Source: Malacoraja senta
Taxonomy: Eukaryota
NCBI GenBank assembly: GCA_038087875.1
Contig: CM075988.1
Location: 12,774,001-12,838,000 of the forward strand
Length of the DNA: 64,000 bases
Direction of reading: 5' to 3'
Positions 1-64,000 of this stretch are shown piece by piece (within the stretch, counting starts at the first letter, position 1; every line of letters begins with the position of its first letter). The notes below the pieces were generated by a model, which had not been told where the DNA came from, did not search any database, and saw only the letters and a list, made by a program, of their open reading frames with translations. A program made the position numbers and the translations under genes.

Positions 1-1334
1 GTGGACAAGGCTAGAGGTGAAAAGGAGAAAAAATGTCACAAAAGGAGACCAGGAGACAAAAGGGTTTCAGATAAGGAGAGAAGAGGAGGAAAATCTAAAG
101 GCGGGGGGGGGGGGGGGGGGGGGTGCTAAAGATAGAAAGAGAGTCCTGTGTGCAGTTTTGAAGGCCACACCAAGGAAATTGTCATAATTTGGATAGGGAG
201 GTGAGGGAATTGATTTTGGCAATGAAGTTATGTGAATAGATGGAAGAAGCAGAGAGATTGTTCTTCTTGGGACAGAGGAGGTTGCAAAAGGATCTTGTAT
301 TTAAATTTAAAAAATAATTAGGCAAAATGGATAGAAAAAAGTCCCATTGACAGAAGTGTCAGGAGCTGGAGATAAAATGAAAGTGATCATCCAAATAATC
401 AGAAGTGACATGAAGAATTATCTCCTTGGAATCCACTGTTAACTAGTAGTAGAGGCAGATTCAATTGCAGTATTCAAAAGGGAACTGAGAGGTAAGAATT
501 TGCAGGGATAGGAAGAGAACACGAGGGACTGGAACTAACTGGGTGGATTGCATGGAACTGTAAAGGACTGATTGAGTTAAGGGACCTCTGTCCTTGCTAT
601 AAACGTGCTATACTTCAGCGTGGAGATTTCCTACATTATGCTGTTCTGATACGATATTGGAGGGAACATTTTTGAGATACAAGCAAAATAGTCAGGATGG
701 TCCAATTTCAGTGGAGAGGATTGGTTTCTTCATCCCTTTAATTCTAGATTGTTGAGCAGTGCAGTGTAGTCTGGACGTACTTGGCTATCAAACTGTACAA
801 CTCCTCCCCTTTCTGTCATGGGGTAGACTGAGACTGACTCCTCCCCCCCCAATATTTGCATATCCCCAATCCCTTCCACTCGTCACTTTAATTTCATCTT
901 TCATGTATTTTATGTTTTATGACTGTTGGCAGATCAATTTCCCTCCTGGGATAAATAAAGTTCTATCATATCGTATCATACCTCATTCTAAGATATAATT
1001 GGCCCTCAAACACATTTCTATCTGCTCAATGTGCAAATTGAAAAGTTATTATAATTATATTTGAAATTTCCAAGTTTTCCAGTACAATGAAACTAAGTAA
1101 CCATCTTGTCGTTTTGTTCAATTTACTATGGGAGTCAAATGTGAGAAATCACATATGCTTGCCTAAAGCTTTCTTGTCATTTCATGGATGATTTGTTCAG
1201 TTCAGTTCACTGACCAACAACTCTTTCTCAGCACATTTCCTGCTTCACAAAAAACATTGGAAGTCCTGCAAACGGCATTGCTGTCCTGGACTGTGGCTGC
1301 CCACACCACGCCGTGTAGGTATTGTGTTGATGTA

Positions 1335-2128
1335 TCAATCAATCATTCATCAATCAATCAATCAATTTATTCATCACCTACACAATAAAGTGCAGTGAAA
1401 TGAATTTTGCCAGCAGCGGTACAATCATAAAAGAACACACAATAAACAATAACAATTTAACACAAACATCCACCACAGCATTCTTCACTGTGGTGGAAGG
1501 CACAAAGTACAGTCAGTCCTCCTCCATTGTTCCCTGTGGTCGGGGCCATAAACCACCGCAGTCGCCGCTGCGGGGGGCCGGATGTACAGGCCCTCTCGTC
1601 GGGATGGTAAGTCCCGTATCGGCACTTCCCTACAGGAGACCGCGGCTTCAGGAGGTTGTAGGCCACAGGCCAGCGGTCGGAGCTTCTAAGGGGATCCCCG
1701 GCGAGGAATCCCGCTCCGGATTGTAAGTCTACGCTGTGCACGCAGCTAGAAGCTCCGCAGACTGCGGCTTCAGGATGTTATCGGCCTCGGGCCAGCGATC
1801 GGAGCACTCCATTCTGTGGCGACAGCTCGCCTGCTTCGCGATGAAATGTCCACGTTGCGTCCGCTGCTGAAACTCCGGGCCCCGACTCTGGGAAAGGCCG
1901 CACCAATCCATGGTGTTAGGCCGCGAGGGAGGCGACATGGAAAAAGTCGCCTCTCTGTGGAGGAGGCGACTGAAAGCGGTTCCCCCCTTATCCCTCCACA
2001 CCACCCCCCACACACAGGACACACCAAGAGACATTAAAACACACATCTGGACACGCTAAAATAAACAAAAAAAGTAGAAATGACGAACACGCTGCTGGCA
2101 GGGCAGCCGTCTCGCAGCGTCCCCACCG
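1335..2128 (-). mobile_element. GC-rich non-autonomous retroposon with aataaa + (ttga)n tail
   Basis: CpG-rich body with ~110-bp internal repeats; minus-strand 3' end gatgaataaattgattgattg. Confidence 0.55.
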
Positions 2129-2829
2129 ACTGAATACATGTAGCCTCGGTGTGGGTGGGTACCATCCTCATGACACAGCTCCATTGGCATTTTGCATCAT
2201 TCTAGCAACATCCTTAAGGCAATGAACCCTTCCACAGTCACGATTCTGAGATTTCGGGACCCCCTCGGCCTCAATGAAACTTAACACACTCAGACTTGGA
2301 TAGATTTATTTTCTCCCCTGTACGCTTATTCTCCTCGTTGTCAAGTTGTATGTCTCTTGTGCTCATACATACAAGTTGGTACAATGAATGGAAAAAAAAA
2401 ATCTGCATATAATGGAAATCTGAAATAAAAATAGAAAATGCTGGAAACTCTCAACAGGTTGGACTAGAAACAATATTTTCTTTTTCTTTCTTCAGATGTT
2501 CATTGATCTGCTGAGTGTTTTTAACACTTTCTGTTTTTATTTCAGATTGACACAATTTACATTTTTATATACCGGAGTCTGCAGTTATATCAATAATTAT
2601 TAAGTGGCATTGGTTAATGATATAATTTTATTGTTGTGTTTTTGACCGGAGGTGTCCTGCTTATAAATCAATTCGCAGAATATCTCAGAGGAAATCAATA
2701 TACATAAACGTTATAGTTTCTTGTGTCCAGACAGTTTAGCAAGTTACACTCATTTAGTTCACAAGAGATAATTGAATTAATGGTTCCTGGAAGGATAATT
2801 ATTATTTTATTGCAAATTTTAATCAGATA

Positions 2830-4078
2830 CTAGACTAAGTGGGACCCGTTGGGTCCCAGCATCACACGGGATGGCTGGTCCCCCAACGCAATATTTCACC
2901 TCTCCACCAATTCCAATACTGGTGGCCAGTGGGGGGGGGGGGCTTTTTGGAGCAATAGTATGGGTGTTGTGGGCTGAAGGGACTGGTTTCCAGGGGGCTA
3001 GTATGAGCATTGTGGGCCAAATGGATTATTAGGCTAGAGGCTCAGTCACTCAAGCCTGTTGTGCTGGCAGCTCACTCACTCACGGCTGGTGGGCTGGCAG
3101 TTGACTCACAGCTATTCCTTGAAATTCCATTTCAAGCAGGGTGCAAGGCCACCAAATTCAAGTGCAGTTTCTTACAATTTCAAGAAGAGTGCAAGGCCAC
3201 CAAATTCAAGTGCAGTTTCATACCATTTCAAGCAGGCTGCAAGGCCACTAAATACAGTGAGTCGTGACCTCTCCCTCCTCCATCTTGCAGAGACTGAGCC
3301 ACGCCCACACTTCTGGGTTTTATAGTCCCTCCCCCCCTCCCACCAGAAGAGGCATGGCCTTCATGGTGTGATTGACAGGATAGAGAATCATTTTTTAAAC
3401 ACTAATAACTCTTTTATTTTTCATCGATGGGAAAAATCCTCGGCACCTGATGAGCGGAGAGGGACTCTGAGTAAGATGGCCAACAATCACAGCCGTACGT
3501 GGTAGCGTTTTTTCTAAAATCAATATAAAGCACAAACAGGAAGTGGTCAAGATTAGACTTTTAATTATATAGAAGGCAAGGCAACTTTAATTAGGCAAGA
3601 CAACGCAGCTTTAGCATTTCCAAACCAAAGGCAACACAGCTTTAGGATTTCCAAACCAAAGGCAACACAGCTTTAGCATTTCAAAACTATATTTTCAAAC
3701 CACATTAAGGGCACTGACAGGTCAGAAAAACAACTCACAGTTTAGTAGACATGTGTTCAGTGTTATTCACAGCTCAGACTGAGAGACGTGACCCTCTCGC
3801 TCCCCCATCTTGCAGAGACTGACTGAGGCACTCAACACTTCCGGGTTTTATAGTCCCTCCGGAAGGGGCGTGGCCTTCAGGAGAGAGAATCTCAACATTT
3901 TTTAAACACTAATAACTCTTTTATTTTTCATCGATGGGAAAAATGTTCTTGTCCTGCCAGTAGAGGGGGATTCTGAGTAAGATGGCCAAAAATCACAGCC
4001 GTAAGTGGCAGCGTTTTTTCTAAAATCAATATACAGAACAACAGGAAGTGGTCAAGATGAGACGTTTAGTAATATAGA
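2830..4078 (-). mobile_element. Non-autonomous Helitron with duplicated 5' module and 42-bp minisatellite
   Basis: The minus strand starts TCTATATTACTAAA (4078) and ends CTAG (2830), with subterminal hairpin GGGACCC-GTT-GGGTCCC (2841-2857); inserted between A and T with no TSD. Confidence 0.85.
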
Positions 4079-4219
4079 TTAGAAGTGATTTCCATTGCAA
4101 GCAAGAGTAAAAAGCACACACATTACCAGCTGGATGGCACTATCAAGTTCTCTTTTTATCAGTATAAAGCATCAGGCGTCGTTAATATCTATGAAGATTG
4201 ATTTTGATATGAAGATTGA

Positions 4220-4563
4220 ATATGAATATTGATTTCACTAACTTTAAGTAACCCCTGCATTCCCTCTTTCTCCATCTCTCCTCCACCCAAGTCGCACCAA
4301 CTTCTCATTCTAACCTAGCAAACAGCTAACAATGGCCTGTTTCCTTTATCATCATTACTTTCTTGCATTGCTATTATTCATTTGTTCTATATCTCTCTAC
4401 ATCACCATCTATATCTCTCATTTCCCTTTCGCTGACTCAGTCTGAAGAAGGCTCGACCTGAAACATTACCCATTCCTTCTCTCCAGAGATGCTACCTGGC
4501 CTGCTGCGTTACTCCAGCATGTGTCTTAGGTTTAAACCAGCATCTGCAATTCCTTCCTAAACA
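4220..4563 (+). mobile_element. Penelope-like element 3' fragment with degraded hammerhead-motif terminus
   Basis: atgaatattgatttcactaactttaagtaa (MNIDFTNFK*), pyrimidine-rich UTR, then tcagtctgaagaagg..gacctgaaacattaccc. Confidence 0.65.
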
Positions 4564-5029
4564 TAGTTAATATCAAACTTGTTCATTGAAAAAAATGCTT
4601 TGATCTGCTGAGCCTAAACCTTGTATATAATGAGGTCCACACATGTCTATGTCCAATAGTGAATTTCAAAGATTTTGTGCAAAAGTTGACCCTTTTTCAA
4701 GTTATATGGCAACGATGATGTTGTTCTCAGTCTCATTTCTATGTCACTGGTGGTTCTGTTTAATGCATATCACACTACCAATAGGATACTTAACTTACCA
4801 AATAACTTAAATGATTGAAGAAGCCTTACAAAAACATGAATAGAATCTAAATTCAAAATAGAAAAATGTGAAGAATAAGATAATAATAATAATAATAATC
4901 ATCATTTTATTTACTGGCGCCTTTCTAAAACCCAAGGACACCTTACAATGCATAGAATCACAAAAAAAAAAAAAAAAAAAAAAAAGATAGATCAACATAA
5001 TGACAAGAAAGTGAAATAAAGAATGAGAA

Positions 5030-5390
5030 AGAGCCATACAGCACAGAAACAGGCCCTACGGCCAACCTTATCATTGGCAACCAAAAATGCTCATCTATGC
5101 TAGTACCACCTGCCTGCACTTGGCCCATATCCATATAAACCTTTCATATCCATGTACCTGTCTAAATGTCTTTGAAATGTTGCTATTGCACCTTCCTCAA
5201 CTACTTCCTCTGGCATTTTTTTGTCATATACACATCACCCTTTGTGTGAAAATGTTTCCCTTCAGGTTCCTATTAAATCTTTCCCCTCTCACCTTAAACC
5301 TATGTTTTCTGGTTCATGACTTACCCAAAGGCTCTGTGCATTAACCCTATCTATTCTTCTCATGATGTTATTCTCCTGCCCTCCAAAATG
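5030..5390 (-). mobile_element. CR1 LINE 3' fragment
   Basis: Reverse complement of the CR1 3' end (ttttcacacaaagggtg, gggcctgtttctgtgctgtatg). Confidence 0.7.
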
Positions 5391-6910
5391 AAAGAAAGAT
5401 GTGATTAAGAGAAATATAGAGATTTGAGGTCACCCATTTAAGACTAATGTCAAGTGAAAATCCTTGACTTGGATGATTGTGAGCTTTTCAGAACTCTTTT
5501 CATTGAAGACCACTGAAAGCTAATAATTTGACTTTTTTTAAAGCCACTTTAATGCTGCTATCTCACAGCTCCAGAGACTGGGCTTGCTTCTGACTGCAAG
5601 AGGAAAGCAGGGGTAGTTCATGGGCATGAGAGGGAGAGAGAACAAGTTGCAGATATACTGGGAAATAAGGGGAGGTAGGTGGGATTGATTGGTTGCCTTG
5701 TCTGTTGTTGTAAGACAGATACTTCGTAGTCTGGGCTGGGAGGAGATGAGAAAAGTGAAAGGTTACTGAAATGAATCAAGAATGTGGAGTTGAGACAATT
5801 AATCATATTGAATTGTGAAGCTTGAGGAGCCAGGAGACCTACTCCTGCAACTAATTTGTATGGTTTTACTTTATAGACCAAAAAGGGAACAGAAGGATTT
5901 TAGTTTTTTTGTATAAAAATGTCTAACACTAACTGCGTTCCTGGTTCCAACCCACTGCTCGTTCTGCTTTGTCTGGGTCTGCACTGCCTCAGGTTCCTGA
6001 TTTTTTTTAAATTGTGGAACCATCATTTATTATCGCTCACTTTATAATAATTGACTGTATTTTCATTGTCCAGTTTAAGAAAAACATTTATTTTTTGCTT
6101 TACTTATTCTTGAAACATCTTGAAGTTAAAATCATTGGGTGTTAGTACTTTAATATGGTGTAAAACCCACCAAGGATAATACTGTAGACTAAGATTCAAA
6201 TGATTAATATTAATAAGTTTGATTTTGATGTGAAATTTTAATTGAAAATATGATTATTTTTTTGATGTGGTAATTAGGTGATGCCAACTTGGCTGTAATG
6301 AACTGAGAGACAATTGAACGAAGGAGTGACTTTGGATTGCCATCGTTTTTGAATGGTAGAGCAATACATGATTCTTTCTCATTGCAGTGAAATAGAAGGA
6401 ATGTCATTACCTCCTGCAATCCCTTTATGGGGATATATCACATCCAGTGGTCTGAAAAATTGCATGTATTGGTTTTAGAGATTGAGCGATGGCTTCATCA
6501 GGATTTAAATATGTTGCCATAGTGATATCACATTAGGACTTAGAAACAGTGTCTCCTGTCTCTGGTGCCGATGCATGATGTTTTGGTAAATATAATTTAT
6601 TTACCGTTGGCATTTGGAAAACTGTGAGCAATTTTATTACAGTTTATTCCAATGCGATCTGGACCTTATTCTATTACATAGTATATGACAATTAGCAGGA
6701 GTATGAGGCACCCGATAGTTTGTCAAGAAAGATTTTCTTTTGAGTCCAAGTCGATGAGAGTGGTGCACTATATTGTTATGCTTTGTCAGAAAGAATTATG
6801 TTTGATCACTGTATGTGTTTATCTGGAGTTCATGGAAGAACAAATTGTGAATTCAAAAGCAGAAAAATTACCTCCAAGCTTTGTGTATATTTTAAAGCAG
6901 TGCGTATTTT

Positions 6911-9171
6911 AATGGAGAGTGACATTGTTAATTCAGAAACAAGGGTCCTGAACTTAAAGAAAGGTAACTTTGAGGGTATGAGAAGTGAATTGGCCAAGAT
7001 AGACTGGCAGTTGATTCTTAATGGGTTGACGGTAGATATGCAATGGAAGACATTTAAAGACTGCATGGATGAACTACAACAATTGTTCATCCCAGTTTGG
7101 CAAAAAAATAAATCAGGGAAGGTAGTGCATCCGTGGATAACAAGGGAAATCAGGGATAGTATCAAAACAAAAGATGAAGCGTACAAATTAGCCAGAAAAA
7201 GCAGCCTACCAGAGGACTGGGAGAAATCCAGAGTCCAGCAGAGGAGGACAAAGGGCTTAATTATTAAAGGGAAAATAGATTATGAAAGAAAACTGTCAGG
7301 GAACATAAAAACTGACTGCAAAAGCTTTTATAGATATGTGAAGAGAAAAAGATTAGTTAAAACAAATGTAGGTCCCTTGCAGTCAGAAACACGTGAATTG
7401 ATCATGGGGAACAAGGACATGGCAGACCAATTGAATAACTACTTTGGTTCTGTCTTCACTAAGGAAGACATAAATAATCTGCCGGAAATAGCAGGGGACC
7501 GGGGGTCAAATGAGATGGAGGAACTGAGTGAAATCCAGGTTAGCCGGGAAGTGGTGTTAGGTAAATTGAATGGATTAAACGCCGATAAATCCCCAGGGCC
7601 AGATAGGCTGCATCCCAGAGTACTTAAGGAAGTAGCCCCAGAAATAGTGGATGCATTAGTGATAATTTTTCAAAACACTTTAGAATCTGGAGTAGTTCCT
7701 GAGGATTGGAGGGTAGCTAATGTAACCCCACTTTTAAAAAGGGAGGGAGAGAGAAAACGGGGAATTACAGACCAGTTAGTCTAACGTCGGTAGTGGGGAA
7801 ACTGCTAGAATCAGTTATTAAAGATGGGATAGCAGCACATTTGGCAAGTGGTGAAAACATTGGACAAAGTCAGCATGGATTTATGAAAGGTAAATCATGT
7901 CTGACGAATCTTATAGAATTTTTCGAGGATGTAACTAGTAGAGTGGATAAGGGAGAACCAGTGGATGTGTTATATCTGGACTTTCAGAAGGCTTTCGACA
8001 AGGTCCCACATAAGAGATTAGTATACAAACTTAAAGCACACAGTATTGGGGGTTCAGTATTGATGTGGATAGAGAACTGGCTGGCAGACAGGAAGCAAAG
8101 AGTAGGAGTAAACGGGTCCTTTTCACAATGGCAGCCAGTGACTAGTGGGGTACCGCAAGGCTCAGTGCTGGGACCCCAGCTATTTACGATATATATTAAT
8201 GATTTGGACGAGGGAATTGAAGGCAACTTCTCCAAGTTTGCGGATGACACTTGGGGGGCAGTATTAGCTGTGAGGAGGATGCTCGGAGGCTGCAAGGTGA
8301 CTTGGATAGGCTGGGTGAGTGGGCAAATGCATGGCAGATGCAGTATAATATGGATAAATGTGATGTTATCCACTTTGGTGGCAAAAACAGGAAAGTAGAC
8401 TATTATCTGAATGGTGGCCGATTAGGAAAAGGGGAGATGCAACGAGACCTGGGTGTCATGGTACACCAGTCATTAAAAGTAGGCATGCAGGTGCAGCAGG
8501 CAGTGAAGAAGGCGAATGGTATGTTAACATTCATAGCAAAAGGATTTGAGTATAGGAGCGGGGAGGTTCTACTGCAGTTGTACAGGGTCTTGGTGAGACC
8601 ACACCTGGAGTATTGCGTACAGTTTTGGTCTCCTAATCTGAGGAAAGACATTCTTGCCATAGAGGGTGTACAGAGAAGGTTCACCAGACTGATTCCTGGG
8701 ATCTCAGGACTTTCATATGAAAAAAGACTGGATAGACTCGATTTGTACTCGCTAGAATTTAGAAGATTGAGGGGGGATTTTATAGAAACGTACAAAATTC
8801 TTAAGGGGTTGGACAGGCTAGATGCAGGAAGATTGTTCCCGATGTTGGGGAAGTCCAGAACAAGGGGTCACAGTTTAAGGATAAGGGGGAAATCTTTTAG
8901 GACCGAGATGAGGAAAACATTTTTCACACAGAGAGTGGTGAATCTCTGGAATTCTCTGCCATCGAAGGTAGTTGAGGCCAGTTCATTGGCTATATTTAAG
9001 AGGGAGTTAGATGTGGCCCTTGTGGCTAAAGGGATCAGGGGGTATGGAGAGAAAGCAGGTACAGGATACTGAGTTGGATGATCAGCCATGATCATATTAA
9101 ATGGCGGTGCAGGCTCGAAGGGCCGAATGGCCTACTCCTGCACCTGTTTTCTATGTTTCTATGTTTCTATG
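6911..9171 (+). mobile_element. 5'-truncated CR1/HER1-type LINE, ORF2 RT region, frameshifted
   Basis: ORFs 6783-7784, 7793-8398 and 8251-9072 with [58 protein letters not shown]; 3' tail (ctatgttt)n. Confidence 0.95.
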
Positions 9172-10254
9172 TATTGTTTTAACACTATATTGCTCCCAAG
9201 CTGTGATAAGGGAGCAACTGCTCAGCGATGTCTGTTGGCGATCAATTATAAAATGACTCCCCTGTGGTTGATCAGTGTAATTAATGCTCGCATAAAGACA
9301 AAAATTGGTTGTAGGATGTAGAGCGAGGAGTCTGTCTACCATTTCATTAGCCTGTATCGGATAGCTATAAATAAAATCTGCACAATGTCTTCATAGGTTT
9401 GTCTTCTCTAGCAATTTACTCCAATCTGATCAGCTCCTTATTTCTGATGAAAGGTAATCTATCTGAAACCTGACCCTGTTTCTGTGTGCACAGATATTAC
9501 TTGACCTGTTGAATATTTCCAGCGTATCTTTCTATTTCAGTTCTCCAGCGCTGTGCTATTTAGCTTTTAGAACTCTGTCTTCACATTGACAAATTAGACT
9601 TCACTGACTTCAGAAATGAGTTTGGTTTCAAGTTGAACCAAACTAAAATGTGCATTTAGCAGCTTGACAAGCTTCTTTTGTCATATTTCCAGTTCTTCTG
9701 AAGATTCTCTGACCTGAAACATTGACTCAGTTTCTCCACCAACAGTTAGAGCCAAACACGTTGAGTATTTCCAGCATTTTCAGTTTTTATTTTCGATTTC
9801 CCATGTCTGATGTTTTTTTATTTTATTTTCATAAACAAATGTAGTCTTGTAACAGGTTGATGAGTTTTAAAATCTTAGTTTGCTTCACCTAATATCTCAC
9901 TATTCAGTTACAAGAACAATCACATACAACAGACTGCTAACAGTTTAATTTTCAGTTGTATATTTCATTTTGTTAAACACAAGTCAAATATGTTCAGGAA
10001 CGGCATTGCATAAAACTAATAATGCTCATTTTTAGCTGAAACATGAATATTAAAAGGATCATTTCACCAACAGAAATTGAGTTGCAAGAATCATTATCTC
10101 TCAACAGGCAGCTTCTCAAAAATAAATAGCATAATAGGCCGTACCTGAATAGTGTGAGGTTGTGGAGTGAATATTTAGATATTGAAACCTATTTCCTGTT
10201 TGGAAGCCAGAATTGTTGACAGCTGAGTTGTAGCCTGGAGTACGTGCATTTAAC

Positions 10255-10825
10255 AACACAGCTGGCCGTGCAGAACAAGGACAGACCAGGCGACCTCCAC
10301 GAACAGCACCAGCCGCCGCCAAGACCACTGTGAACGAGGCCGTACCTGCCAAGAACAGGGATCCAGTGACCACCGAGAACTAAGACTCATTGGTCACGTG
10401 CGGCGCCATGCCTGGTTCACCGCGGTAAAGAAGGGCCTGGCAGGCCGCTCCCTGCAGGGGAAGCTCGGAGGCTGCAAAGTCAAGGAGGGAGCCTCTGGTG
10501 GCGATGGACGCGAGGAGTGGGCCGGTAGTGGAGGAACTGGGGTATTGCCTCCAGCGCCTTCAAGGTCGGCAGCAGGAGGTGCTCACCCAGGTCACAGAGG
10601 AGGCCGGGCGGGGAGAGGGATGTCGGGTTGCAGCAGCCTGGGTTCACCTGGGCCTACCTTGATCAGGTGCGCTCAGATACTTCCGACAGGAGGACCGGAC
10701 TTCGGACTGTTTTTTTTCCTTTGTAAATGCTACCAAAATATGGAGACCGTGTATTTGTGGTTGTGCACAATAATTTCATGTGTGCTGTGTATACGTGATA
10801 ATAAAGAGCCATTGAACCATTTTGA
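10255..10825 (+). mobile_element. GC-rich retroposon-like insertion with gtgataataaag + ccattgaa tail
   Basis: Abrupt GC-rich block in AT-rich DNA ending in a LINE-like tail. Confidence 0.45.
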
Positions 10826-12959
10826 GTGAAGAGTCCGCTGCAACGTTATTGACAGGCCAAAAGTAAATACTTCTGTTCTCAAAGGAATGTTGCAAAATTC
10901 ATATTCATGTGGGACTAAGGCCTCTTTGCCTCCTTTTACCTGGTGGGTTTTCCAAGCTTGGGGAATTATGGCCAACAAGGATTTAAAAATGGAAACTGTA
11001 TAAAAAGGCAAGCAAAAGATTGCAATAACTAACATGCCTCCATTAAAACATGGTATGTGATAGACCTGTTTTTGATTTTTAATGCTTTACTTCCTAATTA
11101 ACCCAAATTCACCCATGTGGTGGGATTAAAGTTACCCTGAGGAGATAATTATGACAGTCTAAAAGTATATTTGCAGCAGCTGATGAATTGGAATCAAAAC
11201 AGCAATGTTAACAAGATCTGACCAGGAGACTTGTTTCCTTTTTCCCTTCCATTATTTTCCTGAAATGGTTTCCTGCACTTATTCTCTCCTGAAAGTCTGG
11301 GTTGTGTGTGCGCATGAATATTCAGTAAGGAAAGGACGATGCCAGATTGGTGATCCATGATATCCACCTGTGCAAACTTGTAAAACAAGAATTCAACTAA
11401 AGAGAACCTGGCATCTACTCGATTTCCCTCAATTATATGCCAATGACTTGAGTTCATGTTAGTACATTTACAACATGTAAATGACTGAGAGCAGAGTGGC
11501 AGCTGGTGTTAAATTTGCAACTCTATCAGTAATCGCCCAGTGTGAGAGAGCCCCGTAAAAGTCAGAATGACTGAAGGCTTCGCTGCAGACTTGACATGAG
11601 AAAGGCAAACGCAAAATAAATAACACACTGCTGGAGTAACTCAGCGGGTCATCCAGCATCTCTGGAAGACATGATTGGTGATGTTTCGGGTCAGGACCCT
11701 TGTCACACACTGAATGATCTTCAATGCCATTTGTCTGCTTTAGGGTCATTTAGCTTCCTCCTTTCAGCAGGTACCCCAAAGCTGATCAGTCAGTTATTTT
11801 TTTGATTGTAAATTATCCCTACTGTAGATGGCTGATTGCAGAATCAATGATTGTTGATGAGCAGACATGTAGGTTGCAAGAAATAGTGTAGAATGGTACT
11901 GATGAGTCTGCTTTGTGAGCCGGTATAGACTCAGTGGGATGAATGGCAGGGCTCGAAATTAGCGGTTGCCCGGGTGCCATTGACCACTCAAAGTGCCGCC
12001 GGGCAACCTAAACACCGAGTCATTTTGCCCGGCTTGGCAATCAAATACTGGTTTATACCGATAGACACAAAAAACTGGAGTAACTCCGCGGGTCAGGCAG
12101 TATCTCTGGAGAATAGGAACATGACGTTTCGTGTCGGCGGCGGCTGTGCAGGGCAAAGATACTGGGTGCGGGGTGATGAAGGGTCGGAGCGAATGACGGG
12201 CCCCGAACAGCGGCAACAGCGGCCGCGACAGCGGCTCCACCGCCTCCTCCTCCCGCACCCCGCCCGGCGGAAGGAGGCCTCTCTCTCTCTCTCCCTCCCT
12301 CCACCCCTCCTCCCGGCCTCGGCGTGCGAGAGGGGTTGTTTTGAAAGCGCCGTTGGTGGATTTGCAAGCAGCGGCCGCTATCGCCCTGATAACGGCCGCT
12401 GCTTGCAAATCCGCCAACGGCGCTTTCAAAACAACCTCTCTCGCACGCCGAGGCCGGGAGGAGGGAGGGAGAGAGGGGGAGGGGGGAGAGGGAGGGAGGG
12501 GGAGGCCTCCTTCCGCCGTCTGAAGCAGCTGCACCAAAGTTCCTATAGCTATACCAAAGATCCTATAGCTATAGGATCTTTGAGCTGCACCGCTCGGCCC
12601 TGCACCTTGCTGTTGGCTGGCAGAGGAGGGGAGGTGGTGGCGAGGAGTCCCAACAACCACCCCCTATGGGGGCGGCACTTTGGCGTTGGACAGGGATGGC
12701 CAAGGCAGCGGGGCGATGTTGTCCGAGGAGCGCTGACCTTCCTTCCTCCACACCTCCTCTGCCCCTTTCCCCCCCCTCTCTCTCTCTCTCTCTTGTACAC
12801 CCCCCTCCACCCCTCTTATCCCGGGACCCCTCCTCTCCATCCCGCACTGATCCCCATTCCCTCTTCTATTCAGTCCTCACTGACATCCCCTGTGCTCCCC
12901 TCCCCATCTACCTCCCCCCCCAATCTATTCATCACCCTACCCACCTTGCATTGATTCTC

Positions 12960-13530
12960 CTGCCACCCCCCCATCCATCCTACACTGGTCCCCCAATTCA
13001 TCCTGTACTGACCCCCCTTCCCATCCATCCTGCACTTCTCCCCCATTCATACTGCACTGATCCTCCCATTCATCCTGTACTGACCCACCCTCCATTTACC
13101 CTGCATCCATCCTGTAGTGATCTCCCCATTCATCTTTTACTGATCCCCCATTCATCCTGTACTGATCCCTCATGCATCCTGTACTAATCCCCTCATTCAT
13201 CCCATACTGATCCCCCATTAATCCTATACTGATCCCCTCATTCATCCTGTAGTGATCACCATTCATCCTGCACAGACCCTCCGATCCACACTGTCCTGAC
13301 CCCCCCCATTCATCCTGTACTAATCCCCCCCCCATTCATCCTGTACTGATCCCCCCATTCAAGAAGAATGGGGTGAACAGTCTGAAGAAGGGTCTCGACC
13401 CGAAAATTGCCTATTTCCTTCGCTCCATAGATGCTGCCTCACCTGCTGAGTTTCTCCAGCATTTTTGTCTACCCCCATTCATCCTGTGCTGACCCCCCAT
13501 TCACCCTGTACTGATCCCCCCTCCCATCCA
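12960..13530. repeat. C-rich ~22-24-bp tandem repeat (cccattcatcctgtactgatcc)n inside the hAT-like element
   Basis: Many visible degenerate units. Confidence 0.85.
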
Positions 13531-14362
13531 TCCCATACTGAACCCCCATTCAACACCACTGACATCCCCCGTGCTCTCCCTTCACAATTTTACATTCTCC
13601 AACCAACACGTACTAATTCACCTGCCTCAATCCATCCATTCCGCACCGAATGCCTTCTCAAACCCCTCCCCCCCCTGCCATCTATCCACCCCGCATTGAT
13701 TCACACCCCCCCCCCCCCTCCCTGACCCTATTGTGCTTCATGGTCTTCAGAGCGAACATTGACTATGTTTGATAACGGAATGCAATCAAATGTGTTTTAA
13801 TTCCCAATGTTATTATTTGTTTTGACACCTTTAAACATATTACCAAAAGAACATTTGCTGCAGTTATGTACTTTGGCCATCTCTAGTCAGTTAGTGTAAT
13901 GTTTAACCTGTCAGATGGGTATAGTCGGTTTTAACAGCTATTATCATAAAATGCCTTTAGAAATTTCCTTGCAACCTGTATATTTTATTATGGATAAATT
14001 ATGTGGGAAGCTAGAGCGTTTCTGTACCAATAGCAATAACGACCCATGCTAAGGCCATGTCATGATAATTTTCGGTCTTTCACAGAGAACATGCTTGCAT
14101 CAATCTGTAGTGTGCATGGTTAAGCATATATGTTACCATGGTCCAGGATTTATTGACACAGGTTGATCATATGCTGAATAATCCAACCACATTTTTGTTT
14201 GGAAGTGGAAAGAACTAATAGAAATTGCATTCATTGCAATGTGTAAAAAGAGTTGAGATATTGTATTATAATTTTGCTGCATGTAATTGTGGTATATATC
14301 ATGTCTTGATTGGTGAATATATTTAGTTTGTGAGTTATTTGAAGCAGAAATAATATGTGAAT

Positions 14363-14582
14363 GTAGACAAAAGTGCTGGAGAAACTCAGCGGATGCGGCA
14401 GCATCTATGGAGCGAAGGAAATAGGCAAAGTTTCGGGCCGAAACCCTTCTTCAGACTGATGGGTTTCGGCCTGAAATGTTGCCTATTTCCTTCGCCCCAT
14501 AGATGCTGCTGCACCCGCTGAGTTTCTCCAGCACTTTTGTCTACCTTCGACTTTCCAGCATCTGCAGTTCCTTCTTGAACAT
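14363..14582. repeat. Penelope-derived fold-back (palindromic) repeat
   Basis: gtagacaaaagtgctggagaaactcagcgg...ccgctgagtttctccagcacttttgtctac, ~90-bp arms. Confidence 0.85.
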
Positions 14583-15917
14583 AATATATGAATGCTTCAT
14601 TGAGCATAATTCCGACTGGTAACTACGCACTTCATCCAAGCACATTATCGCACGCGTCATGCAAACCGTCTTAAATGACCACCTAAACTGTCATTTGGCA
14701 ACCTAAAAAGCTGTCAAGGTTGCCCGGCTGGCAACAGAGAAAAAAAGTTAAGTGAGAGCCCTGAATGGCCTCCTGTGCCATAAGGAAACATGGAATATCA
14801 CATCCTTTAGGCCAAATGGCAAATAGTATAATCAGAATTGAAGTCAAATCCAGAAACTTGTGGTACAATGCTATTGATTTATATTTCAGTGACAAACGCC
14901 AGATTATATTGATGGAATTGATTCTGATCTCATCTCCAAAGAATACTTTCCAGAATTTTTTTCCCTTAAATTTGTCCATTAACTATAAAAGTAAATTGAG
15001 CACAGCAGCCGATCCATGAAATGCCGACAACTCTCTCTTTATCTATCTTTTCTTTCAATTGTGCAGTAAATTGTAATGCTTGATCCATGCATAGATCAAA
15101 TGCCTGGCTCTCCAGTGAACCAAATTGATTCTAATTTACTGCCATTACATAGAACTTCTGAACCAGACATAAAATGGTCAATGCTCATTTGTACTTTCAT
15201 TGTTTACTCCAGCGAGTTTCTTCAGTCTTGGCTGGCATGTCTCAGTCATCTGTCACACATCAACAGTTTAGGCATAGTTGCAGTTTACATTAACTAAATG
15301 CGATGAGGTACAATTATGGCAAATTATATGTCTGCAACAGAAAACACAAGCAAAGTTCTTTTTCAAGGATAAATTGGTTTTATAAGTGGAGTATATTGAC
15401 AGTGTGTCCAATCTTCAGACAGGGAGCGTAATGTGATTATCAACCATTTTCTCTTCCCCAAAGGCTTGGAGAATGTCTGTAATTTTTTTTAGAAATGTTG
15501 GTTGCTCTGATATATTTATCGGCAAGAATTAAATCATAAGCTGTATGCATGCATTTTATTCACTTTAGAAGTATTTTGTTACGGTGTTTGCTTGAGGTTT
15601 AGGTAAAAGACTTGCAGTTTGAAGCAGGAGAGTTGATTGACATTCAGAGCCTTTACCCCAGGATGGAAAAATCTAATTCTACAGGGTATAGATTTAAGAT
15701 GAGAGGGGCAAAGTTTAAGGGAGATGTACACATATTTAAAAACAGAGGGTGGTGAGTGCTTGAAGCATACTGTCTATACAGTGGTGGTTGAGATTGATAC
15801 GACATATGGATATGCAAGGAATGGAGGGATCTGGATTATGTGCAGGCAGATAAGGGTTGGGCTTGGCACCATATTCAGCACGGATGTTGTGGGCTGAAGG
15901 GGCTGTTTAATTTGGTT

Positions 15918-16230
15918 TGGTTTTAGTTTAGAGAAACAGGGCCTTCGGCCCACCGAGTCCACGCTGACCAGTGTTCGCCACACATTAACACTATCCTACA
16001 CACACTACGGGCAATTTACACGTATACCAAGCCAATTTACAGTGCCTACATACCTGTACGTCTTTGGAGTGTGGGGGGGAACTGAAGATCTCGGAGAAAA
16101 CCCACGGGGTCACGGGGGGGACGTACAAAACTCCGTACAGACAGCACCCGTAGTTGTGATGGAACCTGGGTCTCTGGTGCTGCAAGTGCTGAAAGGCAGC
16201 GACTCTACCGCTGTGCCATCGTGCCGCCCT
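15918..16230 (-). mobile_element. HE1-type V-SINE (tRNA-derived head, CR1-derived tail)
   Basis: Minus strand gggcggcacgatggcacagcggtagag (A box), ggttccatc (B box-like), V-domain gtgggttttctcc, tail ctaaactaaa. Confidence 0.8.
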
Positions 16231-18789
16231 TCTTGTGTTGTACTGTTCGATCTCAAGGAACATCCATGGGTGGAGATTTGGGAGCAGCAGTTCTTAATTA
16301 TAAGCTTCTGCTCTTTCTCCTGTAACTGTTCTGTAAATGAACTGGGTAAGAAACAACAGCAGCATCCTCACACGGTGGGATAAAGGAGAAATGCCAGGGC
16401 ACCACTTGGAACATATTAGCAACACTCACCTTCAACAGTAATAAACTTGCCCAGGTCTGTGATGTTGAACACTTACTCCATGTTATTGTGGCAGATTAAG
16501 GTACGTTATTGAAACGCATGTTATTTTCTCGCTATGGAGATGGACATTGTCAATGAGAATTTATTTTGTGTACGTATACTCAACATTTGCAGGAATTGTT
16601 CTTGTATTTCAGCTGAATCAAAGTGGTAGTTGATGAAATACTTTATGAATAGTTTTCAAATTACTTCATTATCATTGGTGATTCATTATTTTTCAGAGAG
16701 CAGTCCTTTTTTCTTCGGCTGATGCTTGTTTGTGCCTTCCTACTAACCTGTATATTTTCTGCAGCCTGCTGAACACTTGTTAGAGCCAGGTTGTAAATTG
16801 CATTTGAATCCTTGCTTGAGTTGGCTGATGGCCTTTTGGACTGAATCCCTGTAGCAAATTGTACATTATTATATCACTCCTTAACGCCAGCCCTGGGTCT
16901 CCCTGTGCTATTCAGTGGATATTGCCTTAGTCTCCCAGCAACCACCCAGCCATTCTTTCTGGCCCTTAAAATAATATTGACTGTAAATTGAATGTATCAT
17001 AGCAACTGTCAGGGTAATGAGCATTAATGCACTTGATTCAGTATCTGTGGTCACAAACTAGCTACGCACTGACAGACCAGAACATTTTTTCCATTCATGT
17101 AAGGGATTACATTGAGTATGGGGACATGTATGGCCAGTTATGTATCATCAGTAATGCTTTACACTTCTGGGAGCCCTGCAGCGCATTGCTCCGCTCTTCC
17201 TGGAAAATGGATACATTTGCACCACAAGCAAACAAGGTATTTCCCCCTGTTCTGTGTAACTATACTGCAGGTGCAGATGTTTCAACTATCATTCTTTCTG
17301 CATCTTGGGATAACATTGACAAAGCTCTGTGCTTGAGGTTAGTTTGACTACAACCAATTGCGTTTTCCACACATTTGAAGTGGTTTTATTGTTTCTGGCT
17401 GCAAGACCATGGAAAGTTTAGACCTCCTTTGGACAAGTAAAGTTTTGTTCGGTGTGGACGGATACAAACGCTTAGATTTACATATATGTTTGGAGGTTTA
17501 AGGATCGGAGTGCTTTTGTCTCCTGAGGAACTAAAGCGATGCTGACTTAACCGTGTGATGTGCTTCTCCCTTTGATTTTCCTCTTTCTACAAATAGAGAC
17601 ATGTTCAGAAGTATGCTCATAACTCCTAACTGTGCCGCCTGCAGAAATAGGCAAGGATAACGGAGCATGTGCAGCTTGAAGAATGTCTAGTTAGGACCAA
17701 ATGGGTTTTGCACTAAAACGCATTGTTTCACTTCTTTTCTCTCACAATAGCAAATGATGTGGTAGCAGTGAATAACAAATAGTTTTGCATAAATCAGCAA
17801 GATAGTAAGATGTCTTTAATGAGAAAAACACAACTTGAGGTCCAGACTCTCTGCCCAGCTATTGTTTCATTCACTGATTGAACATCTGAAACCCTATTGA
17901 AGTGCTGAGACCACAGTGTGACTCATTGCCATCTTTTGCATCCTTTTAGGACATAATGAGCCTAAAAAGCAACACAGGTTTGTCGGATATAGGATCTTGC
18001 AAACCAGAAGGAGACTGTTTTGCCCGTCTTGCCTGTGGGGCAGCATTCTGAAAATTACCCATTAATCCTCCTCCCCTGCTGTTATTCCACAACCCTGAAA
18101 ATTGTCCCATTTTGAGTAGAAAATATCGAATTCTCTTTCAAATTTTCCATTGCAATTACTTTCTATTCCCTTGCTTTTCTATCCTAGCCAATTACATATG
18201 TAAATCACCATCAGCATTGATTATCAAGTGCTTCTATTTCCAAATGTTTGTACACAATGCTTTATCTTGAAAGGTTGTTCACACAATATCTACAATCACA
18301 ACCTTTATCAGCCTTCTCTGTAAATTCTTTAAAGAACTCTATTGGCAATCGGGCATTTCTTTTAACAAAAGCATGTTGATTATCTCCCGTTATTCCTTGG
18401 TATTTGGCCTGAGAATTAAATTTGTCCTTGATGCTGGTATTCAATAGGTGATGCATGATTGATGCTTGGCTGATTAATCTACGGTTTCCAAGCATAGACC
18501 TATCTAATATTGTGAAGACTAATATTTGCAGTACCATTTGCATTGCTTCTGCACTGAATTGTTTCTGATGCAAGATAGACACAAAATGCTGGAGTAACTA
18601 AGCGGGACAGGCAGCATCTCTGGAGAGAAGGAATGGGTGACGATTCGGGTCGAGACCCTTCTTCAGATGTTCCTGATGCAGCCTGACTCACTGAGTTCTT
18701 TTGTTATCCTGCATCTGCAGTTCTTTGTTTTGATAATCACTGAAAGGATTATGCCATGAGATTGTGCATCTTCACATCAGTCAAATAGT

Positions 18790-18821
18790 CTGAGGAAGGG
18801 TTCAGACCCGAAACGTCACCC
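18790..18821 (+). ncRNA. Minimal hammerhead ribozyme core motif (representative copy)
   Basis: CTGAGGA-A-GGGT(TCAG)ACCC-GAAAC-GTC-ACCC: CUGANGA box, stem II, GAAA box, GUC cleavage triplet. Activity not shown. Confidence 0.55.
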
Positions 18822-19760
18822 ATCGTTTTTCTCCAGAGATGCTGCCTAACCCACTGAGTTATGCCAGCACTTTGTGTCTATCTTCACGTCAGTCAGAATC
18901 CCATACAGACCGAGTAATGTGCCACATTGTGTGATTGCCATACTTCTCTCTATTTTTATTCTATCTCTGTTCTCTGCTCTATTAGTCCTTTGTTGGCTTG
19001 TTACGCTACTTGTGTCTCTCCAGATGACTTGCCACTGCTATAATTCAGTAGATTCTGAGGTGACTGGTGTACTATGCAGGATGCAGAGACTCTGCCGCAG
19101 TAAGGCACGTGGTATTTCACAAGATGGACGGGTTGCGTTGTGTATGATGCCGTGCACCACTACACCTCCCCAACTCCATGACTTGTAATTGATCTCCACA
19201 TCTTCCCTTGTCAAAACCTGATGAGTTCAGTGCTTTCCTATGTTCCTCCACTTTGGCATATCATGCAGACACAACGAACTGCAGATACTGTAGGAAGGAA
19301 CTGCAGATGATATTTTTTACCAAAGACGGACACAAAATGTTGGAGTAGCTCAGCGGGTCAGGCAGTATCTCTGCAGAAAAAGAATAGGTATTGTTTTGGA
19401 TTGGAACAGTGCTGGGGTAACTCAGTAGGCCAGACAGCATCTCTGGAGAACATGGACAGGTGAAGTCACCTGTCCATGGTCGACTGTGATGCTGCCTGAA
19501 CCGTTGAGTTAAACCAGCACATTGTGTCATTTGACTAGGAACTCCTACCAGTCAGTTGGGCTTTGAGAACAGGCTTGAAGCATATTCCCAGTCATGGAGC
19601 TGAGAGTTCAGTGTTTGTCTCGGGTGCCTGGCGTTGACCAAACTGGTGGCATGGCCCACCCACAGAATGATCGAGGGCACAGAGGAACTCTGCTGGCCAT
19701 TGAAGGGACACTGCCATGGGCTCACTACCATTGTAATGCGCTGTGAGGACATGAGATTAA

Positions 19761-20430
19761 AGGGCCATCCCACATACGTGTCCTTGGCACGCAAATTGCG
19801 CGACCTCGTGGTCGCGTTGAGCCGCGATAGTCTGGCGAAGGTCGGGCACGTGGAGCGTGTGACGTCATTTGAAGATGGACGCAAAGCTGGAGTAACTCAG
19901 AGGGACCGGCAGCATCTCTGGAGAGAAGCAATGGGTGATGTTTCGGGTAGAGACTCTTCTTCAGCCTGAAAAGAAGGGTCTTGACCCGAAACGTCACCCA
20001 TTGCTTCTCTCCAGAGATGCTGCCGGTCCCTCTGAGTTACTCCTGCATTTTGTGTCCATCTTCAATTTTCATGGCCCCGCTCTGGGGGTAGAAGTGGGGG
20101 CGGATTCGGACCGCAACGGCCGTGAGCCCCAGGCCGAGTTCGGCGATCGTTTGCCTGCTTCTGCTGCTGTTGAAGGTGAGACTTTGCACCGTGCCAGGGT
20201 CTTGGGGCTGTCCCACTTTGGCCATCAGTTCCGCGACAGGCCGTCGGCGAGCGAAGATTTTGTTCACTACAAACATTTCGGAGCCCCGTGCGATGTCGCG
20301 CACAAATACATACCCCTCCGCGCTTCTCAGTGGGACCGGCCCCGCGTGGCCATACGATGCCCGTACGCCTCAACGCGACCACGAGGTCGCGTAATTTGCA
20401 TGCCAAGGACACGTAAGTGGGACAGGCCCT
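19761..20430. mobile_element. PIF/Harbinger-type MITE with long TIRs, TAA TSD
   Basis: taa|AGGGCCATCCCACATACGTGTCCTTGGCA...TGCCAAGGACACGTAAGTGGGACAGGCCCT|taa; ~60-bp inverted arms. Confidence 0.8.
19871..20064. repeat. Penelope-derived fold-back repeat nested in the Harbinger MITE
   Basis: Inverted arms meeting at cttcttcagcctgaaaagaag. Confidence 0.85.
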
Positions 20431-21266
20431 TAACTCATTCCGCCTCCCCTTCATTGCCTCCACACAAAGACATTTATTTTTGCCCTGATCATCCTCGCTG
20501 CTCCATGAATTATGTTTTACATGTTTAAAATGATGATTGGGTTCTGTTTTATGTTATTCACTAATCGTCTTGATGCATTTTAAAATCCTATTTCAATTTC
20601 CCTCTGTGGTCATTGGTCTGTCTGCGTTTCAAATGCATTCTTTATTTCCTCACACATCTCTTCTTTTCTGTTTTATTTTAACATTAATTTCCTTTGTCAT
20701 CCTGACTGCAGTAATATTGCTCCTTGTGGAGAATGCTTGGTGAATATGTGAAGTATTTCCACCCTGAAGGGCTGCCTTGCTCTTCCACTGTTCCTCTCTC
20801 CATTTGTTTTAATCATTTATATTTACTTTATTGCAACCGCATATTTCCATCTTTGATTTTCCTTTTGTTGGGCTGCGTGACTATTTTATTTATATTTAAA
20901 TTTTTTATTAGAGGTGTCTGCATATCATAGTCCAACCCATTACAAACTTTGTATAACGATTACATATTACGGCTGCGCGACTATTTTAAACCAAGCTTTT
21001 GCATGATTATTATTACCCAGATTCCACCCACTGCACTGGCCCCCTCTCACTAAGTTTTTAAAAAAGCCTCCCTTCAAATTTTGACATTTATTTCAGCTCT
21101 GTGACCATGGATTATTGACCCGTCTGTGAGCAGAAAATGATTTTCCAGATCTTCTTTAACAAAGCCTTTCGTAATTTTGAGCACCACTTAACCCGAAGGA
21201 GTTGAATACTAGATTTTATAGATAACTGCAAATCTTAATGCCTGCGTCTACCTGCATAAATCCCAT

Positions 21267-21480
21267 TGTAGGAAAGAACTGCAGATGCTGGTTTAAACAC
21301 AAGATAAACACAAAATGCTGGAGTAACTCAGTGGGGCAGGCAGCATCTCTGGAGAGAAGGAACGGGTGACGTTTCGGCTCGAGACCCTTCTTCAGTCCGA
21401 AGAAGGGTCTCAAGCTGAAACGTCACCCGTTCCTTCTCTCCAGAGATGCTGCCTGTTCTGCTGAGTAACTCCAGCATTTT
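21267..21480. repeat. Penelope-derived fold-back repeat
   Basis: aaaatgctggagtaactcag...cttcttcagtccgaagaaggg...ctgagtaactccagcatttt. Confidence 0.85.
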
Positions 21481-22224
21481 AAACCCCATTGTACTTTATT
21501 GGACATATTTGCATATTATGCACAGCACATCATGTGGGGTTTACGTTTAAGAGAAGGGCAAAGGGGTGAAGATCAGTTTCCAAATATTAGGAGCACTGCG
21601 GCTAGAGAAAATTTCAGCATGGCATACAGTAAGCGTGGACGTGAAGGACTGAAATAACAGCTTAAAAGGTAAAGGCTACACACGCAAAGGGGTTTTACTT
21701 GTTTTTATGTGTCCGTGTGTTGCATTTATTTTTCAATTTTCTTAATTGCAGTTACAACCAAGGGATATTGTTAATATAGAAAGCAAACATTACAGGAGCA
21801 CTTGTCATTGTAAAGAGCCAGCACTTTATTTTGAACATCCTCTCCAGAGAGACTCTGATGTTCAATTAGTCGAGTAGAACTCAATTTGTATCTTCCTGCA
21901 GTGAACAGTTGCCTCCAATATTTCTACGGGGGCTTGGAGAATTGCCCAAAAGTAATATCAAAACACCGGCTCCAATTTAAATTTCACACTTCACAATTTG
22001 CCTACACATATTAAAATACTTTAGCAGTGGAAGGTAACAAAGGAAATGTAACCAACTGTTTGTGCATCTTGACAGCCAGTTCAATGTAGCCATCTGACTC
22101 GCATGATTTAGTTCTCCGTTAATGATTTTTTTTTAAACATCGAGATTAATTATCATGCAACAGAATTTGGGAGGAACATCGGAAACGGAGGCAGGAGTAG
22201 ACCAGTCACCACACAAATTAGCAG

Positions 22225-22510
22225 AGTGCTGCCTCATAGCTCCTGTGACCTGGGTTCAATCCTGACCTTGGTTGCCGTCCTTGTAGAGTTTGCACGATCT
22301 CCCAGTGACTGCGTGGATTTCATCCAGTCATTCTGGTTTCCACCCACATGCAAAAAACATTGGGTTAATTGGCCAATCTCCATTATCTCCAGCATGTTGA
22401 TAAGATATGGAATCTGAGGGGAATTCATAGGAATGTAGGGAGGAGAGAATGGGATTAGTGTCAATGGGTGTTTGATAGTTGACATGAGTGGAGGGACTGT
22501 GATAATATGA
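22225..22510 (+). mobile_element. Older HE1-type SINE
   Basis: gctgcctcatagctcc..gacctgggttcaatcctgacc...gtgactgcgtggatttc. Confidence 0.65.
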
Positions 22511-23844
22511 TGACTATGAATCATTCTTCTAAAATCAAGGATTTATCAGCCAAAGATCTGGATCCAGATAGGTCCTCCTGTGACAGACACTTAACTTATT
22601 TCAACCAATGTGTATCGAAGGCACATCAACAGAGGAGCAATCCTTCAACATTGCAGTGAAATGTCAGTCGAGATTTTGTGCAATATTCTGCCTTTGTATT
22701 CTCTCTTTGTACAACATTTATTGAGGACCTTTTGTGATTCCAGAAATCCAGAGTATTCCATCTGAAGTTCTGGAATCACAAAAGGTCCTCAATACATATA
22801 GTAGAGCTTTCATTGCAAAGTTGGGGAATGTGACAGTCAATTTGTTCACAATAAGACTCCACAAACAATAACAGGGAGAGCAGTTTTGAATGACTTTGGT
22901 TGTGTGATGCTTCTGTTCACTTTGAACAGTATCATGGAGACATTTACATCCTGATATCCTGCTCTTGGATATTTCGATAAGGGAACACACAGGCCTGCGG
23001 CAAAGGTTAGTTCCACAAAACAAAGAAGAAAAGATTCTCAGACCCTCTCACAGTCTACTTGAAATAAATGCAACGTTCCTGCTAACTCCCATGAATTTGA
23101 CGCTCACAACCACATGAAAAGGGGAAGAAGTATTCAGGATGGTGTTGAGTTGCTGACATCTATGCATCAGGAGCACATGGAAGCCCAGCAGAAGTGAAAG
23201 AAACCTCACATCCACTCAACTGTCCCATTTAATGCCAACTACCCATCAGTGGTCAAGGATCCCAGATCAGTCAACTTCAGATCCACAAAAGTGGAGTGGG
23301 AGCAAGTCTCTACTGTCCCAAAAGACTTTTATGTTGAAGCATTTAGGCAGATATTAAATTTGCTTGGAAGGAGTGAAGAGAAGTGAGTAAATGCATGTTG
23401 CTTAAGCTGGAGGGAAGTGGAAAAGCATGTCCCACAAGTATCAAGCATTGGGATCACTGCTGTCAACTGCATTGATAATTGGAACTGAAGAACAATTAAC
23501 ACCATATCAATATTTACAGAGGATATTGGAGATCATTGCAAACACTAATGAAGACAGCAAATAATACAACAACAAAAACAGATCCAAAATGGGGAGTTTG
23601 AGTAGTTAAACAGCAAATGAGCTTTAACATAGATAATTATTAGATGCTACGCTGGCTGCAGAACAAAAAATATCTGCAACATCTTTGAAAATAATAAACC
23701 ACTGGTGCAGAATTGCAAAGTAAATGAGTGAAGGAGGCAAACAGCATTGTGTGTAAGTCAAGCATTAATTCCAGTGGCATAGGACTTTAAAATATTTAAG
23801 TTAAATTATGGAACCCGGTTAGCTCAGACATATTGGATTTTTGT

Positions 23845-24137
23845 CTAGTTTAGAGATACAGCGCAGAAACAGGCCCTTCAAACCACCGAGTCCGCACCGA
23901 CCAGCGATTCCTGCACACTAACGCTATCCTACACACACTCAGGACAATTTACAATTTTACCAAGCCAATTAACCCACAAACCTAAACGTCTTTGAGGTGT
24001 GGGAGGACACTAGAGATAGCGGAGAAAACCCATGCAGGACACGCGCAGAACGTACAAACTCTGTACCGACAGCACCCGTAGTCAGGATCGAACTCAGGTC
24101 TCTGACATTGTAAAGCAGCAGCTCGACCCCTGCACCA
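23845..24137 (-). mobile_element. HE1-type V-SINE
   Basis: Same family as 15918-16230. Confidence 0.8.
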
Positions 24138-24139
24138 AG

Positions 24140-24650
24140 ATCATAGTCATAAAGGATTCAAGTTATACAGCATAGGAACAGACCCTTCGGCCTATTGTTC
24201 TATGCTGTCCATCACGTACCTATGCATAAGAAGCTAATTTACCAGCACATGGCCCATAGTCTTCACTGCCTTGGCGATTCAAGTGCTTATCTAGATGCTT
24301 CCTAACTGTTGCAAAAGAACCTGCACCATTTACTCAGGCAGCATGTCTTGGATTTCAGCCTCGTTCTGAGTGAAAATGCTCCACCTCAGATCCCCTCTAA
24401 TCTTACCCTGATCTATGCCCTCTACTTTGAGACACTTCTACTACAATGTTGTATGCCTCTATCAAAGGGCTCTTAAATGGCACTAACTTATCTGCCTCAA
24501 CCACTAGTCTGCTCCAAGGAAAATAAACCCAGTTTATTGAGTCCCTCCTCAGCACTGAAGCAATCTAACCCAGGCACCCTCCAAGCAAACCTCCCCCACG
24601 CCCTCTCTGGAGCAATTACATCCTTCCTAAAATATGGTGAGCAGAACCGT
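24140..24650 (-). mobile_element. CR1 LINE 3' fragment
   Basis: Minus ORF VRFCSPYFRKDVIAPERAWGRF...LGLFSLEQ. Confidence 0.75.
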
Positions 24651-25116
24651 ACTTTCTCTGTGCCATTATCAAAACTCTGCAGGTCAAGCAGCATCTGTGG
24701 AAAGAGAAGCAGTTAACATATCAGGTTGAAGACCCTTCATCAGAACTGAGAGAGACTTTCTAGACCAACTCGCTGGACTACTTTGGATTTTGTTTTTCTC
24801 GGAGATCTTGATTCTGCCACCATCTCGGGAATGGAGAGGGTCACCTCATGGTGTGGATAATGCATCTCACCCCAGCATCACCTTTGAGAACTAATGCTCT
24901 CGCAGCACTGCTTTACCCTTTTTATAAAAATGCAAAAATATTTAACACTGTTGCATTTGATTTAAGTTATTTACAAAAAGGAAATGTTAATATATGGCAC
25001 TGCTAGATGTGCCATCTATTTCGGATATAAAGTGGAGGGATCAAGTACAATGTGTATAGACACAAAAAGCTGGAGTAACTCAGCGGGACAGGCAGCATCT
25101 CTGGAGAGAAGGAATG

Positions 25117-25147
25117 GGTGACGTTTCGGGTCGAGACCCTTCTTCAG
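25117..25147 (-). ncRNA. Minimal hammerhead ribozyme core motif (representative minus-strand copy; identical core at 27856-27886)
   Basis: Reverse complement reads CTGAAGA-A-GGGT(CTCG)ACCC-GAAAC-GTC-ACC. Confidence 0.55.
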
Positions 25148-25536
25148 TGTAGAATGTGTAACTGGTCCCTTGGCTCAGTACGTTGGAGAATTCAATGAAC
25201 GAAGCATGGACTATTGACAAAGGTTCATGTAATCCCACATAACGCGACTCAGTTCTGACTCCATTCTATTAAAGGACAAAGAAACACGAGAAAAAGCATT
25301 AACAGCGTACAGAGACCTTACCAGAATGAAAGGATTATAACAACTGGCAAGCATCTAACAGTTGGAGATTTATTTTGTCAATACAGATTTTGAGATGTCC
25401 TGCTGTACGTCTTTGATGTTATTGACACGTTGAACAGGATAAACATGGAGAGAACATTTCCATGTGGAAAAACCCAAAGCTAAGGCCTATAAATACACAG
25501 GTACAAGTAAATCCACGGGGAAATGGGAAGAAATAT

Positions 25537-26075
25537 CATAGATCATAGAAAATAGGTGCTGGAGGAGGCCATTCGGACCTTCAAGCCAGCACCAACATTC
25601 ATTGTGATCATGGCTGCTCATCCACAATCAGTAACCCTTGCCTGCCTTCTCCCCATACTCCTTGATTCCACTAGCCCCAAGAGCTCTGTGGCAGAGAATT
25701 CAACAAATTCACAACTCTCTGGGTGAAAACGATTTTTCTCATCTCAGTTTTAAATGGCATCCCCTTTATTCTTAGACTGTGCCCCCTGGTTCTGGATTCC
25801 CCCAACATTGGGAACATGTTTCCTGCATCTAGCTTGTCCAGTCCTTTTATAATTTTATATGTTTCTATAAGATTCCCTTGCATCCTTCTAAATTCCAGTG
25901 AATACAAGCCCAGTCGTTCCAATCTTTCCTCATATGACAGTCCCGCCATCCCGGGGATTAACCACGTGAACCTACGCTGCACTCCCTAAACAGCAAGGAT
26001 GTCCTTCCTCAAATTAGGAGAGCAAAACTGCACACAATACTCCTGTTGTCGTCTCACCAGGGCCCTGTACAACTT
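25537..26075 (-). mobile_element. CR1/HER1 LINE 3' fragment
   Basis: ORF 25671-25982 QRRFTWLIPGMAGLSYEERLERLGLYSLEFRR. Confidence 0.88.
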
Positions 26076-29000
26076 GCATAAGTTGTGTTATATCTAACTC
26101 AGGAGCACGGTATGAGGTGGAGGGAAATAGCTTAGATTCTTTCAAAAGGTTACTAGCCATGTATGTATGTATGTAAAGGAATGGGAAATTTTGCTAAGTT
26201 GAAGAGGAGATAAATGAGTAGTATGAAGATTGGCACAGAGTATAATAGCTTGAAGTATTTTTATCCCTGATATTCTCTTTAACTCTACGTAACTGAGCTT
26301 ACCTCAGCAACGGGAATACAAAGTGTCTCCCTGAACATGTTGCTCAACTTTGATTGAAGCCTAAGAAGAAGCAATAGACTGCAGAATAAATGTTGGGAAA
26401 ATTAAAAGTCACTTGCACAGGTACATTGGCCAAATGTGGGTAAATGGTACCAGCTTAGATGAGGTATCTTGGTTTGCATGTACGAATTGGGCCAATGGGC
26501 CTCTTTCTGTGCTGTATGACTATGAATCTCAGACTGATTTGCATGCAGGCCCTGTGCACTTTCCCATATCGATTCCAAGTGGGCAGCGAGCTGGAGATTA
26601 TTCAATGATCACGCATTGCGAATTCAAGTGCATGAATCTCAGGAGAGAGGGGAAAGAATTTGTCTCAAATTAATAACATCAGAAGGAATATTTACTGAAA
26701 TAAAATCTGAGCATTCCTCTTGGAATTTGAGTATTTTTCTTGTCTGCAGGATAGCTCTCTGCTTGTGTTTCAGAACTCGCCTCTCACATTAAGTGTGTCA
26801 GTTGTAATAAAAAATGGTTGAAAATAGGCATAGGAATAGGCCAATTAACCTGCTTGACCATAGCCGATTATCTAAATTCAATATCCTTTCCAGTTTTCCA
26901 CCCATATCCCTTCATTGTTCTCAGAAATCCATCTCACACTTCTGGTTGATTATACTTAATGATTTGGCTTCAACCATTTTCAGTGGGAAGGAATTCAACA
27001 GATTCAACGCTCTTTGGGAAATTTCTCTTCATCTCACTCTGAAAGGCTTCCCCCTGACCCTTCAGTATTCAAGGCAGATCCTTGGTGTATTAGGAATAGC
27101 CTTCCTGCACTTAATTTGTCCACACGTTAGAATTAGATTCAATGCAATACACTTTCATTCTTTTAAACCTTAGTGAATACAGGCCTAGTTGAACCAATCT
27201 CTCATCACTTGTCAAACCTGCTATGCCATGAATTAGTCTTGTGAACAACTTCAAACCAAACATACCTCTCACATATAGATAGACCAGTACTACGCATGAT
27301 ACTCAAGCTGTATCACCATGGCCCTGTATAATGATGGGACCCATCAAGGTCTTCTATTGTTTTGCCCGTCTCTATGTACTTTACAGCATTTTATATATAC
27401 TTTTAAAATTCAGCTAATTGTTTTAACAAAGAAAATCACGAGGGGAAAAATGTTCTTCCACTCAAGCAATTATAACGTATTTATTATACAATGGTCTAAA
27501 TGATCCAGTTCAATACGCAGCCAGATTTTATGTAATTTGCTTTGGAGAATAGTGCCAATGATTAGAAAATCTCCTGCTGGGTGAAATAGGATTTCCTGAT
27601 AGAACAGTGAAATCTATTAATGAGGATCATGCTGAACATACACTCGATGCTTATTTTTAACCAAAACCACGATCACTTTTAAACTACTATTAAAAAAATG
27701 CAAATTCAATCATATTAGTTACTCAGCTATTGAAAAAAAGAAGATTAATTATGCTGTTTAGTGGACAGGCAATGTATATTAAAATAAATTAAAGATAGGC
27801 ACAAAATGCTGGATTAACTCAGCGGCACTGGCAGCATCTCTGGAGAGAAGGAATGGGTGACGTTTCGGGTCGAGACCCTTCTTCAGAGTAGTATTGGGGA
27901 GAAGACTGGAGTGTAAAGAGAGAATCATGATAAGGGGAATATCAATTACATGATCATATTGATTGATCGTGGAAATAATTACCATGGCTGAGCTTCTTTC
28001 TGGATGCAATGTGGTGGTGTTCATAAATTATCTTAAACACAAGTGATTGGGATAGGATTGAAGCCTTCTGGCTCCATCACATTGAATCTTTTGTGCTTTT
28101 TTAGATAAATAAAGTGTGTATATATGAAAAGATAGATAGATTTCTGAAATTCCCTAATATGCAGGATGTCAGACAATTCAAGTCAGTGTGATTTGGTTTC
28201 TATTCTCCAGTGTCTCAATAAATGTTGCCATCATTAATGTGAACTCATCTGAACTATACTGAGACCAATGGAGGATTTGTCCATAATGATGCACATTATA
28301 AAGATTGAAAGTCTCAAAGAAATCAAGATATATTGATACTGAGATACTAAGTTTGCGATTAAGAAAGTAGGATTGCACCATACGAGACTGAGGGCTTGTG
28401 GGTTGGAGAGGGAAAGGGCTCCACAGTTTAATTTGTGTAAAATAATTAAATCTTCTCGAATGTTTAGAACTTCTTGATTTCAACAAAATAACCGGCATTG
28501 TATTATCTTTACTGCACAATAACAGGATTAACCTGCATTCCACTCCCTCATGCATTGTATGAAAAAACTGTCAGACAATTCATGATTTGTTATGTTAATT
28601 CATCGACATGGGTTTTCTTGAGTTTAAGGTGCTTTGCAGAGAGTCCATGACAGTTTGGTGAGTGGCTACAATCACACACAAATATATTTCCCCCCAAGAT
28701 GATGAAAGGCAGGATTGAGTAGAAATTCGGGATAGTAGGGTAAAGATTATAGTGGGGAGGAGATCAGATGTATGACACGGTGATGTGAATGTAATGGGAT
28801 AAAATTGGGATGGAACAAAGGTTGAAATATGGGCAGTGGAGGAGAAACTGGGGAATGGGCCGATTGGAAGTCAGGCCAAGAGATTAGTGTAGGAAGGAAC
28901 TGCAGATGCTGGTTTAAACCAAAGATAGATATAAAAAGCTGGAGTAACTCAGTGCGATAGGCAGCATCTCTGGAGGGAAGGAATGGGTGAAGTTTGGGTC

Positions 29001-31352
29001 GAGACCCTTCTTCAGAGTAGTATTGGGGAGACTATTGGAGAGTAAAGAGAGGATCATGATGAGGGGAATATCAAGGAAGACAGCAATGGGTCAGATAATA
29101 CATGATGAATTTGGCAGGAGAATAGGAGTGGGGGCAAATAAAGTTCTGAGGAGCTACGGAGAACATGGACTTGGAGTGGATACCAATCACGGCAATTAGG
29201 GATAATTATTCCCGATACGAAGCCTAAACAAGAAATTTCCCTGAAGAAAGTCGAAGCATGGTCATAGAATCTTTACTGCTTGGCTCCAAAGCAGCTGCAG
29301 TGACAGCTCATTTAGTTCATGCAGGAACAGACCTTATCTCTGTTGCAACTTTCGAGGTCCATTCTGTTTGTACATCACCTATATGTGGTAAAAGAAAAAT
29401 TGTGCATGCGTCACCATGTGTGGATTGCTGCATGCTGCTTGGTGTGATTACACATCTTCAGAGACCTTTCCGAACATGTATGTCACAGACATGGAGGACA
29501 CCACTAAACAGACGTGTTTGTGTTTTGTGATCTGTCTGTATGTTCTCCCTGTGATCTGCGTGGGTATTATCCGGGTGCTTCTGTTTCATCTCACACTCCA
29601 AACACGTGCTGGTTTGCATGTAATTTTGGCTTTGGTAAAACTGTAACATGTCCCTAGTACGTGTGTGTGCGGGTAGGATAGTGTTAGTGTGCGGGGTTCG
29701 TGAACTTGGTGGGCCGAAGGGCCTGTTTCCGCCCTGTATCTCTAAACTAAACTAAAGCACCTGATGATGTTTATCAATCCAGTCTAATGAAATTATGTTA
29801 CTTTGCTCCACACTATAAAAATGCCTGACCCTTGTATTTATTTAATGACCAGTAAAATTAATGGATCAACATTGAATTCAGCTACTGGCCTGAAGGTGGC
29901 ACTGGGTCACCTGTTTATTCCAGGTTACCGCATTTTCTATTGATTACAAGTGGGAAATTGTGGGTTAATTTATTTTAGTTTATCTTCCCTTGTGTTCTTT
30001 TTTGGTTTCAAGTGGGGAAAGTGGGCATTTCCTTCTCCAAATATATAAATTCCAACTTCTACATTTTAATATTGAGCCTTAAATGAAGAATTGGACGAAA
30101 TTCTACTTCCAACACTGACCCTGCCCACCTTTCCCCCTTCCACCCCATTTTAAAATGAGAGGGTCAGATCTGATGTCACATTAAAGCCCAGTCAAGTGAG
30201 TTCATGTTAAGTAAAATCAGTCTGTCTGGTGGTGATGTTTGGCCATTAGCCTTTTTTCCCCAAAAAATGGCTAACGTATTGGGTGCCACTACCATAAGGA
30301 ACACTTTCACATGGCCAGGCTTTGTCCTGCTCCCAACTCTTTTCAAATTTCCTCCACCCCAATCCAATAAGTCTGAGGAAGGGTCCTGACCCGAAACATC
30401 TCCTGTTCATTCCTTCCACAGATAAATTTAGTTATACAGCAGGGAAATAGGCCCTTCAGCCCAACTTGCCCAGGACGATCAAAATGCTCCATCTATTGTT
30501 GTCCCACCTTCCTGCATTTGTCCTATATCCCTCTAAATCGTTCCGATCCAGATACCCGTCCACATGTCTTTTAAATGTTGTAATGCTACAGAATGTTGCC
30601 TGACCTGCTGAATCACTCGAGCACTTTGTGTTTTGCTCAAGATTCCAGCATCTGCAGTGTCTTGTGTCTCACGTGGCTACTTGTTGTAACGTTGAGTTTG
30701 CACTATGCTCGCAACTTTAGTTGGGGGTGGACCACTGAATAAATTGTTGTGAATTCTTGATGTTCCAAACCCAAATGGGTGATATAAGGTAACCCAGTTA
30801 CCAGATTACTTCAGATGAACCCACATAACACTGCAGTGGCCAATCCTTAGTTTCCCACTGGCACGTGGCATCTTTTATCTCGGGAAACATGTCACCTATT
30901 GGTGTTAATTTGTTAGAGTTTGTTTTTGATGGAGTAATCATTCACCTGGGCACAACTAACTAGAGCCATCTTTCATATTGTGATGGAACAGATTCAGATA
31001 AATTATGCTCATATTTGTGCTGTCACAAGTGATCTGTTGAGGTCAGCAGATCATTCTTGTTCAAGTCCAATTACAGTGTTAATGTGATCAGTCATGGCCC
31101 AAGCAGAATGGAGCAAACTCAATGACCGTTACAATGAAGGGCAACTAACTTGGCAACAAAATAAGTACCAGGAAACAAAATGGACACTTTACACTTACTA
31201 AATTAAACCTAATTAAAATTTCTAGCACAATAAATATATCATTCAGTTATGAATTTTAAGATTGGAAAGAGAGTTTAAGCTGGGGTTGTTTTACTTGGAT
31301 CCAGGCATATTGAGGGGAGTTTATTTGAAAAAAAACCCATACTTACTGAATA

Positions 31353-31705
31353 GTGAAAGGCCTGGATAGAGTGGATATGGTGAGGATGTTTCCACTAGTG
31401 GGAGAGTCTAGGGCCAGAAGTCATAGCCTCAGAATTAAAAGACGTTCCTTTAGGAAGATGAATAGGAATTTCTTTAGTCAGAGGGTGGTGAATCTGTGGA
31501 ATTCTTTGCAAGGCTGTGGAAGCCAAGTCAATGGATATTTTAAGCCAGAGACAGATTCTTGATTAGTACGGGTGTCAGGGGTTATGGGGAGAAGAAGGCA
31601 GGAGAATGGGGTTAGGAGGGAGAGATAGATCAGCCATGATTGAAGAGTGGAGTAGACTTGATGGGGCCGAATGGCCTAATTCTGCTCCTATTCCTTATGA
31701 CCTTA
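31353..31705 (+). mobile_element. CR1 LINE 3' fragment
   Basis: KGLDRVDMVRMFPLVGESRARSHSLRIK...FFSQRVVNLWNSL. Confidence 0.85.
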
Positions 31706-32476
31706 ATTTTAGCAGCCTTGTAGTTGACAGAATAACATTGTAATTAAATTGCACATAGTGGAACGATGAACTTTTTAAATTTATATTACAAATGTAAAGA
31801 CATTTGAAACTGTAATCATGGTCACACATATGTTTTGTGAACTTTATTCAGATGTTCAATAAACTGTGCCTGCCCACAATTCAGAGATGATTTTTGTTCA
31901 TCTTTGATGGTATACTTCATTGATATGAACATTGACTGCAACAAACGGTCTCCAATTTCTGCAGCAAACACTGCTACAAAATCATCTTGTTTACCTGTAG
32001 GAGGTCAATTACTTGTAAGGATCATTAATCCAGAAACTGTTCTTTTGCGCAGAATAACACAGAAAAATCAGTTGATTAAAATCAAGTTCTTACACTCGGG
32101 GGAATGTTTGTTTCACCACACGAATAAGTGATTCCACTCTAACTTTAATTAAATGTTGAGGGTGTTTAATTTAGAATTCCTAGACACAGTTGCAACACTT
32201 TCACAGCGAATACAGGCAATTAATGTGTTATGATATTAACTAGCAATTTCCTGTACATGCACAGTCATAACTTGCAAGTATTAATTGGAATATGGTGAGA
32301 AGACCTGGTCATTTTTGCTTCAGTCTTGCAGGTTACTAAGTGAATTCAGCCCATGATGAGATTGTTTATTACAATGCTGCTTTCTTTAAAGTCATACTCA
32401 AACTTTCAGTAGAATTTAGGAAGCTCAACATTGTTGACCTCTGTCGTGATGATAAATAGGGCATATGGGATGCTTG

Positions 32477-32561
32477 CTTTCATAGGTCGGGGCATTGAGT
32501 ATAAGAGTCAGGAAGTCGTGATGCAGCTTTATAGGATTTCAGTTAGGCCGCATATGGAGTA
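32477..32561 (+). repeat. 85-bp duplicated host target (left copy; right copy at 41730-41814)
   Basis: ctttcataggtcggggcattgagtataagagtcaggaagtcgtgatgcagctttatagga.ttcagttaggc.gcat.tggagta occurs on both sides of the ERV; 3 mismatches in 85 bp. Confidence 0.92.
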
Positions 32562-32795
32562 CTTGCTTTGAGTCCGTCTTGGTTTCTGTTTTCTCTCATC
32601 AGCACGCTCTGGCCAAGTCAACCTTTTATCGTATCCCACCATAATTCCGAGGTCTAGAACCCAGGGGAACCCTTTTTTTGTATTCTTTCTTGGGAAGCGC
32701 TCGAGTGGAGTGGTGGCCGTTTGACCCACTGACAAGGGAGAGAATCACTCGGGCAGTTGGGCCCGAAGTGGAGCAAAAGGAACAAAACCCCTACA
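32561..32795 (+). repeat. Truncated 5' LTR (approximately U5 only, 235 bp)
   Basis: Aligns without gaps to 41495-41729 with 10 mismatches in 235 bp by my count; ends ...CCCCTACA just before the PBS. Confidence 0.9.
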
Positions 32796-32797
32796 GA

Positions 32798-34665
32798 ATG
32801 GTGACCACGGCAGGACCTCGGTGGTTTGGGATATGTGACTTGCCAGAGGGGGTGAGAGAATGAAGCAAGATGGAGGAGAGAATCTCCTCTTATCTGTTTA
32901 AAAAGATCAATCTCACCAAACAATGGGTGATAGCACTTTTGACAGCACAGCCGCCCGCAGCAGCTGCAGCAGAATGGACGGAAAGTAAAGGTTATAATAA
33001 AGGTCAGGAAAAGGCAGTTTGGCTAGCGTGCCTATCACAGCAAGTAGCCAAAATGGAGAGACAGGTAGAGAGTCTAGAAGAGCAACTAAAAAAAGCTAGG
33101 GCCAGCGCTGAGGAAAGCGCTAGAGAAGGGGAAGGGCTAAGTGAGGAACTCAGTGAAGCCAGGCAGTGTATCTTGCAGGCTAGGGAGTCCCACAGAAATG
33201 CCCAGGAATTCCTCCAATGTCAGGCGGTAGAGGCAAAGGAGAGGGAACGGAATGCCCAGGAACTCCTGGCTCAGAGTACACAGAGGTACAGGGAGCTGGA
33301 GGGAAAGTTCCAAGATATCCAAGCAGCATACAGGGTGGCCCGTAGCGAGCTAGGGGATTGTGATCACGGGCCTTGCCAGGCAAGGATAGCACAGCTGGAG
33401 GAGACTCTGTCCAAGACTAGGGGACGGGTTCACCTGGTAGGACCAGGGGGGTCCCCCAGGGGCAGAGGGCTTCCCTCAGCACGTGATTCCCCAGGGGCAA
33501 AGGGGAATAGACCACCTCCTGAGGCGCCGGGAATAGGTCCGGGTCGGCAGGTGGGGTTCGGGTTGTCCGGGGAGGGACAGGCCCAAGTAGGGGCGGGAGA
33601 GCACCCTCAGTTAGCGGCGTCTGCGCCATGTGTAGCATACCATGAGGTGGTGGGGTTACCGATCATGGTGGGAGAGCAGGGGGTAATGGGGCAACAGCCC
33701 CGGGTAGGGCAGATGTGCCCGGTACGGCAAAGGAAATATGATCCCCCGGTAGGGCAGGCAGATAGGGGGCCCATAGAGAGTGATATCATCATTCCCCATG
33801 GGGGATGGTGGCTCAAGTTCCCAGGTTAACCAGGGCGGGAGACCCGTCATTGCATTTTATGGAGGTGCAGCAGGCAGCCGACATAAACAATTGCGATGAG
33901 GTAGAACGGGTAAAGCTACTACTGATGACCCTGGATTTCTACCTATGCAAGGCGGTGACCTCCAGGGAAGGGGGAAGACCTGAAACATGGGTAGCGGCAC
34001 AGACGGTGATCCTGGAGGCCATGGGGTTGAATCAGGGTAGTCCTTTCGCCAGGGTGGGGGAGACGAAGCAGCAGGTAGCTGAGTCCCCGGACATGTTCGC
34101 AGACAGACTGTGGGCAGTGTATGAGGGAGCGTGTGGGACGCCTTTAGATAGGCGGAATTTAGATGAGCGATCAGCCCACTGGCTGAAGACTCTGGTAGCG
34201 AATTGCCTCCCGCGAGTTAGGGCAAAGGCCGAGCACTGGTTCGACCCAGCGGACCCAAACCTTAACGAGGCGGAGGTAATAAGGAAGCTCACCCTTGCGT
34301 ATCGCAACGGGGAGAGAAGTGAGGAGAAGCCCATTAAGGGCAAGGTGCACAATATAGTACCGGCACCCCCCAAAAGGAGGGAGTGGAAACAGGAAGGCAG
34401 CCGGACCTCTTCCGAGATGAGGCCAGTGTGCTATGGGTGTGGGAAGCCCGGGCACTACAAGAGGAAGTGCAGAAACCCAAGTAGAGCAGTGGATAGGACC
34501 CCGGTAACAGCCGACCCAGCCCCGGAGGAGGGAGCGGCCGTGCCGGGAACAATAGATGTAAAAGATCTATTGGCCTATTTGCAGTCAAAGGCGGGAGGGT
34601 CCGGACAGGTAGCCATGGCAACAGGCCAGGGCGCGCCCGTATCCGCACCCCCGGCACCTTTATGA
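32798..34665 (+). pseudogene. gag: Retroviral gag (disrupted): N-terminal coiled coil, capsid-like region, single CX2CX4HX4C zinc knuckle
   Basis: ORFs 32870-33829 and 33805-34665 are joined by a frameshift near 33800. Heptad-rich LSQQVAKMERQVESLEEQLKK...; knuckle CYGCGKPGHYKRKC; upstream in-frame ATG at 32798 separated by one TGA (32861). Confidence 0.85.
32799..32816 (+). promoter_or_regulatory. Primer binding site, probably tRNA-Arg(UCG)
   Basis: TGGTGACCACGGCAGGAC, 3 nt after the LTR-terminal CA. It matches the complement of a vertebrate tRNA-Arg(UCG) 3' end as I recall it (TGGCGACCGCGGCAGGAC), with two CpG-type transitions. Confidence 0.7.
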
Positions 34666-37600
34666 CTGCCAGCAAAACAGCCCACATTCCTATGCCCGTT
34701 AGAGTATGGCCCATGTGGGAGACCCTGGGTCAAGATGGAGGTCCAGGATGTGGTCGGGAGTTACCTGCTGGACACAGGTGCTTCCAGTACCATTGTCCAC
34801 ACGGACAATCCCCGTACATCCCCTCTATCTAGTGGGGTGCCCTATAGTCTTGTCGGTTTTACGGGAAACGAGAAGACGGGGATTTTCTCTGTTCCCTTGT
34901 CCATTCGAGTAGGAGCACTCCAGGAGCAGTGGAAGTGCGTCCTGATGAGTTGGGAGCAGGAGGGAAAGGGGATACTAGGCGCCGACTTTATAGTGGCCCA
35001 CCAGGTCCTGGTGGACCTGAGGAACCACTGTTTGTGGGGCATAGCAGGAGAAGGGGCTGAGAGAGAGAAGGAGGTAATGGTCATCGAGAGGGCACCAGAG
35101 AGAGGGGCGCTGTGTGTCGTGACGCCCAGAGAGGGGTACGATGTAGAGGCCCTAGTGAGGCAGACCCCGACAGAGTATCGAGGCCATGTTAAGCGAAATT
35201 TGGCCGCATTCGCTACTCACAAGCACGACTGTGGAAGGGTCACAGGAACAGAGGTCAGGATAGACGGGGATCCCATGTCCCGACCGCAGAAACAGTATAG
35301 TTTTCCCTGAGAAGCGGAGGCTGACTTAGAAGTCGCCCTGAGTTCACTGGTTAAGCAAGGCGTTTTGAGGCCCATAGCCACCCACGTGAACTCACCGCTC
35401 TGGCCCGTACGGAAGCCAGACAATTCATGGAGGGCCACGGTAGATTATAGGGTCCTGAATAAGAATATTCCGGCTTGCGCACCAACTGTGGCAGCCGTAG
35501 CAGACCTATTAGGGGAAATTCCGGCGTCTGCATCTGTATTTACGGTGCTAGACATCTTGAACGGTTTCTGGTCTATCCCGGTCAGGAAGGAAGACCAGTA
35601 CACATTTGCTTTCACATTCAAGGGGCAGCAGTACACGTGGAACTGTCTTCCCCAAGGTTTCCACAATAGCCCCAGCATTTTCCACCAATGTATGGCGGAA
35701 TGTTTAAAGGAATTCAGTGAGCCCCACAAGGTCGTCCAGTATGTGGATGATATTTTGCTATTCACGGACACCAGTGAGGAACATGGGCCCCTACTAAACG
35801 AACTGCTGGAGCTGCTCTGTAAGAGTGGATTAAAAGTAAATCCCAAGAAGGCACAGATAGGGTTACAAGAGGTAAACTTCTTGGGACTGACCCTTAGGGC
35901 CGGAGAAAGGGGTATCGATACAGCAAGAAGGCAGGCAGTGCAGGAACTCCCAGTCCCAACGGATGTGGGGGGGGGTAAGGTCATTTCTGGGAGTCACGGG
36001 CTACTGCCGAGACTTTATAGAGGACTATGCCGCAGCCGCAGCACCTCTGCTCCGGCTGCTACGCAAAGGGGTAGAGTGGGAGTGGGATGAGCAGTGCGAG
36101 TCGGCATTCGTCCATTTGAAGCGGGACCTGCAAAAGGCCCCAGCTATGGGAGCCATCGATACAGGGAGGAATTTTTCCTGGAGGTAGCCGCCGGCAGCGA
36201 CGGCCTGAGCGCAGTGCTCCTCCAGGAACGGCACGGCAAGTTAAGGCCAGTGGTGTATTCCTCCAGAGCCCTCACAGAGGTAGAAAGGTCCTATTCAAAC
36301 TGTGAGCGGCACCTGCTAGCCACATACTGGGCAGTGAAGAGGGTACAGGTCTTCATAAGAATGTCCCCCATAACCCTCCTGACCCACCATACCCCAACCC
36401 AGATGCTGCTGGACGGTCGGATTAAGGATGGGACCGTTAGCAGTGCGAGGATCACTCGCTGGACCCTTCTCCTTTCCCAAATGGCCTGACGGGTTGAGAG
36501 GCTATGTGAGCCCAAGCTCGCAGCCAATTTCGTGTACCCAGGGGAGCCACACCGTTGCTCGGTGGAAGGGGTATGGGAGGTGGACTTTGGGCTTAGAGCA
36601 GGGTTACATCCCACGGGTAGGGAAATATACGTGGACGGGTCCAGTTTCGTGTCCGAGGGCATACGGCTCACGGGCTGTGGGATCTGGGACCCCGAGGCGG
36701 AGATAGCCCTAGCCCTTAAACTCCCACATACGTTAAGCGCCCAGCAGGCCGAGCTGGCGGCGGTAATGTACGTGGTCACCCATCCCGAGCGTTTCCCCCC
36801 TCCATACACCATATGTTCGGACAGCATGTTCACATGCAATTCCTGCACGGAATATCTGGCCATCTGGTCCCGCCGCGGGTACACCTCATCGGACGGGAAG
36901 CCCCTGACCACTAAACCCCTATTAGAGAGGATTGTAGCAGCCGTAGGGAAGGGCGGGGATAGATATATCCATAAGGTGAAGGCCCATTCCAAAACGGAGC
37001 CACGGGGCGAGGGAAATCAGAGGGCGGATTGCTTGGCCAGAGAAGGAGCCAGGAGTGGGAAAGCATGGGACCCCTATGAGGAAGGACAGGTAGCTGCAGT
37101 CAGGGAGCGGCCTCGAGAAAAGGGGAGTGCGGGAGTGGTTTTGGCCCCGGACCTGACCACGGTCCAGGCACAAGACCCTATTTTAAAGGCTGCCTCAGCA
37201 GCCATTTGCAGGCAGGAGAAGATAGAGGGACCATATGGGGGTAAAGACATGTCAGTAAAGGAAGGCATGTTATTCAAGGGAGATAAGTGGGTAGTGCCTT
37301 CCCTGTACAGAAGGGAATTTATAAAACTAGCCCATGAGGGTCATGGGGCAGGTCAACCCGGGCCAGAGACCACATGGCAGTGAGTAGAGATGGCAGGATG
37401 GTGGCCAGGGCTCAGGGGAGACATTCGCGACTTTTGCGCAAGCTGTCTGGTTTGCGCAGCAAACATCCCAGACCCCCAGAAAAGGAAGGTTTCTATGGGA
37501 CACATCAGGAGGGTGGTGGGGCCATGGCAGTCGATTCAAATCGACTACATCGGACCCCTTCCAACCGCTCAAGGGGGTTACAAGTACTGCTTAATCCTTG

Positions 37601-38734
37601 TGGATGTGTTCTCAAAATGGGTAGAGGCCTTCCCTTGGAGAGCAGCCACCACTATGGGTACAGCAAAAATCCTGGTTAGGGAGGTGTTCACCAGGTGGGG
37701 ACTCCCACAGTTCGTGGAGTCAGATCAGGGGAGCCATTTCACGGGACAGGTCATGCAGTCCACCCTTAGAATACTGGGCATCAAGGACAAGTAGCATGTG
37801 GCCTACCACCCCCCATCCTCAGGTCCGGTAGAGCGGTTGAACCGGACAATAAAGGAAAGGATAAGGAAGGAAACAGGGGACTTTTACCCCTGGTCCTTAT
37901 GGGGATTTGGGCCAGCCAGTCCAGGAGTATGGGGTACTCTCCCCATGAGCTTATGATGGGCCGGGTCATGAGAACGCCTATGCACGTTATGGTCCCAGCC
38001 TTAACAGAGGGACAGCTCAGGGAAGTGAATCGGGACAAGTTCGCCAAGAGGCGATTTGAACAACTTAGGCAGGTTCACTGGCAGGCAGCCAGAAACATGG
38101 GGGCCCAGCACCAAAGAAACAAGCTACTGCTGGAGCCTCGCAGGCATTGCGAGTGGGCAGTGGGGGACCAGGTAATGGTCAGGAGATATGCTAGGGTAGG
38201 GTGTTCGATACAACATAGTGGACAAGGCCAGTCCCATGGTGTATGCCATTCAGCTTCCCCGTAGAGTCAAATGGTTCCACATCAACCAGTGTAAATTGTT
38301 CGACCCCACAAGGGCAGGGAAAAGTAAGAAAGGGGTATATGTCAGGGAACAGGATCAAGAACAGACCCGGGTTGATGTGGAAACCGTAGGGGAGCCAGGC
38401 GAGTCCACAGGTAGTCAGCCTGAAGTAGCCTGCTGTGTCCCAGGGTGAGGACTGGAAGCAGCGGAGAAGGAGGTTGACTCCGCAGGCAGGTACCATAGAC
38501 TGCCTAAGAGAGGCAGAACTAGCAGAAGCAGAGGAGATGGAGGTATCACCTCAGGTGTGGGAACCCCCGGTCAGACGTAGGAGTAACAGGGTCACTAAAC
38601 CCCCAGTAAGGTGGTCCCCATCCCTAATTAAACCTAGGGCTAGGGCCGGCCACAGGAGGGCAGGGAGGGAGAGTGGCCGAAACAGGGCAGTACGGAGTGC
38701 GGCTGGAGGGAGCCCGTCTCCGGAGGGAACGTAG
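34666..38734 (+). pseudogene. pol: Retroviral pol (disrupted): protease, RT, degenerate RNase H tether, RNase H, integrase with basic C-terminal tail
   Basis: PR LLDTGASSTIV...ILGADF; RT NSPLWPVRKPDNSWRATVDYRVLN, LPQGFHNSP, QYVDD; tether LSAVLLQE...YSSRAL..VERSYSNCERHLLA; RNase H IYVDGSS/SAQQAELAAV/CSDS/KVKAHS..GNQRAD; IN H..C..C, QIDYIGPLP, VDVFSKWVEAFP, SDQGSHF, VERLNRTIK; tail RRSNRVTKPPVRW. Stops at 35308, 36487, 37381 and 37792, plus several frameshifts. Confidence 0.93.
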
Positions 38735-39163
38735 GGGTATCTCGAAACCCCGTAGTGCAAAAGGAGGTGAGGGGCAGTCAGGCCCCTCGACAGGAGGAGT
38801 TCTGGCCTGCACGGGTGGGCCCACCAGAGGGGTGGCCCCAGCGTGACGGGGACCAGTTATGAGTTGGCCACCCGGAGACGGGTGGCGTTGTATATAGCAT
38901 TGGTTTGTGTGTGAGTAGATGTAGTACGTGTTTAGTAATAAGATATAGGGTTTTGTATAGATACAGGGGAGTACAGGGACGGACAGTACGGGAACGTCGG
39001 CTGCATCGAAGGGATGGGCTGTGGAAAAGTAGACCACAACAGACAAAGGCAAAACCCCGAATGCCATTATTAGGACGGTAGCCGCTACCGTCGGCCGGAT
39101 GGCCACTCTTCCATGGGTGTGATGGAGTGCAGGGAGGCGAATAGCGATGTGGAGGAAAGGAGG

Positions 39164-39183
39164 TGTTTTGCTTTGTTTTCCAG
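39164..39183 (+). promoter_or_regulatory. Putative env splice acceptor
   Basis: tgttttgctttgttttccag immediately followed by ATG (39184; MDSPAVWMMATWFW, signal-peptide-like start). Confidence 0.6.
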
Positions 39184-40420
39184 ATGGATAGCCCCGCCGT
39201 ATGGATGATGGCAACGTGGTTCTGGGGGAGGAAAATGCGGTGGTAGGATCGGGGCTGCACGAAGAGGTGGCAATGACTCTACATCTAAAAGAAATCATAG
39301 CACAATTGGAGACACATACAAAAACGATAAACGCTTTGATTAAAGAGGACCGGAATGCGTCCGATCAGGCTGTACAGAATGAGGTGTGTGGGCTGTATGG
39401 TGCGTGGTTGTTGGGGGAGGGGAGGAGCAACCTGGAAGACCTGAGGCAAGGTCGGGTCCCCTCCTGGATAAGCAACCAGCACCTAGCAGCGCTACACCCT
39501 TATAACAGCACTTTGAGTCCTTGTCAGCTTCGTGTGGCCTCCGAGGCCTACCCGGTACCAGTGGATTGTGGAAAGTCCAATCACACCATAATGGGAGTGG
39601 TCGTAAGAATCCCGGTGATGGGAACCTCGGCACGACCAGCTCCTCTGTACCGAGTGGAGAACGTGGGAGTTGTTCGTGGGGAGGTGCATATTCGCTATGG
39701 GAAGTTCCCGCCTTATGTCATAGTGAGGGAGCAAGCTGTGACAGGCATTGACCTTTTGGGTTGTCGGAGCCGGGGAGCACATGGGCGCCAAGGCTAGGCC
39801 TCAGTGTGGGTTCAGGACTGTTGGGGCACAGCCTATAAACTGTACCATGGAGGCGATGGCGGCAGACCATGTCCCTCCACAGGTGGCGTATATAGGCCGT
39901 GGGACATACTGTGTCACCACAAGTGCCCAGCGGTATCAGCACGGATCACAGCTGTGGTGCCCGATACCACACAGCAGCTTCTGTTTTAAACCCAGGGCAG
40001 AAGTCCATGTGGCACAGCAGCAAATATTACCCATCCCGGAACCTTCTTCGGTTCACCTCTCGGTATGAGAAAATGTAACGGACTTATGTAACTATGTGGC
40101 CCAATTCGGGTATGATATTCCCCCAGTGAAGGAAAAATTAAAAGAGTTGCTGGCGGCGGTCGAGTTGTCGCACAAACACTTCTTCTCCCTGGAACAAAAG
40201 ACACTGGATATCGCCAGGGAGATCGAAGAAATCAAGTCTCCAAGTTGGTGGGACCTGGAGTCCTGGATCGTAGTTCCAGCATGGGTCCGCATCGTGTCCC
40301 ATGTTCTGATCATCTGCCAGATGATAATTGTGGTGTATTTGCTATGCATTAATTGCAAATTTAAAAGGCGGAGGAGGATGGCCAAATTACAACAGCTGGT
40401 AAATCGAGCCATAGCTGTAA
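39184..40420 (+). pseudogene. env: env remnant, class I fusion (F-glycoprotein-like) protein with HR1, Cys-rich domain, HR2 and TM; N-terminal part apparently deleted
   Basis: ORF pieces 39201-39797, 39748-40068 and 40096-40542. Amphipathic helix LHLKEIIAQLETHTKTINALI; GVVVRIPVM..LYRVENVG; Cys-rich segment; HR2 LKELLAAVELSHKHFFSLEQKTLDIAREIEEI; TM IVSHVLIICQMIIVVYLLCI followed by KFKRRRR. Confidence 0.78.
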
Positions 40421-40726
40421 CGACACCTCGGCACTGTAAAATGTCTGTACTCTATTGCAATGGTTTTCGTACGTATGTTGTGTTCCCTGCATTTTCAGGG
40501 AACGGTCGTGATGGTACTGTATGGTTTGTGGGATTGATTTAAAGTAAAACGTGTATAGTGTAAGTTAATGTGCTTCAAGGGTCTAGTTTAACAATTAAGG
40601 GGTCTTTCGGGGTACATAATTTCACAATCTCGACAGGGGTGTTTACAACTCTTGAGGCTGGAGGAGTTGCCCACTAACTTTGTCAATCAATACGGTCCGT
40701 GCAAGCCTGGACGTATCGTAGGGGCA

Positions 40727-41729
40727 TGTAAGTTATTGGGGGCAAATCTTCCAAAAGATTATGGAAGAACTCGGGGATAAGGACCTGGACATTTTAAAAC
40801 AGACTTGCTGGCTGCAAAGGAAAAAAAAACAATCCACAAAGGAAGAACCAGTTTAAAACCTGTCTGTGGGCCTGGGCATTACATGGTGTGAACAGGAAAG
40901 GCCTGGACGGAGATAACGAGATTATCTTGGAAAGACAAAGGAAGGAACCGAGCCTCAGCAGACGGGGGTAAACAGCCCAGCAACAAGACAATCACCATCG
41001 TGGATGACCCATCCATCTGGAAAATGGGAGCCCATCCAGGTGATGGGATAACGATCAGGTTGAGGCATCATGCCTTCAGCAAACCCATTATCATCGGAAG
41101 CCTATTGTTCATGCCAGATCGAAACTGGGAATCATCGAAAGACCCTTTTGTCCAGAGGACCACCTGGGAGGTTTCAAGGGAGAAACTCAGGTATAAAAGG
41201 GACTGTCAAGCAAGGTTTCGCTCTCTTTTCTGCTCTGTTGGATGACTCCTGACCCTGCATCGATCTAGCTGTAAGTACCCCAGACGACCTGGTGAAGTTC
41301 CCGAAAATAGGATAGAGGTTGAGAGAAGAAGGGGAAAGGGAGTGTATTTGTAAAATTGTGTAAAGTAAGTTTTTACGACATGCCCGATAATTATCTTTCC
41401 ATAGTCTTAGTTTAAAGCATAGGTTTAGTCACGTATTATGTGGAGTTGGTGAGATTCGATTTCTCATTTGTTCAGTAAAGCGTTTACATTTTAGACTTGC
41501 TTTGAGTCCGGCTTGGTTTCTGTTTTCTCTCATCAGCACGCTCTGGCCAAGTCAACCTTTTATCATATCCCACCATAATTCTGAGGTCTAGAACCCAGGG
41601 GAACCCTTTTTCTGTATTCTCTCTTGGGAACCGCTCGAGTGGAGTGGTGGCCGTTTGACCCACCGACAAGGGAGAGAATCACTCGGGCAGTTGGGCCCGA
41701 AGTGAAGCAAAGGGAACAAAACCCGTACA
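40727..41729 (+). repeat. 3' LTR (~1 kb): TATA 41192-41198, splice donor 41271, polyA signal AGTAAA 41474-41479
   Basis: The 3' end TACA is fixed by comparison with the 5' copy. The 5' end is inferred from TGTA after a short purine run (aggggca), giving TGTA...TACA termini, so the start is less certain. Confidence 0.7.
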
Positions 41730-42470
41730 CTTTCATAGGTCGGGGCATTGAGTATAAGAGTCAGGAAGTCGTGATGCAGCTTTATAGGACTTCAGTTAGG
41801 CTGCATTTGGAGTATTGTGTGCAGTTCCGGTTGCCCCATTACAGGAAGGATGTGGAGGATTTGGAAAGGGTACAGAGGAGGTTTACCAGAATGATACCTG
41901 CATTTCAGAATATTAACCAAAGAAAGAGGTTGGATTATTTTCTCTGGTACGCCGGAGGTTATGGAAAGGCCAGATAGAAGTATATCAAATTATGAGTGCC
42001 ATAGAGAGGGTAGACAGTCAATGTATTTCTCCCAGAATGGAAAAATCAAATACTGGAGGGCATAGCATTAAGATAAGAGGGGCAAAGTTTGAAAGAGATA
42101 TGGAGGTGTTTTTTACACAGATAGTGGTGAGTGCCTGTAATATGCTACCAGTGGTGGTGGTTGAAGCAAATAGGTTAGTGGCATTTAACAAGCATTCGGA
42201 TCGGCACATGGATTTGCAGGGAATGGAGGAATATGGGTTATGTGTAGGTAAATCAGTGTTGGTCTTATCATGGTGGATATTAATTTGTGTTTATTGTGTG
42301 TTTTGTCATTTATTATTATATGTATGACTGCAGGCAACGAAATTTTGTTCAGACCGAAAGGTCTGAATGACAAATAAAGGAATCTCTAATCTCTAATCTC
42401 TAATGTTTGGCACAGGCATCAGGCATTGTGGACTGAAGGCCCGGTTCGCGAGCTGTACTGTTCTATGTTC
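41730..42470 (+). mobile_element. CR1/HER1 LINE 3' fragment (the ERV target; 5' part at ~32458-32561)
   Basis: Encodes FIGRGIEYKSQEVVMQLYRTSVRLHLEYCVQF...ERVQRRFTRMIP, homologous to the CR1 ORF2 C-terminus at 8251-9072. Confidence 0.88.
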
Positions 42471-43230
42471 AATGAAAATTGACCAGTCAAATAATCAACA
42501 GAAAGGGCCTGCTTCATTTGTGGAACATATTTAAATATGGCAAGAATGTAGGCACTGCCTTATGAATGTTAGATAGAATGAATGAAATGAGTTGCAACAA
42601 AGGAATCTCACGGTAACCTTCTGCTGCAGATGGTTTATATTGAAATGCCAAATGCAGAATTTGTTGCCTCTGTCATAGTGTAGTTCCATATTCCAACCTG
42701 AGCACAATGAATAGGTTGACTATAATCTCCCATTCTTTTCACGGATCATTGCTTGGGACAACACTAGTTATTAAATCTTTCTGCAAGGCAGACTGTGATT
42801 TATTGTGATTGTAAAATGGTATATTTTGCTTATGGACATATTGTTTGGCTTCAATGCTTTTATCTGTTCTACTCATAAAATCCTGGCATATATGGTCAAT
42901 AAATATATAATAAACGGCACATATCAGAATAATAATCAAAAGTCTAGTGGAAGCCTCATCTTTTGGACACAGCACACTATAGAATAACAGTGTTTCTATG
43001 CCTCGGTTCAATCATTACCTATCTGAGTTGCTTCAGTGGAGCCTGTGCTTATTACAGTGCATGTCTGTGCCAATTGTGCAAAATCAGCAATTTATACTCT
43101 GATGATGACCATTCAATATCTACCTAATGCAAACCATTCTTCCTAAAAGATGACTGTTGAGAATTTTACGTGTGGGAAGAAACTGCAGATACTGGTTTAA
43201 AATGAAGATTGACACAAAAAGCTGGAGTAA

Positions 43231-43518
43231 AGAGCCTGTCCCACTTGGTGATTTTTTCGGCGACTGCCGGCATCATTGACTGACATATCATGTCATCGAA
43301 AAATACGTGGCGTGATGCGGCGTGACGATGTATGACGTGGAGGTGACGCGGCGTGATGACGTATGACGCGGTGGTGAGGCGACGTGATGACGTATGACGC
43401 TGCGGTGTTTTTTCAAGTGTCGCAACCACTTTTTTGTCGCCGCTGGATTTTGAAATGTTCAAAATCTTTTGGCGACACTGAAATGACGCCGGCAAAATCG
43501 CCAAGTGGGACGGGCCCT
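43231..43518. mobile_element. PIF/Harbinger-type MITE nested in a Penelope-derived fold-back repeat
   Basis: taa|AGAGCCTGTCCCACTTGG...CCAAGTGGGACGGGCCCT; internal (tgacg) repeats. Confidence 0.75.
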
Positions 43519-43740
43519 TTCGCTCAGCGGGACAGACAGCATTTCTGGAAAGAATGAATGGGTGACGTTTCGGATGCAAGCTATTGCAACATCACCCATT
43601 CCTTCTCTCCAGGGATGCTGCCTGTCCCGCTGAGATACTCCAGCTTTTTGTGGCTATCTTTTGTTGAGAGTTTTCAGTGTGTTCTATTTCTTAGATCAAT
43701 ACAGTCCAAAAACTCTCATCGAAACCTACGTTAGTTGTTA

Positions 43741-44148
43741 AACATAGAAACATAGAAAATAGGTGCAGGAGGAGGTCATTCGGCCCTTCGAGCCAGCACC
43801 TGCCATTCGTTGTGATCATGGGCGAACGTCCCCAATCAAAAACCCCATATCCCTTGACTCCACTAGCCCCTAGAGCTCTATCTAACTCTCTCTTAAATCC
43901 ATCCAGTGATTTGGCCTCCACTGCCCTCTGTGGCAGGGAATTCCACAAATTCACAACTCTCTGGGTGAAAACGTTTTTCCTCACCTCAGTCTTAAATAGC
44001 CTCCCCTTTATTCTAAGACTGTGGCCCCTGGTTCTGGACTCGCCCAACACTGGGAACATTTTTCCTGCATCTAGCTTATCCAGTCCTTTTATAATTTTAT
44101 AGGTTTCTATAAGATTCCCCCTCATCCTTCTAAACTCCAGTGAATACA
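43741..44148 (-). mobile_element. CR1/HER1 LINE 3' fragment
   Basis: ORF 43691-44149 YSLEFRRMRGNLIETYKIIKGLDKLDAG; (ctatgttt)n tail. Confidence 0.9.
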
Positions 44149-44759
44149 ACTCGTATAATTGTGGATCGAATGAGATGAAACTAAAATCTTCCGCAACCCT
44201 GTTACGGAAGTATTGCCTTTAATGCAGAGTTCTCATGTTTTAATTTTTTGTCAAACATAAAACAAACTTGCTGCTTCTTCACAGTTTTTATTTCCAAATC
44301 AAGAGAAGGATGGCTCTGATTTCAGCTTCGAAGCAGCCAGGCACCTCTTTTCCCTCTGTGAGGTGCAAATGACTGGCAGCTTTTATTTCTTGTTTCAGGC
44401 CTTTGTATGAAGGTTATAGGCTCGCTGATGCTATCTGCCACTTTGCCTCATGAAATATTTAACCCGAGGTCTGCATGTTGGAGCAGATAGGTTGCAGTTT
44501 GTTTTATTCATGGTGAGAGACTCATGGAAGATGCCTTGCAATCTCGACTCGCAAGAGGCTGACTCCATTACCTGCTTCCTTTAGATAACCAGTGTTAATT
44601 CCACCTTATCTGCAATGGCTGGGTTTTTTTAAAACTAGCTTCTGTCAAAGATGGTCATGAGTTGAAAGCAATAATGGTATCAGCTCAACAATTTTCCAAC
44701 TTCAAACCAACATTCAGAATTTTCCGGGATTTAACTACATTGTATCAAATGTCATTATT

Positions 44760-45150
44760 TAGAGTGTCACAGAGTCATGTAGCATGGGAGCAGGCCCTTC
44801 AGCCCAACTTCCCATGCTGACCAAGATGCTCCATCTATACCAGTCCCACCTGCTCACATTTTGCCCCACATCCCTCCAAACCTTTCCTATCAATGTACCT
44901 GTCTTTTAAATGTTGTTCAAGTACCTGCCTCAACCACCTCCTCAGGCACCTCGTTCCATTCGACTACCACCTACATGAAAAATTTGCCGCTCAGGTTCCT
45001 ATTAAATCCTTCCCCTCTCACCTTAAATCTACATCCTCTGGTTCTTAGTTACTCTACTCTGGGTAAAAGACTGTGCATCTAACAATATCCATTCCCCTCA
45101 TGATCTTATACACCTCTGTAAGATCACCCCTCGTCCTCCTGCACCCCAAA
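44760..45150 (-). mobile_element. CR1 LINE 3' fragment
   Basis: RRTRGDLTEVYKIMRGMD. Confidence 0.75.
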
Positions 45151-45504
45151 GAAAAATACACAGATAACCACATTGCAATTATTTTGCTGAATTTCAAGTT
45201 TGCTTCTTTATCCACTGAACCTGCCTCACCTGTAAGTATCACAATTTGCTTTATTTCAGTCAGTATTTTTCATTCTTTATTTCAATTTCCATATTATATT
45301 TGAATCTAATTCACCAGTTACCAGATGTCCCACATGCCCCGTAGATCTCCCTGTGCTGTTATCCGCTCCCTTGTCTGCACAGTTCAGTCATGTATGGTCC
45401 TCGTGCCAGCAAGTTTCAGACGGACTGAAAGGATTTTTTCACCAGGGGTGATCGTCCAGTTGAAATTTATATACAACATGGTTTTGGAGGTGGAGGTTGA
45501 AGGT

Positions 45505-45830
45505 TGCAGGAAAAATGTTCCTGATGTTGGGGGAGTCCAGAACCAGGGGTCACAGTTTTAAGAATAAGGCCATTTACGACTGAGATGAGGAAAAACCTTT
45601 TCACCCAGAGAGTTGTGAATCAGTGGCATTGAAGGCCAATTCACATAAGGCAGTGGAGGCCAATTCACTTTTCAAGAGAGAGTTAGATTTAGCTCTTAGG
45701 GCTAACGGATATGGGGAAAAAGCGGGAACGGATACTGATTTTGGATGATCAGCCATGATCATAGTGAATGGTGGTGCTGGCTCAAAGGGCCAAATGGCCT
45801 ACTCCTGCACCTATTTTCTATGTTTCTATG
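45505..45830 (+). mobile_element. CR1/HER1 LINE 3' fragment
   Basis: Matches 8822-9171 including the tail. Confidence 0.85.
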
Positions 45831-46387
45831 TTAACACTACCCAATAATTGGGACATGCTCCATTCCAGCAAATTTTGTATTTTATATAATTGTTCTCTGC
45901 TTTTCGTCATCTTTATGATATATTTTAAAGTTAAAATGTGATGAGTTGATGAATGGCAAAGGGTCTAAGTTCAATTCAGCTGGAAGTCTGACATCGAAGA
46001 AGAAGTCAAACTATCTGAAGAAATTCTATAGGTTGGAGCCACTAGGCATAAGTTAGTCATCTTGCATTTCCCTGGTCATGATTTTTTTTTTAAATCATAT
46101 TTTTGCAATAATGTTGAATTGAATTGAATACATTTTATTAGCCAACTATATATACATACATACAAGGAATTTGCCTTGGTGCTTTGCTCGCAAGTAACAA
46201 CACGATGTTTCGGTTTTTGTACTTGTACATCCAAATCTAGCGGCAGTTCCTTGACGCAGTCAGTCAGGAGCTGCAGCTGAACACGGATGCTTTTGTGATC
46301 ACAGTCATATGGTAAAAATTGACTGGAATATTTATTATCTACATTGATGTGTAGTAACATTGCAACAATATTCTGTGAATCAGAGTT

Positions 46388-46830
46388 AACATAGAAACAT
46401 AGAAAATAGGTGTAAGAGTAGACCATTCTGCCCTCCGAGCCAGCACTGCCATTCAATATGATCATGGCTGAACATCCAAAATCAGTACCCGGTTCCCGCT
46501 TTTTCCCCATATCCCTTGATTCCGTTAGCTCTAAGAGCTAAGTCTAACCCTTTCTTGAAAACACCCAAGTGAATTGGCCTCCCCTGCCTTCTGTGGCAGA
46601 GAATTCCACAGATTTGCAACGCTCTGGGTTAAAAGGTTTGTCCTCATCTCAGTCCTAAATGGCCTACCCTTTATTCTTAAACCGTGACCCCTGGTTCTGG
46701 ACTCCCCCAACATCGGGAACATTTTTCCTGCATCTAGCCTGTCCAATCCCTAAAGAATTGTATATGTTTCTATGAGATTCCCCTCTCATCCTTCTGAATC
46801 CAATGAATATTAGCCCAGTCGATCCATTCT
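46388..46830 (-). mobile_element. CR1/HER1 LINE 3' fragment
   Basis: ORF 46531-46746 DRLDAGKMFPMLGESRTRGHGLRIKG. Confidence 0.88.
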
Positions 46831-47914
46831 TTGGTTAGCAAGATAATTAACAAATACGTCATTGCCTATCTTGAAATTATTTGGGATTGGCTGAAGATTT
46901 AATCTCACTGGAGATTGGAGGGAAGCTGCAGTGTAGTCAGACCTAATTGAACAAGCAGAGCCTTATTTCCAGCAGACTTGAGTCTGTCTTTCCTGCCCTG
47001 AGATTATTTTATTCCACTGGGCAGACACTTAAGATCGTGTGCTTGTCAATGTATAAAACATACATGTCAATTTCTGTCATTGGTGGAGACTTAATTGCAC
47101 CTAAAAATGACAAGTTAATATCATTGTTCATTTTAGTCATCCTTTCACAAGTTTGCTTTGTAAAAACCCCAAAGAGGTGAAGTCCCAATTTTATAACACC
47201 CATGGGCTAAGCTTAATGAAAACTGAAGAAAGTGCTTAGCTATTTGAGTGAGCAGTGAAGCAAGTTATTGTGTTATTGTGAGTTGCCAGTGGCCCATTCT
47301 CTCATTCTTGCTACGCCAGCATCAGGCAATCATATTTCTTCCGCCTTTCACTGAAAATGCTGCACAGAAGCACTCCTTTGAATATATAGAGAAGGCTGCA
47401 GCGTCCTTCCAGAATCAGATTCAGATTAGTTCATTGTCATACAGTATATGCCAGGGTACAATAAAATTCCTTGTTTGCGTGAAGCTCAGAGTATATCATA
47501 TATCTTGTAATAAAGTATAATAAGGTAATGTATATACATATACATATATATTACACTATATTACCAGGTATATTGTTTATATAAAACAGTCTGACGCAGG
47601 GTCCCGACCTGAAATGTCACCCATCCTTTTTCTCCAGAGAGGCTGCCTGACCCGCTGAGTTACTCCAGCACTTTGTGTCTACCTTCGGTATAAACTAGCT
47701 TCTGCAGTTCTTTTCCACACATACCTAGTAATGATGGATACAATAGTAAATAGGTGTCAAATGCAAAATGTTGTAAAGTATGTAGTGCAACCTGAAGTAG
47801 TGCAAAAACAATGTCTAAAGTGTAACAACAAAATGCTCTTGTTTTTTGAGTTAATATGAGTACGCCTTCTGGCCATTGAAGTCTGCTCCACCATTCAGCC
47901 AGAGGCTGATCTTC

Positions 47915-48216
47915 TAGTTTTAGTTACAGAGATACAGCATGGAAACAGACCCTTCGGCTGAGCAATGACCACCTGTACTAGTTTTATGTTATCCCAATTT
48001 TGCATCATATACACTAGGGGCAACTTACCGAAACCAATTAACCTACACACCTGCACGTGTTTGGGATGTGGGAGTACAATGGAGCATCCAGAGTAAATGC
48101 ACATGGTCACAGGGAAAATGTGCAATCTCCATATACACAGCACCCCACCTCAGTATCGAACCCAGGTCTCCAGCATTGTAGGTAACAACTCTACCGCTGC
48201 GCTATTGTGCCGCCCT
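47915..48216 (-). mobile_element. HE1-type V-SINE
   Basis: Minus strand gggcggcacaatagcgcagcggtagagttg...ctgggttcgatac. Confidence 0.78.
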
Positions 48217-48654
48217 TGATGAATATCTACTACTTTAGCTCTGTTTTCCTGGAATGCCCTATAATCCTATCAATGCAATCCAGGGGAAGATCAGATTGTG
48301 TTCCAATGTGGTCTTAATGTTAGCTTTTGACGGAATTTACATTCAATACAAGTGCCACAGGGTTTTGGTCTCAATTCTAACTGTTGTGGCCCACTTGATA
48401 TTTATTCTTCACTCAAGTTATAAAATGACAAAAGTGAAATACTGGAATTCTGTTATTAAAAACAAAATGTAAATGCTCAGCAAATACAGTAAATCCCCGT
48501 TTTTATGGACCCTTTTTAACTGATTTTGGTTATAGCGGACACACCTACCGATCTTCACCGCCAGGTCGGGCTGCCGACACCACCGCCAGTCCATAGCTTT
48601 CTCAGCCCCGTCCAGGCCGTGCCTGCTGCCACCACCACTGGCCCTCACAATCTC

Positions 48655-49190
48655 CCCAACCTTTCTGTCTTGGGCCTCCTCCATTGCCAGAGTGAGCCCA
48701 CATGCAAACTGATGGAACAGTACCTCATGTTCAGCTTGGGTAGCTTACAATCCAATGGTATGAACATTGAATTCTTCAATTTTAGATAAACCCCCCCCTC
48801 CCTTCACTTCTTCTCCCATCCCCTTTCTTTTCAACACCCCCCCCCATCCTCCTGTGCCCAATGTGAACTTGCACTTCTTTCTCCCCCCCCCCCCTGCCCT
48901 CACCCTCCACTTGTATTCCTTCCTCTAGCTTCACAATTCACAACTCTTCAATCCTTCTGTCTCACACCTCCTGTCTTTTTGTCTTTGGCATCTGTTCAAC
49001 CATCGGCCTGTCAAAACCCCCTCCATCCGTACCTACCCATGAGATACCAGGCTTTTTCTTGTCTCACCTCTCTTTTAGCTTTCTTTCCCCCTGTCCCCCA
49101 CACTCCCCCCCACCACATTCACCCAACCCATAATGTCACCTATCCATATTCTCCGGAAATGCTGTCTGACCCACTGAGTTACTCCAGCAG
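48655..49190 (+). mobile_element. Penelope-like element 3' fragment (GIY-YIG endonuclease C-terminus plus pyrimidine-rich UTR and terminal repeat)
   Basis: LSVLGLLHCQSEPTCKLMEQYLMFSLGSLQSNGMNIEF fits the PLE endonuclease end (E...I..L....P.G.N); followed by the same terminal sequence as the fold-back repeats. Confidence 0.75.
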
Positions 49191-49638
49191 TGGGGGGGGG
49201 GGGGGGTTCTCCCAATCAATAATCCAGCCCTTCAGTTCAGTTGCTTAACCACTGTGCGTCACTTATATGGCAAAACTTTGTTGGCCCTCCAGCATTTTCG
49301 TGTTATTTCTAGGCTCATTGACAAGAACTAAATACAGGAGATCTCTGTTTCAGCATCAGACAGCTTCAAATTTGTCAAACTGATTACTGAGGGAGTTGAC
49401 AGCTTATTAGCTGTACAAATGTTTGTTTGACACTGTGGTTAGATATGCAAACAATTTAAATAGAAAAGTTTTACAGCGGTAGTGAATAATTCCAAAATGT
49501 AGCTGGTAATTATTTAGTCAGCTCTGTGTAACCATATCACAGCTGTAAGAGATTGAAGAGCATTTAAAAAGATGTTGACTTGAATGGAGAATTAAGAATA
49601 GATTCCTTTTCATATCTCCCTTCGTTCTTTTCTTTCAG

Positions 49639-49773
49639 CCCGGGTTTTTGCCAGTGATGATGAATATTTGGAAATCACAGGAATTGTCAAGGAAGATGCT
49701 GGTGAATATGAATGCAGTGCCTATAACGACGTGTCATCTGCTGACATGCGGAAAGTAGAAGTAACAGTAAACT
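49639..49773 (+). CDS. Internal coding exon of an IgLON-family neural cell adhesion gene (NTM/OPCML/LSAMP/NEGR1 family), second half of Ig domain 2
   Basis: Polypyrimidine tract and acceptor (ttcgttcttttctttcag|) and donor |gtaagt; 135 bp, phase 1-1. Translation (x)[44 protein letters not shown] closely resembles the IgLON Ig2 C-terminal half (EYLEI.GI....G.YECSA.NDV...V.VTVNY). The paralog cannot be assigned from one exon; I did not find the neighbouring exons in the window. Confidence 0.88.
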
Positions 49774-50111
49774 GTAAGTGATTGCCACAGCTTTTTATCT
49801 TTCTGTGAGTTTTTGTCTTGTTCAAGGTAACAACAATGTCATTGCTGAGAATTACATGCTGCACAACCAGTGTCCTTTACATTGTCCACTAGAAGAGAGC
49901 TGCCTCTGAATGTAAAATGCATCTTCTTCGATCTACCTTAGCATCAGCCTTACAGTAGAAAAGTTCTTGACCAGACTGATCTGTTGGGAGAGTTTCTCCT
50001 CTCTACACTCCTAACCTGTTCACGTTGCTTCTGCTGAACGTTCTGTGACTTCATTCTTAGAGCTCTGGCACCGAAGCAGAATAACTCTAGAGATCTTTGT
50101 CCACATCCAAA

Positions 50112-50375
50112 TTTTAGTTGGTTTAACTTAAAGATACAGCATAGAAACAGGCCCTTCGGCCCTCCAAGTTCACGCCAACCAGCGATCACCCATACATTAG
50201 TGCTATCCTACGCACTGGGGACAATTTACCGAAGCCAATTAACCTACAAACTCTTTGGAAATGTGGGAGGAAACTTGAGCACCTGGAGAAAACCCACAGG
50301 GTCACAGAGAGAATGTGTGAACAGACAGCACCATAGTCAGGATCGAACCCAGGTTTCTGGCGCTGTATGGTAGCA
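50112..50375 (-). mobile_element. HE1-type V-SINE, interrupted by a CR1 3' fragment (+, ~50395-50620)
   Basis: ctgggttcgatcctgacta, V-domain and tail present. Confidence 0.7.
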
Positions 50376-51274
50376 TAGAGCAGAGAGTTGTCACACAGAG
50401 AGTTGTGAGTTGTGGAATTCTCTGCCTCAGAGGGCGATGGAGTTCTCTGGATACTTTCAAGAGAGAGCTTCATAGGGCTCTTAAAGATAGCGGAATCAAG
50501 GGATATGGGGAGAAGGCAGGAATGGGGTACTGATTGTGTATGATCAGACATGATCACATCGAATAGCGGTGCTGGCTCGAAGGGCTGAATGGCCTACTCC
50601 TACACCTATTGTCTATTGTCAAATCTATCGCTGCACCACTGAGCCACCCCAATGGCAATAAATTAGCTGTGTTCTTGTGCTGTACTTTTAGACTGCTTAA
50701 GGTATTGTCTTGCAGGTTGCTAAAATGTGGAGAAAGGAACTTTTCAGTTGCTCATGTTGAACTTGCAATCCAGATTGTAAAAGACGTTGTTGAAATCGAC
50801 TCACATCTTGCAGTAAAACTGATCATATCTTTTTGAGACTTTAATGTACAAATTGAAATGAATAGTTTATCTCCAAATGTGGCATCCAGACCAAACATTT
50901 ACACAGACCTAAAAATAGATTTGTCTCATTGGCATATTCTTCATGTTTGCTGATTTTCACTAATTTTTGCTGAGACTATAAACCAAATTGGTAATTAACA
51001 TAATGATATTAATAAGTGACACCTGGTGTGAGGCAGTTTTTGCATTTGTGTGAATTATGAATTTTAAGCTGACAGAAAGTTAGTTTTACATTGTACACAG
51101 GATTTTTTCTTATATTGCATGGTATGATTTCTAGCTATTGATCTGAATTGCTGTCATTGGCCCAAAGTTCAATAAGCAAGTCCTGAGAAGGTATTTCTAC
51201 CGTTTATATCTGATGTATAAGTTTTAATCAAAAATCTAGATTTTATGAGAAATCTTCTGAGATGTAGAGATGTA

Positions 51275-51715
51275 GCCTGAGTTGGGGAATTAAGAACCAG
51301 AAGATGTAGGTTTAAGGTGAGGGGGGAAAGATTTAATGGGAATCTGAGGGGTAACTTTTTTACACAAAGGGTGGAAAGGTATATGGAATAAGCTGCCAGA
51401 AGGTGTCGTTGGGGCAGGTACTATCATGTGTGGGAAGGAACTGCAAATGCTGGTTTGAACCGAAGATAGACACAAAAAGCTGGAGTAATTCAGCGAGATA
51501 GGCAGCATCTCTGGAGAGAAGGAATGGGTGACGTTTCAGGTCGAGACCCTTCTTCAGACTATCATAATGTTTAAGAAACATTTAGACAGGTACAGGGATA
51601 GGGTAGGTTTAGAGGGATATGGGCCAAAAGCAGGCAGGTGGGGCTAGTGTAGATGGAGCATGTTGGTCAGTGTGGGAAAGTTGGGCTGTGGAACCGTTTC
51701 CATGCTTTATGACTC
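51275..51715 (+). mobile_element. CR1 3' fragment interrupted by a Penelope-derived repeat (~51427-51561)
   Basis: CR1 3' sequence resumes after the insert; actatca is repeated on both sides of the insert (51420 and 51558). Confidence 0.75.
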
Positions 51716-53076
51716 ATTCTCAAGGTTGCATTTGAAAGAAGGTTGAAGGCCTGATTTGGCTTTATCTGACATCAGGGAAAAACACAGATGGAGTCACCTT
51801 CCTGCCAATTGCGACTAGCATCACATTGCTTAAATTTTCTGTCCTGTAGTTAGTGATTTGTGTTTGAGTACAGTGGACATCTCCTAACACTGTGGTCAAC
51901 CATCAACCTGTGGCTCTCACTAGCCAGAAGATCAACATCTCCCAGTCTATCTTCTCTGTACATGTGCATTCACTCTGGGTAGATTAAGTTATTAAGATAT
52001 TAGTCCATCTCTCTGCGGCTCCTGTGCTAATGATCAGTGATTCATTCATGATATATATGCCATAAAAAACTTCATTTTTTCACAGTATCCTTTACTTTGT
52101 ACTTTCTCAGCATTATTTCTCTTATTCGTCCAGAATAGCTAGGCATTCCTAAGATCGACTTATCACTTTGTAACTATATTAATTTCGGTGTTCAAATCTG
52201 CTGCGGCAATCAGTGTTATCTGAGAATAATCAATGGCTATTAGTAATTCTGTCAACTGAGAGGTTTATAGTCAGAGTCACAGGGTGATACAGTGTGGAAA
52301 CAGGCCCTTCGGCCCAACTCGCCCACACTGGCCAACAATCTATAGGGAGTTCCAGTGGTTGCTCCCAAGTGAGTCCATGCAAAATAGTGCTGAGACTTTT
52401 GTTAGTGGATATACTGTTTGAAAGCCATAGGGTTATCTGAGCAAAAAAGATAGGACAGATTTCTGCAATTATTCAAGTCAAGACTTCCATGTATTGCAAA
52501 ATTCATATCGTCTGGCATGCTCAGGACATGAACTGGCTTAGAATTTCCAGACTATTTGATGTTATTTTTACTTAGACCCCACCAATTTTATAACCAAATG
52601 TTTAGATATCACACAATATTGTAATCAATTTTCCAGTGAGCGAGCTACTTTGAAGGAGAGCACAGGAATTAGGAATTTAATGGAGCAATTAAATGCCACA
52701 CAAGCATCTGTGAAGAAAGCTTTTAGTGAGTGTTCTTTACACTTTCTCAAGCCAGTAGATGTGAATTATTTCCTGTGAGGTTGTTTAAAATCGTTCCCAG
52801 TGTGCAATACAACCAGAGGTACTTCCTACCAAAATGAATGAATGCTGAACACTGTACACCGAGCAGATTAATTTTGGAAACTGACCACATGGGCGGAGCA
52901 GTAGAGGCTGATGCAGGAGTCGGTGTCCACGTGGCAGGTGACATATATTCAGGTCTGATTGTACTCCCACTCAAGTCCAGCAGTCTGGACATAGGTTATG
53001 CTTGTTTATCAGATGTACACAGGACACCAGACAAAGGAATTTCTATGGTATTGTTGACAATATCTAATAACTGAAA

Positions 53077-53300
53077 AAAAAAGACACAAAGTGCTGGAGT
53101 AACACAGCAGATGAGGCAGCATCTCTGATGGGCATGAATATGCGACGCTTCGGGTCGGGACCCTTCTTCAGACTGACCGATCCAGTGACTGGATCTGACC
53201 TGAAACATTGCCTACACATATTCGCCTGATATGCTGCCTGAACCCGTTGAGTTACTCCAGCACTTTGTGTCTTTTTTGGTAAACCAGCATCTGCAGTCCT
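53077..53300. repeat. Penelope-derived fold-back repeat
   Basis: aaaaaagacacaaagtgctggagtaac...gttactccagcactttgtgtctttttt. Confidence 0.8.
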
Positions 53301-54156
53301 CTGTGTCTGGTCTACATCTTATAACTGAAGCCTCTTGACCTCTTCAGATGATTGCCTTGTTGGTATTTACACTTCCAACCTGTTCAATTCTTAACGAGCT
53401 CGAGAAAACCTGGAAGATTATCTCCACAGGCCTACTTGGAAAATTCTATTTTTTATCATAAAGCTCTGCACCAGAAATTAGGTCAACCATGCAGAATTTG
53501 CTTTTTTCATTCAATTTGGTCTAACAATGCCAGAAGTAATTGTCATCGTGTACATGCAGATGATGGACCAATTTGTTCATGGGACGTGCTGGTCAGTAAT
53601 GTATCCTGATACAACACAATAAATGTTCATGTTAATCTGAGTTTGGATGTGCACGTAAGGTTACTATTACCAAATTCAATCAAGTTGCCCTTTAAAGAAA
53701 CTGAACATAGACGCATCTTGTCAGATTTACTTTAAAGCATGAAAAGCACTGATTTTGCTGAATATGAATTTAAAAATGTAAAAATCAGCACAAAACTGAA
53801 CCCAAAATACCTGAAAATTCAAGTAATAACATTTCATGTCGTGATCGGAATACCAAAATAGCAATTATTTTCACTGTTTTGTTTTGCCTAATTTATCAAC
53901 AAGGCATTACTTCGTCATTTTATTTGATTGCATTGATCAGAGTTCTAGGAGCTGCATTTTGGAAAATATTGTAGACAGATTCTCACTGATATTTTGTAAG
54001 GTTTCTTTCCACTTCACAGCAATATAATGAAGAGGCTGACACCATCGATATTGAAATTATTTGAATTAAGATTTCCTCACAAAAAAGCCCACCATAATAT
54101 TTTAGTGACATAACTGATGCTAACTATAAGCCGGATAATTATTTCTTCACCGTGTC

Positions 54157-54449
54157 GGGCCGTCATGGTGGCGCAGCGGTAGAGTTGCTGCCTGACAGTG
54201 CTTACAGCGCTATGGGTGCTTGTCTGTACGGAGTTTATTCGTTTTCCCCGTAACCTGCGTGGTTTTCTCTGTGTCCCGACTTCCTCCCACACTCCAAAGA
54301 CGTACAGGTTTGTTGGTTAATTGGCTTGGTATAAATGTATAAATTGTCCCTAGCGTAGGACAGTCTTAATGTGTGGGGATCGCTGGTCGGTGCGGACTTG
54401 GTGGGCTGAAGGGTCTGTTTCTGCACTGTATCTCTAAACTAAACTAAAT
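54157..54449 (+). mobile_element. HE1-type V-SINE
   Basis: ggtggcgcagcggtagagttgctgcc...gggctgaagggtctgtttc...tctctaaactaaactaaa. Confidence 0.82.
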
Positions 54450-55854
54450 AGCACTCACCCGATCGATTGCTTAAACAAATTAATCCTTAAAATGGGTATC
54501 TCAGCACCTTTGCACATCTCGTACTGTTTCATTCCATTGGTTAAACATCTACCTGGCACTGAATGACCGAACTAATAAGTTTCCATCCTGCATTCAGATC
54601 TAATATTGTTCTTTCCCCCTCCCTGTGTTCTATTGTGGAATACTTCACAGTTGCATTTACTGTAATTATTTTGCCATTTGACTTCTTTTGAAGTGTTCAA
54701 TCCACCCACAAAGCTCAGAATTACTAATCAAGCTTTTTAAAGAACACAAAAGCCATTATTTACTGCAAAATAATCGGCAGCAGGTCCAATTGAACTATCC
54801 AATGAAATGTTCAGCTTTGATCTTGACCATTCATCCATTGTATGTTTATTCTTAATATGGATCTACGAGGTTATTACCTTCCTGCTGTCTTTCTCAATTG
54901 TATCCTGCCTTGGGTCACAATTTTACTGGGGACATTATTTTCATTATTTAATATTCTTGCTGGTTGCAATGGATTAATAATTATTAAGGGAATCAATGAA
55001 TATATTGTCAGTGCTGCTGTGGTTTAAAAAAAACCAGTAATGACCTTATTGACTGGCAGAGGAGGCATGAGGTCCACAGTAGCCTGCTCCCGCTTTATTT
55101 CTTTTGTTGTTCTTGTAATTGAAGATAGCTGCAGTCGCGACTGTTGTGCAAAATGGGATCATAAGAGTCGATTTACCAGATAAATATCCTGGAGTTCTGG
55201 ACCTCTGATCAAGAGAATTCCATCTTCAGCTGGGGGGGGGGGGGTTTAAACTCACTTAAAATACACAATATCATCCACAATTGTGACTGCTGAAGAGCAG
55301 GTTTGTTGTAAAAAAAAATACCCGGTTCACTCACATCTTCAGGAAATAAAATCTGTTTTCTTATCTGATCTGTGTCTGAAACCTTTCAGCCCTCTGTAAT
55401 GGCTTCACAGTCTCACCGTCACATCAATCAACTCCTTTAAATTGCAATAAGAATAAAGCCGGTCAGACCACCCAGACTTGGCCTGAGATTCAGATGAAAC
55501 AAATTACTCCCTGCCTGCCAAACGTAAGAGTTCTTTGTAAGGATACTGGGGACTGAGGCTCACACTGGGAGATATGCTGCATATTTCAGCCATGCCGCAG
55601 CCTGATGTATCTGTCTTGCAGAATCATATCTTAATGACATTTTGAAGACTTCATCAAGATCTCCACATTTATCCTGTCCTTTCATGAGCGCACATCCACC
55701 AGAGGCAGTGATATGGTACCATACACTTGGAAAGGTGCAGCCCTGGCAGTCAGCAATATTGACCTATGACCTCATGAAGACTCATGGCTTCAGGTCAAAC
55801 ATGAACAAGGGACACCTCCTTCAGGTTACTATCCACACTCCATCCTCAGCATCA

Positions 55855-56485
55855 GTAAAACCAAGGAACTGATTGTTGACTTTACAAACGGAAGGCCAAG
55901 GATCCACAAACTTGGCTTCATCGATGGTGGAGAGAATGAACAACTTCAAGTTCATGGGCATGTATATCCCTGAAGATCTGTCCTGGACCTTGCACATTGA
56001 CGCACCCATAACGAAAGCTCATCAACAACCGACTTCCTTAGATGACTGAGGATATTCGGTATGTCGACAAACACTCTTTTGAATTGCTGCAGATGTTGGT
56101 TGGTTGCATCATGGCCTTGTTTGGTAACTCAAATGCCTGGGAATAAAGGAGATAATAAAAAGTGGTGAACACTGCCTGGTCCATCACGAGTACTAATCTC
56201 CCCACCATCATCGTCATTAAGGACCCACACCACCCTGGCCACATGCAGATTTCACTCCTACATCGGGAAGAAGGTATAGTGATCTAAAAACAGTAATGTC
56301 CAGGTTCAGGAGCAGCCTCTTCCCACACCCATCAGGCTAATTAACACTTCAAACTCCAATACCAACTAAACTCTGATCTAAAAACTACTTTGGTTGCACT
56401 GGGGACTTTGGGCTTTGTTTTGTTTTATACTATATTATTTATTTATTTATTTAACTTTTGTTTATTATATTATCTATTGTGTACT
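55855..56485 (+). mobile_element. Rex1/Babar-like (L2-group) LINE 3' fragment
   Basis: Degraded TKELIVDF...VERMNNFKFMGMYIPEDLSWT, typical of the post-RT region. Confidence 0.7.
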
Positions 56486-56649
56486 GAAGGTAGTGAAGAA
56501 GGGTCTCGACCCTAAACATCGCCTATTCATTCTCTGCAGAGATGCTGCCTGACCCGCTGAGTTAATGCAGCTTTTTGTGTCTATCTTGGCTTTCTTGAGA
56601 ATGGCCTTTAGTTTGGATGTTATTTGAAAACAAGCCAATAAGAGATCAT

Positions 56650-56930
56650 CACAGTGGTGCAGCGGTGGAGTTGCTGCCTCACAGCACCAGATACCCAGGT
56701 TCGATCCTGACTACGAGTGCTCTCTGTGTGGTGTTTGTACGTTCTCCCTGTGACCGCGTGGGTTTTCATCGGATGATTCAGTTTCCTCCCATACGTACAG
56801 GTTTGTAGGTTAATTGACTTCTGTAAATTCTCCCTAGTATGCAGGATAGAACTAGTGTATGAGTGATCACTGGTTGGCGTGGACTCAGTGGGCTGAAGGG
56901 TCTGTTTCCACGCTGTATCAATAAAACTGA
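56650..56930 (+). mobile_element. HE1-type V-SINE
   Basis: cagtggtgcagcggtggagttgctgcctcacagc...ggttcgatcctgactacg. Confidence 0.82.
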
Positions 56931-57067
56931 AAACAAAAAGAAAGAGGTGTAAGGAGAGGCATGAAAACACTTGAACTGCTTATATTCCCCCTTTCATGGC
57001 AAGGTGCAAAGTTATCCAGGAGTGGAATAAACCAATGGAGGTGGACGCAGGTGGTACAATGAACATC

Positions 57068-57900
57068 CAGTGGCGCTGTTGCTAGCTGCCTCCGCCTTCA
57101 GTCCGGTATCTTTTGTTTTTTTTGTTATGTTTTTGTTATGTTTGAAGAACGTTTTTTGTGGGTTTTTTGTCTTTATGTGGGGGGGAAGAGGGTACGGTAA
57201 GGGGGATACCGTCCTTCAGTCGCTTCCTGGAGAGGACGCGACTATTTTTCGAGTCGCGTCCTCGCCCCCCCCCCCCCCCCGTGGCCTACCTACCGGATTG
57301 GCGCGGCCTTTCCTGCCGGGACCGACCAGAGCTCCAGCAGCAGCGGCGCAGCGTTGGAAACATCGCGGAGCGGGCGATGCCTTACCGGGGATCGCCGTTT
57401 GGAGCTCCGGAGTGCTGGGCCTGCTGCACTGACAGCGCGGAGCTGTGGTTCGCGGAGCTCCCAACGCGGGCGGCGCTGACCAACATCGCGAAGTCCTGCG
57501 ACTTCGCCCGGCTCGGCCTGTGGACTTCGGGAGCCGTGGACTCCGGTGGGAGGTGGCTGATTTGGAGGTCCGGGCCGCTGAGGATGTTCTCCGTCGGGGT
57601 TCCACCGTTCCCGGCGAGAGGGCCTGAGCATCGGGCCGCCCGTGGTGGCGACTGCAGGTGCTCGGGAGGCCCCGACTACGGGTGAACATCTGGGAAGATC
57701 GGCGGGGAGGCTGGCTGGACTATGGTACCTTCCTTAACTTTGGTGCCGCTGTGGGGTTATGTTCTGTCGTGGACTTCTGTGTTTGTGCTTTTTTATTGAT
57801 TTATTATTTATTTTTATGATACATGACTGTAAGGAAAATCCATTTCGTTGTCTCTTAATGAGATAATGACAATAAATTGAATACAACAACAATACAATAC
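57068..57900 (+). mobile_element. GC-rich non-autonomous retroposon with aatgacaataaa + (caata)n tail
   Basis: Same layout as 1335-2128: 5' ggcgctg..gctgcct, T-rich tract, G-run, CpG-rich body, LINE-like 3' end. Confidence 0.55.
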
Positions 57901-59764
57901 AGGCACGTCACAAAAAATAATACAGCCGTTCCTCAAAAATTGGCATATCCATTTAAGACGAGGTAAGTTTGGAAGTGTAGAGTGGGGATTGATGCTGATC
58001 AATGCTAGTGCATAACGTGAATGCTGCTGAACAGCATCAATGGGGCCGAGGTCTGGGTTTGACTCAAGGATGATGGATACTCAAGCTCAGGATTGTTCTG
58101 CCGTAGCTGCCACTTCCTCTTATGTTACAAACCAAGATGCCAAGATTATTTCTGCACTTGCAACTTATTTCTAGCCTCTACGAGTCAGTAGCTGTCATAT
58201 CTCAGTTATGCAGCAACGAAGATAAAACCCAGCATAAGCACCGCCGTGAAATAGATTTAAGCATAATGCCCCCAGGGCCCTGAAAAACCATACTTAGATT
58301 TCCAATAATAATGTTTTTTCCCTTTATGCTGTCAGTACATTTTCACAGCTCTGCAAAGTAGATTAATTGAAATACGCTGTTCAAAATAGAACACTTTTAA
58401 AGAGAGAGCTTCTGACAGGGACTAAATAACACAGTAGGTTAAAATATTTTTTCCTACCTCCTAGGAGTTTGTTTGAATTCACTTCACACTGATAACATGA
58501 AAGCTTCCTTTGGGCTGATACTTATTTGAATCCTAATTTTCAGAGCATTGTTACAACATGAAAGAAGGCCATACCGTCCATTGAGTGTTTGTTGGTACAG
58601 CCATTCCTATCAAAGCACAAAATGCTGGAGGAACCCAGCAGGTCAGGCAGTTGTTGAGGGAATGGACAGGCGACATTTTGAGTCAGGATTGTTCAGAGTC
58701 TGAAGAAACATCATCTGTCCATTCCTTCCACACACACTGCCTGGCCTGTTCAGCACCTCCACCGCTTTGTGGTTTGGTCAAGATTCCAGCATCTGCAATT
58801 CCTTGTGTCACCATTCCAATAAATCCAATTCCCTCACTCTTTTTCAATACTGTTGCAAAGCATCCTTCCTAATGTATTTCACACATTAATCTGTGAAATA
58901 GATAAAATGTATTTGAGGGATGAGGGAATTTAGCTACAGTGTTCGAATGAAGAAGCTGGTGTTTTGTTTCCTCTTAGGAGCAAATAAGTATGAAAGGAAA
59001 CTTGGTAGGGGTGCCTAAGAACATGAGTGTTTTTTGACTGAGTTGATTTCAGTCATCTGTCACTTCCATTTAAAGATGTGGACAGATGTCACAGTCAAAT
59101 GGGCTGTGAAAAAAATCTTTCCTTCTCGAAGATTGCTACGATGTTGATTCCAGTGGGTGCAGAGAAGCAGAATCAACCATTACCATTCAATTGATTTTGA
59201 TGGTCACTAGAGAAAGAATCACTTGCAGGGCTATGAGGCAAGTGCAAGGGAATGGGGACAATGGGGTTGTCACAAAGATCACAAAGAAAATATGTATCAA
59301 TGATATCAGAGTAGAGATTCATTCAGGAGCACTGGGGTGCCAACTTCTGAGAGTGCAGTGAAGGTGGAGTTTCTCTCCACAGTTAATCTTATCTGAATGC
59401 TAAAATCTTCATTAAGCATATTAAAAATGTTGGATTTCCAGTCACTGGGATTCGGACTTGGAATTGTTGAAAATAAGATTCCATTTGAAATATAGCTTCT
59501 ACTAGACTAGACCATGTTCACATGGGAGGGCTGGTCCCCCGACGCAATATTCCTCTCCACCAATTCCAATAATGGTGGCCAGTGGGGGGTGGGAGCTTTC
59601 TGGAGAGCTGGTATGGGTGTTGTTGGCTGCAGGGACTACTGGTCTCCAGAGGGCTAGTATGGACATTGTGGGTCAAATGGATTCTTGGGGTGGCAGATCA
59701 GTCCCTCAAGCCTGATGTGCTGGCAGCTCACTCACGGCTGGAGGGCTGGTAGTTGACTCATGGC

Positions 59765-60270
59765 TATTCCTTGAAATTCCATTTCAAGCAGAGTGCAAGG
59801 CCACGAAATTCAAATCCATTTTCCTACCATTTCAAGCAGGGTGCAAGGCCATCAAATTCAAGTGCAGTTTCTTACCTCTTCGAGCAGGGTGCAAGGCCAC
59901 AAAATTCAAGTGCAGTTTCATACCACTTCAAGCAGGGTGCAAGGTCACCAAATTCAGGTTCAGTTTCCTACCACTTCAAGCAGGGTGCAAGGCCACCGAA
60001 TTCAAGTGCAGTTTCCAACCACTTCAAGCAGGGTGCAACACCACCAAATTCAAGTGCAGTTTCATACCACTTCAAGCAGGGTGCAAGGCCACCAAATGCA
60101 AGTGCAGTTTTATACCATTCAAGGAGGGTGCAAGGCCACCAAATTCAAATGCAGTTTCATACCATTTCATGCAGGGTGCAGCGACACCACATTCAAATGC
60201 AGTTTCATACCATTTCATGCAGGGTGCAAGGCCACCACATTCAAATGCAGTTTCATACCACTTCAAGCAA
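59765..60270. repeat. ~42-bp tandem minisatellite (ccacttcaagcagggtgcaaggccaccaaattcaagtgcagtttcata-like), about 12 units
   Basis: Visible tandem units; explains the repetitive ORFs 59753-60286 and 59793-60275. About 3 units at 3122-3250. Confidence 0.9.
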
Positions 60271-60654
60271 GGTGAAACCACCATAAAACCACACAAAACA
60301 CCACACTCACAGTTCAGTGGACATTCAGTGTGTTCAGTTGATTCACAGCTCAGACAGAGTTGTGACCTCTCCCTCCCCATCATACAGAGACTGAGCCACA
60401 CCCACACTTCCTGGTTTTATAATCCCTCCCCCTTCCACCGGAAAAGGTGTGGCCTTCATGGCGTGATTGACAGGAGAGAGATTCTCAACATTTTTTAAAC
60501 ACTAATAACACTTTTATTTTTCATTGATGGGAAGAATCCGCTGCACCTGATCAGCGGAGGGGGACTGAGTAAGATGGGCAAAAATCACAGCCGTAAGTGG
60601 TAGCGTTTTACCTAAAATCAATATAGTGCAAACAGGAAGTTGTCAAGTTTAGAC

Positions 60655-60875
60655 AAACAACCCTTTGCAGTGCCTTTTCACTTCAACCCAAAATCTGCCC
60701 AAATAACCATTTGCATTGCATTTTCACTTCAACCCAAACTACCATTTGCAGTGCATTTTTACTTCAACCCAAACAACCATTAGCAGTGCATTTTTACTTC
60801 AACCCAAACAACCATTAGCAGTGCATTTTTACTTAAACCCAAACAACCATTTGCAGTGCATTTTTACTTCAAACC
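60655..60875. repeat. ~32-bp tandem repeat (aaacaaccatttgcagtgcatttttacttcaaccc) inside the Helitron
   Basis: About 6 visible units. Confidence 0.85.
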
Positions 60876-62003
60876 AACCATATTTTCATTTTCAAACCAC
60901 ATTAAGGGCACTCACAGTTGAGTAGACATGTGTTCAGTGTTATTCAGAGCTCAGAGAGACGTGAACCTCTCGCTTCCTCCATCTTGCAGACACTGAGTGA
61001 GGCACACCACTTCCTGGTTTTATAGTCCCTCCCCCTCCCTCCAGCAGGGGCAGCAGAGAGAATGGCAAATTTTTAAAAAACATTAATATCTCTCTGATCT
61101 TTCATCGATGGGAAAAATCCTCTGGTCCGGGAAGGCGGAGGGGGGCTCTGAGCGAGGTGGCCAAAAATGGAGGCCGTAGGTGGCGGCGTTCTCTAGGAAA
61201 TCGCAGCACAGCGAGCCAAAAGCGGTAAAGATCAGACTTTTAGTAATATACATTGTCAGAATTATGAGTACCATCATTTGGTCCTGAGAAGTAACTTCCT
61301 AAAACTGGGTCTCTCGAACTTCCCCAACTTCCTTTATGTTTTCCCATCTATTTAAATCATTCTCTCCACTTTATTCCTCGCATACTAGTGGCCACTTGTT
61401 TGTATAGAGCCCCCGCAAACATACACCCAATTTATTTTCCCAGCTGTTCAAATCCTTTACTCTTCCTTGCATGTACTCTTTCTCAACTGTAAAGTTTCCC
61501 ATTTATGTATGTGCTCTCAATGGCATCACTCTCAATTGCATGTATTCCTGCTTGTTGAAAACTCTCAATTGCATCCCTTCTTGCTTGTGCAAAGTCTTGG
61601 TCGCATGGTCTCTTGCTTATGAAGACTTGTTTTTGCAGACAGGTTTTTGTCCAGTCCCTCACTTGCACAGCGTCGCATACTGTAGATCTGCATACACATG
61701 CTAATGCCACTCTCTTGCTTGTCTGCACTGTTGCATGCTTGTATGCACTCTCATTTGGGGAAGAATTAGGCCATTCGGCCGATCAAATCTGCTGAGCCAT
61801 TCAATCTTGGGTGATCTATTTCCCTCTCAACCCCATTCTCCTGCCTTCTCCCTGCAACCTTTAACACCCTTTCTCATCGAACCTATCGATCTCCGCTTTA
61901 AAAATATCCAATGACGGCCTCCACAGTTGCATTGAAGTGGACGTGCTCCCAGTTGCATTGACTCCCAATCATGAGTGCTCTCTTTTTTCATGTACTTATG
62001 CTT

Positions 62004-62169
62004 CTTCTTCTTATCGAGTCCACACACAAGATTAGAAGTTGTTCAGCCAGAGCAGAACACACTTCTCGGCATCTGCATATAATGGTGTATATCTTGTTGC
62101 TTCTTGTGCGCGGTGGTGGAAAGATTGGTGGAAACAGGGCTGCGACGTGAACGCTCTTTCCTTGATCCT
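62004..62169 (-). mobile_element. Short 5'-truncated LINE end (Vingi/Ingi- or RTE-like) with 14-bp TSD
   Basis: ATGTACTTATGCTT at 61990-62003 and 62170-62183; the minus strand ends actcgataagaagaag. Confidence 0.65.
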
Positions 62170-62845
62170 ATGTACTTATGCTTACAAACATTTATAATTG
62201 CACTCAGCTTGCTGGCACACACTTCCACTTGCACATTGTCATGCTGCGTCCTTCTGCTTGTATACACCGTTGCGTGCATGCACTCTTGTTTGTTTGCATT
62301 TGCTTGCACTCTCACTTGGAGGTGCTCTCACTTTCACAGATTCCTACTTGAAGAAATTCTCATTTTCACAAACTGTCGCCTGCATATATTTTTGCTAGCG
62401 TGCAATTTCTTACCATCTGTCTGACTTCCTGTCTCTATCTATCTGATTTTTACTATTATTAATGTTGGAAAGGCTTGGAATTTACCGTGACCAATTCACT
62501 AGCACTCTTATTTGAATGCATTTATTAAACTTCTGCCAGCTGTTTATAAAGAGATAGTTGAGCCTAAATCATAATAAGTGCATTCAGCCTTGATGTAACA
62601 TGCCTTGCGGTTTCTGGGTGCTAATCTCATTCGCTCATTTCCAAAACCGTGACCTCTACATCAAGGACACATAGAGGTGGGTAATAATTAGATCGGAACC
62701 TTGCTTTAGATTCTCCAATAAAGTATTTCATGTTTTATAAAATGGATAAATCACCCTGGCATTCTGGGTTCAAGAAGGAAACAGTAAACAAGCTTATTTT
62801 ATAAATTAAACCATCAGGCACATGAGAAAGGAACACAACTATTAA

Positions 62846-63049
62846 AGTGCCTGTCCCACTTTCACGACCTCTGCCGAGTTTGCCCTTGACTCATACTCGC
62901 AGCATGGTCGTAGGAGGTCGTAGGTAGGTTGTGATGCTAGTCGTAGGTATTCGTGGCATCAAGTAGGTCGGGGCGTTTTTCTAGCGTGATGAAAAATGTC
63001 CACGAGTAAAAAAGGTTGTGAATTAGGTTGTGAAAGTGGGACAGGCCCT
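62846..63049. mobile_element. PIF/Harbinger-type MITE, TAA TSD
   Basis: taa|AGTGCCTGTCCCACTTTCAC...GTGAAAGTGGGACAGGCCCT|taa. Confidence 0.8.
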
Positions 63050-64000
63050 TAAGGAGCTGTATGCAGTGTGGTTAATTAATAAAATTAGTTACTCAATGTT
63101 TAAAATCACAATGCTCAGCTCTGAGGATGGTATCATTTCTCTCAGTGCTCAGTAAAGCTTCTTTAGTCTGCATTGAAAACCATTTTCCAAGAGATGAAAT
63201 ATCTCTCTCTGAGATGCGATCAGGAAAGTGTACATTGTGTCAAAGTTTATATGCTTAATCCAAGGATCATAGAAATATACAGCATGGAGACAGATCCACG
63301 CTGAACATAAACTACACATTTAAACTAATCCTTCACTGATCCTACTTTTATTCTGCTGCATTCTCATCAATTTATCCCAGATTCTACCTCTCCACCATAT
63401 ACTAGGGGCTAACCTATCAACCTGTATGTCTTTGGGACATGATGTTCTTCACAGTCAGCAAAAAAAATTGGGTTGCATATTTTGTCTCAGTTTGCCAGTT
63501 GTTGGGTGTTATTTACCAGAATGGTACTCAGCTGTTAACTCTCAGTCTGAAGAAGGGTTTCGACCCACAACAGCACCTATTCCTTTTCTCCAGAGATGCT
63601 GCCTGACCCACTGAGGTTGTTGCGCTTCGGTGTAAACCAGCATCTGCAGTTCATTCCTACACAGTGCAGCACAGGAACATTTCAGCCCAGTTCAGCCCAC
63701 AATGTTTGTTTTGATCATGATGCCGAGGTAAACGGATCTTATCTGCCTGTACAAGATTCATATCCCTCTATTCCTTGCACTTCATCTGCCATTTCTCTGC
63801 CCATTTTTGCAACTGATCTTCATCCTGCTGTATCTCTGACAGCCTTTCTCACTGTGCAACTCATTCAATGTTGGTGTTGTTATCATTCCTGCTCAAAAAC
63901 CCATCTACATTTACGTCCATGCACTGATGGTTTACTGCTCCTCCCCTCATCAAGACCATGCTTTTGTATATGTCTCATTTCACATAACTCAGGTCTGCTC

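Follow-up and report, generated by a model that had tools for sequence, protein, structure and literature searches.

A dead copy of an abundant endogenous retrovirus family with an F-protein-like Env, probably outside the lokiretroviruses

The element on the + strand at positions 32562-41729 of the window (the whole stretch of 64,000 nucleotides that was analysed) is probably a dead copy of a high-copy family of endogenous retroviruses (ERVs). In our preferred reading, the family belongs to the canonical retroviruses and not to the lokiretroviruses, lies near the base of the non-loki retroviruses and has an F-type Env, and this copy arose by an aberrant insertion. The provirus comprises gag, protease, reverse transcriptase (RT), two RNase H domains (one degenerate, one true), integrase and what is left of env. 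The open reading frames, repeats and Pfam domains agree with the preliminary description, which had placed a retroviral element at these positions and on this strand. It had also called the provirus near-full-length, which does not hold for env, where 1,075 nt are absent. With its truncated 5′ LTR, its env deletion and the stops and frameshifts in pol, the window copy is dead.

The element is flanked by two copies of a target duplication, direct repeats of 85 nt at 32477-32561 and 41730-41814, which are 96% identical (3 of 85 positions differ). The target is the RT C-terminal region of a host CR1-like LINE, whose reading frame extends 5′ of 32477 and 3′ of 41814. The duplication of 85 bp contrasts with the 4 bp that is normal in the family. 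The 3′ LTR (40727-41729, + strand) is complete, with 1,003 nt running from TGTA to TACA; its start was located in an alignment of the post-env regions to the 5′ flank and LTR of a paralogue of full length. It contains TATAAAAG at 41192-41199 and the hexamer AGTAAA at 41474-41479. At the 5′ end, the final ~235 nt of the LTR are left (32562-32795, + strand), presumably U5, and U3 and R are absent; this remnant starts 16-17 nt past the AGTAAA hexamer as placed in the 3′ LTR. The two LTR pieces of the window copy (32561-32795 and 41495-41729) differ at 10 of 235 positions. A primer-binding site (PBS) of the tRNA-Arg(TCG) type is located at 32799-32816 on the + strand. It is complementary at 16 of 18 positions to the 3′ end (with CCA) of a host tRNA-Arg(TCG) gene (L013:1451-1523), and the PBS of a paralogue likewise matches tRNA-Arg(TCG) at 16 of 18. 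Of the LTRs and PBS reported earlier, the PBS and the complete 3′ LTR were found, but the 5′ LTR amounts to the last 235 of 1,003 nt.

The copy may have arrived by an aberrant event, with a normal LTR end on the right, a left end approximately at the R/U5 border and 85 bp of the target duplicated. The course that we propose would lead to this combination: integrase joined one end only, and host repair sealed the other. The same sequence would result if a normal insertion had been rearranged afterwards.

The gag gene occupies 32870-34665 on the + strand (open reading frames 32864-33829 and 33784-34665, with a frameshift near 33800). The preliminary description of a coiled-coil Gag with one CCHC knuckle was confirmed: the N-terminus gave weak coiled-coil-type Pfam matches, and the knuckle (34426-34473), which follows a middle part, matched zf-CCHC with E 9.5e-4 in the window copy and 6.4e-5 in the paralogue. 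Against PDB sequences, Gag matched solely retroviral nucleocapsids. The gag stop, TGA at 34663-34665, shares its frame with pol and is kept in both copies read (window and paralogue). The pol of the window copy, on the same strand, aligns collinearly with the 1,402-aa pol of the paralogue. It begins with a DTG aspartic protease (34666-35310; gag-asp_proteas / Asp_protease_2, translation), followed by the RT (35311-36090; RVT_1 E 1.8e-35) and by a tether, a degenerate Ty3/gypsy-type RNase H-like domain (36091-36489; PF17917 E 9.5e-22, PF17919 E 3.8e-16). The next segment (36490-37383) holds the retroviral-type RNase H (about 36622-37050; PF00075 E 3.9e-19) and the zinc-binding start of the integrase, for which Integrase_H2C2 gave E 9.4e-17 in the paralogue. 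The integrase core, an SH3-like C-terminal domain and the basic C-terminal tail of pol complete the gene (37384-38893; rve E 4.7e-13). PF17917, PF00075, Integrase_H2C2 and rve bear out the order noted earlier, with a gypsy-like degenerate RNase H before the retroviral RNase H and the integrase. Four in-frame TGA stops, which begin at 35308 (35308-35310, closing the protease), 36088, 36487 and 37381, interrupt pol, which otherwise reads in one frame, as do frameshifts near 35980, 36168, 37780 and 38200-38450. The shift near 35980 is a one-base insertion in a G-run of the RT; in a DNA alignment with the intact paralogue and three other copies, it was present in 3 of 3 readable copies.

The env remnant (39135-40542, + strand), delimited by BLASTN against the paralogue and by open reading frames, consists of the ~10 first codons and the fusion (TM) subunit, with the junction between them at 39214/39218. 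Compared with the intact paralogue, ~1,075 nt are deleted, which corresponds to Env residues about 11-369, the whole SU; undeleted sequence at position 39218 is present in contigs of other family copies. The remnant keeps heptad repeats, a Cys-rich beta domain, a membrane anchor at about 40267-40356 and the stop at 40540-40542. Neither a Pfam match nor a gamma-type TM motif was found in it, which agrees with the earlier remark that env has no CXXC/immunosuppressive-domain signature. In intact relatives, the conserved core of Env comprises an F2-like piece, the furin site RQRR and a long heptad-repeat helix, together with the Cys-rich beta domain, another heptad repeat and the anchor. The Env of the intact paralogue has its cleavage site after residue 372 and an extra N-terminal domain of ~245 residues. 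It shares 28% identity with a Chiloscyllium Env in the core (residues 221-759), and the N-terminal domains differ.

Residues 215-785 of this paralogue Env were modelled with AlphaFold using 36 sequences. The core model, of post-fusion-like shape, had a pLDDT of 72.9 overall and >85 in the beta domain, with a middling pTM of 0.54; the model of the SU domain had a pLDDT of 38. Among the matches listed by Foldseek, 37 of 37 rows were F proteins (best 1ztm_B, E 3.5e-10). VIA-align gave F proteins in 49 of the 50 matches listed (best 8dmj_A, Z 11.7, rmsd 5.1 Å, 291 residues aligned), and the remaining one was the foamy Env 8rm0_A (Z 8.3, rmsd 5.8 Å, 274 aligned). These matches, confined among those listed to paramyxo-/pneumovirus F and foamy Env, support the F-protein-like env proposed earlier, with a core predicted to fold as these proteins do.

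The RT was placed with a maximum likelihood (ML) tree of 45 rows and 416 columns. The rows came from a search seeded with the family protein and do not include alpha-, beta-, delta- and lentiretroviruses, ERV-L or named fish and shark foamy-like ERVs. The lokiretrovirus clade was identified by motif identity with published alignments and not by named records: the teleost proteins P0018-P0025 carry CPFGYSNSPAEF, VDVANGFWTM and LIYVDDILMR, strings of the published lokiretrovirus RT alignments. Support was 100/100 for this clade and 100/99 for all other retroviruses including the family. Among the latter, the family sits in a polytomy, and a 24-row clade with snakehead retrovirus (SnRV), foamy and class I-like sequences leaves it out (96/97). 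In AU tests, a single clade of the family and the lokiretroviruses was rejected (p-AU 0.0004); joining the family with foamy viruses (p-AU 0.097) or with the frog, coelacanth and Xenopus lineages and SnRV (p-AU 0.337) was not. The RT motif of the family is LPQGFHNSPSIF, as in MLV-type, foamy and SnRV sequences, with the canonical LPQGF, and differs from the lokiretroviral RCPFGYSNSPAEF. Pol was most similar to proteins of frogs and the coelacanth (41-44% identity), followed by teleost proteins of the lokiretrovirus type (33-35%), WEHV-1 (30%) and foamy viruses (26-28%); by this measure, ERVs of frogs and the coelacanth are its nearest relatives.

By sequence, Ty3 ranks first among the solved relatives of pol (E 6.6e-71), bioRxiv 10.1101/2023.10.26.564294 presents F-type env as frequent in metazoan errantiviruses, and one Env relative, P0161, has a weak Baculo_F match (E 0.0011). 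The family might on these grounds be an env-carrying, errantivirus-like Ty3/gypsy element with an F-type env and not a retrovirus. Both the RT tree and the dual RNase H already refute this identity, to which we give practically no credence: the tree separates retroviruses including the family from its seven Ty3/gypsy rows (100/100), behind the tether lies another RNase H, of retroviral type, and the RT has LPQGF and not the gypsy-type PFGL. The preprint itself notes no homologues of invertebrate errantiviruses among vertebrate ERVs.

The preliminary description had suggested a lokiretrovirus or a sister lineage, extending the host range to cartilaginous fishes, and had named a grouping of the RT elsewhere among the results that would refute it. 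The RT phylogeny has now been run and places the family with the other retroviruses outside the lokiretrovirus clade, so the affiliation fails by that criterion. The F-fold Env, the dual RNase H with Integrase_H2C2 (as drawn in supplement Fig. S4 of PMC7947760) and the coiled-coil Gag N-terminus, loosely like the Spc7/SMC-like regions of some lokiretroviruses, speak for such a relationship. The dual RNase H, earlier taken as part of what characterises lokiretroviruses, does not mark them; all retroviruses share a pair of such domains (PMC7947760). The RT motif, the tree (100/99 versus 100/100), the AU test and the lack of PF00523 speak against a lokiretrovirus identity; it is refuted at the level of the RT, and we regard this reading as highly improbable. 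The family Env gave no PF00523 match at E <= 1, nor did 16 Env relatives at E <= 0.1, whereas a published lokiretrovirus Env scores 2.2e-7. The supplement's lokiretrovirus Env has its cleavage site about 110 residues in and a fusion peptide that is hydrophobic, in contrast to the late site of the family. According to supplement Fig. S1 of PMC7947760, a screen of six chondrichthyan genomes with a lokiretrovirus RT yielded no lokiretroviruses, which matches the host range given earlier; three of the six are Orectolobiformes, the order of Chiloscyllium punctatum, which has an Env relative.

In another reading, the family is a foamy-like ERV, kin of Spumaretrovirinae, with an Env simply of foamy type, possibly of the 'cartilaginous fish endogenous foamy virus' or ERV-Spuma.0-Sca (small-spotted catshark) lineage. 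Foamy Env has the F fold (PMC11468914) and its representative 8rm0_A matches the Env model, the PFV integrase ranks first among solved relatives of the integrase (E 3.4e-34), a joint clade was not rejected and the RT motif NGFW is common to both. For Scyliorhinus canicula, Song et al. 2023 (PMC10699275) describe a spuma-like ERV that has LTRs of 866-869 nt and is represented by 293 fragments, and the closest named Env relative of the family is from Scyliorhinus torazame (79%). We nevertheless consider a foamy identity unlikely. The two are unjoined in the ML tree, Pol identity to foamy viruses is below that to WEHV-1, and no Pfam match to any foamy Env or Gag family was obtained. Foamy viruses are characterised by a Pol that is expressed separately, a Gag that has no Cys-His boxes and the tas/bet genes. 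In the family, pol lies in frame behind the gag stop without its own start, Gag has a CCHC knuckle, the PBS is of the tRNA-Arg type, and no accessory ORFs were seen between env and LTR (full-length paralogue and post-env regions). The extra Env domain is N-terminal, whereas in foamy Env it lies between the two subunits (PMC11468914).

The family is abundant, with at least 150 loci in the genome, and recently active, some copies being very young. The RT and env queries gave at least 149 and 153 matches, both lower bounds. The full-length paralogue has a 4-bp duplication (CATC), LTRs that differ at 1 of ~880 positions and long open frames (pol 1,402 aa, env 798 aa). The env deletion junction is spanned by 36 of the 150 env matches listed, and the shifted-frame tail is traversed by at least 33 of 149 RT matches. 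Env relatives occur in sharks, skates and frogs, and 20 of the 30 looked up came from seven shark or skate species. The CR1-type LINE in the window had its best named matches in Callorhinchus milii (73-74%, versus 55-66% for turtles and birds). Judging by the names of these relatives, the cartilaginous-fish host proposed earlier appears correct.

Within the canonical-retrovirus reading, sequence features suggest how replication-competent members would multiply. Transcription would start from an LTR of ~0.9-1.0 kb and reverse transcription would be primed by tRNA-Arg(TCG). Gag would act with its coiled coil and single CCHC nucleocapsid knuckle, Pro-Pol would be made by readthrough of the same-frame TGA, and integration would produce the 4-bp duplication. 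Entry would be mediated by a class I Env with an F-fold core and a variable, receptor-binding-type domain at the N-terminus. The window copy is a member of defective sublineages with the 1-nt RT insertion and the whole-SU deletion in common, and it probably multiplied with proteins from intact relatives.

With lokiretroviruses (Wang & Han 2020, PMC7947760), the family shares a genome of retrovirus type with dual RNase H and Integrase_H2C2, as well as a paramyxo-/pneumovirus F-type Env with furin site, coiled coils and membrane anchor. It differs in an RT outside their clade and an Env without PF00523 similarity, with an extra domain of ~245 residues and a late cleavage site; its gag and pol are split by a stop, whereas Loki-Xtr has one Spc7-Gag-Pol polyprotein. 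An F-core Env fold, a PFV-like integrase, a deep RT-tree position and presence in sharks are shared with foamy viruses and foamy-like ERVs (Spumaretrovirinae; FLERVs, ERV-Spuma.0-Sca and the cartilaginous-fish EFV of Wang, Chen & Cui 2023). Foamy viruses differ in separate Pol expression, versus putative readthrough in the family, in Cys-His boxes, accessory genes, PBS and the place of the extra Env domain, and in the lack of a sequence-level Env or Gag match.

The putative Gag-Pol readthrough, the CCHC knuckle and the tRNA-Arg PBS look orthoretrovirus-like or SnRV-like; the PBS of SnRV is also of the tRNA-Arg type. The RT motif of the family, DISNGFWSI / LPQGFH.SP.IF / LQYVDDILL, comes very close to that of SnRV, whose clade within Orthoretrovirinae corresponds to 'clade Huo' (Xu et al. 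2018, PMC6001957) and to CmiERV lineage I in the elephant shark (Han 2015, PMC4422223). Readthrough would use TGA in the family and uses UAG in SnRV (PMC13517186), and a clade uniting them with the frog, coelacanth and Xenopus lineages was not rejected. The clade is reported from fishes, amphibians, reptiles and birds (PMC12193657) or all major vertebrate lineages (PMC6001957), and SnRV-like ERVs are known in a chimaera. However, SnRV is unjoined to the family in the ML tree, and it is a complex virus that has additional ORFs and an Env tail of 136 residues (PMC12193657), whereas the family has a short tail and no accessory ORFs. With paramyxo-/pneumovirus F ('subclass Ib' class I, Fernandez et al. 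2024), the family Env shares the predicted core fold, the long HR-A helix, beta-rich head and HR-B, as well as a membrane anchor and a furin site that precedes the fusion subunit. It differs in a sequence identity of 7-15% in structural alignments, no Pfam Fusion_gly match, a segment after the cleavage site that is not strongly hydrophobic, a large N-terminal domain and its encoding by a retrovirus.

The retroviral element on the + strand of the window, placed by the preliminary description at 32561..41729, was confirmed at 32562-41729 by ORF listing, repeat comparison and Pfam scans. The gag gene (32870-34665, +) codes for a protein with a coiled-coil N-terminal part and, as had been noted, one CCHC knuckle. 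The pol gene follows on the same strand and continues the gag frame behind a TGA. Its domains are, in order, protease, RVT_1 (E 1.8e-35), the tether, which is an RNase H-like domain of Ty3/gypsy type (PF17917, E 9.5e-22), a true RNase H (PF00075, E 3.9e-19) and the two integrase parts Integrase_H2C2 and rve core. The env remnant (+) ends at 40542, about 185 nt before the start of the 3′ LTR (+). This start was placed with the help of a full-length paralogue from the same genome (G000:C23, loci L015/L012/L011/L016), whose flank and LTR were aligned with the post-env regions. It lies at window 40727 (TGTAAG...), which gives the 3′ LTR a length of 1,003 nt. LTRs, a tRNA primer-binding site (PBS), the gag-pro-pol-env order, a dual RNase H and an RT that groups with retroviruses, apart from Ty3/gypsy, are all present, as is canonical for Retroviridae.

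The window copy is damaged. There is a single frameshift in gag, and pol contains in-frame TGA stops at 35308, 36088, 36487 and 37381 as well as several frameshifts. The env gene lacks 1,075 nt relative to the intact gene of the paralogue. The deletion removes Env residues ~11-369, which is the entire surface subunit (SU) as far as the furin site. With this loss, the element cannot be called near-full-length in env, as the provirus had been. The reported LTR/PBS structure was found in the form of a PBS at 32799-32816 and the 3′ LTR, but repeat comparison showed that the 5′ LTR is a stump of the final 235 nt only. The stump starts 16-17 nt past an AGTAAA hexamer (AATAAA in the paralogue), approximately at the R/U5 border.

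The PBS (+) matches the 3′ end of a host tRNA-Arg(TCG) gene at 16 of 18 positions, and the same score was obtained for the PBS of the paralogue. In both copies read, the gag TGA is in frame with pol, which has no start codon of its own. The retained stop and the missing start point to production of Gag-Pro-Pol by stop readthrough, as predicted from the reading frames. Readthrough is used by gamma- and epsilonretroviruses and by snakehead retrovirus (SnRV) (PMC13517186).

On either side of the provirus lies one copy of an 85-nt direct repeat of host DNA (32477-32561 and 41730-41814); the two copies differ at 3 of 85 positions. The repeat belongs to one CR1-like LINE, the frame of which runs on upstream of the left and downstream of the right copy. 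The full-length paralogue has a normal 4-bp target duplication (CATC). On the right, the window copy stops exactly at the LTR end (...TACA). On the left, it begins near the U5 border, and the junction 32561/32562 shows 1 nt of microhomology. The duplication (3.5%) and the LTR pieces (4.3%) are similarly diverged and are therefore probably of one age. The 85-bp duplication together with the cut 5′ LTR points to an aberrant, one-ended integration, or to a rearrangement as old as the insertion. The ends fit an incomplete viral DNA without U3-R on the left side, one end of which may have been joined by integrase and the other by host repair; a normal insertion that was rearranged later could also have left them. 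LINE-mediated retroposition of an ERV transcript was also considered as the source of the 85 bp and dropped, given the exact LTR right end and the lack of a poly(A) tail.

Outside the element, 16 long ORFs were inspected, and a LINE RT was the sole identification; no host genes were found in the window. A CR1-type LINE at 6744-9072 (+) contains an RVT_1 domain (7721-8395), and the named proteins closest to this LINE come from Callorhinchus milii (73-74%). A C-rich minisatellite at 12460-13521 consists of 23- and 45-nt units in up to ~11 copies with 67-74% matches. The sequence around it has raised G+C (0.54) and a strongly negative GC skew.

The family is large. In the 1.94 Gb assembly, the RT query gave at least 149 matches and the env query at least 153, both numbers being lower bounds. 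In some copies the pol frames reach ~1,400 aa and the env frames 798 aa. The full-length paralogue has LTRs differing at 1 of ~880 positions, with long pol and env frames open and gag frameshifted. The LTR pieces of the window copy differ at 10 of 235 positions. On these two values, the family was active over a long period, until recently. The SU-deletion junction of the window copy (39214/39218) is present in 36 of 150 env matches among those listed, and at least 33 of 149 RT matches extend through a frame-shifted RT tail. These matches share a one-base insertion in the RT G-run (~35975-35985), which was read directly in all three further copies amenable to alignment. The sharing of both lesions indicates that defective sublineages multiplied, presumably driven by proteins from intact relatives. 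The SU deletion and the RT insertion are not strictly linked. Of the 22 listed sequencing runs, 20 hold 16-43% of the sampled 31-mers of the element. The runs carry ten coded organism labels, with one row without a label, and near-identical family copies are therefore present in several labelled organisms. No RNA run was found among the 22 listed holders, and both runs marked ‘RNA?’ that were examined look like DNA.

The Env of the full-length paralogue consists of 785 aa counted from the first Met. It begins with a hydrophobic N-terminus and a Trp/Cys-rich N-terminal domain in which a CxxC is conserved. A furin site (RQRR, 369-372) comes next, and beyond it lie, in this order, a long helical region, a beta region rich in Cys, another helix, the membrane anchor and a short basic tail. 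The furin site is kept as RKRR, RHRR or RQRR in relatives. Judged by this layout, Env has a predicted proteolytic priming site followed by a putative fusion subunit and a C-terminal anchor, as F-type proteins have.

An exhaustive HMMER search with Env against 1.84 billion representatives gave 49 matches at E <= 0.001, of which 30 were looked up. Twenty of these came from seven chondrichthyan species (Scyliorhinus torazame, Pristiophorus japonicus, Rhinoraja longicauda, Heptranchias perlo, Mustelus asterias, Heterodontus francisci and Chiloscyllium punctatum), four from the frogs Pelodytes, Mantella, Xenopus tropicalis and X. laevis, and six were unnamed; other vertebrate classes were not represented among these 30 of the 49 matches. 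A PDB sequence search gave nothing beyond one chance match (E 2.5), and NCBIfam gave no match to Env or Gag. The best score in an ESM Atlas search with Env was 0.84, to an unnamed chordate cluster, which we regard as a lead only. A word-indexed protein search with the TM part of Env found a single chimeric gene model and nothing more. Pieces of Env were also seen in four shark database proteins (P0004, P0132, P0135 and P0161, annotated as Niban 1-like, ZFP2-like, cadherin-related 5-like and an fbxo15 isoform), which are probably gene-model chimeras with ERV fragments.

The structure of Env residues 215-785 was predicted with AlphaFold2 from 36 sequences (mean pLDDT 72.9, above 85 in the beta domain). 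The preliminary description had proposed an F-protein-like env and a check by AlphaFold and Foldseek, and the outcome agrees with it. In the Foldseek comparison with the PDB, all 37 rows listed were paramyxo- or pneumovirus F proteins, the best being 1ztm_B (E 3.5e-10). VIA-align gave 49 F proteins among the rows listed, with 8dmj_A as the best (Z 11.7, rmsd 5.1 Å, 291 residues), and also listed the foamy-virus Env 8rm0_A (Z 8.3, rmsd 5.8 Å, 274 residues). The F core has been described in foamy-virus Env (PMC11468914). In the model, the Env core is thus predicted to have the fold of paramyxo-/pneumovirus F, built from an F2-like piece and F1, HR-A and HR-B. As to gamma-type envelopes, there was no match to TLV_coat or any other Env Pfam family, and CX6CC is absent from the TM sequence. 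No gamma-type TM motif was found, in line with the earlier view of an env without a CXXC or immunosuppressive signature; a CxxC is conserved in the SU of intact copies.

The Env core is 28% identical to that of a Chiloscyllium Env, and the N-terminal parts are unrelated, which indicates that the F-type fusion machine is conserved and carries a variable head. This head domain seems to be exchangeable, and an Ig-like head has been reported for related shark ERVs. A model of the N-terminal SU domain (260 residues, 10 sequences) had a pLDDT of 38 and was unusable. In an alignment (A4) of the paralogue SU (L011:411-1190) with its relatives, the region is Trp/Cys-rich, with the CxxC (CL[TVS]C) followed by GRWWWLRKLS. 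The unrelated N-terminal part of the Chiloscyllium relative is labelled Ig-like.

The element had been described as lokiretrovirus-like. Published lokiretrovirus RTs carry RCPFGYSNSPAEF, VDVANGFWTM and LIYVDDILMRS (Wang & Han 2020, PMC7947760). The same strings were found in seven teleost proteins from our Pol search (P0018-P0025 without P0022), which were for this reason taken as lokiretroviruses. The RT of the family carries LHISNGFWSIPV, LPQGFHNSPSIF and VQYVDDILLF, which are of the canonical retroviral type. A maximum-likelihood (ML) tree of RT and tether was calculated under LG+C20 PMSF from 45 rows and 416 columns, after removal of 15 near-duplicate or partial rows out of 60, with seven Ty3/gypsy rows as the root. 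The lokiretroviruses form a clade with 100/100 support, and all other retroviruses, including the family, form another with 100/99. Forcing the family together with the lokiretroviruses cost 28.5 log-likelihood units (p-AU 0.0004). PF00523 (Fusion_gly), which was matched by lokiretrovirus Env at a published E of 2.2e-7, was not matched by the Env of the paralogue at E <= 1 or by 16 relatives at E <= 0.1. A PF00523 search of the window's own genome gave no match, but it is uninformative, as control genomes gave none either. On the RT motifs, the tree, the AU test and the Env comparison, lokiretrovirus identity was rejected: the family is not a lokiretrovirus.

The tether and the second RNase H, which had been cited as a lokiretrovirus mark, are indeed present in the family, in the order first described (PF17917/PF17919, then PF00075). 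Dual RNase H is reported as common to all retroviruses and is for this reason not discriminating. An F-like Env and two RNase H domains are insufficient to identify a lokiretrovirus, and this tempting shortcut is corrected here. The host range first given for lokiretroviruses, without cartilaginous fishes, agrees with the published screen, in which none were found in six chondrichthyan genomes (supplement Fig. S1, PMC7947760).

In the ML tree, the family and an unnamed relative (P0005, 75% identical) lie within a basal polytomy of non-loki retroviruses, together with a coelacanth-plus-frog lineage, a Xenopus lineage and the database protein P0008. A 24-row clade of SnRV, foamy viruses and epsilon/gamma-like sequences excludes the family at 96/97. 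A clade of the family with the foamy viruses was not rejected (p-AU 0.097), in a set that holds no named foamy-like ERV (FLERV) of fish or shark. A clade of the basal lineages (the family and those of frog and coelacanth) with SnRV was not rejected either (p-AU 0.337), the SnRV branch being long (1.19). Pol identity to the family was 41-44% for frogs and coelacanth, 33-35% for the lokiretrovirus-type teleost proteins, 30% for WEHV-1 and 26-28% for foamy viruses.

As an object, the family is an ordinary ERV; what is notable is that an orthoretrovirus-style gag-pol is paired with an F-type Env. Shark ERVs, SnRV-like and spuma-like ones included, are already in print. Endogenous foamy viruses of cartilaginous fishes were reportedly described by Wang, Chen and Cui in 2023 (J Virol). 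Foamy-like pol fragments have been published from the elephant shark, as have SnRV-like and epsilon-like ERVs (PMC4422223). A ‘spuma-like’ consensus of 9,220 nt with LTRs of 866-869 nt is available from the small-spotted catshark (ERV-Spuma.0-Sca, PMC10699275). The short LTR-start and RT motifs of the family were not found in its supplements, the long cells of which are visible in part only. The family may have been catalogued already as ‘spuma-like’ with its Env fold unnoticed. In the literature outside subscription journals and bioRxiv supplements, we found no statement of an F-fold Env in an SnRV-type or shark ERV.

On the origin of the retroviral envelope, four scenarios for F-like versus classical Env were set out by Wang & Han (2020), and the foamy Env was shown to have the F fold by Fernandez et al. 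(2024). An F-fold Env in a non-loki lineage without foamy-type expression would add to the deep lineages in which such an envelope occurs and would make the ‘F-type first’ scenario testable by a structure-based Env tree. If the lineage is truly basal among canonical retroviruses, retroviruses would originally have had an F-type Env, and the gamma-type and lentiviral-type Envs would be later replacements. We consider it possible, though rather unlikely, that the shark and frog lineage is a third deep F-Env branch besides lokiretroviruses and foamy viruses, one with a CCHC knuckle and Gag-Pol readthrough. Nearly identical LTRs, combined with pol and env frames that are long and open, would point to an exogenous relative that may still be in circulation among elasmobranchs. 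The family has many copies, some of them very young, and occurs in both sharks and skates, which makes it useful for dating retroviral activity in a slowly evolving group of hosts.

We favour the view that the family is an orthoretrovirus of the SnRV-clade type, because of its CCHC knuckle, its readthrough arrangement, the lack of accessory genes and an RT motif close to that of SnRV. This assignment is provisional, since the tree set is without alpha-, beta-, delta- and lentiretroviruses, ERV-L and named FLERVs. The SnRV clade is known from all vertebrate classes, with a chimaera among its hosts (PMC6001957, PMC4422223, PMC12193657). SnRV itself, the printed RT of which is matched almost letter for letter by the database protein P0030, has an RT motif close to that of the family, yet is not joined to it in the ML tree. 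The in-frame stop between gag and pol is a feature of SnRV that the family has at the sequence level. Accessory genes downstream of env, as expected of foamy viruses and FLERVs, are absent from the family: no conserved ORF lies between the env stop and the LTR, and a U3 ORF that is open in the window copy is interrupted in the paralogue by an indel. Foamy viruses also express Pol apart from Gag, and their Gag has no Cys-His boxes; in the family, pol is instead in frame with gag, from which a stop separates it, and Gag has a zf-CCHC.

Follow-up and report, generated by a model that had tools for sequence, protein, structure and literature searches.

Malacoraja senta endogenous retrovirus with one canonical end, one truncated end and an 85-bp duplication of host DNA

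A decayed endogenous retrovirus of about 9.25 kb occupies positions 32562-41729 of the window, the 64,000-nucleotide stretch of Malacoraja senta DNA that was analyzed (assembly GCA_038087875.1, contig CM075988.1, positions 12,774,001 to 12,838,000 of the forward strand). In place of a 4-6-bp target-site duplication of fixed length, this provirus has an 85-bp direct repeat of host DNA. The provirus has the traits of a one-ended integration product, namely a canonical right end, a truncated left end with a 1-nt overlap, and a long duplication that starts from the joined site. The best explanation is probably that a viral DNA without a usable U3 end was joined to the host by integrase at its U5 end and by host repair at the other. 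The original prediction had described the locus as a germline fossil of half-site integration. Its structure stands, as do the 4-bp norm of the family and the derivation of the flanks from a single host copy, while the one-ended joining itself is a reconstruction rather than an observation.

Structure of the provirus and its junctions

The LTR limits of the provirus were defined from 29 other copies of the family in the same genome. The features of the provirus and of the host-repeat copy around it are given on the plus strand. The 3' LTR is complete (40727-41729, 1003 bp). Its first letters are TGTAAGTT and its last letters CCCGTACA, and TG...CA termini are found in this LTR and in most of the other family copies listed. 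It contains a TATAAAA at 41192-41198 and ends with a terminal CA at 41728-41729. At the right junction the LTR sequence ...TACA lies directly against host CTTTCATAGG, and the LTR stops at the same point as in the other copies. The clean LTR-terminal CA predicted for this end is therefore confirmed by the junction itself and by the other family members.

The 5' LTR is a remnant in which only the last 234-235 bp are kept. By its match to the 3' LTR, the segment at 32562-32795 corresponds to LTR positions 770-1003, which is the predicted U5. The A at 32561 (LTR position 769) is common to the host repeat and the LTR and forms a 1-nt overlap at the left junction. The first 768 bp of the LTR are gone, or 769 if the common A is scored as host. 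Both the loss of about 770 bp and the 1-nt overlap had been predicted; the family-defined boundary puts the loss at 768 bp, and the A at 32561 is present in both repeats. The two LTR tails, 32561-32795 and 41495-41729, align without gaps with 10 mismatches in 235.

The interior has a retroviral order. A sequence resembling a primer-binding site, beginning with TGG, lies at 32799-32816, 3 nt past the LTR end, and the arrangement of the LTR terminal CA followed by gaaTGGCGACC is identical in 10/10 other 5' LTR loci listed. The gag region (32864-34665) spans two frames and contains a coiled-coil-like stretch as well as a weak zinc knuckle, whose zf-CCHC match (E 0.00095) is under the Pfam cut-off. 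The pol region (34666-37794) is a single frame with in-frame stops encoding protease, reverse transcriptase, RNase H and integrase. It matches RVT_1 (1.8e-35), RT_RNaseH (9.5e-22), RNase_H (3.9e-19) and rve (4.7e-13) in Pfam, and its aspartyl protease match falls under the cut-off. The fragmented region at 37770-40542 is presumed to be env by position alone; it contains short open frames only and gave no significant Pfam match. The polypurine-tract position, ending AGGGGCA, is at 40707-40726 directly 5' of the 3' LTR, and these 20 nt are identical or nearly so in nine other 3' LTR loci.

Compared with solved structures, the reverse transcriptase is best matched by foamy-virus PR-RT chains (150 bits), with gammaretroviral reverse transcriptase at 116 bits. 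A gag and pol lying in one frame split by a stop, as here, is not known as a foamy-virus arrangement. By the structure-chain scores alone, the provirus may resemble the foamy-like endogenous retroviruses of fish, amphibians and sharks, as presented in the available part of PMC5512871, in its best reverse transcriptase match, and also in an LTR of about 1 kb. It differs from them in the weak zinc-knuckle match in gag and in the frame shared by gag and pol.

The flanks derive from one host-repeat copy

The left copy of the duplication is at 32477-32561 and the right copy at 41730-41814, starting directly after the terminal CA of the 3' LTR. The predicted repetition of this host segment is real: the direct repeat is 85 nt long with 3 mismatches (82/85 identical). 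One of its edges falls exactly at the right LTR terminus and the other exactly at the left junction.

The segment that holds the 85 bp belongs to a high-copy host repeat, a putative CR1-like LINE, with 4241 first-look candidates in the genome. A Pfam search with the frames of this host-repeat copy and of three others (L032, L038 and L053) gave no match. Upstream of the duplicated segment the 5'-truncated repeat starts at 32449-32476; homology to 29 other repeat copies begins between 32449 and 32489 and is unbroken across 32476/32477. Downstream, the remainder of the same copy occupies 41815-42475. Here homology covers 41730-42272 and 42420-42475, and a segment of about 147 bp (42273-42419) interrupts the repeat. 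Other copies are colinear through both outer boundaries, 32476/32477 and 41814/41815. Combined, the two flanks make one colinear 5'-truncated host-repeat copy with an overlap of exactly 85 bp.

Two independent insertions of the repeat, united by recombination between proviruses or by a deletion, would also place similar sequence on both sides, and the flanks do come from a family with thousands of copies. The flanks, however, match each other at 82/85 positions, as against 65-78/85 for the 29 copies that were compared from the 4241 candidates. They have in common two rare states, GTCGTG and TTCAG, each of which was seen in 1/29 of those copies, and they form the single colinear copy with its exact overlap. 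Such an origin is extremely improbable, and the two independent CR1 insertions that had been named as the case against the original prediction are not what the comparison found. As judged from the aligned copies, both 85-bp segments derive from a single host-repeat copy, their similarity being far above chance.

Most elements of the family have 4-bp duplications

The duplication length in other family members, proposed with the original prediction as a check, was found to be 4 bp in 18/18 elements. All seven complete proviruses of the same family in this genome have perfect 4-bp flanking repeats. Among 11 solo LTRs, nine have perfect 4-bp repeats, one has a repeat with a mismatch and one reads as 5 bp. 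These counts leave aside L006/L062, L023/L068, L027/L072 and L017/L071, for each of which only one end was recovered, and the L008/L063 provirus, whose 5' LTR start was missing from the locus examined. A query with the U5-leader gave 372 first-look candidates in the genome, and each query was followed by inspection of 29-30 loci. Of 29 other proviral 5' ends inspected, none starts at LTR position 769-770. Two family members, L095 and L101, have partial 5' LTRs.

The provirus could have entered by a normal 4-bp integration and been rearranged while it was heterozygous. The 5' LTR would have been broken, 85 nt copied from the empty allele and the new end joined to LTR position 769; the outcome would be no different had the empty and the occupied alleles undergone an illegitimate crossover. 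This history predicts the observed sequence exactly, down to the small overlap on the left, and if the rearrangement came soon after integration it also fits the similarity of the flank and LTR divergences. It is nevertheless unlikely. It requires two rare events close together in time as against one for one-ended integration, gives no reason for a break at the predicted R/U5 border, and has no counterpart among the other family members examined (0/18).

Divergence of the flanks and LTRs

The flanks differ at 3/85 positions and the LTR copies at 10/235 (4.3%). In six other proviruses the last 228-235 bp of the LTR pair have 6-12 mismatches. The LTR divergence thus lies inside the range of these six and is similar to that of the flanks, which fits a single event, as had been proposed from the same figures, now reproduced by alignment. 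As an argument on age this is weak, the confidence range on 3 differences in 85 bp being wide. The two U5 copies of the provirus differ from each other at 10 positions and from other family copies at 7-10, and have one rare state in common. Since they are not each other's closest relatives, the LTR sequences cannot prove that both ends came from one viral DNA. Kinship of the U5 pair is an uninformative test in a burst-like family.

The unique left flank has 27/808, 34/833 and 35/842 substitutions relative to related organisms, about 3.3-4.2%. Set beside the LTR divergence of 4.3%, this indicates that those related species split at about the time of integration.

The long repeat might instead be a pseudo-duplication, a model raised for HERV-K long duplications in the available part of PMC5488345. 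The host region would have been doubled earlier, the provirus would have entered the downstream copy normally, and a deletion would have followed, reaching from the end of the upstream 85 bp through LTR position 768. The host segment does come from a high-copy repeat (4241 first-look candidates), and deletions that truncate the LTR are known in the family (L095 and L101). The model requires three events, however. An older duplication should have diverged more, whereas the copies are as similar as the LTRs, and a comparable duplication was seen in none of the 29 other repeat copies compared. In the assembly the left flank occurs once, with 31730-32476 having one match only and no haplotig or empty allele there, and the right copy begins precisely where the LTR ends, the position expected of a true target duplication. 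Together these points make the model distinctly unlikely.

Public contigs and the integrity of the assembly

Public contigs from one run of the same species and from three related organisms were compared with 31600-42600. The left-flank contigs of all organisms break off within the host repeat, at 32499-32502, and the listed pieces include none that spans a junction. Short contigs are unable to show an empty site here, because the empty site of a duplication has no unique word. One candidate for an empty allele, a joint from 32490 to 41805, was found near single-copy depth in the same-species run and in two related organisms. It was rejected on three grounds: its register is shifted by 61 bp relative to the repeat, its shorter side has only 21-23 letters, and the run of the assembled species contains it too. 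Most likely the joint is another host-repeat copy.

The breaks in the public contigs near 32499-32502 would be in keeping with an assembly artefact, either a chimeric join in a multi-copy retroviral element or a duplicated junction. Against this, the same host-repeat copy is found on both flanks, placing both junctions at one locus. With 3 and 10 substitutions between their copies, the repeated segments are not exact assembler duplicates, and the same-species contigs match 31994-32499 and 42061-42228 without difference. An artefact is very improbable.

A model for one-ended integration

In the preferred explanation, one-ended integration with host repair, the starting molecule would be a linear viral DNA lacking U3-R of the left LTR. 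Such a molecule, it is proposed, would have no integrase-competent left terminus. On the top strand of the target, just ahead of CTTTCATAGG, integrase would attach the 3'-OH of the right-end CA. The host 3'-OH at the nick would then be extended by 85 nt on the intact bottom strand, replacing the usual 4-nt gap fill. Finally, end joining with a 1-nt overlap would tie the new end to the truncated viral end, leaving the copied 85 bp on both sides of the provirus. It is the canonical right end, and solely that end, that points to a role of integrase.

The break coincides with the predicted R/U5 border

The position of the left break may carry information about the faulty molecule. The poly(A) hexamer of the 3' LTR, at 41474-41479, is AGTAAA, the other family copies having AATAAA in 36/37 cases. 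Poly(A) cleavage usually occurs 10-30 nt past the hexamer, and the R/U5 border predicted from it is at 41495/41496. The truncation point lies 16 nt past the hexamer, so that the remnant equals the predicted U5. A random break in the 1003-bp LTR would have a chance of about 2% of falling inside the cleavage zone, as calculated post hoc. A search at the break for a stable hairpin able to stall synthesis found none (z -0.66).

A break at this border suggests an incomplete or mis-primed product of reverse transcription. One speculative and rather doubtful version is that the integrated molecule was a faulty product in which plus-strand DNA of the second switch had begun at the poly(A) site (R/U5) and not at the polypurine tract. 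Such a start could arise if, once the first switch had taken place, the 3' end of the genomic RNA served as primer. If this were true, a complete right LTR and the lack of a left U3 terminus would have forced a wild-type virus into one-ended integration, and the fossil would preserve the cause as well as the outcome of the aberrant event. A literature search for proviruses that lost the 5' LTR before integration found no usable precedent.

Comparison with known aberrant integrations

Aberrant proviruses, as described in the available part of PMC5041404, usually have one normal end and, in many cases, a truncated second end; duplication is the commonest outcome for the host DNA, frequently far exceeding the normal 5 bp. 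With viral DNA having "one bad end", integrase inserts the good end and host machinery the other. This agrees with the experimental background of the original prediction, in which long duplications arise when integrase joins one end only. The skate provirus is like the aberrant integrations of ASLV/RCAS and HIV-1 vectors from the Hughes laboratory in having a normal end, a truncated end and a duplication beyond 4-6 bp; those were attributed to a viral end that is a poor substrate for integrase (same excerpt). They were, however, somatic and arose in cell culture under inhibitors or with mutated ends or mutant integrase, whereas the skate provirus is a germline copy, fixed or at least assembled, from a wild family. 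At 85 bp its duplication is at the short end relative to the "hundreds or thousands of bp" given there.

Germline cases of long flanking duplication are already known for HERV-K, and the skate provirus is a further case. In the available portions of PMC4422153 and PMC5488345, HERV-K(HML-2) duplications of 61-450 bp are reported: 250 bp at 7p21.2, 61 bp at 6q21.1, 111 bp at 6p25.2 with a truncated provirus, and 450 bp at 21q21.1 with a 3'-truncated provirus. They are put down to inefficient integration (PMC4422153, in part). The pre-integration sequence was obtained for 7p21.2 and 6p25.2 (PMC4422153 and PMC5488345, in part), and what looks like an empty site can be recreated when long repeats recombine (PMC5488345, in part). 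The HERV-K loci and the skate provirus alike, as far as these portions go, are germline insertions with direct repeats of tens to hundreds of bp, several of them around proviruses truncated at one end. The host is different, HERV-K is betaretrovirus-like while the reverse transcriptase here is nearest to foamy viruses, and the truncation at the skate locus affects the 5' LTR and falls at the predicted R/U5 border.

Implications

In this provirus, an error mode familiar from vector experiments has a clean example in nature, one that is neither mammalian nor HERV-K. Annotation of endogenous retroviruses calls for caution on this point: copies of this kind would be misclassified as recombinants or fragments by pipelines that insist on two complete LTRs and a 4-6-bp duplication. 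That the break coincides with the predicted R/U5 border is a hint on the origin of "bad ends", from one case and noticed post hoc. The locus supports the occurrence of one-ended integration followed by host repair in wild viruses and in the germ line, where the scars it leaves are stable and datable.

Structure of the provirus

The decayed provirus is 9.25 kb long and lies on the + strand. The limits of its 3' LTR (40727-41729; 1003 bp, TGTAAGTT...CCCGTACA) were fixed against 29 further copies of it from the same genome as the window. The 5' LTR is only a remnant, running from 32561/32562 to 32795, that matches 41495-41729 (10 mismatches, no gaps); the first 768 bp are therefore absent. A TGG-initiated primer-binding-like sequence lies 3 nt past the remnant, an arrangement that is the same in other 5' LTR loci. 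The protease, RT, RNase H and integrase domains form one long frame broken by in-frame stops. A single stop (34663-34665) divides gag from protease-pol, both in the same frame, a layout that gamma- and epsilonretroviruses use for read-through. The RT, in contrast, is nearest to that of foamy viruses; among solved structures, foamy-virus PR-RT chains scored 150 bits and gammaretroviral RT 116 bits. By RT matches and frame layout, the family is one of mixed features.

The duplicated host segment

The host segment 32477-32561 recurs at 41730-41814 with 82/85 positions identical. The right copy begins immediately past the CA that ends the 3' LTR. The left copy and the LTR remnant overlap by 1 nt: the A at 32561 is the last base of the former, and the match of the latter to the 3' LTR starts on it. 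The repeat, both junctions and the mismatch counts are as described in the original prediction. The segment belongs to an interspersed repeat of high copy number (4241 first-look candidates), present here as a 5'-truncated copy and putatively a CR1 LINE; a Pfam search of its frames gave no match. Homology to other copies starts near 32449 and is continuous across 32476/32477. On the right it is continuous across 41814/41815 to 42272, and picks up again at 42420-42475.

The original prediction had raised the possibility that the two 85-bp copies come from independent repeat insertions. A comparison that took in 29 further copies of the host repeat decides against this. These match the 85 bp at 65-78 positions, and two states common to both flanks each occur in just one of the 29. 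Given the closeness of the two flanks, the rare common states and the unbroken homology, the flanks are one host copy, duplicated. Misassembly is unlikely, since the two junctions share a single host repeat copy and the repeated stretches are not identical to each other, although none of the contigs listed from the four sequencing runs compared crosses a junction. A host duplication already present, followed by a deletion, is improbable; it would require three events, and neither the assembly nor the further copies of the repeat lend it support. That model was considered for HERV-K in the Discussion of PMC5488345.

Other repeats are found nearby. The tail of the host repeat is broken up by a ~147-bp segment (42273-42419), which is missing from many other copies too (joints 42228/42236 to 42452). 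A contig from X1, a run of related organism A, spans 42049-42267 and 42420-42600 with just 12 other letters in between. Part of the segment, 42332-42373, acts as a separate high-copy element, with loose ends in X3 and X4 (organisms B and C). A fragment at 31300-31710 resembles an interspersed repeat's 3' end; summed contig depth for words in 31600-31705 is >600,000 in all four runs (the fourth, X23, from the same species), so this repeat is among the most abundant in these genomes. A 31-bp GC-rich unit is present in three tandem copies, 77-84% alike, at 43312-43404.

The family norm and age

Duplication length in other family members, a check proposed in the original prediction, follows a 4-bp norm. 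All seven complete proviruses with both ends paired have perfect 4-bp flanking repeats; five further proviruses are outside this count. Among 11 solo LTRs with short flanking repeats, nine are perfect at 4 bp, one has a mismatch (L005) and one reads 5 bp (L009). Of 29 other proviral 5' ends, 25 are complete, four are defective in different ways or extend past the locus, and none starts at LTR position 769-770. The window's element is therefore a clear exception in a normally integrating family.

Two same-family 5' ends, L079 (G000 C6:36554772) and L080 (C6:36509080), are separated by 45.7 kb, share the same scores and LTR alignment coordinates, and look like a segmental duplication taking in a provirus. 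The family (window 32701-41508) is present also in organisms A, B and C. Its summed contig depth, which is not copy number, is much greater in A than in B or C and hints that copy number differs among them.

The flank copies differ at 3/85 positions and the LTR parts at 10/235. This similarity suggests that the duplication and the integration are of about the same age, three differences being too few for close dating. Six other proviruses have 24-40 mismatches per ~1000 bp LTR, with 6-12 in the last 228-235 bp. The window element's two U5 copies show 10 differences mutually versus 7-10 to other copies, with five private states each. The family looks to have expanded as a burst.

Break position and proposed mechanism

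The break in the 5' LTR falls 16 nt past the poly(A) hexamer (41474-41479), a point that the original prediction missed. The hexamer is AGTAAA here and AATAAA in 36/37 other copies; a TATAAAA box (41192-41198) lies ~275 bp upstream. The remnant thus corresponds to the predicted U5, with U3 and R missing. A random break would fall within the usual 10-30-nt cleavage zone with ~2% chance, computed post hoc for a predicted border. No hairpin able to stall synthesis was found at the break.

According to PMC5041404, aberrant integration in vector experiments leaves one normal end and another that is often truncated; the commonest change to the host DNA is a duplication, which often greatly exceeds 5 bp. 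The cause described there is a viral DNA end unusable by integrase, which host enzymes insert. The window's element shares the normal end, the truncated end and the long host duplication, and we infer that one-ended integrase joining plus host repair made it. First, integrase would have attached the CA of the right end to the top strand of the target, ahead of CTTTCATAGG. Second, the host 3'-OH released at the nick would have been extended on the intact bottom strand by 85 nt rather than 4. Third, end joining would have linked the extended host end to the U5-only left end. Repair from, or illegitimate exchange with, an empty allele after integration would give an identical sequence; it requires two rare events and leaves the break position unexplained, and it is considered a less probable, secondary possibility.

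A literature search for further germline cases found HERV-K examples and none in non-mammalian hosts. PMC4422153 and PMC5488345 report HERV-K(HML-2) loci with flanking repeats of 61, 111, 250 and 450 bp, two of the four enclosing truncated proviruses. PMC4422153 puts the long repeats down to inefficient integration, citing the same vector experiments, and PMC5488345 gives pre-integration sequences for two of the loci. The present case therefore belongs to a known phenomenon, to which the U5-only left end may add a feature, as yet unproven.
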